Shown piece after piece: positions 1 to 64,000 of a DNA stretch of 64,000 bases. A program made the position numbers and the translations under genes. The first letter of the stretch is position 1, and every line of letters starts with the position of its first letter. Source of the DNA: Yuukianura sp. NJ FZ-2021 (Eukaryota); contig CM102286.1 of assembly GCA_046563655.1 (NCBI GenBank), forward strand, positions 5,890,001 through 5,954,000, read 5' to 3'. The notes under the pieces were generated by a model. The model worked only from the letters and a program-made list of their open reading frames with translations, was not told the DNA's origin and did no database searches.

Positions 1-3000
1 CTATGCCTCAAAGTCAAAAGCCCAAGTCAAAATTTAAGTTGATGTAAAAGAGGGAGTTGTCTGGCTGTGGAAATTGGGAAATTGAAAGCCAGTGCCATGT
101 CAAATCACTTGAACAAAAACTGCACTCGGAATGTCGTTAATCTTTGTTAACTTAAAAAGAGATGCATTCGCAAATGCCGTTTATTGGACGGAGGGAAATG
201 CAACTTTCGTCTAGCGCCAAATCCTCTCCTCCTCCATACCAAAATCCGCAATCTTGTGCCCTGCCCTGCCTCTCCAGTTCATGTTGACTGTTGCAAATTT
301 TGTGCAAAAATGGTCCCTGGAGCAACCGCCATTCCGAACGAGACCGAATGGTCCCTCATGGAAAAATAAGCTAAAAGCATCTCCCAACTATTATTATGTT
401 GCTCTTTTTTTAATCTCCCTAAATCTCGCAGCCTCCCATCTTCCATCATAGTCACTTGTGCATTTGAACTGTACTTATACTCGGACTCAAGTCAGTCACT
501 TTCCCATTTGACTCTCAGTCGAGGAAACGCTTCTTCTTTTGCAAATTCAAAACTCCTTCATCCTGTTGGCCTCTCCCTCTTTATATTTTTTTTATGTATT
601 TTCCAATTTCCAAATCTTCATCCCCTACCGAGAATCTCAGGTGAGACAGGGCTCAGACTAAGAGCGTCTATTTTTTAGTCGGAAGTTGCCACTCGCCTTG
701 TGGCTTCGGCTGACTCAACATTTGACTTGGACTCATAGTGATTTTTGAAAAAAATTTGAATTAATTTTTTAGTTTATGGCTGACATCCCAACTTGGAGCT
801 GGAAAGCGCTAAACGGTTGGAAGAAACTCAGAACCACCCGCGTCTCGTCGCATGGAAAAATGTGCATGATCCAAGAAGTGCACGACTGCTACCGGAATTT
901 TTGCACGAACAGCAGTTACAACGATCTTCGGAGACTTCTGTTTCCTGGGGTTGAACAAATACAAGAACAATTTTTTGTTCTAACTCGGGGTATGTAACTC
1001 TCATTACTCTATTACAACAAAACTAATTACTAATTCTGAAGTTTTCTGCTCGTTGTACAAATGGAAAGATTGAAGATACCAGGGTGACTTTGAGTTTGAA
1101 ATTTCGTTTTCTGAAGTTAGCGTGACATGTCGGAAGGAAGGGCTACACTACATGGCATGTGTAAAGGGCACCCTCCCCTCGACCACGGTTCCTGTCTTGA
1201 GGCAGTTTTTGTACGAACATTGTCCGAAATCATATGACATGCGAAGGGTCCCCCTCCAAGTACTTCTCAGGAGACTGCTTTCTCCAACTGGCCCTTTGTC
1301 TTCCGTTGCAGGTTAGGGTAGATAGGCAGGAAACCCGACAATACTAAAGAGACGTCACAAGGAGAAAGTTTGACAGGACCACAGTCAGTTTTCTGAATTT
1401 TAATTTTTGACTTGAGGTTTGTTTTTCCAAGGAATGATTTTTTTTGAAAACTTGTAAAACCCGGGGGTAGACTAAACTGGGATTGATATCCAGCTCAGCA
1501 GGGTACTTTTTAAATTAGACAGGTAGTTAATTGAAATATTTTTTTGTAGCAAACGTGATGTTTCCTACTGGTTTTTATTTTAAAGCACCCTATGTCGATT
1601 TTGGCTGAACAGTTAATCACCCAGTAGATTTCGATTGAATTTTTATTTTTCTTGAAAAAATTTTGAGGTCATCAGAGGTCAAGGCTGGTGGTTGACCTTT
1701 ACCGCTGTAGAATCCTAGACAAAAAGCAATGAGATTTTGAAAATGTTAAAAAGTCATGGAGTTTTAGGACGCGTGGTATTAATCTTAGTGAAGAATTTTC
1801 TCAATTTCCTAATTCTGATTTTTTTTTTCAAATTGAAATGAAAATCCTACATCCAAATTTTTTTAACACAACTTAATTTTTGAGACTCATCACTTCATTT
1901 TTAGTGTTTGCAGTACCCAGTCTATTGACCCCAGTCACTATAAGGGCTCCTCCAATGGTCTAAGTTGATGATTTCAAGTTCTACGAAATTTGGGTAGAAA
2001 TGATTGGCGTTTGAATGGTAATTTGAATTTCCAATTGTAATTATTAATTCGACTCCGCCCACTCAACTATTCCTCCAACCTGTGAGTCATCGTAGGGACG
2101 CTTAGGGTTAAGTGCATAGGATTACATGGGCCCTTAATTCAAAAAAGTATGATCTGTGTACTACCTGTACCTTGCTCAATTACCATACTGGGAAAGGGCC
2201 TGCATCTTCTCAAAAACCAAAACACTTAAATCAAACAAGGTACTACATGGACAGGGGCAACATTATTTCTACACAAAATGAACTGACAACTTTAGAAAAA
2301 AAAACATATGATGTTGAGTCTTAAAAATTCAAATGGTATCATGTACTTGTAAACTTTTCCAACCAGGAACCTGTAGAAGTTACAAGGAGTACTGCTAGGT
2401 AGGTAGTACTACTCATGTGTAGTTGTTTTAGTGATGACTCAGAAAATCATCCGACGCAGAGATTTCTTTTTCCTATTATTAGACTTGTCAAAGTTCCAGG
2501 AACTTATTGGACGGGAGCATTGTGCTCAGGGAATAATATACAGCATGTTTCAAAAGTTGAGGTTACAGGAGAAAGTGGATTTCCGAAAAAGAGAAAGTCA
2601 GATAAATGCTCTAGGTGCTTCGAATTTTGTGTAAGACAATGGGCATGTTGAGGACTTAAGCTTAGCGTCTCGTTGATTACAGTGAAGGATCTGTTGATGA
2701 CCATGATGAGGTTGTTGCTTTTTTCCAAAAGTTACGACATTTTGAGCCGAGCAGTTTGGGATTGTTGTTGAATGTTTTGTAGGTGGCAGGAGTTTCTACT
2801 TGGATTTTGGTTTAGATTTGTGTCCTAAGTTCATAAGAATAAGTGGACTCTTCTGGGATCCCTAAGTCTGTTTTCTACGGTGCAATTTTGAGTAAGGACG
2901 GTTAGGTTGGTTATTTTTCAAATCCCGCAGTAGATCGGAAGATTTGGATCGACTGAATAAGGTAAGGACTCTACTTCCAAACGGCAACACCTTTTTCCAA

Positions 3001-6000
3001 ACTCCGCCTTGACACAAACCTCGTTTCCGCCCAGACGCTCTCCCTCAGTCGGTCCAAAATCCAAGAAATCCTAGCTTAGCAAGAGCCCGGCCACCCAGCA
3101 CCAGAAGACTCAAAAAAACGAAAGTTGGGGAAAGACTTAGAAGCCTAAAGTGGTTTAGGAGTGAGTGAGTGGTAATGATGAAGCACGGGTTGAAGTCAAG
3201 GGAACAGGCATAGTAATAACTTGGCTTAGCTTTACTCAACTTGGTTTAGTATGGGTAGGTGCTAAAGCTCTCGATATAAAAATTAACAAGGCTAGGGAGA
3301 CAGATCACCAGAATCCGTACACCAGTTAGTAGACACTACTCTGCTCAGCTGGAAACTCAACTTCAAAAATGAAATTTTAAACTCAAAGGGTTATTTTTTA
3401 AATTTAAGTAAGTTACGAGTTTTAGTGTGAGACTGTAACTTAACCGAACTAATTTCTGGTTTTTTTACTTTCACAGGAGGAGAAAGCAGCTGAGTCCAGG
3501 AAGGTCGGCAAAGCCGGCAAACTTATCCGAGAAACCGTACGACTTCGGAATTTCACCGTCGGTCACACAGCACTGTCACTACGCAGCAGTTGAAGTTCGT
3601 CGCCACACGAAAGGTGCAACCTCTTCTCAGACGCAAGATACGCCTGCGGTCCATCAGGGCGCGAATGTCGCCACAGGACTAAAATTTGAAAACGTGACGA
3701 ATCTGTGAAGTTTGAAAATTTTGAATTATGCTGTAAGTCACACAAGGCGCGGAAATTGACGCGTAGCTTTCACGCGAATGTCACCGCCACCAGCAGGAAT
3801 GAATTTTTGAAAAAAATTTCCCAAGAAAAAAATTCTCAGGAGTGGAAAAGCTTGGATAGAATTTTTGGAAGTTAGTATGAAACTTTCAAAAAATTCTTTT
3901 CAAACTTTTTCAATACTGAGGAAGTTTACACAGTTTGTTGCGCTACATTCCAGACTTTTGTTCTGCTTATGCTGCGAATTTTGCTTGCGTTAAAAGGATT
4001 TCTTAAAAATATTTTCTTTTCAATGGAAAGATTTGTTTTTTCAAATCTTCTTATAATTTTTTTTTAATTTTGAGTCTTTTTCTGTTTGAATAAGCTGGAG
4101 CGTGCGTCGATGACGTTAGCGTTTAAATGATAATTATAGAACAAGACAGTAGCCTGTCATCTTCCGGGGCATTTTAGATTTAATTGTAGTGTTCACTTGG
4201 TGATGAAGGGGTCTGTCTTAAGGGTCGTGTTTTAGTTGACCCCTTCTGCTCAATCCTAAGTAGTCTCAAGTCACGAAAGGAAGCGGTGAGAGAACATCAT
4301 CGTAAGCTTTAAGTGCTCACTTTCCATGTTCTTAAGGTGATGATAAGGGGTGGGCCCTTTGAGGAGCCGAAAAACTAATTTTGACTTCCTAAAGTTATTA
4401 ACTTACTCGGTGAGTAAGCTGCTACTGCTGCGGTGATTACTTGACCGGGAGAATTTGAAATTGAAACTTATGATGAAACTAAAAAGAAAAGTTAGAATAA
4501 TTCTTTTCATCATGCAAGGAAACAAAAGCAGTAGCAAAGAAGGGAGCAGCCCTTGTTCAGAACAATTTTTTCTAAACAGTTGTCGGCTTCCTCTTAAAAC
4601 CTATTTTTTATTATGGTAATGTCAGATACAATTTCAAAAGACTTTTTTAAGGTTCAGGGAAGGGGGCCCTTAAGGGCAGAAGCAGGTAGAAGATGTGAAT
4701 CTCTGGCTCTCAATCTTCCTACTGAAAAATGTTCCCTAAATCCTTAAAAAGAACCTTAAAATAGCATTGAAAAAGATTTTCTAAAAAATGGATTTTTAAA
4801 AAACACTTCCCACTTCTATCCCACACTTTCTCTCTCTCTCCCGTTTTTTCGTGATCTCGTGGGAACCGATTTTTAATTTTTGAATTCAAGGGACGATCTC
4901 TTGAAATAAAATGTGCAAAATTGATCCTTGAAAAAAAACTGTCAGCTTTTGGAAAATTGATTCATGTTAAGAATGAAACCTTAAAAAATTGAGTGTTTAA
5001 AATAGTTTGAACAAGGATTCCCTACCTTTTTTAAAAAAATGTTTTATGGCTGTTCAGAAATTGCCGTAAGAGCCATGACCTATATGTTTCCGGCACATTC
5101 ATTCTCGTTCAATTTTCTTAAAAAAACTGTTTGAATCTTTTTAAACAAGAGATCAGACTCGAGAATCTTTTTTAGAAATGGAAAACGTACAATTCCCGTT
5201 ATGTTAGGCTCCAAACGGTCCCTTCTTCGCAAGTCCTTAATTACTTTTTGACTTTCCTGTTTCCTTTTGGCTTAGGACAATTTACTTTTTAGCGTCTCCA
5301 AACCTTGACCTGAAAATTATTTTTAACTTTTAAAAAATTTTCAAACTTAAAAAAAAAACGCTCAAAAGTATTATTTTCACATTGTCATTACAGTTCGCTT
5401 AGCCGAACCGCAGTATAAATATTACGTATCGCGCAAATGGACTTTCATATAACATAACAAACTCAAACTAACTAACCTAACGAGAACAGGACGTATGGTA
5501 TTATATTTTTGTCTCGTTCATGTCAATAGGGTTACGAAAAAGAGAAAAGCCGAAAAAATTACTTTTCGTGTGGAAATTTTTTCCGAGGTTTGTCTAATGC
5601 GATTGGACGAAAGAAAAAAGAATTGATTGACGTGGAACAGAAGTGTTAGCGGTTGGGCCTGAGTGCTGCGGTGTGTTCGATTTTAGTTCCATTTTAGGGA
5701 AAGTTCCCCTAACTTCTAAACATAAACTCAAACTAAAAGCATATTAATTGACCTCTCCTCCACTTAAATCAAGTGAAGTACAATTAAAAATTAGGCTTAT
5801 TTGATTTAAACCTGCGGTTTTTCAACACAATTCAAAATTTTCACTCAGAAAAAATTCAAAATTTATTTGACCTCAAGAATGTCCTTTTTCTGGCTTTCAG
5901 TGAGACTAATTTTAAAACCTAGACGATTTTTGAATCGAATTCCAAAGTCTACCGTTTGTAATCAAAAACTTGAAAAAAAAATCAAAAAATCTAAGTGAAA

Positions 6001-9000
6001 GCTTTGACACGTGAAATGATTATTGTAGAGGAGAAAGTCCGTTTAGTGAAGGGTTGAAAACAAAGGGCGTAGTTGTGTGTGTGGTGCTGGGAGAAAGTGA
6101 CAATTATTATGGCAGCGGAAGTAACTATTCAAAGTTAATTGGAGAAAGCTTGACAGAAATTCGATAACTATTTAAACTGCTGCAGCGGCCTTCAGCACAC
6201 TGCTCTGACACCGGGAAAATTTTTCTTTTGAATTATTTACCCCGTCGACTGCGGTGGCATCAAAAAGGCGTTTTCTAGAGCCACACGGGTTCACCCGAAT
6301 ATGTGTTCAAACTGCCAATTTTACTTTTTGATTGTAACTTGTAATTCCCTAAATTTTAAATGAACTTTTAATTTTTTAAATTTAACAACCGATAAAGTGT
6401 TCAAAAAAATTACAAGGCTCTAGTCAACATTTATTTAAAAAATTGATTCGTTTTATGGAAACGGAAACGTGAATCTCCTTTTCTCTTTTTAAACCAAAAC
6501 TTCGAGATTTTAAATCAAAAAGAGATTTATGGTTTGATACATTATTACTTTACTGTAAAGTTTGAGGAGGAAGTTTTTGTGTTTCTAACTCTAGTTTTCC
6601 CACGATTTGTAAAAAACTTGAACAACATTTTTTAATACCAAGGTGTTTGAATATAAGCGGGCTTTTAGGTCCTTTGATTTTTTTTTCTTTATTTGGATTC
6701 CTTTTGATCTCGTAAAAAATCAGGGCTTTTTTTCCGTCTCTGAAAAATTCAGGTGCTAAAAAAATCGGGAGAGTTCCCTTCTTCCTGTTCCCTTAAAAAA
6801 GTGGCCCTTAAAAAATTCTCATCAAATAGAGGGGCTAAAAAATCTTTCTATTTTTTCTATTTTTACTCCAACCCTCATCATCTTCTTCCTGGGAAAATAT
6901 TTTTATTTTTGAGAATCGTGTGAAAACAGTATCGATATGCGAATTAACAAAGTATGACAGGGAAGGATCCTCCAAAATTCTTTTCACAAAAATCCTGACG
7001 ATGTATTTTTTAACAAAAGTTTCTAAAAAACCTTTTTGGTTGTGATTTTTTAAACCTCAAGTTGATGTAAATAGAAATTGGGAGGAAATTGAGGAAACAA
7101 CCTAGACTGGACTCACTTCCAGAACTTTTTTTTCGTTTTCGAAACCTAATTGCCCCTTAAAGTGTTTATTTTAAGATGCCAAGTACCCTCTGCAGGGACC
7201 TACATTTCCTATGACCCACAACTACCAAAGATCCTCCACGCAGCTTATATTTTGTCTCTTGAGTTCCAACTTGCTCTCACTCGTCTTCCAGCTTCCAGAC
7301 AGGCAAGGCGGGTCACTCCCGAAAATTTTTGTTCAACCATAGCGTCTGCGCAGTACCTTTCCACAAACACATTCACGCAAGGAATACAATTCGTATTTAC
7401 ATTTTTCGCCAAATTTAAACTGTTGGTCTACTCACAAACTAAGTGCTTTGAAAAAGAATTTCCTCGGTGAGTACAATTTCAAATTATGTTTAAAAAAAAA
7501 TTGGTTTTGCCATTTTAAATTTTTAAGCAAAATATTTTTCAACCGGTTGACTGTAAACTTTTGAATGTTACACAAAACCGCGACAGAAAGTGACGCTAAG
7601 AAATTTTAGCCTTGGTATAGATTTGGTTCGGCTTGGGTGATAAATTTTGAAGTTTAGTTTCTACTTAAAATTTGGAGTTTGACATAGCTGGCTATGTCGG
7701 GCAGTTTTTTTTCAGTTTTGAAAATCAAAACTTTAAAATCTAGCTGCTACTTTTGTGTTGAAGGCTGTACAATATTAAGCATAGAGAATTGAATTGCTGA
7801 CAGAAGGTATTGGACACTAAGGAATTTTTGTAAGACGTGACTCTGACAATTGTTGACAGATCTCCCTTGGAGAAAACTGCTTTTTAAATCTGTCCATAAG
7901 AAACGGCTAAGGTAAAAAGACTTTTCCATTGGACACAGTCTGGTGAGCCCTTAGATTTCCTTGAAACCTCATGTGTTCAAGTAATGTTTAGAAGGAAGTT
8001 TATGTTTAAGGGTTCGTTGGCTCTATTCTTAAGGGATCCCTCCAAGATGAAGAGATTTAAAGTCCTGAAAGGGAATGCCAAGGGACATTGATAGGGCCCT
8101 TTTCTCTTTTTAAGACATTTTAAATGGTTTTGGATTTCATCAAATTCGGAGTAAAAGAGTTCTTCAAAATTTTGAGGACAGCTGGATCTGTGTGTACTGA
8201 AATCTTAAACCCTAAACTGCGGCAAAGTTCAATTTTCTCATTTTATTCAATTTTCAATTCTTAAAATACTTTGGAAATCTTTCGTTTATCATCTGCTTCT
8301 CCTTCCGTTTTTTTTATACTTCAAGCCCAAAACAATACACATTTTTTGTTAAAAAAATCAATCGAAAATCCTTTTTCTTGTTTGAAATGCATTCAGAATT
8401 TTGAGAGCTTTTCTTCAAGAACATCGAAATATTTTTTAAAGAAAAAAAAACTGAAGCACATATGCTCGCTTTGTCCTAAGTTTTAATTTTTCACTTTCAC
8501 GGCAGCTCAAACCTTTCAAAATCGGAAATTGAATCAAAATCAATATGCAGCGTTGCATCTGCTTTTCTTTCCGTTTTTTTTTTAAAATATTGAGCGCCTG
8601 CCGCCTTCAATTGTATTTTGTACCCCTTGTCTCCACACTTGGAATAATAAATACTTGAACACAAAAAAGGATTTACGAGGACAAATGCGTACGGCAGCAG
8701 CGGTCGTCACGCCGTGAGCCGTTGACTAAAAATTTTGTATTGTAAAAAATAATCGAACGGCAATCGAATTCCAAAAGGATTGAGTTCTTCAAACCTTTTT
8801 TTAAAAAAATCAATACGTGTCATATGCCAAACACTTTCAAAATTCTTTTGTTTGAAATTATGCTTTTCAAATTCAAAAATCTTAACCTTTAATCAAAACG
8901 TATTGACTTTTTGGACAAGTTGACAAGGTGGATATGCCACTCCAAAAGGCTTGCTAAAAAAACCAAAATGACTTTTTGTGTTAAAAGGAAAACTAAATTC

Positions 9001-11751
9001 AACTCTTTTTTGACAAAATTCTTCAAGTAAATTTTGAGTAACGTGACATTTTGACAGCATCAGAACGTATTCTAGCGTGGGGTAAATCATTATGCTTACT
9101 AAAAAAATGAAACAAACCTTAACGTTTTTGAACATAAAAAATGAAAATGGTTAACAATGTATTTGGAACCATAATGGAACCAAAAGAATTTTTTTCAACT
9201 AGTTCGAACAGAAATTCCCTTAAAAAGGGTTTCAAGGGCCCCCATATGTACCGGGTATTTTGCTCAGCATTCGATTAGGTTAGACTGAAGCGGGACTTTT
9301 GAACCAGCTTCGATTGTTTAACGCATGAGGTGAAGGACGCCTGACGACATACTGTCACGGTCACCATTCGGCAAAGGGCAAAGGCACGGGTGAAATCCGA
9401 TAAAAAATGATGCCCGATACCCGTTTGTTCAGAGGATCTGTAAGTAGTTTGGGTTTCGACATTAGAAGTATTGTATTGAATCGAGCAGGAAGCACCTTTG
9501 GGGCCCTTTCGACATCCTCGCTAAGGCTCCCCGTTTCCAAACCCCTTTTTTAGAAAAGTAGAATTGAGCAAGGAGCCCTTAACAATGTAGACTTCTGTCC
9601 CATTTCAATTTTTTGTGGCAAATACTTTTGTTTGATTGAATTGAGCATGGATGATGGTGGGGCACGTGGTAAAACGTTGAAAGTATAGCTGCTGGATGGG
9701 GTTATGCTTTCTTCGATATTTTAAGCATGGCAACTGCACTCTTCTGGCCATTCCGGTTAAGTTAGGTTAGCTCCCGTCAAAACCCGAAAAATATTATTGA
9801 ATTTGTTTTGATTTTGTGCTTACTTGGTTGCAGTGCAGCATGCATACTTGCAAAAGGCATTGAAATGGAAGTTGGTTTGGAAAAACTGGACTAGGCAAGG
9901 TCTGAACCGGCCGGCTTCCAAAAAGTTCCTCCCTCATCAACATCATTCCTTTCAAACTGAATCAATAGTTTCAATATGAACAACAAAAATTTCATTTTGA
10001 TCAGGCAACTCGTTTTCTATTTTAAAACCAGTCTACTATAGGCAAGACACAGCCTACAAATATTTGTTAGGATCATTTTTTAATTCAAGTTTATTCAATT
10101 CAAACTAGACTTGAGCTAAACTTAACCCTCTCCGGAAGGTTCTAGAACAAAGTTGCTGTCGTTAAAGTGAACACAACAATTTGTTTCTTTCAAAATTAAA
10201 GGATTTTAAATCTGAATATCTGAAATTTGAACTCTGATTCAATTTCAAAAAAAAATTCTGATTCAAACTTTTGACTTTGACTCATGGGAATTTCATATGT
10301 CTCTCATGACTAACATTTTCAATGTTGCCAAAAACGTTTCGTGCCAAACGAAATAACGGAACGGATTTTAAAATGTGTTGAACTAAAATTTTGATTCATT
10401 TCCAAAGGGTTAAAGCTTTCGAAAAAAAATTTCAAAGTGATCAAAAAGTTCAGACTCACTAATCCAAGTTCCATGACCTATCAAAATCCTGTTGTCTTTA
10501 AAACTAAACTGCAGTTCTAAGCAACAAACAAACTGAAATGACACGCTCATGCTATATTTCTTCTAAGAATTTTATGTAATCATCAGTGTGAATTGTGATG
10601 ATTCGTTTTTTTCCTTAGTCAGGCAAAAATTTCCTTTTCACTGCTCATACAAAACCTTCAATGTTCAACATTTTTAGTTTGTTTTGTGACGAGTTTTGAG
10701 AAATGCAATTTGGGGGCGGCGCATGATTCAACAATGTATTTCAACTCAGAGAGAGATAAGGACTCATAGTTACAGGATTTTTGGCTGCTGTTATAGAAGT
10801 GGGTGGTTGATTGGATCAAAGGTTAACAATGACATATTAAATTCAGGGATGAGCTCCAAATGGAAACTACTAAGCTGATTTCCCTCCACTCCGCTTTAAG
10901 TTTCGTCATCAAAATTTTGTTCCCAGGCTTAAATTGAACGGTAGGAAGAGGCAGGAGGCTCAGTAGCCACCTCGCGTTTCGAACTTTAGGTTTTGGTGAG
11001 CAAGTCGAGCCAAAGTTTTAGTGTAGATTTTGAGTTGCCAGGAGAAAGTTGTTCTCTCTCTCCGGCTTTTTCAGTTCTTGTGCTTTTCGATCCTAATCTA
11101 ACTTAAACCTAACCCGAACCATAAGTTAGGTTGAAATGTCGACATGGAGGCATCTTGTGGATTCAAAGTTCCCAGTCCCCGAGGATCTCTGTAGCGTAAG
11201 TATTAAGCTGGGGTTGTGTCTTAAATCTTGGAAATGATAAGGAGGGGGTGTAGTTGGGGCGTTCTGGTTAGCTTTAAGTGGTTGCTTACGAAAAAAGAAG
11301 GCGGTATTATCCAAAGTACGGATTCGAGCCTGTTCTTTTTTCAAAAAAACGTTTGAGTTCGACTGGTGGTGGTGACTAATCGAGTGAGGTTCCACGTAGT
11401 TCGTGGACCGACTCTTGAGTCAGTCGAGGAGATCAACATCAGATTAAGTTTCTAACTCTTTTTTGGTTTTCTTTGCAGGTTCATTCTTGAACAAGGAGTA
11501 ATCCCTTCTTTTGGAAGATTTGAACAAAGGGGAGCCCTTAAGTGGCTGCGTGCCAACTGCCAAGGACCTCAACCCGTTCTTTTCATACTCAAGACGGACC
11601 TGCTCCTTGAAGACCCAACATTTACATTTGAATCAAATTAGAAGTAATCTTCCGACCGACCCGGGAGAATCAAAGATTTCAAAATTCAGCGCCAAGAGTT
11701 CTGAGCTTCGAAACTCAATCAAAACCGAAAACTGTTCAAACTTGAAAACTT

Positions 11752-11826
11752 TTAACTGAAACCCGTAAAACTGACCATGCGTAGCGTTTATCTGTTCGCA
11801 TGTTGAGTGGGACGGGTCCAAGTTAA
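11752..11826 (+). ncRNA. mir-100: pre-miR-100 (divergent), let-7 complex member; mature 5p ~11760-11781 AACCCGUAAAACUGACCAUGCG
   Basis: First 8 nt are identical to canonical miR-100 (AACCCGUA), 16/22 overall. The sequence folds back (ACCCGU/ACGGGU, CAUGCG/CGCAUG, basal UUAACU/AGUUAA). It lies ~330 nt upstream of let-7, the conserved position. Confidence 0.85.
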
Positions 11827-12084
11827 GGGTTACAATCAACAAAGTTTCAACTGAAGAAAACACCGATTTCAACACACAGAACGTGCAATACTGCTTCGAG
11901 AAACTTAGAAATTGTAGTTTACCTAACTTGAAGCAATTTGTAATTTGTGATGTTTTACTTTATGAATCCATTTGTAATCAATTTGAAAGTTGATGTAATT
12001 TAAGTTTGAATTTGGTTTTGTATGTGTAGTGTATAGGAGCGTGACGGAAGAAAGTCGCGATTATGCCGGGACGTGCCATGGCGG

Positions 12085-12175
12085 TCTCTGTGTGAGGTAG
12101 TGGGTTGTATAGTTGAGAACGACATCACTTTAGACAAGGACGAAACTGTACAACTTGCTAACTTTCTTAGAGTCT
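12085..12175 (+). ncRNA. let-7: pre-let-7; mature 5p 12093-12114 UGAGGUAGUGGGUUGUAUAGUU, star arm ~12146-12167 CUGUACAACUUGCUAACUUUCU
   Basis: 21/22 identity to canonical let-7 (A10G). The complementary arm resembles the arthropod let-7-3p, with a ~31-nt loop. Confidence 0.97.
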
Positions 12176-13806
12176 CGTCACTAAGAACGTCTACAAGCAT
12201 AAGACTCGTAGATTGGTCACTTAGGTATTATTCCAAAAACATTTTTTGGATTTTAATAGTCATAGTTAAGTTTAGGATTGAGTTTGGTTTTGGTTTAACT
12301 TAATCAACTAAAAAGAAATCTCACTGAAAGACTGATTTTTAAAACAATGTTAGGTTAGTGTAATTCATAATTAGCAAGCAATGAAAGGAAAGGTGCGAAA
12401 ACTTACGTAAGTTTTGTGAATAGTAGAGTGAAGCTGTTTCGAAAACAGTTTGATGGCATGGTCTGAAACGGTGTGAAAAGCTGCGTGTGAATAAAAAGAA
12501 TTTTTTTTTTTTTAGAAAATCGAGAAATCCGTTAGTTTTGTTTTTAAATGAAGCTGAGTTGAAAGAGATGAACTGCATAAACTCCGAGCAAAAGAATCTC
12601 CCAATTCCCAGTGTCACAGATTTCAACACATCAAAATCATCCATGCTTAATATTTAATATATGAATTTTTATTTTTGAAGCAAATGTTTCTGACAAGTGT
12701 CTTTTTAATGTTTCGATTTTTAAATTGTAAAAGATTTGTAACGCTGGCATTTCAATGAGTGTAAGATTACTAAGATTTCATAGGGAATATTACAATTAAA
12801 TCCAGTCATCATAGTCCATAGAAGTTCCGGAATTTCGACTGATGCGTTTTTGAACTGAAAAAAACTCGCGGTAAGTTTGAGATTTCGGACGTTTGACATT
12901 GACTGACTGCTATGCATACAAAGGCATCTAGTAAGGGATATCATACTTTGCACGGAGTTTGTTTCAGGAGAGACGGGTATTATGAATTTTGAGAGCTGAT
13001 TTGAAATGGGCTGACAAGACAAAGAAGCCACTGAAATTATCCTGCTCAAGATTAGAACGGAGCTTAACAATTGGGAGGTTAAGTTTATTGTAGAATAAAA
13101 ATCGAGTAGATTCAGCACTTGCATGAGGAGTCTCTGCGGTCGCTATCGTTACATAATCTTGGACTGGATATAGAACCGTACAATAGAGGGATGCTAGATC
13201 CCAACACCCGCTCTGCCTACAACTGGCTCCCTAAGCTTCTTTTTAGCAAACAGTTTCGCACTGGAGTCTAGTTTTGGCAATATTAAGTGGCAGCCTTTAC
13301 TCGCCCAACTTAACCTTTCCTATCTTTATCAAAGTCAAGAAAGCCAACCAACTTCTGCCAAAAGTTGTGCAGTGAGTCTGAGTGGTTGCGAAGGAGGGAA
13401 CTGACCAAAAAGAAGAGAAAGGACTTCGGATTTTTCAATTTCATTCAACCGGCAACCACCACCAACTTACCACCCGAATTCAGATTCCACTTGTCTCGGC
13501 ATAAACTCTGGACACTGGTCAAAGGTCTTCAACGGTACGTTGACAACTTCTTTTCAATACTCGTACTAAATTGACAACGGCTCTAAGGTAGTCCAAGCTG
13601 GACTAACACGTTTTGTGGAACGACATCTTTAGACTTTAGAGTGTGAGAAACCAAGTTTCTCAGTTTCGAAATTCATACGAAGTCCAAAATTCAAATTAAA
13701 TTCAAAACTATTCTTTATTCCTAAATAACCGTTCAAATTAATGAAAAAATTAAAAAAAAAAAAGAAGATTCTGTTTAATTATTATGAAAACTCTGTAACG
13801 TATAAG

Positions 13807-13857
13807 AATTCGAAATTTGTAGAAAGTGTAAGTTACACTTTCTACAAATTTCGAATT
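13807..13857. repeat. Perfect palindrome, 25-bp arms, 1-nt spacer
   Basis: aattcgaaatttgtagaaagtgtaa-g-ttacactttctacaaatttcgaatt. Confidence 0.95.
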
Positions 13858-14067
13858 TTTTCCGTTAACTTACACTGTGTAACGTAAAAGAGAAAATTTC
13901 CTGTCAGTTAAACTTGTTTTTTTTACTCCTCGTGAACTTACATGAGAAATTTCTTTTTTAAACATTGAAGAAATTTTTTTCAAGTGAACCTGTTGAAGTT
14001 TACACTGGCTTTTGTTAAAAATTTCAGGAGAATGACAACATCCCGGGTCACACGAGTCACATTACTT

Positions 14068-14160
14068 TTTCCACCAAGGTTCCAATCCCTGAGACCTAGA
14101 AATATATGAATGTGAATTTGAAAACGTCATAGATTTTTGTCTCAGGACTGGACGGTGGAA
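14068..14160 (+). ncRNA. mir-125: pre-miR-125 (divergent); mature 5p from 14086 UCCCUGAGACCUAGAAAUAUAUGA
   Basis: First 11 nt are identical to miR-125/lin-4 (UCCCUGAGACC). Hairpin pairs CCUGAGAC/GUCUCAGG and UAUGA/UCAUA, with basal UUCCACC/GGUGGAA. Third position in the miR-100/let-7/miR-125 order. Confidence 0.88.
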
Positions 14161-14328
14161 AACTTTCTCCAGGAAACACTTCCAAATGTGAGGTCAGATT
14201 TTTAATTTTGATGAGTTTAATTAAAGGAGTTTTAATTAAAAGCTTAAGGAATTTAGTATAATTAAGTTGTGGAGAGCAACATAAAAATTCTAAATGTAAG
14301 GCAGTTCCTCTCCGGAAAAGAGGTTAGT

Positions 14329-14371
14329 AATTAGAATTCCCAAAAGTGTCACACCTTTGGAAATTCTAATT
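14329..14371. repeat. Near-perfect palindrome, 21-bp arms (2 mismatches), 1-nt spacer
   Basis: aattagaattcccaaaagtgt-c-acacctttggaaattctaatt. Confidence 0.85.
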
Positions 14372-17300
14372 CAAACTTTTTAAACTAAAGCGCATTGGTA
14401 ATTAAATACTTGTATTGATTAATTTTCAAGCTTTCACTTTTTATGTTGTTCAGTTGCGTACATTTGTATGCTAATTTTTCTGCCTTCTTTAAATTGGATA
14501 TTTGTCAATTGTATCGTTTTCCAGTTTTTGAAATGGGACCTTGAACGTGTCAATTCGTCTTAAGATAATAAAATCCAAGTACCTAAATAACAACTTGCGT
14601 TTTTCTTCTTAAAACTGGATTTGAATTAAATGAAGTGTAACGCGATCTGTATAAAAATATTTACTAATTTTGTTGTTATCAAAAACATTTTTGATTCATG
14701 ATATCAAGATTTTGTGGTTTGTGTTATAATCAGACGAAATTGAAAGCCAACATTTTCAACAGTTTTCTTTGTTTCCTTTGTTTCTAAAAATGCACGCTTA
14801 GTTCAAAGTTTAATCAAAAATAAACTAAACGTAAATTTTTCAGATCCCACGCCCAGAATGAAAAAAGCGTCCTCAAAAAATACTTTTCTAACAAACATCG
14901 ATCAAACAGGATTCTCTCATCAACGCTTCTTGTAATAAGTAGGTTGACAAAAATGTAAACTGGAACCGGGTTGACCGTCATCGCATAGAGCGGGATGGGA
15001 GCTCAGTCTTTTACCGAGTTCTGTGTAACTTGAAAAATTCAAAATTTTAAAAATCAAAACTGGTATTTCATTGAAGCAAGTCTGCTGGTCAATTTTTAAG
15101 TTCGGCTGCTCGAAGGAGATCGAAATCCAGAGTCCACTCCCAGGATACAGTGGTGACAAAAGAGTCAAATTCAAGCAGCGGTCACTTTCCCACGCTCCAT
15201 TTAAAGTGTCTACACCTACATTTTTCTAGAGTCTGCAAAAGTTTAAAAATCAACTTTCTAAGCATCAGTTTCACATTCAGAAATGTCGTGGACAACTTGC
15301 ATTGAATAGAGAAGGTTCCTGTACGTCCAGTTTTTTCAAACCTGAAGAAGTGAAAATAGCAATAACACAATCGAAAGCATTTTTAAGACGGCGATTACAG
15401 GATCGGTTCTCAGGGAGTGGAAATGTTCAAAAACTTTTTCAAATTTTTTTTGAAACAATCAAATTGAAAAACCAATTTCGAATCGGTCACTCCTTTGTTC
15501 ATGTACAAAACTTCGCTTCAACAATCGGTTGATCGTTCCAGGTGGAGTCTCCGTGACATGCCATTGTGGGGAGAAGTTTATAAAAATTAAATAATGCAAA
15601 TTGTACGTTATTCAAATGGTTCGACATGGTCAGCAACTGTTTCGGACGCCGCCATTGCCTATGTGAGTTGTAACATGTCGAAGGGAGTAGTCCTATGATC
15701 CAAAATGGATTAGACTCTTGGTAATAATTGTGGGTTAAGTAGATGCCTCATGTACTTTAGGATAGAAATGAAGGAAATGACAATGGAAAAGACTATAAGG
15801 ACCAGGAGGGGTATTAGTCAGCCTGCCTTATTCTTCGGTTCGTGGTGATCGTTGAATCATTCAAATGCAAACAGTGTACAAGACAATAGGTTTTGAAGAG
15901 GGGTTGAAGTTAGAAGAGGTTCGATAAGGCACCAGGGATTCAATTTCTGGAAGAATAAAATGACTGGCAAAATGGAGGGTGAGAGAGGGTGATATGGATG
16001 AAACAGGCGCAATACTATATTACATTTGACTAAAAAATTAAATAGTCCCGTTGTACTAAATTATCATACGGATTCTAGTCTAGACACAATTTTTTATTAG
16101 CTGAAATACTTCTTTGTCGAATAACGTTTGTTTAATTTAAACAAACTTTGTTTTTAGTTGTGGTGTGATTTTATGGGCGTAAAGCTTGACGGTTTCAAAC
16201 CAATTGAAAGAGACTCAAAAGTGAAAGTCAGGAGAAAGTCTAAGGGTTCACTTGCCTTTGCGTCGGACAGTTCATGACGATTTGAGATTTTATTTTAGAG
16301 ATTAAGTGAAACTTTGAAGTTGACGATTTGCAAATTTCATATCATTCATTTAGTACACACCTTTATTGGCCTTACAGTTTTTGTAAGTTTGTCACTTTTC
16401 AAAATTCGGCTTTCAAATTTAAAAAAATTTCAACCGCATTGTGGACTACTATAGTTCATTTTTACCCTGTGCAGTTGTTAAATTTGATTTTTAATATATC
16501 ACACCGAGAAACGTGTTAGGTTGAAGTGAATCTGCCGCTTCTTTGTGTACCCGCAAATTAAAACGTTTCTCGCCAATATTTATTTTATATGTTTTAACTT
16601 GAAATTAGCATGGGTCAGTATTAAAGTGTACGAGTGGTTTATCGAGCTGGGAACGAAGTAATTTAAATTTCAAAACGCCAGAAACGATGGACAATTCGAG
16701 TGTATGAGTAGCACAATTCCAAATTTCAAAACGCTAGGAATTTGTGAAAAATTTGACTGTAAGAGTAGTGTGCTAGAGGGAAAACGGTAAAATAAAACTT
16801 TGTCAAAAACGTTTCGAATTATCAAAACATAAAATCGACTGATTTTTTTTTCAAAATTTTTGGGAATTTTCAGTTTTTCGTTTATTGTCCGTCTTTTTTG
16901 TATAATGATGTGATGTACTATAAAAGAAAATACATATTACTACTGATATTTTCATATCGTAAAAGTGAACGTGTCATTTTTCAAAGTGAAGATTTCGCTG
17001 CAGGTTTATCTTCACCGAAATGGAGAAAAGTTGAATACCTTTCAAAGTTTACATATTCGCCGTGCCACTCATTAAAAAAAATTGAAACAGTTTTTAATTA
17101 CTGCTACGTTTTGGTGTAGATAAATTGAGAATTGAAATTTCGAAATTTGAAATAACTTTTTGTTCTTTTTTCTAGAATAAAAAAAAATAGAATTCTCGTT
17201 CCAAGTTGTGTAAGACGGTTCTCAACAGCCACCAGGTGGATTTCTTACGCAAACAAGACAATGTGGTAGTAGTATTGCATAGGATTTCGTAAATGAAAAT

Positions 17301-20300
17301 GGCTCAATCGTTTGCATGTTTATAATAGAAGGAATTTTCCTGGAGGGATCCTGAGTGGCAAATGATTTCTGAACCTTTGTTTATGAAAATGGTTTTGGAA
17401 TTAGACATTGATCGTGAAACAAGAAATCATGGTGAAAGAGCTTGGCCAACGGATCCCTCATTTTCTCCTGCAGAGCGGCAGAATGCAAATTACGAAATCA
17501 GTCTCCCCGTGCCTTGTTTCCATTGTTTCGGAGAATTAAATGCTGTTGAATCACAACCTTTCAACGAGCAACCTTCCTTCAGGCCCACATCCCGTATAAA
17601 ATACTTCTACCGACGAGTCTTGAGCAACTTCGGGTTGCATAACAAAAGTTGACTAGCACAAGATTGCGTCCTTCCATGTTCAGCTTTATCGATTTTGAAT
17701 GTGGCCTTACCAGGATCAAAGTAAGATTTTGAAAGAAGCATAAGCTGTGGGGTTGGTGATAATAACTTTCTCCTGGTTTCTTCAAGGGAAAGTTTTTTCT
17801 TCGCGAGGAGCATCTGTAAAGAATAATCATAAGCAACACTAAAATCTAATCCAAGCGAAAATGCTGTCTTAATTTGTGTTTTGTTTGAAACGGGGGTTTG
17901 AAAAAAAAATTAGTCAGTAAAGTTACAAAAAATCCGACCATAAAGACAATTCTTAAGTGAGTTGCATCAAATGGCTGTCGAAAAATTGGGAGCGGATGTT
18001 AAAAATTTATCGAAATTATTCTATATTGGTTCCGAGAATGTGTCTGCAGTCGTACAAAGCCCAGCTTCGCAGAAGAGTTCTGCAAAGTACGCCAGAAAGT
18101 GACTTCCTTGAAGAAAAATTTGCCATTATCTGAGGAAAGTTACGCATGCGCAAACATCGGCGTTCGAACATTTTTTTGAACTTTTGAACTTGGAAAAATG
18201 GGTGAAAGGCATATTGATGAAACGCAGCAACTTTTGGTGTTTTAGATTCTAATTTTGTAAACTATGAATTTTTAGTTCAACTTTTCTTACTACTATTTTA
18301 TTGCTTTCAATGAATTTTCCGAAGCAGGTTTACACTTCTTTTAAGTTTGTTTTGCAAAAGTAGATCAGTACGCATGTTCTGCCCTTATGCCATCAAGAAT
18401 ACTTTTGTGTAATTGCACTTCTACTTCATTGTCAATCAACTTTTCTGCAGAATTAATCTGGTGGACAGATGGGCTCATCTTATGTTGAAATCTTACGAAA
18501 CAGTTTCGTGTAAATTGGGCATTGTTGAATAATGAAAGCATTGAACAAGGCTTGTTTGAATATGATCCAGTTCTTGCGCTTGCAAGTTGTGCAATTTCGT
18601 GTTGAAGTTGGTATCCTTGTAATCTGCTTCTCATTGAACATGATCCGGTTTTTGTCCATAGAAATGCACGTACAGAGGCTAAATTTTTATTCTTCCGAGT
18701 ACAGAGACACTCTTTACGCAGAGTCCAGCCAGAATTTATTTAGTCTCGTTGCTTTCGTGGACAAGTCCTAAGCGAATTCCAGTCGTCCAGTTTGAAAGTG
18801 AAATATTAAACACACTAATATGCAAGAAATTTTACCTTTTTGAACAAGGTATTCAGTGTACAAAATAATTAGTTAGGTAAATCGCAAAAAAAAGAGTTAC
18901 ATAAAGTTACCAGTGAAGTGTTATCCGCCAGACTCACGTAAGTGATAACTACTTAACGATTGTTATTCATGATAACTTCATAAGTCATAGCGTTTCGCTA
19001 ATTCCGAACTCGTGTCAATTTTGAATTTTTTCAATATGTAATTGTTCGAAAACTGTGGGCACACAAATTTTGAAGTTTTTCTGTGGGTAGGGTTTACTAC
19101 GAAAGTACCAAACTCTGCGTTTGTGAATGTAACAAAGAATTAAATTCTCACAAAAACTTGTCAGAAATACGTCGACACATAAGTGATGATGACATAACTT
19201 TATTCTAAAACGGAGGATAAACATTTCTGTAAAAAAAAAATGAATTCGCCGAAAAGCTTAAACTAGGAAATGTCAATTGATTTCATATTTCAACAGCGGA
19301 GATACAATTTTTATCAGACAAGTTTGTTTAACGACTTTCAGTACTTTCGTATTCTCACTGTTCCTCCCAAATTGTTGTTTATGCAGAAACACTTTGTAGG
19401 CGTTTAACCACAAGCATTGGTCTGTGTGTTGCTTTGTAGAAGCCATTGTGTTTCCATGATTCTATTGTTACAGGAAGCAGGGAAAGGGAGGCCATTTGTC
19501 TGTGCACTATTGATTATACCCCTTGCGAATCAAATTCCCCAAATTGGAAAACAGGGAGAAAGCGACGCAGGCGTTTGTCAGTTGGGGAGGAACAACCACA
19601 CTAAATATTCCATTTTAGAAAACATGAGCCTACGATTACTACCTGGATATTTGAATTTACGAGAAAGATGCAGTCCTACTTCTACGTAACTTTCATTAAA
19701 GTAACTTCCATAGATGACAATAAAAATGTATCTGTAGTGTTGAGGAGAGCAGAAAGAATTACGGGGAAAACATTTTGGCGAGTTAACTTAGCTAAACTAA
19801 AATAGCCATAATCATTTTATTACATGAAATCCTCAATGAGCTCCGAATTTAATAATAATAGCATATCATTACTTATTTGAAAAAGCAGCAGAGTCTTAAA
19901 ACTCCCAACAATGAAGAAGTGTTTTTTTTTTAAATGAAAGGGGAGACGGAAATTCAAAACGTTTTATGTAGTAAAACTAGAAAACCGTTGCGCTGAAAAT
20001 TTCGTGGACAGATATTTAACAATGTCATGAACAAAATATTTTATGCTACGTCAAAATCTAAACGAAAAGGTTCAATATTTCAGTGAGAACACAGAAAAGG
20101 CGGTACGGAAAACATGAATTCAGACCAATAGTTGTGACAATGGAAATTAAATTGAGACGTGTTAATTTGACAATTAAAACCAAACCAAAAGTTCGCAGCT
20201 CAGCTACGCCGCTAATTTAGTAGGCGGAAACTAAAAAGTAGTTGCCGGGTTTCTCCAATGAAAAATAACTTCTTCAACACAATGGCCACGTTATTTTACT

Positions 20301-22509
20301 TTACGACTGATATAACCTCCATTTACCCATCTCAAGGACCCAAAATCAATACGTTTCATAAGTTTTCTTGCAGATTTTTTTGGTAATATAGTCCTTCACC
20401 GCCTTTTTCAAAGTTTTTTAGTGGTTGCGTTACTTTTCATTTTTTCGAATTATTTTAAGCATGATTTCAAATTTTTAATGGAAGTATAATATTTGGGATT
20501 TCACATCATTCATTATCAAGTTAAATTAAAATGGGCCAACTATTTTACTTGGGTTTAGCTCTACAAGTTAACTTGGTTAATTTCATTTTCATGTTGAAGA
20601 TGATAGGTTGGATTGGAATATTGAAATGTTTGGTTGCTCTTCGTTCTATTTCCACTAGATCGATGTGTCCATGTTTCCTAGACACAGAAACAGAGAGTGC
20701 AGTCCCTAGAGAAGACAATGGGGAAAGTAACGCAGGCGCGCGTTTCCGGTAGGGGGAGGGTTTCCGCCGTCGCGTATTGATCCAACAACGGTTTTAATTC
20801 AATGTATATGCTCTCCTGTTCCTCAGGCAACCACAACAGTGTGCCTAGAATCCATCATGATGAATTTCTTTTATTTAAGGGTAAATACTTGTACGCGTCT
20901 CGAGATTTATGCTAAACTTGAAACTATATCGGATCTGTATAACTCGGGAAAGTCATAGGAGAAAAGAGAATCAAAACGACGTCGCATAAGACGACACTGA
21001 AATTTCTTAACTGCAACAATCTTTCCACAAAATTGAAATTGGACAATGACTTTAAGCATACCTACGAATTAACTTAATTAGCTGACTTCCTTACACATCT
21101 TGTGTGAAAGTTAGCATTAAAATTACACGTAATTTTGCTTAAACAATCGTATTTAATTTTTAATTGGAAATCAGAATAGAAACTAGTTTCAAATATGCAG
21201 TTATATGCAATACAGTAACTCTAGTTTTAACTACATATTCTCCCCTCTGCTGCTTTCTGTCTTTCTTCATTTTAAGTTCCAGTTATTGGTTACGAAGGGT
21301 TGGATTTTAAAAAAAGCTGGGGGAGGGAAGCGTACAAGCGATACGTTGTAGCCGTTTGAATTTCATTTTCAACCCCACAGAGGATGGGCTTTTATTTTCC
21401 AATGGCTTTACCATATTCCAGACAGGCGTCTCTCTACCCATCCCCCAAATTTTTTGAACTCATTTTTTGAAATTTATATTTTTTCACAATGTACTAAGCT
21501 ACAGGAAATAGTTTGATGTTGTCGTAATAGCGATTATTATATAAATTGTGTCAGAGTTATAGTAGCACTCAAAGTCTCGAATATTCCCATGCATGTTAAA
21601 TTTCAAACCTAACTATATTATGTTGTGTGTGCAAATTGTCATAAATTTTACACGCCTCCTCTGATGTTATCTTTAAAATCATAGGTGTACAGTTAGTAGT
21701 TTAGTTGTCTATGCCGCGCGTACATTTGCGATATCGAAGCAAATAATATTAGCTATAGTCTAAGGTAAGTCATACTCATAACGGTAATGTTTTTTATGGC
21801 ATAATTATTTTTTTCTTACTAACAAAATACAATTTTCAAAAACCGAACGTGGTTCTTATATAATACAAGTATAAATTTCACGAATGAATTTCTTTTACGA
21901 GTTTTACTTATAATAATACGAATTTTGAAACAAATTTTGTGTATACCTTCATACTTGTAATTATTGCAGGTGACGGCGCGGCAAAAGCGCATGGTAGCGT
22001 GCGTTGCCAAAATTTCTAACTGGACTCTGAACTTTTGAAGTTCAGCTTATAAGTGCGTATGAATTTAACCTATTAATGTAAGTTAACATCTACAGAAGGG
22101 ATCTTCACACTTGAGGGAAATTTTCGCAAAAAGTTGAATTAATAGATGGTAGAGAGAAGCAGAATTATTTGAAGATGATATAATAAGTTCGTTGGTACCG
22201 TAAACCGTTTTGCAAAGAAATACTTCATTTTTCATGGTTCCGTAACTTTATAGGGTTGCACAACTCAACTCAAAACTGTTACTTATTTGGAATTTGGTAT
22301 CCGACGTAAAACAATCTAGGTTGACGTGTTTACTTTTTGTTTAAAAGTGACAGCAGAAGTAATAGGATTGCGCAACAGCAGTAAAAACAATGTAAAATAT
22401 AAGACAAAATTGACTTTTCGATTTCACTAGAATTCATTTCAAAATGCAAAGTAAAAAAGTGAAAAGTGATCAACACGTTATATGAAGGGCTTTGTGTTAA
22501 GCAAATCCG

Positions 22510-25349
22510 ATGCGGGTAAGATAAGTTCAGTATTTCAAGTGGAAAGGAACTTAAGAGGCGGAGCTATTGTAAATTCGTTTGTAAAAATTGTAAGACATGC
22601 TTGAAAAAATTAACGTTGTAACTCTCTTTTGTACAAAAAATTTTTTTAGAAACGACGTGCATGGATTTTCTGTTCAAGGGGACTCAACTACACTTACATT
22701 TTAAAAGTGACGTTCATCCTAAGTGCTTTTGCTAACCAATGTTTTTCGAATACACCTTCTGAGGAGCAAGATCATTCGGATGAATCAGCACAACTATGGA
22801 GCAAAAGTCGAGTTTTTCGACTTTACGTGAGCTCAAATACTACTGACGCTAAATCAAAATATGAAGCTGGGATTGAAACATTGGAACCTAATTTGAAAAA
22901 GCTCGAACCAAAGAAAAGATTTGAACCGAATTTGGAAAAATACGAACCGAAAGTGGCAGAACCTGATCCGAGTTTAGAAAAATCATTAAGCACTTTTGAG
23001 GAAGACGATGAGCAAGAGTCCTTTGAAAACATATCCACAGAACGTCAATTTCCATTAAAAAGAAGTTGGGTTAGTGGTCGCTTAACTGCGAAGAGTTCAC
23101 CCGCCGGAAGTGAAAGTAATGTGAAGTTGGGTGTCCTCAAAACTCCTGCACCATTTATTTTACCTGCAGCATATTTACACAACGACGCTTTGTATGGTCA
23201 AGTCCAACCAAAGGTCAAAGGTCACAAGACAAAACAAAAAATTTCAAAACGCAGAAAACAAACAACGCCACAGCCTATACAGCAGCATTTCCAAGCTGTA
23301 AGTTCCATCAAAGAGCGCATACCGAACACTTCCGAGCAAAATTCAAATGTTTCTTTAAAAGCAACATTTCATCCAGCAGATACAGAAGAATTGAGTTCAA
23401 TTGAATTGGAACTTTCCATTAACGGAAAAGGAGCTTCTGAAAATTCTAAAACTCAAATTCAAATTGCAAATCCTCAGAGTCAATGTCTTCAAATTTCGGA
23501 ATCCAAAAGGAAGCGAACTCTGCTGAATGTTTGGTCTTATGGAAAAGGAAGAATCAAATTGGAGAGTCAACGAGAAGTGCCTTCATCAATTCTTAATGGA
23601 AGCGCGGCCGTGGATGGCGAATTGCTCAACCGTGCCGAAATTCCACAGTCCGTGGCAAATGAATTGAGTGCCCTACTAAACGGGATTGGCAGGAGTGATA
23701 ACCGCAGTGTTTTTGCTAATGTTCATCTACCGGCTTCGGGTGAAAGCCTATTTGGAGGAAACCGCCGTCCTAACCTAATTATGCTCCATTATATTTTGTG
23801 GGGTGAACAAGAAAAAGCTTGGCGCCGAATGCTTGATACAACTGTAGAAAACTATTTACGCAATTATTTTGTCACTACGTTTGGACGAAGAAAATCTCGC
23901 AACTTTCCTCCAAGTATGTTGACAATTTAGTATGATATACTTTATATTTTTGGCTACCAAAAAATTACGAAAAAATTACCAACAAACTCACTATATTTTC
24001 CGGCATCTGATTTTAAAAATTCTTGCTTGGAATGTAAAATTGAAATCCTCTATTTTTCAGAGAAAATCAACTGGCGAAAAATGAGAAACGTTCTTCTAAG
24101 TTTCATGGCGTCTCCGGAGGTCAACTGTAGCAGAGGTCAAGAACTTGCTTTAAGCGATTATCCCAAAGAAGAATTTATCTTGCCGCATCGTTTTCAACAG
24201 GTCACCACTGCGCAACCGCTTAGCGACTTTCACCCTCTTCGTTCAAAACCGAATTTACCCGTAAGCGATGGTAGTCCAATCACGCGCCACGATGGCATAG
24301 GGTACGGATGGCAGCAAAATGGGTGGGGAGCGCCGCAACAACAACAAGGATGGGGAGTGCCGTATCAACAGCACGGGTGGGGAGTTCAACAGATCAATTC
24401 TGGATGGGGGTGGGGTGGTGATCAAGGGGGTAAGAAAAAGAAGAAAAAGAAGAAAAGTAAGAAGAAAGGAAAGAAAAAGAAAGGCAAGAAAAAGAAAGGC
24501 AAGAAGAAGAAAAAGAAGAAAGGCGGTTATGGATGGGGCGACCCGCCTGGGTGGGGCTGGGGCCACCCACCTCAACCGCTTCTGCACCAAATTAGCTCAG
24601 GGTGGGACCAAGTACAATGGAACAGTTTCGAATTCGATCCAGCTGAAATTGCCCACAAAGGACTCGCTGTCATTGGTTTGTTTGCAATTCCGATTGCTGT
24701 ATTCGTTGGTGCTTGTGTCGTCGTTTACTTAATCACGACAAAACACAAAAGTAGTGCACCGCAATACATTCATTCCACCGTCCATCGTCCAGCACATATC
24801 TCAACTCCTCTCATCTTCCGCGACTTTCCATCGTTCGGTTGGCGTCGACGCACAGAACGACCTATGTTGCCCACTGACAAATGGAAGTCACCCGACGCTG
24901 CAAATCCGTTGCCCACAGAAGATCCTGATGAGCACCGTGATTATCCAAATTCTGGCTATGGTCCGAGAAAGAAATCTGCGTTCAGGGCAAAGTTCAACAG
25001 TGGAACGAGTTCTATCAAAACGCCACCGAAAACGTTTTCTGAAATTAAAGACTCCAGCACTGCCCGCCGAAATAAACTTTCTGATTATGACTCCTATGCA
25101 AGGCACATGCGGAAACGAGGACACAGGATGCGCGGACATGACAAAAGAGATTCCGGACATGGGCCTTACTACAATGACGAAGAATACGAAGCTAACAAGA
25201 TCCATGAAGTGTACACCCTAGGGTACATACCCACTAGAACGAAACAAGAGGAAGAACTAATCAAAATTTTAAGCAAACATAAAAAAGCACGCCTAGATGA
25301 ATTGTTACAAAAGTGGAAGCTAGACAAAACGAATAAATCATGGATGTAG
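22510..25349 (+). CDS. Uncharacterised ~850-aa probable single-pass membrane protein with GW/GWG repeats flanking a poly-Lys tract; exons 22510-22515, 22650-23913, 24061-25349
   Basis: Two long ORFs (407 and 440 aa) join in phase via CCAA|gtatgt ... ttttcag|AG. A putative ATGCGG|gtaaga micro-exon gives a signal-like N-terminus (less certain). The hydrophobic segment GLAVIGLFAIPIAVFVGACVVVYLI looks like a TM helix. Confidence 0.75.
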
Positions 25350-25730
25350 AAATCAATGAGAAAAAAAAAGTTTACTGTTAATCTTTTTTGAAATTTTTAT
25401 TAACTTTAGTCATCTGAAAGCCGTTTTACCTTGGAATTGAGTTGAAGTTAATCACACTTGTGGTAGTTAAATCGTTTGAATTCAGCAGGTGCATTAAGGC
25501 GAATTCAACGAACGAACCGAAAACTAATGCACTTGGAATCACATAACGTAACGTTATCATAATTTAACTTAAAATTAAACAGATCGGGATTTCCGTAAAG
25601 CTGATTGGTTAATTCAGTGAAAATAAGAACCTCCGCGGTTGTAATTAATATCAAAATCATGGCAAAGTTAGTAGATCGTTTTCTTTTACGAATTATGCTT
25701 CGAAAGTTTAACAAATCGCCAATGAAAGTA

Positions 25731-25821
25731 TCCAGTATGCACAACCCTTCAGAAAATCAGCTTCACTGTCCTGATTGCTAATCATTTACACAGGAAGCTT
25801 CATGGAAGAGGTGGTACTGGA
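25731..25821 (-). promoter_or_regulatory. Eukaryotic type II SECIS element in the SelS 3'UTR
   Basis: Minus strand reads AUGAA-GCUUCCUGUGU-AAA-UGAUU-AGC-AAUCA-GGACAGUGAAGC-UGAU. This gives the AUGA/GA quartet, helix II, unpaired AAA and an apical mini-stem; helix I pairs CCAGUA..CCUCUUC with GAAGGG..UACUGG. Core is ~150 nt 3' of the UGA. Confidence 0.9.
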
Positions 25822-25945
25822 ACTTCTCCTTACTTAATTCTTTTTACGATGATCATTTTCGAAACATTGTGGGGCCTATAATTAGACAGCACTGACGTAC
25901 TGACGTGGGCTCAAGGATTTCACTTTGAAATTCAACTTGAGTAAC

Positions 25946-27280
25946 TTAACGTCATCCTCCGGATCGGTCCGAACTTCGGTTGCATGGTCTAGAATACGTA
26001 GATGTATCACCCATCAAAGGATTATACTCTGAAACAAGAAAAATTAGGAGTACGTAAAATAAATATAGAATATACTTTATTCGAAAAAAAGGAAAAAAAG
26101 AGGAACAGATTTTGTTTAAGCTTCCGTGATTGTATTAATATGAGGTGCGACAAGTATTGTCTTGCGTTAGGATTAGATTGTCGTTAGCAAGGAAATTCAA
26201 GCTGGTACTACTGACCCGGGCGAAGTGACTTTGATTTGGAACTTCCATTCTGACTTCCAGAAGTTCCGCTTTTCGTCCCTAACTTTTGTCCATCACTTTT
26301 TCTGCGTCCAGCCAGTTTCTCTAATTCGTCTATTCGTCTTTGGCGTTTCTCTTCCTCCTTCTGTTGATTTAAAAAAAAGAGATGATTATTTATATAATAA
26401 AATTGCACATTACAAAAAATACTAATTTATATATTAAAGTAACAAGGATCCATTTGAACTGAAATTAGTAAATCCGAATCGGAAATAAAACTATAAATCC
26501 TGGAATGTCAACGTTGGTTTAGTTGGATTAGATAATTAAACTAAAACACAGAGGCGAAAAGTGTGCTTGCCGCTTTCAGCTTCTCCGCCCGAGCAGCAGC
26601 TTCCTTTTCATACTGCTCTTGAAGTTTCGCAACATATTTCTGCCGAGCTTCATTCCTATTTGGAGATGGTGCTCCTACGTCTATAAATAAAAATACGTAT
26701 AAGTTTTAATGGTTTCATTTAATAAATAATGAATAGAATATCTTTGTAATGTTTTCACCTCTTTCAGGTCGGCGGTTAGTACGTTCAGGGAACATCCGAT
26801 CGCCATAGTTCTTCCACAGGAAATAGATGGCTATTGACGCCGCGAAAATATACCACCCATAGGCACTGATTAATCCTAACCCTGTGAAGAATCAAACTAA
26901 AATATAAAAGCCATCTATATCCAATAACACGAGGTATACGATTGATGATTCAAGATCCAAGTCTATCTTGCAAAAGGACAACCCACAACACATTCAGCAG
27001 CACACTCTAAACTATAATTTCGATGGTGAAGCTATGAATCTTCGATACTGGATATGGGGTTGGGAAATGCGGGAACTCTAGTAATATTCCGGAGTTTCAC
27101 GGTGACCTTGAACTTCCCCATCCCCATCCACAACATAAGAAAAGATTCCAAGAATTTAGAATTCATTTTAATTTGTACAACTTTAATAGAATTATAACGA
27201 CCTGCGTTAGTGTAGTATTGGACGAAACCGACTTCTTCCTCTTCCGCAAATAATTCCTCGACGTCAATGGGGTCACCCAT
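25946..27280 (-). CDS. SelS: Selenoprotein S (SELENOS/VIMP), 179 aa, Sec at penultimate residue; exons 27280-27202, 26881-26759, 26680-26571, 26360-26216, 26028-25946
   Basis: Spliced translation shows SelS hallmarks: TM segment YGWYIFAASIAIYFLWK, coiled coil ARQKYVAKLQEQYEKEAAARAEKLKAKEEEKRQRRIDELE, and tail SLRPEYNPLMG...PCNRSSDRSGG-TGA(25954-25952)-CGT-TAA. All exon phases agree (540 nt total), and a SECIS lies downstream. Confidence 0.92.
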
Positions 27281-28175
27281 TCTGTTAACAGGCGATTCGA
27301 TTATCGCTAGGTCCAGCCCCAGATATGGCTTCTTTATTAAGTTCTGACAGAAATAAAACATATGCATTTATACGTAGTCTTTCTTAAGTAACATAGTGTA
27401 CGCATATTCTGTTTGATGTTTATATTTAAAAATAGTTACCTTACAAGTACAAGTTTCTTCCGCCCGACCTCAAATGTTCATTGTAAAAATTCAAATCCAA
27501 ACGTTTCTTTAAACGCTGGCTCGCTCGCTGTCTCAAAAGTTTCTAAGTAAACGTGATAGAATTAATTTTACGAAAAAAATTAACAGTGACAACTTGCCTT
27601 CTTTCTTGAACGAGTCTTCTGAACGAGTCTGGGTACAACACACTTACGTTAACCTACATACCACATGTAAGGATGGGCGAACAGAGATTTAACACTATTT
27701 ACACAATACATTTTATAAGAATTTAATTCTCATAAAACTTGTTATTTCTAGAATCACATATTTATAAGATTCCAGGAATAATTGAAACAACTTTCCAGTT
27801 TAGTTTTAATGTTATCCTTCTAAAAAAAAGTTGGGCTTAGACTACCAAACAAAAAAAAATTCCCAAAGAATTTCTTTAGGAATTCAGAATTTTATTATTA
27901 GTATTATTTTTTTTTTTTACAAATCTTAGTTTTCTGTGTCATTTAAAAATGAGACATATTTCTTTCAATTAATAGTCCAATTTCGATGAAATGTATACCT
28001 ATTACCAAGTATACCCTTGTAATACATTTGTTAGAATTTCTGTAATGTTCAAAAATTGAGTTTTTTTTATGCCAAAATTGTCAAAAATGGGACATCACAT
28101 TAACAGTGAACGAAAAAAGAAGTGTGAAGCAAGTTCATTTTAATAAAAAGCAGAAGCGGCCCCAGTACAATGCTG

Positions 28176-28819
28176 GGTTCCAGGTCATAAGCGCCACTTC
28201 AATAAGCGCCACTCCAATATGCGCCACTCAATATGCGCCTAAAAAATATGCGCCACTTCCCAAAATGCGCCACCACCCAAAATGCGCCACTATCCATAAG
28301 CGCCTAACCAAAATGCGCCACCACCCAAAAAGCGCCACCACCCAAAAAGCGCCTCCAATCAAACAGCGCCTCCAGACCCAGTAAAAACCACCATTAACAC
28401 TAACCACACCTAAGCAGAAACCCTCGAGGGGTAATCAGTATTGCGAACTTTAAAAAAAAAACCTAACCTACCCAATCTAAACCCTCGAGACGTAATCAGT
28501 ATTGCGAATTTAAAAACCTAACACCGCGCCTTCGGCGCGGGAAACTATAAACGCCTGGGTTGTGGATAATTACCCTTGTTGGAGAACTCCAGCTTGTAAT
28601 TGAATGAAACATAATATACCTGGTATTTAATTGGAGCTGGTGGCGCTTTTTGGATGGTGGCGCTTTTTGGGTGGTGGCGCATTTTGGTTAGGCGCTTATG
28701 GATAGTGGCGCATTTTGGGTGGTGGCGCATTTTGGGAAGTGGCGCATATTTTTTAGGCGCATATTGAGTGGCGCATATTGGAGTGGCGCTTATTGAAGTG
28801 GCCCTTATGGGTTGCTACG
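28176..28819. mobile_element. Non-autonomous foldback-type DNA transposon (Mutator/MULE-like) with long subrepeat-built TIRs and an 8-bp TSD
   Basis: Inverted arms ~28186-28356 and ~28630-28809 are built of ~15-nt (A/T)GCGCCAC units. Direct repeat CAATGCTG at 28168-28175 and 28820-28827. Internal duplicated AAACCCTCGAG..GTAATCAGTATTGCGAA motif and hairpin CCGCGCC-TTC-GGCGCGG (28524-28540). Confidence 0.88.
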
Positions 28820-29281
28820 CAATGCTGCTGGAACTCATTGCTTTGGCCTTCTTTGCATTTTGATTTTTAATCCACTTTTCCCGCATAAGCATGATAAAAT
28901 ATTTTGTTTTGTGCATCTAATTTTCACTACGTATGTGTTTTCGATGTCGTTGTTTGTAATTGCCGGTTGTTTGTAAATGTATTCCTGACACAATTCCTAC
29001 AAAGGCACCACCAGAAAATTGAACGCATAAGAAAAAATACTCTCATCACAGTCTGATTCGAGCGGTGTGGTGGTGGTTTGTGAGCCAACTTTCTCTTTAA
29101 AGCCCTTGCTACCCTTAACTTCCCTTCAATTTCATGTCACTTAACTGCCAGCATTTGTTGAATCCACAAGTAATAGTTAGGGTATTTGGAATTTCACGTT
29201 TACAACGCCGCTGTCCGACATTTTACTCAAGCGTAATCTATACCCGTTTCTAGAACTTGACGTTTGACCTTAGTATTTGAA

Positions 29282-29824
29282 ATGGTGAAAACAAGTACAT
29301 TCTTCATAGTCATTTTCTTGGGGATGCCCAGCCTCGGCTTGAGCGCCGTTGAGTCTGCGCACACTTTCGGTGACCTCCTGCGTGGAAGAAAACTGGAGTT
29401 CAACCTGGGAGACATAATCAGCCGAATTATATCGACATGGAACGCCATGGACCAACCAACGGAGCGTGCTGCACCAAGCATCCGGAGGATCGTCACTGCT
29501 GCAGAAACAAGAGTAGTGCCAGAGGCTTCAGAAGTGAAACCAAGGCGTCACGGCATAATCGAAAGAGTCACAAGACCTGGAGGTGGAACGCAGCTAAATG
29601 TGCAAAGGGCGAAAGCTCTCAAACCACAAACTATTTTGTCGCAGCCACTTCGGGTTGTGGACGGAGACAGATCATCCAGGGGTGGCGGAAGAAGTTTGAA
29701 GCAAGTTGAAGTCCAAGGTGTCAAGATTATAGTAGGCGAACGTGTACCGGACGCTCCAGAAGATAAGTTCCAGACATGGCGGAACGCCAGGGTCATCAAG
29801 GGCATGCTCGTGCCAAATTCATAG
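29282..29824 (+). CDS. Single-exon secreted protein, 180 aa, unknown function
   Basis: Signal-peptide-like MVKTSTFFIVIFLGMPSLGLSA, coding-like composition, and AATAAA ~20 nt after the stop. C-terminal block IIVGERVPDAPEDKFQTWRNARVIKGMLVP. Confidence 0.75.
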   Translation: MVKTSTFFIVIFLGMPSLGLSAVESAHTFGDLLRGRKLEFNLGDIISRIISTWNAMDQPTERAAPSIRRIVTAAETRVVPEASEVKPRRHGIIERVTRPGGGTQLNVQRAKALKPQTILSQPLRVVDGDRSSRGGGRSLKQVEVQGVKIIVGERVPDAPEDKFQTWRNARVIKGMLVPNS

Positions 29825-31253
29825 TGTAATGAAACATTTTTTTTAATAAAGTTATGAGTTCATGGAAAAGCCAAAATTTTTCCAAAAGACAGCTAACGTT
29901 AGTGACATATTTTTTTATTTTGAAAAATGTGACTATTTTTAGTATGATGGAGTACTTCTGTACGTTTTTAAGTCGCGTTGTGCTGATATTGGAAATAGAG
30001 CTGTTAAAGTCGAAGGAGCGTCGACTTTTAGAATTGCCTAGATTTATTGTTTGTATACAAAGCCTTGTTTTGTATTTAAAGGTTGATTTTGATTAAGGTT
30101 TTGTATGGTATTAATTGTTTGGAAAGAAATTTTGAATTACCGGAACCGAATTAAATTAGTGAGAAAGTGGGGTACGGTTGCTGTGTGTCAGTGATTAATT
30201 TTTTTCTTCTGTAACTCTCTCTTTTTTCCCCCGCATAAAGTGTTTTTGCAACTAACCCTTTTGTTGTGGTAGATTCGTGGATCTTCACTTTCGTTGTTGT
30301 TCTATATGTGTTGGGAACATTTTCTTTTTGTTGATTGACAATTCCTTGAGGCCATTTGAAAATCTCTGTTGGTTGATTCCGTCTTTTTGTCATCTTCGTC
30401 AGTAGTGAGATCTTCATCGCTAAAACCATAAGCGCGAATTGACCAAGTTGACAACAACGGAGCTGAAACACATTGTGGTGTAAAAGGTAAGTTTTTTTAA
30501 AGGTGGGTTACAACTTACAAGGTTGAATTCGCAATGCAGTTCAGTTTGCCAACTTGCGGAATTCGCGCTAATGATTTGGAACCGTTTTGACTACATCCCT
30601 ATTTTCAGTAATCGAGTTGAAACGTAAGTTAACTAACTCCCTGGACAGCGCACGGATACTCCAGAATGGAAGGTGTGCATAAACGAATGAAGTTAGAAAT
30701 TGAAACTTTTGATCTTGTATTTTCTCTAAATAGTAATTGCATAAAAACTTATTTTTTCTAAATGCTTATTTCTATAAAGCGACACCTCTAGGGCGTTTGT
30801 AGAGTATTATTTCTTCAGAATAATCGCTTAATGCTGCTATAAGTCGAGGTAGATTAGGATGACTTTATTTGAAATCGTTTGATCTATGCGTAACATAGGA
30901 ATCCAACGACTGGAAATCTAACTGTAAAACTTTAAAAGTCATTTGTGGTCCAACACAATGTCTTCAGTGCATTTTACACGTTTTTATTAGTGGACTTTCC
31001 AATGTGAGAGAATTATGATTAGTTGTGCTGAGTTAGGGCTTAGGCTTTTATTGGACTTTCTTGCGTCAGTAGATGGCTTAAGAGCTTTGAAGTTAGTCTG
31101 GAATTTGGTCGTAAAGTTAGCAAATAATGCAAAACTGGTCACTCACTCAGTCTGTGTGTAACAAAACTTTTACTTTGGCGTTCCACATTGCTACGGTTTA
31201 GTTGTTACATTTGAACTTTGCGCAAGAAATTTTTTAACTTGATTTGGTTAACG

Positions 31254-32060
31254 ATGACAGTTTTCCGCGCGGCTATATTTCTAGTCTTAACCCAAGTTCT
31301 AACTACAATCTGTGAAAATCAACAGGTAAGGAGTTAATTGCTAATGCTGACTTTAAATAATGCGGAATGGAATTAGTAAAATATAATAGGAATATAATTT
31401 TCAGAAATTTCCTGTGCAAGTATATTATGAAACTCGCTGCCGGTATTCTGTCAAGTTTTTCTCAAAGCAGCTTTGTCCAGTCTGGGATCAAATTTCCGAT
31501 GTCGTTGATGTCCAACTGTTTCCATATGGAAATGCTGTGGTAAAATAATTATTCATGAAATTTCAACTGCCTTATTGGCCAAAGCAATGACAAGGAGCTA
31601 ATTCAGCGATTTTAACATTACTTATTATTTTTTTAAGAAACAAGTCGACACCACTGGTGAGGTTTCTATCAAATGTCAACATGGAGAAAAAGAATGTCTG
31701 GGAAACATGATGCACGCTTGCGCACTCAACCTGTATCCGTATTCACAAGCAAGAAAATTTGTATGCTGCTCAATGAGTCTCAAAAGTTCAATTGCTGCTG
31801 GGGAACAGTGTGCAGAACAATTGGGATTGACCTTTGACCCAATCCAACGATGCATAGACAGCAACACAGGATTTTTGTACATGAGCGTGTATGGGAATGC
31901 AACTGACCAATTAAACCCTAAGCATACATTTGTGCCTTGGATTCTGTTCAACGGCGTTCACGATCCAGAAGATATGAATGCTGCCCAAGAAAATTTCCCA
32001 GCAGTACTTTGTAAATCACTTGGAGCAAGTGCGCGTACCGCAATTTTTTGCAGTTCTTAA
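31254..32060 (+). CDS. GILT: GILT-like lysosomal thiol reductase, copy 1 (active site CRYS, CxxS); exons 31254-31325, 31405-31539, 31638-32060
   Basis: Signal peptide, VQVYYETRCRYS, LFPYGNA, GILT signature CQHGEKECLGNMMHAC, FVPWILFNG; phase-0 GT-AG introns. Confidence 0.93.
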
Positions 32061-32552
32061 TTCTTACAACGATTGGCTTCAAAATGGTTTGAAATAGAAG
32101 TTGAAAAATTTGAAAACATCGTTCCCTTCTAGTCTCAAAAATTACAAAATCACATTGTATGTTCCTTTGTGTTAAAATTAGGAGTTAAAAATAAAAGGTC
32201 AAAATCGAGTTGTTTGTTTGCTACAAACACTTTCAGAGGATTGTTTTTCCTTTTCGACTGTAGATATTTTTACAAATGACTAATAATTTCCAAAAAGTCA
32301 AGTTCATTGCACATGATTACACAAGAACTTCGAATTTAAGACTCTCAGTTTACTTACTTAGACATTGGAACTATAAATATCAGTGTTCAAACGTTGCATT
32401 AAAGATAAAACCTATTTTGTTTGTCTTAAGATACACTGCAACCGCACCCATATTCCACAGTTCCTGAGTTAGCTTGTTTGTGTCAACTGCTTTTCCTAAG
32501 ATTTTGTTTTACTTTTGCTTAAATTCTTCAAATTTTGAACATTTTGATAATA

Positions 32553-33456
32553 ATGAATTGCATCGGAGTGGCTGTACTTCTGGTTGCTTTGCAAGTCATT
32601 ATTATAAATGGCGAAAAGGTGAGTAAAGGAGTGGAATACGATGAGTCAGAGTGACGCTTTATTAGGCAGCTTTGATGGTTTGGTTGTTTCTGTTGGGTAT
32701 TGCTTATCACATTGTCTCGATTCGACTACTCGATTATTAGGTTGTTATTATTTTTTATTAAAATACTGTTTTCGCTTACAGAAATACCCGGTGCAAATAT
32801 ACTACGAAAGTTTTTGCCCAGACTGTACCACGTATATTGGGAAGCAAGTCTGCCCAACCTGGGAGAAAATGAGGGATGTCCTGGATATTCAGTTGTTTCC
32901 ATACGGAAATGCTATAGTAAGATCGATTAATACCAAGCTAAAAAAAATACAATTCTTCGTTCTTTTTACAATTTCTGCACAATTTTTGGATGTGTCTATT
33001 TAACTTCAAACTACATTTTAGACGTTCCACTCCCATGGAAATTTGACAGTTCGCTGTCAACACGGCCCAAAAGAATGCCTGGGAAACATCATCCACGCTT
33101 GCGCACTCAATCTCTACCCATTTCCCGATAGAATGCAGTTCGTCTGTTGTATGGAAAATGGCAACAAAAGTACCCTGTCGACTGCAAAGAATTGTGCAGA
33201 GAAGCTGAAATTAAAATTCGAACCAATACAAAAATGCATAAAGAGCGGCGCTGGATTCCAGTACATGGTTGATTACGGGAAAGCTACTGACAAGTTGGAC
33301 CCCCACCATAAGTTTGTGCCTTGGACTCTGTTCAACGGTACTTACGATTCTCATGACATGGACATTGCACAACAACATTTTCAAACAGTGGTCTGCAAAT
33401 ATATGGGACCGTCTCCACCTCCTCAATGCAACACAATTTTTTCAGACTATGACTAA
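32553..33456 (+). CDS. GILT: GILT-like lysosomal thiol reductase, copy 2 (active site CPDC, CxxC); exons 32553-32618, 32782-32916, 33022-33456
   Basis: Signal peptide, VQIYYESFCPDC, LFPYGNA, CQHGPKECLGNIIHAC, FVPWTLFNG; same intron positions as copy 1. Confidence 0.93.
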
Positions 33457-35655
33457 AGATCAATTTCATGTATTGCCAGAGTTAGTCCGCTTAGTAACAC
33501 TACATTTAAAAACGTGTAGCAATTTTATTTACTTCTCGAAAAAAAGTTTTTAATAAATTGGGAAATTTTAAATCATGATGACGTTTCTATCTTCAAAAAA
33601 GTTATGTGACTGCAATGAGCATGTAATGTTACATCCATTAGATAAATTACATTGTCATGTACTTTGAAAAGTAGAAATGAATGCCATCAGTAGGCCTGCG
33701 GTGGAAACAAAATGCTTGATATAGCAACACACTGTAATTCAAATACGCAAGCCTCGACTGTTCAAGAAAGTGCGAGGATCTAGAAAAAAATTTCGGAGCA
33801 GGAAAATGCCCGGACTTGCGGAATGAAGTGGAAAGCGCAGGAGCTGCCTTTGAATTCCAAGAAACAATTCGGAAGAGACTTCGGGTAGAAACCGAACCGG
33901 GTAGTCTTCCACATTCATCGCTCCCTACCAAAGTACTTACTAATTCTCAAAGAATTCTTGAACTCTCAAAGTTCAGTACGGCTGCGAACTGCAAAATCCT
34001 TCCAGCAGAGTGGCACCGTACAACACAAATTAACCCACACACACGTCTTAACCCAATTCAAATCCTCTCTGGCTGGTACTGGTGAAAGTAAGTAAAATAT
34101 TTTATGTAACTTCAAATTAATTCTATTCAAATTTTATTTTCAAATTAAGCGTTCAAAGGTAGGTATTAGCGAGGAACTCTTTTTTGTAGATTAGGTTTGC
34201 TTTTTTTGGAAACTTTCATCAGAGTAGATTAGTTTTATATTGAATTACGCCTGCAACTAATCCAGAACAGAATGAGGGCATCGTATATTGTGAACCAATA
34301 GGTTTTTGGGTTTTCGTAAACTTTTGCAAGAGGAAAGTTGTAGAAGTAGAGCTATCGATCCATAAAACAATTGAGAAAGTCAAGGTAATTTCTCAGTGCT
34401 ACTTTCTCCACCACTCCTCTGGCACAAATTAACTTTGGTCCAACCTAATCCATTTATAGCTCTTTAAACATAGACAGCGTTTCAGTTCAATCTTGGAATT
34501 AAAGTTACATTTGACGTCGTTTTAAGTCAACGTGGCTCATCATATTTTAGAAATCAGTTAGATTGGCATTGAATTCAAATATCGGAATTCAATAAACACA
34601 TTAAGGGCCAAACTAGGCCACGTGGAATATTGAATATTGTGTTAACAAAAGTGGAACGATGTAAAAACAGAACAAGTTACCAACTAACGGTACAGAATTT
34701 TGATTTTCAATATTTTGAAGTTTCCATTACAAAATTTGGAGCATGTAGAAGGATAATGTAGGAAAATTAGCGAAAAATTGGATTTTTCCAAAGAATTAAA
34801 AAATGGCAAAATTTGAGACGAATTTCAATACATTTGAATTTCAAGTCCTTGTAGCAGTATTCTAATTTCTAGATTTTAAGAGCAGATTGGCATGAGGGTT
34901 TTAGACGCATGTGGATCCGAAATATTTTTAGAACAACGAAATAACGAATAGATGTGAGACATTTGAGACAGGAGACTTGTGTTATATTGAACGAGGAAAT
35001 CTAATGGCATCCCACGTAGTAAGAATGAAATTGAGTTACAAAATGACAAAGTTGGAATAAGCCCAAAACCGAAAACCCAGCATGTGAATAATCCAAAAGT
35101 TCAGGAACGCGTAACTTTATAAAAGTATATTTAACTACATATAAAACAGTATCACAAAAAATTAGGAAAAGTTTAAAATTTTATGTTATCAAGGTACAAC
35201 GATTTTTAAATTTGAGTTGACTCATTCACTGGTTGTTGCCATGCCAGCATATTCTACGAATAACACGTATAAACATCCACATCAAGTTGGACTAAAATAT
35301 TTCGACCCCGAACGAGTTTGTTGACCAGAGTGTCCTAGATAAAACTAACTCACTGAATTCCGAATTCGTCCAATCCAGGTCAAAATTAAGAGACAAATAG
35401 CCTGCCAGGGTAAGCCAAATAAATGAAGCTAGGGAATGAATTTTTCAAACCATCTTAGCAGCTAAAAGCTCTCAATTCCAAGAAATTTCTATAAACATCA
35501 ACGGTGTATTACGGCTAAAAACTAAATCTGCGACAACTCGGAAGCTTCAGATTTTGCTTTTGGTTTTAACTAAAATTTGCAAATTTAATATTCTTTTTTT
35601 CAGGAACGTGATTTGAAAACTCCAACACTGTAGTGGAGGTGCTACAAAAACGAAA

Positions 35656-38600
35656 ATGCCAGTACCGGAGTCATACGCGTCACGTCGCTACGCAGGTCGT
35701 GAAGAAACTACATATTCATCGACATACTCGCAAACCCGTTCCGCAACACGACCTGGCGTCTTGACACCTTCTTTCACTTCCAAGTTGGCATCGTCTACTC
35801 TTCCGCCACGACCTTCATTCGAACGAAAATCGTCCATAGAGAGCTCATCTAGTTCCAGTCGCTACTTGTCCGGAAGTAGAACCATCCCTTCCTATGGAAC
35901 TCCAAGTATCATCAGAGGTGCAGCTTCTCCCAACAGAGCTACAACGTCAATCCTGCGTCGTGAAGTTCCGTCAGTCTCCGATCGGATCAAGTCCTACGAC
36001 TCGGCTCCATCCGGTGAAAAAGAATTTGTTAGTCGTTTTCTCCGGCCGCGTGAAGCCACTGTAGCACCCACTACCAGTTTTGCCTCAAAATCAAACGCCT
36101 ACCTTACGTCGCGTGAGCGGAGCAGCAGTCGTGACTCGGGCTACTCATCTTCCCTACTCGGTTCATCTTCGGCTCATCCTGTGCTAGGCGGAAGGGAGCG
36201 TGAGAGAAACGTGCGTGGAAACATTGCGGCGCGCGCAGCTTCAATTGGACCATCAGCACTCAGTACCCGAAGTAGCAGAAATGGACATACGACGATGTCA
36301 CAACAGAGCTCCACTGAGGTAACTAATAAGTCAAACGTCTCTTCTGCTACCAGCTCAGCTAATGTATCACGTGGAGGCACACCGCCTAAACGTAACCAAA
36401 CGGCTCCACCAATTTGTCAAAGTAATGCATCCGCTAGTCAGGCAGTTGTGGGTGGAGACAGTAACGTAATAGTCAACAATCGTAACGACGGTTTGTCCGC
36501 CTCCAAAATGCATAAGAGTGCTGCTGGCACTACGTTATCAAATGGTGACATTGACATTGGTAGTGGTCAGAGGGTGAATGAGAATGAAAGTACTAAGCGA
36601 AGGGAGCGAAGTGTAAAAATGGTAACAGAAATTGACAGTAATGGAAACGCAATTTCAAGTGAACGGGAGGACAGCGCTGAAAGTGAAGAGCTGAATGCTG
36701 GAACTAAAAACTCAGCAGAGTCCGAGAGCGACTGTTCAGTAGGAACTGATAAATCAGCAAAGAAAAATTTTCAATCCGGCGGAGATTTTAGTCACAAAAA
36801 TGAAAAAGACGAGGTTTCTGCTAGTCAGAAATGCCATAGTAACGACTCAAATTTGACTTGTAACGGCGTAGAATCACAACACGAGTCATCAGCTCAACCT
36901 GAAACTTTCACTTCCAAATCAAACAGTATAATGACAAAGCGGCTTCAGCGCAGGACCAGCGGCAGTGGACAATCCACTTCCGGTCTAGGTCACCAACCTC
37001 CAAAATTGCTTCCCCCGGCTAATGAATTTAAACAAGTTCCACTAAAAGACGACGCAGTTGCAAAGAAGGTCCTTCCCACGCTTAGGTACGCCGGAAGACA
37101 ACAAAGCGCTTCGCCAGTTCGACAACTTGGCCCCTCTAAACTCCGAACCCCATCGCCTGCAAAGGTTGTTCAACCTGCGTCTTCGCGCAGCCGCGAAAGC
37201 TCGTCGTCCATTTCTGTTAACCGAAAAAACAGTGTCGGTTCCGTTAGTTCGGAATCAAAACCGTCTTCGGTTTCATCTTCTTCGACTTCTGAAGGAAACG
37301 GCAAGACGCCAAGGTCATTTTCCGTCATCCCAGTACCGGCAGCTAGTCGAGAGCAAAGTTTGTCAAGGTCACCGTCTCCGCAGCTTGGGGTTCCAAAACC
37401 ACCGCCACTGCCTGACCTCTACCTCAACGGAAAGTTTGAGCCAGGGGAGATGAATGGCCATAAAAATGAAGACAAAGGTCAAAAGCAGCGCCCTGGACCC
37501 AGTCACCGTGCAGGAACGACAAGCGACTCGTCTGACAATGTAAGTTCAAGTCCCTCATCTTTCTGGAATGTCATTTTTGTCTTCAATTTCTGTTTCTTTT
37601 ACAAACCGACACAAAACACGACTTCCCGGACTGTACACATACTTTATGAATTTGTTTCGCCACGTCGTTCTGTTCCGTCACTTGCTTCACGGTTGTTGAC
37701 ACCATCTTTTCCGTTATCGTTTTTACACTTTGTTTCTCCTTTCTCTTGTTGTTGTTGTACTTGCGTTCTGAGTGTGCCATTTTTTACTTGCGCAGGTTTT
37801 GTTCCTAAGTAAATATGTTAAGTTAGTTTTCTGAGTAACTTGCATCATCAGTGACGACGTTGAAGGCCAAATTTTTATGGAATCTGGTTTTTCTGGTCCT
37901 AAATTTTTTATGTTGTGCTCATGTCATTGGATTCACAAAAGTCCTCCGGTCAAATATTACGTCAGTCAAAATACCACTGATCACTCAACACTACAGATGC
38001 ATGCATCACTAGGATACAAAGATCACAAACTTTTGTCCATGGGATTCCTTGTCTTTGTTCCAATGTCGTATGTGGTCCTGGTCCATGTCCTATTTCCTAG
38101 TTGGCATTTGACTATGTGTGGCTATGGCTACCTTCCAATTCCTGTTCAGACTGGTGACATGGTGTGTCTCATTTCCCTTTCTGCTGCGACATTTTGACGC
38201 AAGATAGAGTTTTAGATGGAACGACGAATTTCATCTGGGGCATCTTGAGACTTTGGAACTCGAAAGATTCATTTGCTAAAGTACTTGGCACCTAACTTAT
38301 TGAGATTAGTTTCTTTAGCATTTGAATTTTTAGCAAAACTCATTTTAAGAATCATGCGCATGTGCATTTTCATGAACACTCAAGCTTTTTTTTTTAACAA
38401 AGGCCAAACTGCATTCCAGGGAAAAGCATTGTAATGTCATCCAAGGCGAATTCTAAACACTTCCCAAAATATAAGACAAAACTTTCGCTGAACCATTAAC
38501 AAGCAAACTGTCACCTGAACACTTTTGTTTTAACTTACAGTTACTTTTCATGTTATCAATTCCAGGAAATTAATTTTGAAATTTTTTCTCCATGCTAGTT

Positions 38601-41600
38601 TTCGGAACTTTTGAACGGACGTCATTTTAGGTTTTTAGGTTAATACACTCATTCAGAAGTTTTCCAAAGTTGAATTCCTATTTCAAAGTTTCTCAAAAAT
38701 TATTGGCGCGCATGAACATGGACGAGACACCTTTCAAACAATTTTTTTTTGGCATTTGCAATTACCACTAAAAATTTGTAAAAAACCAATTTGAAAAAGT
38801 ATCTTTTGTTTTAATTCTTTTTTGTTCTATTTTCGTATTACAACTTTGGACTTTCTCCAAGTTAAACCAAAGACTTTGCAATTGTAGTTTATAAATTCTG
38901 TAGCTACCTTAGGCGAATCGCACGAGACTAGCGACTGACTGGTTTAAATTCTGGCAGAGTTTAAATTTTACCGGGCCAGACAGGGCTTAGTTTTGCGGTT
39001 CTGAGTTCCATCCAGTTTATTCGTGTTAATTTGAAATGGAACTCATCGTAGAGAGCAGTGCCAAAATGGTAGCCTTTCCTTTATCCTATATGAAATTTTA
39101 TCGAGACTTTTTAAATGCTTCGGTAAACTTAATCTTCGGACTTGTCGTAACTTACATTGTGATCTTAGGGGCTACTTGTCTGTTAAAACTTTTTTCAAAA
39201 AATTTTCTTAAAATCAGAAAGGCTTCTGCGCATTCCGGTTGCCCTGTTTGTGATTGTGCTTCTTATTCGGCGGACAGGTCGTTCAAGGTAAAATTTACTG
39301 CTTGTCATTTTCAAAATTCTATAAATTCAAACACGAAAACGTGACGCCTTGCTCACTGAAATTTCAAAATTTCATGTTGCTGTCACAGTTGATGCAAAAT
39401 TCGTTGAGTCTGAAAAATATTCGTCAGTTTTCCAATGACCTCTTAATTGAACGCTGTCAAGTCAAATATTTGTAATGAAAATTTTCAAGTTCCCTCACTT
39501 TTTTGAAAGTAACATCACATCATTACATTCCATTTTGTTTAGGTTGGGTTTCCATTTTTGTTGGTGCACGTAGGTAGCGTTGTTCAACTTTTGTACTTGT
39601 TAGGATGGGATTTGCCAAAGTAATTGTTTCTGGATTAGCAAATTCCTGAGGCTGAAGTGGAAATTTTTGCAAAGCCATTACGGAGCACTATCCCCGGCAG
39701 CTTTCAACTTTCTCAAACTTTAAAAGTGACGCCCATTCCATTCATTTGATCGTTAAACAGATTACGTTTTGAGGATTTTCGTAAGCTTTGGAATTTTAGC
39801 TGCTGGAGGATTTAACTTCAAATCCACACGCTAACAACAGTTGACGTACATCGTACCATCAATTACTTTCTGCTCACCAGACATCTCTGGTCTCATCTTC
39901 TCATTCAAAAAATACCCAATTTTTTTATGAGATTTTATTTTTTGGTGTGTACGGCAAGTACGTCAAGGTGAAATGACGTCAGGACGAATGGATCTTCAAG
40001 GACTAGAACAAGCGCTTTCAAAGCTCTTCTACGGCTTACTAAACGCATATTGTGTTTTGGAACACTAAACTTTGCATCCTCTCCTCCAATTCCTTTGTTC
40101 TGACTATAACTAAAAGCGTCTGATGGTCTGCTCAGGTTAGGTTAACTTACTAAATCCATTAGGTTTTGAAAGTTATACCCTAGTCTTCTTGTTTAAATCT
40201 ATACTCAACGCATGGTTTATTCTAAACTTGCGGTTTACCAAACTTTACTCGATACTGCCACTTTTTAGTTTCAACTAATTCTGGAATCCTTAGAAAAAAC
40301 AAGTTTAGACTCAATCTGAAATTTCTAAAATTGGACGCACAGTTTATAAAAGGCCGTTGTCATTTTAGTTGCTGGAGTCACTCAGTCAGGCGACCTTTCG
40401 TGACCAATTGCACGGTGGCTGTAACTTATTACGCCCATTCAGTGTTTTATGGCTTCATAACTTGTTTATAGTTGTAAACAAAATTGTTCGTAAAGTTAAC
40501 TTTATTGAAGTCAGAGGTCAAATAGCCTTGGATTGGGTCACTTCCTACCTCACTACTCAAAATACTAAAAGTTGTTTCTGAATTTCCGGAAGGAAGAAGA
40601 AACTTAACAACTTTGAATTTGTTAAACAAAGCTGACTTTTAGCGAGGTGAACTTGTAACTCGTGACGGCTGAAGTTTCCAATTTTTGGTTCATTATTCCA
40701 AGAAGGCGTCTGTCTCTAGGCCACTTCCTGAATCCTGACTACCTTGTGGTTTTTGCAAGAACTCACGCTGACATAAGTGCTAATTTGCCAAAGTGAATGT
40801 TCCAGTGCAAAAACCAGTAAAAAGTTAGGTTGTTCTAGCATAATCGTGAACAAAACTGGAGGATTTGGGCGTGTAGGGTGGTTGACGCAGGAAATTGGCA
40901 AACCCGCCCCTCTCTGGACAGGTTCTGCGTCGCATAGAATCCGGCACTTGCAAATCCAAGCTGGAACTGGAAGTGTGTAGCGTGTGGTGCAAAATCTGAC
41001 CGCCACTGGAGTGAAGGTCTTTGCAATCTACTCCATAGCAAGTGTCTTCCATTGGCCAATTCAAGTACTTTGGAAGGAGCTGTGCATCGCATATTCGCAA
41101 CATCATCAGCAAACCACTTTTTAGTCTGCTGTGGAGCTTTAGGCCAGAAGGTTGCATTTCCAATTGGCTTGGAGCAAATAAGAGGAGAAATTCGCAAGTT
41201 GGTGCAAAAATTTAGTTTGGTTTGGCATCCTTTTTTTCTGGAAGCGTCACGCACCTCTTCCAGAAATTCGTTGTTTACTCACCAAAAAGCAAAACGGATC
41301 CAGTTTAAGCAATGCAGCTCAAAGTCCTTAAAGTTATCAATTTTAATTTCACACAACCAATCAAACGGCGCCGAGCAAGTTTCAATGTCAACTGCAGTCA
41401 AGAGGCCTTGAGTACTACTAACTATATTCCAGAGGTAAATTCAAAACATTGTTGAGTAAATTAACGCTAGGTCTTGACCTCGATACACATAAAACACTTT
41501 GGTAAATTTCAAAATCAGTTTGACCTTTAGTCGTTGACCTCGCGCCGTTGGCATCTTTACAACTATTTGGAAATCAAAGTATTTCAAGTGCAACATTAAT

Positions 41601-44600
41601 AAGTTGCATGTTGGTTTTGTCTATTACGAAACTTTATTGTCTTTAATGTAATATTTGTTGTAACTTGAGTGCTCCCTTTTGCAAAAATTTGCAATAATTC
41701 AACCACGTTTGGAAAGAGTGGGTTGAATTGCACACGCGTTTAGGTACACGAGGATGCATTGGTAGGCATTTGTTAAATTCATTAAGTTTTAAAGTTTACG
41801 TTTACGTGTTTGAAATTAACCTTAACATTCTACAATTTTCCATAAGAATTAAAACTGTAATGCACGTACGTTCAGCATTTACGTATCATAGCATACAAGT
41901 ACTTCTATCGTCAGATTATTCTATCGCAATGATAACATACAAACATGATTACAACAAAACGACATAGGTAATAGACATAAGCTTCTGTTCATATTGTGTC
42001 ATTTAGGTTGAAGTTTAGGCTAAAGTCATTAATTGCTTTCATTGTGTCGTCATTTCTACAATTATCACCAAATGTTAAGTGTTTCGTGATCACCTAAGGC
42101 TTTATCTCACCTTAACCTAACTAACCTAACTGCTAAGGACATTACAGACTGACTGACTGAGTGGGCGACGTTTACTGCCGACATTTGACTTTATTTGTCC
42201 TTTGGACATCCACTCATTTTTGTGGTTATTCCTAACCTATCCTGTTGCTCTTCAAATGACATTGAAAAAAACAATCAAGGACAAACCAGTCGTGGGAATA
42301 ATCAAATGGGCATTCCCTCGCCCTAAACACATTTTTGTTAGCCAAACCAAAACTTTACCATGCAACATCACTGGACCGTCCTGTCCAGAACAAACCAAAT
42401 CCAGATTCCATTGTCATTTTTCAATTGTCATGTGACAAGTACTAACAAAACAAAAAATTATTGACGTAGAGCATTAATATTCCAACCCTCAACTTTTAGT
42501 GTATATTTTACTGCAGAATTTAGATTTTAGTTTCACGAGAATGGATTAATGGCATGCCACAACATGGTTACTCAACTTTCTAAAGTCATGGAAGACGTAG
42601 ATATTTGCACATGATCACGTGAATATTTGCCTATGGAATGATTAGCACATCTCAAGATTGGTTTGTACCTATTGTTCTTTTCAAAATTTCAGGTGAATAG
42701 CATCCTCCTGTTGTCAGAATTTCAATGACTCTGAAAAAGTCTAATACGGAATACATTTGTACGTGTGTTGACACTAAAATTTAACCTTTAACTTTCGAAA
42801 TGTTAACCTCTCGGTACCATCCTTTCGCAACTGTCGTTAAATTTAACGATCCGAAACTGATACGAATTTTAAAGACACTAAAATTAAAAACACTGAAAAG
42901 CTAATGTTTGGCTCCAACTGGATTTTTCTGGACACGTTTGAATGTATTGAGTATTCCTGGGTAGGGTTGCTCGTGTCTAAAATTAACACGAGAAGACTAT
43001 GATTAACGTCTATCTTTGGTTTAAGGTTATTAGGACTTTTTCGGCCTCATCACCTCGCCTTAAAATGTAAGCTTCGGTAGAAGAATTTCCATTTTTGACA
43101 CATTTTAAAAAGCGGGAATTTCAAACTCTAAAAATAGAAGTTACAGCGATTGCAGAATCTTGTGGACAGACTAATCCAGAATTGTAATGAATTCAGTCTA
43201 CGTCTATGACGAAATGAATTGGGAAATAATCCAGAGCACACTTTCCAAATTTTTGGTTCATCACCTTTAGCACAAGCACTGATCCATATTAATTTTGGTA
43301 ACGCTAAACACTTGCTCTTACTTGCAACTTTTATAATGTCTACATCCCATATAGTTTTGACAATTATTTACAACCATACAGTATAAATAATATAGCTTGC
43401 TATTTAGTGAAGCTTAAAGCTTAACAAATCATGTAAAAGTGAAAGCAAACGTCTGTCATGCATTCATTTCCTCATTTTCATATAAATTAGAAATTATACG
43501 CCCACAAAACTATTTTTTTTGTAATTTTTTCCAATTTGATTTTGTAAGTTTTGCCAATTCCATTTATTTGGCTCCAATTGACACAAATTCCAAATGAACT
43601 ATTTCATAATTCAGAAAAATTTCAGAAATTCAGAATAATGAAATCAATAAGTGAGGATGACACACGCATAGTAGACAGCTTCAACCTAAATTCTAATGTT
43701 TATGGTCTACTGTCACGATTCAGTGTCTGGTAGCGTACTGAAACTTATCCATGACATGAATGACACACTTTCGTTACATTGATTTTTTGTATAATAACAT
43801 TTCTTTGACACCGAAAACCTTGAATGGACCTTGCTATAGTCTAAACGTTATGTTCCCAATAACCTAATCTTTTTTGCACTTATGATGACTAGGAAAATTA
43901 TGAGTCAATGCAAGATGATATTGTTCTAGGAATGACACATTTGTAAATCATTTGCTAAAGTGGATGTCATTTGTTCACTTCATTCTCATCATAAGTCAGG
44001 GTCAATCGTTCAGCTTTAAAAACAATTGTTTCAAATTTTTGAATTTTGGAAATTCTATTGTACAATGTTGTACAAGCGCATGCAGTATGCGTATGCGTTC
44101 GAGGTAGGTTTGATTAGTTTGGTAAGCACGACGTTATTTTGTGAAATATTGAGCTTGTAGCTACAAGGATCTTCAGTGGTAGTGCCTGGTGTAGAAGGTC
44201 AACTGGATTATTGATTGAATTTGACCTTTGGGAAATTTTTTGTTTTTTCAGGATGGAGATAATTACAACACATCACCTACGCTAGGAGGTCGATTTCGTT
44301 CCAGCAGAGACAAAAATGATTATGAAAAAGAAGCTGGATTGAGTGGACTACGAAACATTGGAAACACGGTAAGCTGCCTTACGAAAAAACAACTACAATG
44401 GAAAACTATTTTCCGATAATGGAAATTGACCCTGACCATATTTCCACTGAACGGTTTTGTCAAAATTGATTAAACATTGATTTTGTGTGTGTGTTTTTTC
44501 AGTGCTTTATGAACTCTGTACTTCAATGCCTGTCAAATACGAAGCCATTGCTGGAATACATTGTTCGCAAAAATTATTCGAGTGATATAAACAACACCAC

Positions 44601-45698
44601 GTCAGCAATGAAGGGAGCTCTGATGAGAGGTAGCGTATGACCACCAAAAAATTATGAATTTTGAAATTTTTGAAATTATCAAAAATGTGTACTTTTGCTT
44701 GTAGCTTTCGCTGATTTGTGTCTTGAGCTCTGGCGTGAGTCAAAGTCGACAGTGGACACTTCTGCCTTTAAAGATCAAGTTCAAAGATTCGCGCCTCGAT
44801 TCATGGGCTACAGTCAGCAAGATGCTCAGGAATTTCTACGTTACCTTCTAGAAGGACTACATGAGGATATCAACAGAGTTGACACCAAACCACCTCCCAT
44901 TTTGACTGAAATCGATGATTCGCTGAGGTAAAGGTTTTGAAAAATCGAACTTTTTCGAAATTTTTTACTGATTCTCCTTTTCTTCTTAGCGATTCCAACA
45001 AAGCTGCTCAAAGCTGGAAACGATACCTCAGATGTGACGATTCAAGAGTCGTAGACCTGTTTGTTGGTCAACTCAAAAGTTCGCTCAAATGTACCACTTG
45101 TGGCCACTGCTCCGTGACCTTTGACCCCTTCTGGGACCTATCTTTGCCCATCCCCAGCAAAACCGGGCAGGTCAAACTGTCTCAATGCCTAGAATTGTTC
45201 ACCAAGGAAGAAATCTTGGACGGAGATGAGAAACCGACCTGTTCAAAATGTGCTACACGCCGAAAATGTACCAAGAGTTTTAGTATTCAAAAGTTTCCCA
45301 AAATCTTGGTAATCCATTTGAAGCGATTCTCTCCAACGGAGAGATACCGCGGAAAGCTCAGCACGAGCGTCGACTTCCCATTGGTTGGACTAGACATGAC
45401 GCCGTACGCTGCTAGTCGTTCTACTGGCTGCGTCTATAACTTATACGGAGTCGCTAACCATTCGGGGTCAACGTACTCGGGTCACTACGTCGCTTATTGT
45501 AAACATCCGTACACTGGAGACTGGCATTGCTACAATGATTCTCGGTAAGTTCTTATACTCCAAGCATTTTCAAAAACATTTTGTTGAAATTTTGTTTCAT
45601 TCCTTTTTTTCTACAGCGTATCTCCCATCTCTAGCCAAAGCGTCGTCTCGAGTGATGGCTACCTCCTGTTTTATGAACTTACAAACTCCTCTGATTAA
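35656..45698 (+). CDS. Usp2: USP2-like ubiquitin-specific protease (peptidase C19); exons 35656-37539, 44252-44368, 44503-44629, 44705-44927, 44990-45544, 45617-45698
   Basis: Cys box [48 protein letters not shown], His box [30 protein letters not shown] 628-aa Ser-rich N-terminal exon ends AAT|gtaagt in phase 0. Confidence 0.9.
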
Positions 45699-47281
45699 CT
45701 AGTAGCAACACTTTTCGCCAAAATCAGAGATGCTCCACTTCGTTTAAGTCACGTGAGATCAAAGACACTGCTCCTACCGTACCTCAAGCAAACTGCGCAG
45801 ACGCATCACTTCAAAAGCACATGTTTCGTAGACTGTATTTTTTTAGTAAGAATTGAAAAATTGTAAACAAAATGTAAAATTTTGACCAATACGGTCTGTA
45901 GCGCCTATATGAGAATCTAAAACAGAACTACTGCCTCCTTCACAATAACCTTCAAAAACTTGTTTCGATCCAGTCAAAATACGAATTTAAGAAAAAATTG
46001 TATAACTTTATTCAAAAAACACGTTTAGCTACTAACAAAGATGTACCTTTGCGGAGTTTCTAGTTTTAAAAGAAAATGTCCATGCGCAGACGCTGTACTA
46101 CAACTTAAATAGGCAAAAGGCACAGAGCTGCTCCAGTATTTTTAAAATGAGCGAAGAGTCACAAGTCAAGTAAAAAAAATTGCAAAATCCAGCCAGGCAA
46201 AAATCTGCGCAAGCTCCAAAACGTAAACCTTACTGTTGTGCACCGCTAGCAAAACAGGATTGTGATAATAACTTAATTAAATGTGTTTAAATTATTAATT
46301 ATAATTTAAGCTTAAAAATTGAGAATCTGAGACAGGAAACGAGTGCTTGCCCTTTTTTGACTTTGTGATCAGCAACACGATAATTTCGAGATATAACGAG
46401 AATCATTACATTTAGCAATGGACTTGTTATAGACATAGGAAGGTCAGATGGTCATTGACCTTGAAGAGGTCAACAGTAGTCTTAAGCAGAAGAACCTAAT
46501 TGCGCAGAGCTAAGATCACTAAAGTAGTAATTGTAATTTATGTTAAATTTCGTTTATTTAATTTGTAAATATTAGTGTTTACCAATTCAATGCATAAAAG
46601 GATAAAAGACTGAACATTTTGTTGCAGTTAAGTTATCCAAAGTTTTCTTTGTACTTAAGTTAAATTTAATGAATTAATTACACGATTCAACTAATTTTTT
46701 TTTTAAAATACGATTTCTGCAATACAGAAATTAGCATGAAAGTTTTCCTGTTTTGGTTTGAAAACAAAAATTAATTGGTTCTAAACTAATTTCTAAACAG
46801 TGCTGGTGCAGGTCTTAATGTTATTGGTAGTTAGTTAACTTTCACTTCGATTTAAATTTAAGGTTAACTCAATTTCCTTGTACACCGACTTTGTGCTCCA
46901 GTTAGGTTAAGTTGTGTGAAATACTATAAGAAGTACACACAGGAATCAGAATGAGAAGAATTCAGTTGAATAAAAAAAATATTGAATCATTTTGATAAAA
47001 TATTTTTGTTAAAATTTTTGAATTTGTTGCAAATTTTCTTCTAAACGTAGTTGTACTGTAACGATTTTGCAATTTTTTCCTTTGTTGTGCTCTGATCATA
47101 GAAAACCCTCGGTTAGATTTTTACAAGTAATAAGAAGTGCGTAAGTGATTTGCATCGATCTGCCCCTGCGCCTTGTTTGTCAACTTTTCGCTTTCTCCAA
47201 CTTTCACTTTTCTGAAAAAGGGAGTGGATTGTCAGTGACTAGGTGATCTAGAACCTGCCAACATCATCTGAGCCTTCCAGA

Positions 47282-49459
47282 ATGTCCATTCCACGCCCGT
47301 CTCTCCAAACGCTAGCCAGCAACTGCTTTCTCGGGGTCAAAGAACGTGTCACTGCTTGTGTAGGAAAACTAAGCAGAAGTGGTGAAAACATCGACTTCAT
47401 CAAACGGAGAAAGTCAGAGGGCAATGAACTCCAGGATTTTGGATCCATCAAGAGACGAGAGTCGAGTTTTGAAGGGGAGTTCGGGGGTGGGGACAAAATC
47501 ACGGAATGGCAGGCAGGCTGGAATGTCACGAATGCAATTCAGGCAAGGACAAAAGGCATTGTTTTTACCAGTTGTTCCTAATTTTTCAAAAAAAAAAATC
47601 AAACCCAAAGAAATACATGCTTACTTTTCCTGCTATATTCTTACAGTTACGCCTTTTTCTAAAGAAAAAGCAAAACCAATTTGAAGGCATTACTGGCAGA
47701 ATTAAATTTTTCTCTGAAAGTTTTTGTAGAACTTTCGAAAATTAAAGGGCAACTTTAAAACACTGACTGAGTCGAACAAGCAATTTTCAAATTTTTGATT
47801 TTTTTTTACGTTTTAGGGAATGTTTTTGGTGTCACTCCCGTATGCGGTTTTGCATGGAGGCTACTGGGCTATCATCGCCATGATTGGTGTAGCCTGGATT
47901 TGTTGCTACACTGGGAAGATCCTTGTCGAATGTTTATATGAACCTGACGCCAACGGTGTTATGCAGCGTGTGCGGGACTCGTATGTCTCCATTGCCAAGG
48001 AATGCTTCGGAGAGAGATATGGACCCATTGTTGTCAACACTGCCCAATGCATCGAACTCCTCATGACTTGTATCCTGTACATTGTCCTATGTGGAGACCT
48101 CATGATAGGTTAGTAATTTCCCACAATAGATGTCTCTCAAGTCTGGTTTAATGAGAAACTGAAATCTCTTTATGCTGTTTACTCTAGGTACTTTTCCAAC
48201 GTCACCAGTCGATGCTCGGTCATGGATGATGATCTGTGGGATGGCGTTGATTCCGTGTGCATTTTTGAAAAACTTGCATCACGTTTCAACGCTCAGTTTC
48301 TGGTGCACTGTGGCTCACTTCCTGATCAATCTGATCGTGGTGGCATACTGTCTGTCGTGTATTGGGCATTGGGGTTGGGGTCAGGTTTCATTTTCATTGG
48401 ATATGGAAACTTTCCCCATCAGCCTCGGAATTATTGTCTTCAGCTACACTTCACACATCTTCCTGCCCACGCTTGAAGGGAACATGATTGAACCAGAGAA
48501 ATTCGGACGGATGTTGGATTGGAGTCACTATGCTGCGGCAGCATTCAAATCTGGATTCGGTTATATAGCTTTCCTTACTTGGCAGAAAAGTACAATGCAG
48601 GTCTGTTTTGATCGGTCAAGCCAAGGTTTTTTGTTTGGAACGAATTTTTTCCTAAACAGGACTTATTGCCAAACCTCTTAAAGCAAAACAATTTCGTTGC
48701 TATAGCAACCTTGGGTCAAGCAGCAAAAGCGCTCGGACTTTGATCATGCTCAAAGTACACATGCGTAATTAGTCGGAATTTTTTAATTCTTTTGAGATTC
48801 TAGGCTAGCAGCACTGCCACAAGTTTCATAAAAAATTTTTTGAAGTGAAAAGCCAAAAAATTTTTCGAATGATTGCTCCCCATGCAACAAAATCGTTGTT
48901 GTGTTCTGCAATTTTGAATGAGCTTGAAAATAGAAATGTGCCTAAAAACTGTTTTCGAAAATATGAAAACCGCTTTTTGTTTTTCGTTTTTTAGGTAATA
49001 ACAAACAACCTACCCACTTTTTGGAAATCTCTCGTAAATCTGATTCTGGTGATGAAAGCCGTACTATCCTACCCACTGCCGTTCTACGCTGCAGCAAATC
49101 TTTTACAGAAAATCACGTTCAAGAATTCAACCAAGTACAGCGTCTACGACAAAGAAAAAAGTTTAACCACGATCGGTTGCGTCTTCCGTGTAGCCATTGT
49201 AGTCGTTACAATTCTAATGGCCGTTAGCATTCCCCATTTCAGTATTCTAATGGGATTCATTGGTAACTTTACCGGGACGATGCTCAGCTTCATCTGGCCC
49301 AGTTACTTTCACCTTAAGCTCAAGGGAAATGGCCTGAGTCTTCATGTAGTCGCAGTCGACTGTTTTATCATCTTTCTCGGCTTTTTGTTTGCAATTGTTG
49401 GAATTTACGACAGTGGAAAAGCCATGGTGGAGGCATATGCTATTGGCCTCCCATTTTAA
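47282..49459 (+). CDS. VGAT: Vesicular GABA / inhibitory amino-acid transporter (SLC32A1/unc-47); exons 47282-47542, 47817-48108, 48188-48600, 48995-49459
   Basis: KITEWQAGWNVTNAIQ|GMFLVSLPYAVLHGGYW, CCYTGKILVECLYE, ELLMTCILYIVLCGDL, FPISLGIIVFSYTSHIFLPTLEGNM, VITNNLP, KAVLSYPLPFYAA, IPHFSILMGFIGNFTGTMLSFIWP. Confidence 0.95.
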
Positions 49460-50875
49460 AAACAGTTCATTTTTGCAACTCCCCTTCTACTTCAGATCTT
49501 TTGCAAAGATCATAAATAATATTACGCGAACTTAGACAAGAAAAGTAAGGAAAACGAGTCTTCCATTTATGGCTTCCAAAAATATATAAAAATGTAAAAT
49601 TAAGAGAAACTTTTAGGATTTTTAGGACTCTAAGGTTATTGTTAACTTGTACTTTAATTTGAAACGTGTGTCATAAATAGTTCGGTTAAATGAACAAGTT
49701 TTCCTTTGTGGAAAAAAGGAGACGTGAAGATGAGCAATATCTCTGTAAATTGTACAACTTCAAACAGTAAACTTAAAAAAGTGACCTCGGCTGTGACCTC
49801 TACAGTCGTTCACCTTCAAATGTAAAATTAACGTTGAAAGTCTTCCAAAGTGACACTAAACATGTCTTCCAGCGATTCTCATTGTTAGTTATAAGAAGAT
49901 TAATAGAAGTGAATAGTTGACATGATCAATTGTATAAGTCAATGTCCTAGAATCCGTGTGCTTGTCACACCTAAGAATTGTGAGTGTAAGTTAACGTTGT
50001 GTCATGCATCTGCTTGTGATACGAATCAGATCCTGGCATCCTGTCTTCCAATTATAAATTATAGATGATTTTCTATGGTCTCCTGAAATGGTTTTCAAAT
50101 GTGGATCTCTGACAATAAAGAATTCAAAACATATTGAAATTTGACACTGAAATTTATTGTTTCTATTTTAACCTGTTCCAACAGCCATGAATATTGGTGA
50201 GGATTTCAACTGACAGGCTTTGGGGAAGTATACTATGTCACAGTCACAGGCGTGATTGGTACCCGAAGTAAGTGATGATCATTAGCTTTCCCTGGATATT
50301 TCGTTAGCAACATTTCACAAAAGTCCCACACATTTGTCCCTTTCTATAGTTTTTGCAAAAGGTAGAATAACGAATAGTTCAATCAAGGAAACTTAAACAA
50401 AATCAAGGTGGGTAAACAAATAAACAAATTGTTTATTCTACACCAGGTTATTCAGTAAGTCGATGTTTTTAATTTTCTCAAATAATTTGCAAAACTTGCG
50501 TCGCCGTGCCCTGCTATGGTAATGATTTGTATGTAATTTAATAGGAATTGGAGGAAAATTGGAGGAAAAAATTGTTTTCTTCCAAAAATTTTGAAGTAGG
50601 GAGGTACTGAATAACCTGGTGTAGCAAATACAACTTGTTGTATTTTGGTTGTCAAGGCACCTTGAACAAAATCAACCACGACATTGCAATTAACTTAAAT
50701 GTTTTTAATAAAATGCAACAAATTAATATTGTTGTTTTATTACTAATTTGTTTTAACTACTTTTTCAATTAAAGGTAACCTTCGGAATAAAATTTTTATT
50801 AGTCTGTGCAAGGTGTGCCCACGAAATATTCATACAACGTTAATTTATGTAGAAGCAATGTTGTATTAGAATTCG

Positions 50876-51871
50876 TTAATTGCTGGATGAGGAAATAATT
50901 TGACTGTTATGTTTTGCCATGCACGTCTCCCGGACTGACTGAATGAATCCGTAAGGAATTGGCGGATCCAGTTGTTGGAAATCAGGAATCAACCACGGGT
51001 TATCCCAAGTTCCTTGCACGTCAAGGCAAAACGCAGCCCCACCATAGTCGTCCTCATTGTAGACTGTCCAATCCGGGTGACTTTCGAATGGTATAATAAT
51101 TGCCGACTCGTGCGTACTATTAACAAGACTGCCAGTACTTTCATACACTGTTTCCTTCGTCCCTCTAAAGTTTTGCAGAGCGAAAAAGTCAATTGAGTCA
51201 TAGGTCCTGCCACTGTAATAGGCGTTATACCCTACTGCTCGTAGAGAACTGACAATTCCTGAGGTTTCGTTTAAATTCTTGCAAGCGTAGGTTTTAGATT
51301 GAACGTACTCCACGGCAGCGCGACGGTTGTAGTAGTTGTAGTTTTCCAAATCATAAAACAAGTATCTGAATTCAAATTACAACAATAATTTGTTTGAATT
51401 TATTTCTAAGCCAGCAAACTTGATTTTGACCAAGTGTGTTTTACCTTAGAAAGTTTACGAAACGTACTACGTACTACTACTAATTTACGAAAGGTAATTA
51501 GAAAGTTCACGTTAACAAACGAAAATTTTCCTTTGTTGTGACATGAAGGGTATTACGTACTAATTTTCGATATCTTACTGTGGGAAATGCAATACGCATA
51601 CAGTCAATACCGAATGCTAAAATTATTCGCCTTAATGGTTTCTTCAGCCAAAATTGAATTATGAGACTTACGCAGCTTCAACTTTGACACTGTGAACGAC
51701 GTTGCTGAATCCAATCTCTCCCAAGTCAACATACTCCAGTTCTTCGAGCGTATAAAAGACACCAGTACAATCGTAGCCACTGTAAAGTCTGAGCTGGTGT
51801 ATGTATTCAGAACAATGTATGCTATTCAAAATATATCCCAGACAAAGCACGAGCAAATTCAGTAGCTGCAT
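50876..51871 (-). CDS. Secreted beta/gamma-crystallin-like (Greek key) protein; exons 51871-51672, 51365-50876
   Basis: Signal peptide MQLLNLLVLCLGYILNSIHC. Repeated Greek-key-like motifs LRLYSGYDCTG..FSNVVHSVKV, LFYDLENY..VSSLRAV, FFALQNFRG, WTVYNEDDYGG..IQSVR. In-phase GC|gtaagt ... ttcag|A junction. Confidence 0.7.
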
Positions 51872-54800
51872 TGCTTATACTTACAGACGGTTTTGGATCA
51901 ATATTAAACAGAAGCAACGCAAACATGAACCGTAAGCTCGCCAAATTGCTACATTTATATGCCAAGTACGGTGTAGTGTCATCCGATAAGAACTTGTATC
52001 TTCAGCGATTAAGCCATTAAAAATTTAAAAAATTCAGTGGTAGAATTGTTTTCGGTAACGATAATGAATTGACGCGTCAGCCAACTGGTCAAAACTTTAT
52101 CAAAAAATTTGCAACTTGCGCAACAGGATGCACATACTTGTGGGACTCGATAATTTGTGGAGTTTGTGGCAAATCTGCAAAAAAAAAAACATAAAGTTTA
52201 CAGGGAATTAACAAATGAATGAGTCAGTTTTTGCGTTTTGTTAATATTTAAAACTCAAAATCTTCGAGTTCGCAAATTTCGAGACGAACAAAATTGTAAT
52301 GGCATGGTTATGTTCTAAGTTCATCTCCGAAAACTTTCTTTGTGAATATAAGTCGTGGAAAGTATCAGAGATGTTATTGAATATTTGGCTTAGAAGCTGT
52401 CCTTATAAGTTGTGATGAAAAGTCGTGGACCACCGCGGGAGAACCAATTCCTGAGAAGGTTATAATTTATCGTCTGTTTACTTTGCCGTCTTCCTCCAGA
52501 ACATTCCTCGGTTACCTTCCCTAGGTGAGCCACCCAGGTGAACCTGCGGGTAGCGTCTGCTTTTCATCAACTTCAAAACTTCCCAGACCTTTCTCCAAAT
52601 CCAAACCACTTCATCCGTCGTTTTCAACTTAAAACCGCAAAGGACTTTCCATACAGACACTTTGATCCGGAGCGGCAGCCTCATCTCCGGCGGGAAATCT
52701 ACAATCTCTGGTGGGTTTCGCAAGAAAGTGGGACTTTGGCTAATGACGCAGAGCGCATGACTTGAAACACAAGATGCCGACAGGGAGGAAGTGCCAAGGG
52801 CCCTTGGTTGGTCCGTACTTGAGCCTCCCAAGTACCCACTTGGTTCATTCATACACAAGACAGGGAGTGAATTGGAAGTCAATTTTCCCAAAGTGGTTAC
52901 TCATCCCATTGTTAATTTTCTCATTCTCACGTCCCTCAAGTGTCAATTTGTCCCAAAGTATTTCAGTGAAGATGAAAACCAGAATGCTTGAAGCGGGAAT
53001 GACACGCCAAAACAGAAAATACGTTTTTGAGTATTTTTAAAAAAAGTTAATAAACAGTATTTCGCAAACTAACAAGTTTCTAACGCAATTGGCATCTTGA
53101 AATTGTCATTTGGTTAGGTTTTCTTTCGTTTTTTAGACTAATCTCGAAATGTGAAAAACTTGGAATGTTTCATACCAAAAATAAAATAAAAACGAAACAA
53201 AAAAAAGTTTTATTTTTTTGTTTCATGATTCCGTGAGAGCCAAAAAGACAAGGGTGTTCCTCAAGGAATTTGGGTAAGGACGAAGTGCCAGAAATTAAAG
53301 CAGGGAATTGTCCAGAAGAGTAATTTTCTAAATTACACATGTTCTGGTCCTCCCACCTCGTCATCATCATTTCATCCTCGTCTTCCCTTTAATCTCCATC
53401 GGCCGCAAGGAATTCAATGTCTCTGTAACGTTTTCTTTTGTTTTTTCCTTTTACTTTTTTAGTTTACGTGGAACTCAAAAGCGTTTTGGTGCAGTACTAG
53501 GTTGTGGAGTGGGAATTGTTCAAAACAAGAACTCATTTTTTGTTCAAAATCTTAAAAGAAAGGTTTTATCTCGCAATGCCATTTCACGATTCTCTTCCCT
53601 CCTAATTTTTTCTTTAATTTCAAATAAACTTGCGTTAAATTAAATAGATACAACCTGCTGCTAGTCTTCCACACATCACATGAACTGAATTATTTTCATT
53701 CTAAATTGTAATTTTTCCACATTGATTTTGTTAAAACCATGAAAATATTACATAACTTAAAATAATTCAAGCTCAATTTATTTGTCATCTACCGATACAT
53801 CAGCATTTTATCGATTTTGTGGCTGTCAGGTTAAAAACTATAGCTCGCATTTTCCTTTTCTGTTTTTGTCGTACTATTTTCATTTTTTACAATTTTTTTC
53901 TAGTTTTCACTACATTTCTCCAAAATGTGCAATAAATGTGTACACCGGTTGAATGTAGAGAAAGAATGGTAAACTACTAAATTACCATTTTACAACAATG
54001 GATTACGTTGCATTAGGACAGTTGTTAGGTTAGATGCTTTTACTAAGGATTCTTTCACCCTCCTTTATGGTTTCGGACAAAAGAAATTTGTCGGGTCAAT
54101 AAAACGCTGACATGATATTTTTCTTTTTCAATTTTACTTTTTCATTTTCCACTTTCCACAACTTTAATTGCACTGTATTCTTCTAAACTGAAGATGAGGA
54201 ATGGGAAGGTGTCTCACAATGGAGTTGTTCCTTTAGAACATGAAGTTGGAAATTAGAAGATAGATGACTAAATTATTTATAAATTATTGTCTTCATCCCC
54301 CTTCATACAGAGGGGAAGTCATGAATATTACCTTAAGCCGAGTTAACTTTCTTGTTTGTTCAAATGTAGCTTAGGAGTAATAACACGGTTTCTAACAATA
54401 GAATTTTCAACATCCTCGGTGGGTCCGAGAAAATAAACCTCATCTTCCTCACTATTTATGACCATTTTGAATTATCCCAAGCAATTAGGCGGCACAAAAG
54501 ACTCATCCGAATGAAATCTTCATTAGGAAATGGGAAACATCTTCCTAAACTTATCTTGGCTTCAAAGTGGAACAAAACAGAACCACTTCCAGGGACAACA
54601 GAAATCATTTTTGAAATTCTTTCAATTGTTCGCGGGCAAAGTTACACTTTCAAAGCGACAAAAACTATTGTTTCCTTTCCAAGTCACTTGATTGATAATT
54701 GGCATGGGATCTCAACTCTTCATGCTTATCTGCCCAAAGTGTCACTGAAACGGCCCCCCACCACAGACAACTTCATCGTCATGAAAAATACGTTTTTCAA

Positions 54801-55829
54801 AATGGAAAAATCATGTTCACAGAAGTTCAAACTGTGACTTTTCCCGCTCTGCGGGCATTCGTTTGTAGGTATTTGTTAAAATGAGATGCTAAAATAATGT
54901 TTTGTCAAGGTAAGGTTATAAGTTTGTCAAGTCGGAGTCTTTGCGACGAGCTGTTCAGTACACGAAACGATTTTAGAGTGACAAATTCCTTGAAGTACCA
55001 CCGAGGTAGCAGCATCCCAGACCGAGATGTTGGTGTGAATCGGTCCACTTAAGTTATTGCTTTAGGTCGGGCAGTACTTATAGGCTGTGTGATGCATTTC
55101 TTATCTGTGAGGCCAGGAATTCCTTCTCGGAGATCCTAAAAGTGGTCCTTATGAGTCCTTAAATATTTATTAGACTCTCCAAATGGACTCATTAGTTGTA
55201 CTCAGACTAATCGACATTCCTTCACCGTTATCTCCTCAAGTGTCGTTAAACTAGAAGTGTCAGCGACACTTTTAACTGTTTACTCTGAAGTGACGTATAG
55301 TCTAGGCCACAAACTAAAGTTAGTTTCCGTCCTACATCTTCATTCTCTACCCTTTGGATGGAAAGTCCTTCAAATGAACACACAAAGTGTGAAACAAAAG
55401 CGAGGTCATTGAGGTCAGTATTTCAAAATAGTAGAACATGCCGTAGCGTCGTGGTCTATAATAGTGTCAAAGTAATTCTAGTGTTAGCAAATTTAATGAG
55501 TTGTAAAATTTGTACCAAGTTGTATACTACTGATGTGTGTCACTTACCCTGGCTTTCGTCTGTAAACATGGAATTTTTAGACGTTTATTTTTTTAAATTG
55601 TTTTATTTCTGAATTGTATGTCAGGCTACAGATCTAACTTAATTAAATTTTTAATTTGGTTTGACAACTACGTCTATAGTGAGAATATGTACATACGGAG
55701 AGTGACAAATTTATCAAAATACTTGTACGCATCTTCGAAACATTTGCCGGGAAACGAAAAATTAATGATGATTTGGAATTAAAATGGTAAATGTTCTTCC
55801 AGTATTGTGTACCTTTATTTCCTTACAAT

Positions 55830-56069
55830 TTACCATTCGTCAATAACTAAGATCCTGGAACATCTTCCATTCGGTGCTTTGTAAGTCCCTGGTGGACATT
55901 TCCTTGAACCTGCGGGGCTCACAGAAGCTGTTATGCGTTCCAAAAAAAATGACAAATGAGCTGGAATTGAATTGTCACCGAAGAATATGCTTTCTTCAGA
56001 TTGTTTTGTAGAACACAAAAACACTCCTGTTAATAATAAAAATAATACAACTTCCTTGGAAAAGTTCAT
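55830..56069 (-). CDS. Small secreted peptide precursor (79 aa), GBP/ENF/stress-responsive-peptide-like cytokine
   Basis: Signal peptide MNFSKEVVLFLLLTGVFLCS, pro-region ending ..FFLER, then C-terminal two-Cys motif CPPGTYKAPNGRCSR. AATAAA immediately follows the stop on the minus strand. Confidence 0.7.
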   Translation of the reverse strand: MNFSKEVVLFLLLTGVFLCSTKQSEESIFFGDNSIPAHLSFFLERITASVSPAGSRKCPPGTYKAPNGRCSRILVIDEW

Positions 56070-56829
56070 GGCAAACGACAACTCACAGTCCGTTTTAAGC
56101 TCTGAACTGAAAAGGTGATTGATTCTCTCGAGAACAGGATGTGTCCGTATAAACCGCATAGCATCCTAAAATTTTATTGAAATACGACTAGGTTAACCGC
56201 AAATCCTGGAAAATAAATTTTACAAACAGCTTTTAATTTGATTTATTCCAAAATAAATTTTATTTGAAAGTTTAATTTTACATTTAATTTGGCAAATTTA
56301 AAACTATTCCTGTTTTTTAAATGTTACATCACAAAAACGAATCCTCCATAATTATTTGAACTGCAACATTTGTTCCACAGAAAGATTGCGAATTGAAAGT
56401 GATTCTGACCCTACTAGAATCAGAATCGAGTAAGATGTTGCTGAGTTTTCGTTTCTTCTGTTGCTGAGTTGTCGCGAACTTCAAAATTTGAATGTGGTTA
56501 ACCGAAGTACAATCAGAACCAGTTCCGGTGTAATAGGTATAGTTAGAAATGGTTCAATTGATTGCAGAAAATACTGTAGCCACCAATCTACAATCAGAAT
56601 CAGCTAAATCGAAACCTCTACAATATGAGTCTGAAATTTGAGGTGAATTGTAGTGATTTTGAACTTTTCAGAATTTACGATTCTCGAGCAAATTTCTTTT
56701 TAGTATTCACGTTATAGGATTTTTGCGTTATTTAATTCAAAATGCGAAATTCAAGTTAACAGGCGTTTGCTTTTAGCTCTCTTTCTTACTATTCTAAACT
56801 AGTAATTTATTATTTAAATTTGGTTTACT

Positions 56830-56927
56830 AGTAGCCATACGGTGACTACATCTCAAGTTGAAGTGAGCATTGTTTGAAAAAAAACTCACACAAAAGTTTG
56901 ACAGGCATTGTTCATCGTATGGCTACT
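56830..56927. mobile_element. Short MITE-like element with ~16-bp terminal inverted repeats
   Basis: AGTAGCCATACGGTGA ... TCATCGTATGGCTACT (15/16 match); no clear TSD. Confidence 0.45.
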
Positions 56928-58268
56928 CAAATGGAAAATATGCCAGACTGCTTGTCGTCGCTAGTTAAACTCGAACCAAAAAATTCTGGCCGTTATTTGT
57001 ATAACTCTACTTTCTATGTTCTTTAGCAAAGCCAAAAGACCAGCACTTTGGGCGTGAATACCTTACAGAGGTTGTATTAATTCACACCTTTACAAAAAGA
57101 ATTTAACAATGGAAAGCCTTTTGGCAAGAGTGTCGTAAATGGCTGTGCAAGTGGTGGGCCCAGACTGCCTGTCGCCTCACAATTCTCCCAAGCAACAATG
57201 CATACATTCAATTTCTTAAAGGAAACACATAGGAGTTCCAAACTCTTTGTGTCCTTCAGCAGGTAGAAGTGTAGGCGCGGTAAAAATAAATTTTGCCATT
57301 GGACCCCATGACTTCCTTAGAATGCGTGTCATAAAAGGAGTTTCCATTTTCCAGAATTTTTAGAATGAATAAAACCCATTTTGGCGTGAGGAAGTGTGAA
57401 CCAAAAAAAAAAGTATTGTTCACTTTGTAAATCTTAAGAACCATATTGTTGCAAGTAGGAATGGAATGTGGCCAAAATTTAAAAAAAAAGTCTAACATTT
57501 TCTAAATCCCTGCCATAATTCAAGGGCATATGTCAATTGTCAGGTTTTTTGAGGTGCGAGGTTTGGTTTTATGAAATGGAATTTTTGAAGAGGGTATTTT
57601 GCAACTGGTAAGTCAAGACAATAGCCTCGAGGAATCTTCTGTTAAATTGTTAAACCTTCAAATGATCTCTAGAGATCTCTACGTTTGTTTCCAAAGTGCG
57701 CAGATTATCGCTTTGGAAAGCGCATCTTCTGATGGATTTTCGAGAGTCCTTTAGGTATAGAAAGAGATGAATTTGGTAAAATCCCCTCTCCGCCTTAAAA
57801 AACTTCAAAACTAATTATTCATGTCCAAACTTTTGACGTGGTTGGTACCAAGCAGTCTCCCAAGAAAAGTCTTAAGACGAAGAAAAGGGTTATGAATTAT
57901 GATTGAAGGATTGCTTTGAGGCAGGGTTCTCGAGTTACCCGGGGAATTGGATTTCAGTTGGGGAATTGATGGGGAATTCAACTATTCCTTTTCCAACGCA
58001 CACGTAGAGCGCAGATGTATAAGAATATTTTCTACATCTGCAGAGCAAATTTCATCAAACGAACACAAAACCCAGTTACAAAATTCCACAAATTTAGTTA
58101 GGTAACTAACTTATGTTAACCTTAGTATTTATAGCCCGATAAAAATATATTAAAAATTTTGAATTTTTTCGCTCGCATGAGCCTGTCATTTTCGCACTTT
58201 GTAAAATCAAATGTAGCACATAGATTACTGTGCAACCCATGGGTTATGTGTCAAAAAAGGTACGCATG

Positions 58269-58390
58269 ATGGGGATTTCTGTTCGGTACATAGAATACCC
58301 ATAAGTAGAGTTTTCTAGAACTTAGAAAACTGGTAAGGTTCAAGAAAACTGTACTTATGGGTATTGTGAGTACCGAAGAGAAATACCCAT
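58269..58390. repeat. Long imperfect inverted repeat (MITE relic / hairpin)
   Basis: atggggatttctgttcggtacatagaatacccataagtagagttttct versus the reverse complement of the right arm, atgggtatttctcttcggtactcacaatacccataagtacagttttct. Confidence 0.8.
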
Positions 58391-61300
58391 GACCGCAGTG
58401 GGTTTTTATGGGTTATACGGTGTTGTCTAACCCTGGTTGGAGGGAATCTGTAAATTGGTTCTTAAGTGGAGATTGCAGGTGTGTTGTTGATGCAGGTGTA
58501 AGAAGATGAGCCTCTCCCCGTGCCACACCCAGAACAGCAAAGCTTGTCCAAAAGAACAAAAGCAATTTATAATTTCAAGCATTTCATTGTTCAAATTAGG
58601 AGTTATCCCATACAATTCCAACCATGCTCTATCATTTTACAAAGATTTACTCAAAACGTTAGCGTGGGTGATGGTCACCCACTACTGGTCGCGTCAACAG
58701 CAGCGATGAACTCTTAAGACTCGAAGTTCAACTGGTTTATGCTTTTGGAAGTGACAAAATCCAGTTTGTTCTGTCGACTTAACCTAACCTAAGAACGAGC
58801 TTTTTCAATTACAAGTCATTACGAGTTTCAAATTAATCCTTTGCCTAATTCCCATTCAAAGGGTGCCAATTTGTACGAAAACGTTCAGCTTCCATAAACA
58901 CGCTACTTCCACAAGTACCAGTTTCTGTTAATTAAAATTGCACATTATGTGAATTTTTTTTTAAATCAACTTTTTTTTTGGTTTACTGATGAGGATCAAG
59001 GTTAAAACAAACTACAAATTAGCCGATAACCTGAAATGACATCATTGTTTTGACATTTGACTCACTGCGTTTGCCGTGTGGTAGAGACTACTGAATTAAT
59101 TGGGTGAAGTATTAAGGTGATTTGGTACGCCGACGACATTTAAATTTTAGCATTGGCGCCAGTAGACAACTCAATAAAATTTTGCACTTGTAAAATTACG
59201 GCTAATGGTAGCTAAAGTTTAGCAGTTTTAAAACTTGTTGCTTCTTCCAGCTAACTTTATACCAGTTTTGACTTAATTGCAATAATCGCTAACAAATAAT
59301 TAAAATGCTTACCAAGGTGTGGCTGCCACCGCTGAGTAAATAAGCATCACAAATCGTTTTTTATAGAAATTCCGGTTGTCCCTGAAAAATTCATTCACGT
59401 CTTTTTTTTTTACAATGAAGTCTTATGTTCTAAAACTCAAGCCAAAAATGCCATTCCTGTTTTTTCCGAAATTTTTTTAGCCGCGCTCGAATGCGTTTTT
59501 TTGGCAGATACAAGTTGCTGGTATGTCGTTCAAATATTACGCTTCGAGCGAGCGGTAGGTCTAGGGTGGAAGTCTTTGTCGGCAAGTACTAAAGTTGTAC
59601 AAAGTACAAAACTAGCAGCGTTTCCTAATTAAGGATTAATTTTTTGGCATTTCTCAATTTCAAAAACAACCGCGGTTCGATTTTTTTGGAATGTTTTGAA
59701 GTTGAAGTCCTTAAGGGTCTCATTGTCTCAAAATAAAAGTCAAGGGCTTTGCCTTTGACCCCTACATGCCTCTAGGCCTTAAGGTAAGTTTGACTTGTCA
59801 ATAGTGTTATGGTAATAGATACATGTATATTTTTCACCTTCAGTGTGACCTGTACTCGTCTTCATTATCTTCCCTGTGCATCCATCCTCTTTGTTTTCCA
59901 GTTTCCTTCAACTTGTCAAAACGAAAGAATAACTTGAGCAGCTTTTTTTCTTCAAAATTTTTCAAAAACCTTTGGAAAAGTACCATTGAGGTGCAAAGTT
60001 CCTTCGAAAACAAGAAGGAAACCAAGAAAAAGTGAAAAATCGTTCAGCTTTTCTAGAAGTTCCATTAACACATTTCCCTACAAAAGCCTATCACTCACTT
60101 ACATCTCTGTCACAATTTCATCTTCAAAATGTCTCTTTTTTTGGTTCCGTTTTTTCGGAAAAATTTTCACGAGAGGGGAAACTAGAGGGATGACATGTCA
60201 TGAAGGTATAGACTAAATTACAGGGCTCAGCAACCATACAGTCCCAATGGCAATATGGTCTCAAAAACCTTCATTTTCTAAACCTGTCCATTATTTTTGA
60301 AAAAAAAAGAAGCTGGAAGACATTCCCTTTCTCATCATATTATCTGAGTCTTAGCGTTTGGACAAGTGTATAACAATGGGTAATGTCAACCTGAAGCCTT
60401 ACTTTAGGCTTCTTCTGTCCCCCCATACACTCCACAATAATACTAACTCTTAAGGTACAATTTACATTCCATTCCCAAACAATTACTGCACAAGAGCCCA
60501 CTTCAACGATCCACTCTCGTTCAAAATCCATTGTCAAATTGACAATTTCATATCCACTTTGTCAGGTCAAATGTCCATTCAACAATAGGTTTTAGAAAAT
60601 TGCTGAGGTTAATAAAAAAAGATTAACTACTACTAATCTCAAAATTTGAAAGTATGGAAATTTAATTTCTCATTTTTCCAAATTCCTGCTTTTCCAATTT
60701 AGCAATTTAAGAATGAATTAGGCACGTTATGTTTACGGTTTTTATTAAATTTTTAAGTAAAACACAAAAAAATGGAAATTTTTGTTCTTTTTTAGGTTGG
60801 ACTTTTTTCAAATTCTTGTTTGTTTTGACATGGATGCCTCCCCATAAAACTGGATTGACATTTGTTTACCTCGCCTTTCCAGCCATTAAATTCTCCTGTA
60901 GATTGAAATCTCTAAATCTATAAATATTTTTTTCTGTTCATCTCTAATTCCTTTGAAGCTTTGAATCCAAGTGTTGAGACAAGCCACTTTGATCTGACTA
61001 TTCCCTCGACTATTTCAGTTTAAAGTAAAAATTCATCCCACGGGGGACAGTCAGAGTAAGAAACAAGTTGAAGTTAACCTAACCTAACCTTAAAAGACAC
61101 AATAGAGCGATTCCCTGACTCTTCCGGACGACCATTTATGGACACTACACATGTGAACACAAAGAATTTTACCAAACCTAAGCTAAAAATATACAACTGT
61201 AACCGCCCATAAGTGTAACGTTCTAGACTAACCGTCCGTAAGAATGACGGTCCATAAGTGTCCGTGCATAAGTGTCGGGGTATGGAATAGAAGAGAATCT

Positions 61301-62477
61301 CACCTGCAAAAGACTAACTTCACCTGTGCTTTGGTGTTTGGGGCACTTTGGAAAACTATAGACTCACTTTAGATAGGGTCAAAATCAAAGGAAACAGGGT
61401 CCCTCATCCCATTGTCTTGGAAGACTTCCCTTGTCCCACTCCACTCCTTAAACAAATCCTATTCTTCAAAATTCAACACTTCCCAAAACCTAGGGAGTGG
61501 ATAGTTTAAGCCTCTTCTGGCTATTTCTTAGGGGTTTGTGGTGGTAAAATTTCAACTTGGGAAACGTAGTTCTTGGGTACTGGCTTACCTTTAGCTGTAC
61601 TCACCTTCCAAAAGCCCACAAGAAATTTAACCATTCCAAAAACTTTTTTGTTTCCTTTTCGTATTATTAGACTACCGAGACAGCGTGGCCCCAGCAAAAC
61701 ACTTCAGTCTGCAGCTCAAGCTAAGAGCATCAAGGAGTCAAGTACGTCCGAAGTGTTGGGAACTTTGAAAAGTTGCGCTACTTCAAAGTTTGGAGCTCAG
61801 GAGAAAGTAAACTTTCAGTTTGAGTTCAAGTGAAAGTGACTTTCACCTGTTTGTCAAAATTTTGAAGTTTGGAATTTTGAAATTTGGATTTCATGAAGAC
61901 TCTTCAGTGTACTAGCAAGTGGACATTTGAGAAAGGTCAACGGAGACTTTTACTAATGCTAAGGCCATGAAGCGTCTCAGCAAAATGAGTTTTCTGGATC
62001 CAGCGATTCAGTGAAAGTTGAAAATCAAAATTTTAAACATTTGAAAATTCCCGCAGTGCCGTGCGTGGCCTCACAGCATTGGTTCCCTTTCGTCAGCTAG
62101 AACTTGAGCATTATCCTTTTGCCCAATGCCTTAAAGCGTGTGTGTCCTACTGATTGTTCGAGTAGATTCCTATTGTTGTGTGGAACGTTGTTCCATTTTT
62201 GTGAGACGTCATTGTCAAAAGTACTGAAAACAAAGTTGTCAGAAGACGGGAGTAAGTGGAGCGTCAAAGGAAGCCGAAACAAAAGAAGACACGGCAGGAA
62301 TGAATGGACGTTAGTTGTTCTTTATTCTTGTGGTTTTGATGAGACAGCATAACCCTCTAGTGACACGCCAATTGTACAAATGCCAACCAGATTCAGATTG
62401 TTTGGTCATCCAACTTAACAATCTGCTGCATCGCTGCAAATTACAAATCTAATAGAGTGTGGACGGAATTTTTACAA

Positions 62478-63872
62478 ATGAAGCCACGGTAAGTCAAAGA
62501 AAGTTTCGTCGAATTGGTCAAAAATGTCAAAATTATTTCCATTTGCTTACGAGAATTTCTTCTCTAAAAAATTAATTTTTACCATCTTCTGTTGGAGTAG
62601 TGGTGAAGCGCGCAATTTTCAAAAATTGGTTTTTCACGAAATTTCAAAAAGTTGATTTCTTTATGTACTACGGTAACTTTTGTCAGAATGGGGAACATAG
62701 TTGAGGACTTAATAAAAAGTACCCCCTCCGCCGTTGTTAGTTTTGGTACGGCATGATGCCTAGTTAGCAGGGCGTTGAGGGTATTAAAACATTCCCTTAA
62801 AGGACCCCCTGCCCCTTCAGAAAGAAACTCTTTCATGTGGAACGCAAGAATAATTCATGCGTTCTCTGTCCAATTTTTCTGGAGAGTAAAGGGTACCGCC
62901 CTGTAAATTATTACGTTAATGATCTCTCATGAGCCCATTTAGTCCAGCACAAGTGAAATTATAGACTCCTACGGAAATTTTTAGAGTGGGTGTCAAACTT
63001 TTACAAAAAAGAACTTGGACATGAAAGAATCAAATTGTGAGAACAGGAAAGTGTTCACCACCCCCAATTTGTTCAGATAGAAATCAAAGATGTAAACAGA
63101 TTCTGAAGACATCTTGAAAAGTCGCCAAGTGCCGAGCTAGCTGAAACCAGATTTCTCACTTGTAAAGTGCTAGGCGTCAAGAAATTAGCATTGTCGACAT
63201 TAGGAAGTTCTTTTACAACTCTTCTTGTACAAAAGTTGAACTGGGGGTGGTGGAAATGGCCTTCAGCAAACTAAACTTGCAACATCTCGAATGAATTTTC
63301 ATTCGAAGCAGTTTTGAAAATTAGCGGTTTGTACAAATAGAAATACTTCAGAGGTTAACTTTAAGCAATTTCGCATAATCGATGACGTTAGTCACACAAT
63401 TTTAAATAGTTCCGTAAATTAACCTCGCGAAGATTTACAAAACGTACATATTTTATTTAGAACTTAAATTTTGTTTTCAAAATTGGAGCACTTGTGTAGG
63501 ATTTTTTGTTCCTCTTCAAATTTTTGAAATTCAAAATTTTATTTTGAAAACATTATTTTATTTTTCAGGTCATCAATTTTTTTGGTCGCCATCTTCTCCG
63601 TCATCCAGTTTGTCCCTGGCTATACCGAAGAAGGTAATTCACAGTCAATTTTCTGCTTTCAAAAGTGGAACTTACAGAAATTATAATAATCATCCGCATT
63701 CTTCTAATTTTGTAACTTAAACTTTTCGTAACTTATAAAACTTTGTTACTTTTTTTAAGATTTGGAAGTAACGAGAACTGTTGAACCGGCAGTACTTCAA
63801 AGACTTGAATCCCAGTTTCTTAAACGTTTTGGAATGGAGAAGCGTCCGGCTAAACAAAAGTCATCAATTAAA
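62478..63872 (+). CDS. 5' part of a secreted protein, probably a TGF-beta/BMP (Dpp/BMP2-4-like) precursor; exons 62478-62488, 63569-63633, 63760-63872; continues beyond the window
   Basis: Spliced MKPRSSIFLVAIFSVIQFVPGYTEEDLEVTRTVEPAVLQRLESQFLKRFGMEKRPAKQKSSIK with consistent phases. LESQFLKRFGMEKRP resembles the BMP prodomain alpha1/latency-lasso segment (cf. BMP2 FELRLLSMFGLKQRP). The window ends exactly on an acceptor (tttcag, 64000). Confidence 0.6.
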
Positions 63873-64000
63873 GTAAGAAGTTCAACTGGAAATTTTTCAA
63901 AGAAATTTTAAACAAAATTGAAATTCAAGAGCTAGATCATTTATCAAGTCTCTGAAGATCTCTATTCAATAGCTCCATTGTTTTAATTTTTGGATTTCAG

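Follow-up and report, generated by a model that had tools for sequence, protein, structure and literature searches.

The three hairpins found within 2.4 kb on the plus strand of the window (the whole 64-kb stretch of DNA analysed here), in the order miR-100-like, let-7 and miR-125-like, most probably represent a true let-7 complex from a pancrustacean arthropod. In this reading, to which we assign a probability of about 0.78, the flanking hairpins would be true orthologues of miR-100 and miR-125. Related loci from metagenomes keep the hairpins, display a stepwise series of forms and carry compensatory changes, and the flanking members are therefore better regarded as conserved, diverged orthologues than as products of chance or decay. 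A preliminary description of this DNA had already recognised three hairpins in that order on one strand, and both the reading of the letters and the folding of the two strands agree with it.

The arthropod let-7 complex, as known from let-7-C of Drosophila, unites the same three families in the same order and on the same strand, with mature products on the 5' arms. The window departs from it on several aspects: beyond the seed, its miR-100 and miR-125 arms no longer follow the consensus, its let-7 has a G at position 10, the spacing from let-7 to miR-125 reaches ~2 kb, and its transcription as one unit is a prediction. According to the available text of Hertel et al. 2012 (PMC3384580), arthropods have a single, compact cluster whose members are spaced by a few hundred nucleotides.

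Layout and folding of the hairpins

The arm ends listed in Table 1 were deduced from the folds, as 22-nt duplexes with 2-nt overhangs. The preliminary description had placed the starts of the 5' arms at 11760, 12093 and 14086, and the sequence and the arm coordinates give the same positions. In all three hairpins, the 5' arm begins with the seed of the family, above a lower stem of at least 11 pairs, which bears out the earlier statement that the seeds are intact. The star-arm pairing CAUGCG/CGCAUG, also pointed out at that stage, is present in the computed fold.

Table 1. Hairpins and conserved blocks of the cluster region, in window coordinates
Feature	Position	Strand	Details
miR-100-like (MIR-10 family) hairpin	11747-11831	+	inferred 5p 11760-11781, inferred 3p 11799-11820
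let-7 hairpin	12079-12180	+	5p arm 12093-12114, inferred 3p arm 12146-12167
miR-125/lin-4-like hairpin	14067-14162	+	5p ~14086-14107, inferred 3p ~14128-14149
Conserved block upstream of the miR-100-like hairpin (~470 nt)	11224-11287		75% over 64 nt to L001, collinear
Conserved non-hairpin block, let-7 to miR-125-like interval	13131-13195		aligned to L001 and L022
Second conserved non-hairpin block, let-7 to miR-125-like interval	13306-13347		88% over 42 nt to L001, collinear

By minimum free energy, the miR-100-like fold (11745-11835) reaches -36.5 kcal/mol with a z-score of -5.76, and none of 200 shuffles is as stable. The let-7 fold (12070-12185) reaches -37.8 kcal/mol (z -2.79, 2/200 shuffles as stable) and the miR-125-like fold (14065-14170) -35.2 kcal/mol (z -4.36, 1/200). 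The RNAfold-type check suggested beforehand thus returned three stable hairpins. The reverse strand of let-7 has no advantage over shuffles (z +0.35). For the miR-125-like hairpin, the opposite strand reaches a comparable energy (-36.0 kcal/mol), so that it is the seed, together with the orientation of let-7, that assigns this hairpin to the plus strand.

The let-7 5p arm of the window differs from Drosophila let-7 by a single change, A to G at position 10. Its hairpin matches the full-length Rfam model RF00027 with 46.5 bits (E 1.4e-7), against a gathering score of 53.5, which is a threshold set by curators and not a biological feature. A literature search for the G10 variant written in DNA letters found no paper. 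The 22-mer carrying G10 has 0 loci in the genome-contig collection and 0 in the viral-contig collection.

On the plus strand, the miR-100-like hairpin precedes let-7 by 332 nt. Its seed word ACCCGUA occupies positions 2-8 of the 5' arm (11761-11767), the lower stem counts 11 pairs, and the arms can form a duplex of 22 nt with 2-nt overhangs. Compared with the RF00104 consensus, the mature arm has six changes, at positions 9, 11, 13, 16, 18 and 21, the same number as the 6/22 counted initially. The miR-100 8-mer at 11760 is unremarkable by itself, with 1.05 matches expected per window; its weight comes from its location, where it opens a hairpin arm that precedes let-7 in the same orientation, and from its orthologues.

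The miR-125-like hairpin is found on the same strand, 1994 nt downstream of let-7, with the miR-125/lin-4 seed word CCCUGAG at positions 2-8 of its 5' arm (14087-14093). Relative to the complement of the Triops miR-125 probe, the first 11 nt of the arm match and the remainder diverges, in agreement with the extent of similarity described before. The 11-mer at 14086 occurs once in the window, for 0.01 occurrences expected.

At gathering thresholds, Rfam returned 0 matches over the whole 64-kb window. In a 111-nt search, the miR-100-like hairpin scored 11.7 bits against mir-10 (RF00104), with an E-value of 3.7 and a cut-off of 47.5 bits, so that overall similarity to the family falls well short. 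A 121-nt search with the miR-125-like hairpin found no microRNA family up to E 10. The concern that similarity-based annotation could score miR-100 and miR-125 as lost is directly demonstrated by these scores.

Related metagenome loci and the course of divergence

Metagenome contigs provided 31 loci with the G10 22-mer of the window's let-7. In four of them (L001, L022, L028 and L014), the let-7 hairpin aligns to that of the window beyond the mature arm, with 77-89% identity over 87-114 nt. Their RF00027 scores range from 46.1 to 48.0 bits, and both let-7 arms are identical to the window's at 22/22 positions in three of the four, the 3p arm of L022 agreeing at 21/22. A UG at -14 is carried by three of the five let-7 hairpins, the window's among them.

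All four loci also harbour a hairpin with the miR-100 seed upstream of let-7, at 310 nt in L001, 256 in L022, 798 in L028 and 662 in L014. The clusters fall into two types. Type 1 (window, L001 and L022) combines a diverged miR-100 with a short spacing to let-7, and type 2 (L028 and L014) a near-canonical miR-100 with a spacing of 662-798 nt. Seven blocks, all three hairpins included, follow the same order in L001 and the window, and the flanking DNA outside these blocks does not align between the two. L001 and L028 share a record prefix, which places both cluster types in one metagenome assembly; this may reflect a sample with two species or a genome with two paralogous clusters.

The mature miR-100 arms form a graded series, with one difference from the RF00104 consensus in L028, two in L014, four in L001, five in L022 and six in the window. 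The Rfam mir-10 scores drop in parallel from L028 to the window (44.7 bits in L028, 30.4 in L014 and 11.7 in the window, L001 and L022 being unlisted at E<=0.01). L028 and L014, which align to the window hairpin, thus indirectly suggest its continuity with the mir-10 family.

Applied to the five miR-100-like hairpins, RNAalifold predicted one common hairpin of 30 pairs, six of which have both sides changed. Two of these six compensated pairs underlie changes in the window's own mature arm, UA to AU at position 18 and UA to CG at position 21. The consensus structure is paired in 94.7% of 150 pair cells across the five sequences. The covariation score of 0.230 compares with 0.115+-0.027 in shuffles, none of 500 reaching it, and controls with a slid partner arrive at 0.117 at most; the score stems from five kindred sequences, and related sequences can surpass shuffles even without structure. 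The covariation would accordingly be supportive of structural constraint, short of formal proof. A covariance model built from the five hairpins and run on the window and the 31 loci matched only its training sites and their antisense, so that neither the window nor the other 27 loci contain a further copy.

For the miR-125-like hairpin, the comparison involves two sequences, those of the window and L001, whereas miR-100-like and let-7 hairpins could be compared in five, and the sequences are not independent. The L001 hairpin has the same 11-nt start and lies 1743 nt downstream of let-7. It agrees with the window at 19/22 positions in the 5' arm, 16/22 in the 3' arm and 11/20 in the loop. One compensatory pair distinguishes the upper stems, and the lower stems differ in sequence and are paired in both. 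The end of the L001 arm is nearer to the Triops letters than that of the window, and L001 therefore resembles an intermediate form. No miR-125-like hairpin was detected in the DNA available downstream of let-7 in L028 and L014 (~2 kb each) or L022 (~0.95 kb), even with one mismatch allowed in the 9-mer.

A CNNC motif stands 17-18 nt past the inferred 3p end in all five miR-100-like and both miR-125-like hairpins, at 17 nt in the window's miR-100-like and 18 nt in its miR-125-like hairpin. CNNC at a spacing of such length is a mark of Microprocessor substrates. The preliminary description considered the locus functional with rapidly evolving 3' regions, and at the level of sequence the compensatory pairs and the conserved hairpins support that view.

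The other metagenome loci present a different picture. L004 has just 25 nt in common with the window, and 26 of the 31 loci (L002, L003, L005-L013, L015-L021, L023-L027 and L029-L031) place the let-7 G10 arm in a hairpin plainly distinct from that of the window, the available upstream DNA being devoid of the miR-100 seed. Rfam, run on nine of the 26, found let-7 alone. The change from A to G at let-7 position 10 either arose twice or predates the lineage of the window. The miR-100 seed word is encountered 1.0-1.2 kb downstream of let-7 in L015, L023 and L024, and a miR-125 seed word at +1954 in L020 is too close to the end of the locus for folding.

DNA around the cluster

Conservation extends to three blocks besides the hairpins (Table 1). 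The first block between let-7 and the miR-125-like hairpin includes a 25-nt run nearly identical in the window, L001 and L022; it has no significant fold on either strand and may belong to the primary transcript or have a regulatory role. The block upstream of the miR-100-like hairpin could be a candidate promoter or first-exon element. Additional hairpins considered at 13100-13230, 13270-13380, 11190-11320 and 9750-9850 were rejected, with fold z-scores of -1.24 to +1.11. A coding explanation of the region was likewise rejected, as the six open reading frames of 97-140 aa between 11126 and 15532 have no Pfam match above the cut-off. The nearest clear genes lie further downstream of the cluster.

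The interval from let-7 to the miR-125-like hairpin also contains, at 13804-13860, an almost perfect inverted repeat of 28 nt whose arms are separated by 1 nt. The window contains it once, a comparison with L001 found no counterpart, and Rfam gives it weak matches to several unrelated microRNA families (E 0.02-0.2). A similar inverted repeat is found at 14329-14371.

Neighbouring exons at 31602-32060 and 33022-33456 each encode one domain of GILT (lysosomal thiol reductase), suggesting two genes in tandem. A word-based search with the GILT exon gave no match, and HMMER found relatives of at most 52% identity, the named animals among those looked up being a springtail, a fly and a woodlouse. 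The ubiquitin-hydrolase exon has at most 80% identity to named proteins, with insects and one springtail ranked first. In a tree of vesicular GABA transporters, the window is placed within Pancrustacea (support 98) and outside all named groups, its sole close partner being one metagenome protein. A protein atlas added no informative taxon, and the host is accordingly placed in Pancrustacea, with no close named relative among the collections searched. A long open frame at 23931-25349 combines Gly/Trp-rich repeats, a mostly-lysine run of ~45 residues and a hydrophobic stretch, with no Pfam match.

Origin and significance of the diverged hairpins

It is rather unlikely that the window holds a diverged paralogous let-7 complex, with a more canonical cluster of the L028/L014 type elsewhere in the genome and a redundancy that allowed drift or new roles. 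Such a history would account for the two cluster types among the relatives, one with a diverged and one with a near-canonical miR-100, and the joint presence of L001 and L028 in one metagenome assembly fits two paralogues as it fits two species. Related species commonly co-occur in one sample, however, and the same rare let-7 G10 arm is found in all five loci. The type 1 hairpins are still structurally constrained, and the preliminary description's alternative of a decaying paralogue is contradicted, as regards decay, by the compensatory changes. As for the genome-wide search for a second, canonical cluster proposed with it, the part covered by the 64-kb window revealed none, Rfam having no match there and the covariance model a single site plus its antisense.

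That let-7 alone is still a working microRNA, flanked by two unprocessed relics, we regard as very improbable. Relics would explain why the flanking mature arms departed from a near-invariant consensus, but they should lose pairing, whereas nearly all pair cells are paired over the five miR-100-like sequences, and the changes in the mature arm of the window itself have compensating partners. The seeds are also intact, the arms better conserved than the loops and the CNNC spacing kept, while the flanks outside the conserved blocks have become unalignable between the window and L001. Chance hairpins with seed-like words are less credible still: the miR-100 8-mer alone would be expected about once per window, but the miR-125-like 11-mer would not, and both words start the 5' arms of hairpins with z-scores of -4.4 to -5.8, in canonical order and strand. 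Both hairpins moreover recur at matching places in related loci, and these orthologous loci in practice refute an origin by chance.

If the window holds, as we favour, a genuine let-7 complex with orthologous flanking members, it would be expressed as a single plus-strand primary transcript containing three Microprocessor substrates. The shared strand, the lack of coding signal between the hairpins and the blocks collinear with L001 are hints of one transcript for all three. Drosha/Pasha and then Dicer-1 would release ~22-nt duplexes, the 5' arms would presumably be chosen, and the products would repress the usual seed-matched heterochronic targets. In the course of the lineage, miR-100 and miR-125 would have changed stepwise in the half outside the seed, as would let-7 at position 10, and the opposite arm would have followed, with preservation of the stem. 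More tentatively, and at somewhat less than even odds, this may be the sole let-7 complex of the genome. In this pancrustacean clade, let-7 position 10 and the halves of miR-100 and miR-125 beyond the seed would then have been released, step by step, from a near-absolute bilaterian constraint, the star arm following.

Derived members of the complex have been recognised by synteny before. The available text of Hertel et al. 2012 (PMC3384580) names nematode lin-4 for mir-125, and sea urchin mir-2003 and tunicate mir-1473 for mir-100. As far as that text describes them, these cases resemble the window in that the seed and the place in the cluster are kept, the rest drifts and family models miss them. 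They belong to nematodes, echinoderms and tunicates, whereas the window is pancrustacean and has intermediates linking the derived to the near-canonical form. The window cluster, judging by its letters, is a further case of this known phenomenon. In Triops cancriformis, by contrast, the accessible part of the report (PMC4338350) describes miR-100 and miR-125 as sharing their exact sequence with a broad range of bilaterians, an identity that the window's miR-100-like and miR-125-like arms do not share.

Published losses of miR-125 deserve attention in this light. The Strigamia and Parhyale genome papers, in the portions available, state that miR-125 is absent from an otherwise present miR-100/let-7 cluster, and the corresponding portion of a millipede paper repeats this absence for Strigamia. 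As described there, homology searches found miR-100 and let-7 and no miR-125, and a default search of the window behaves alike; the window nevertheless has, unlike what these passages report, a seed-bearing hairpin downstream of let-7. The present case is not mentioned in the consulted part of the MirGeneDB 3.0 paper.

Judging by their titles, the papers of Tarver et al. 2018, on MirMachine and on MirGeneDB 3.0 bear on false losses. The cluster described here adds an arthropod case in which two of three members are present yet invisible to family models, with intermediates that show the route. It is a concrete warning, mainly for the published miR-125 'losses', that loss calls based on similarity can err, and before a member is called lost, the DNA downstream of let-7 should be examined for synteny, seed and hairpin together. 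The naturally graded forms in the related loci could also serve to ask how much non-seed sequence a microRNA requires. If the window does contain the sole complex of its genome, this would imply either seed-only targeting or co-evolving targets, and would suggest that the miR-125 'losses' of Strigamia and Parhyale may be false negatives of the same kind.
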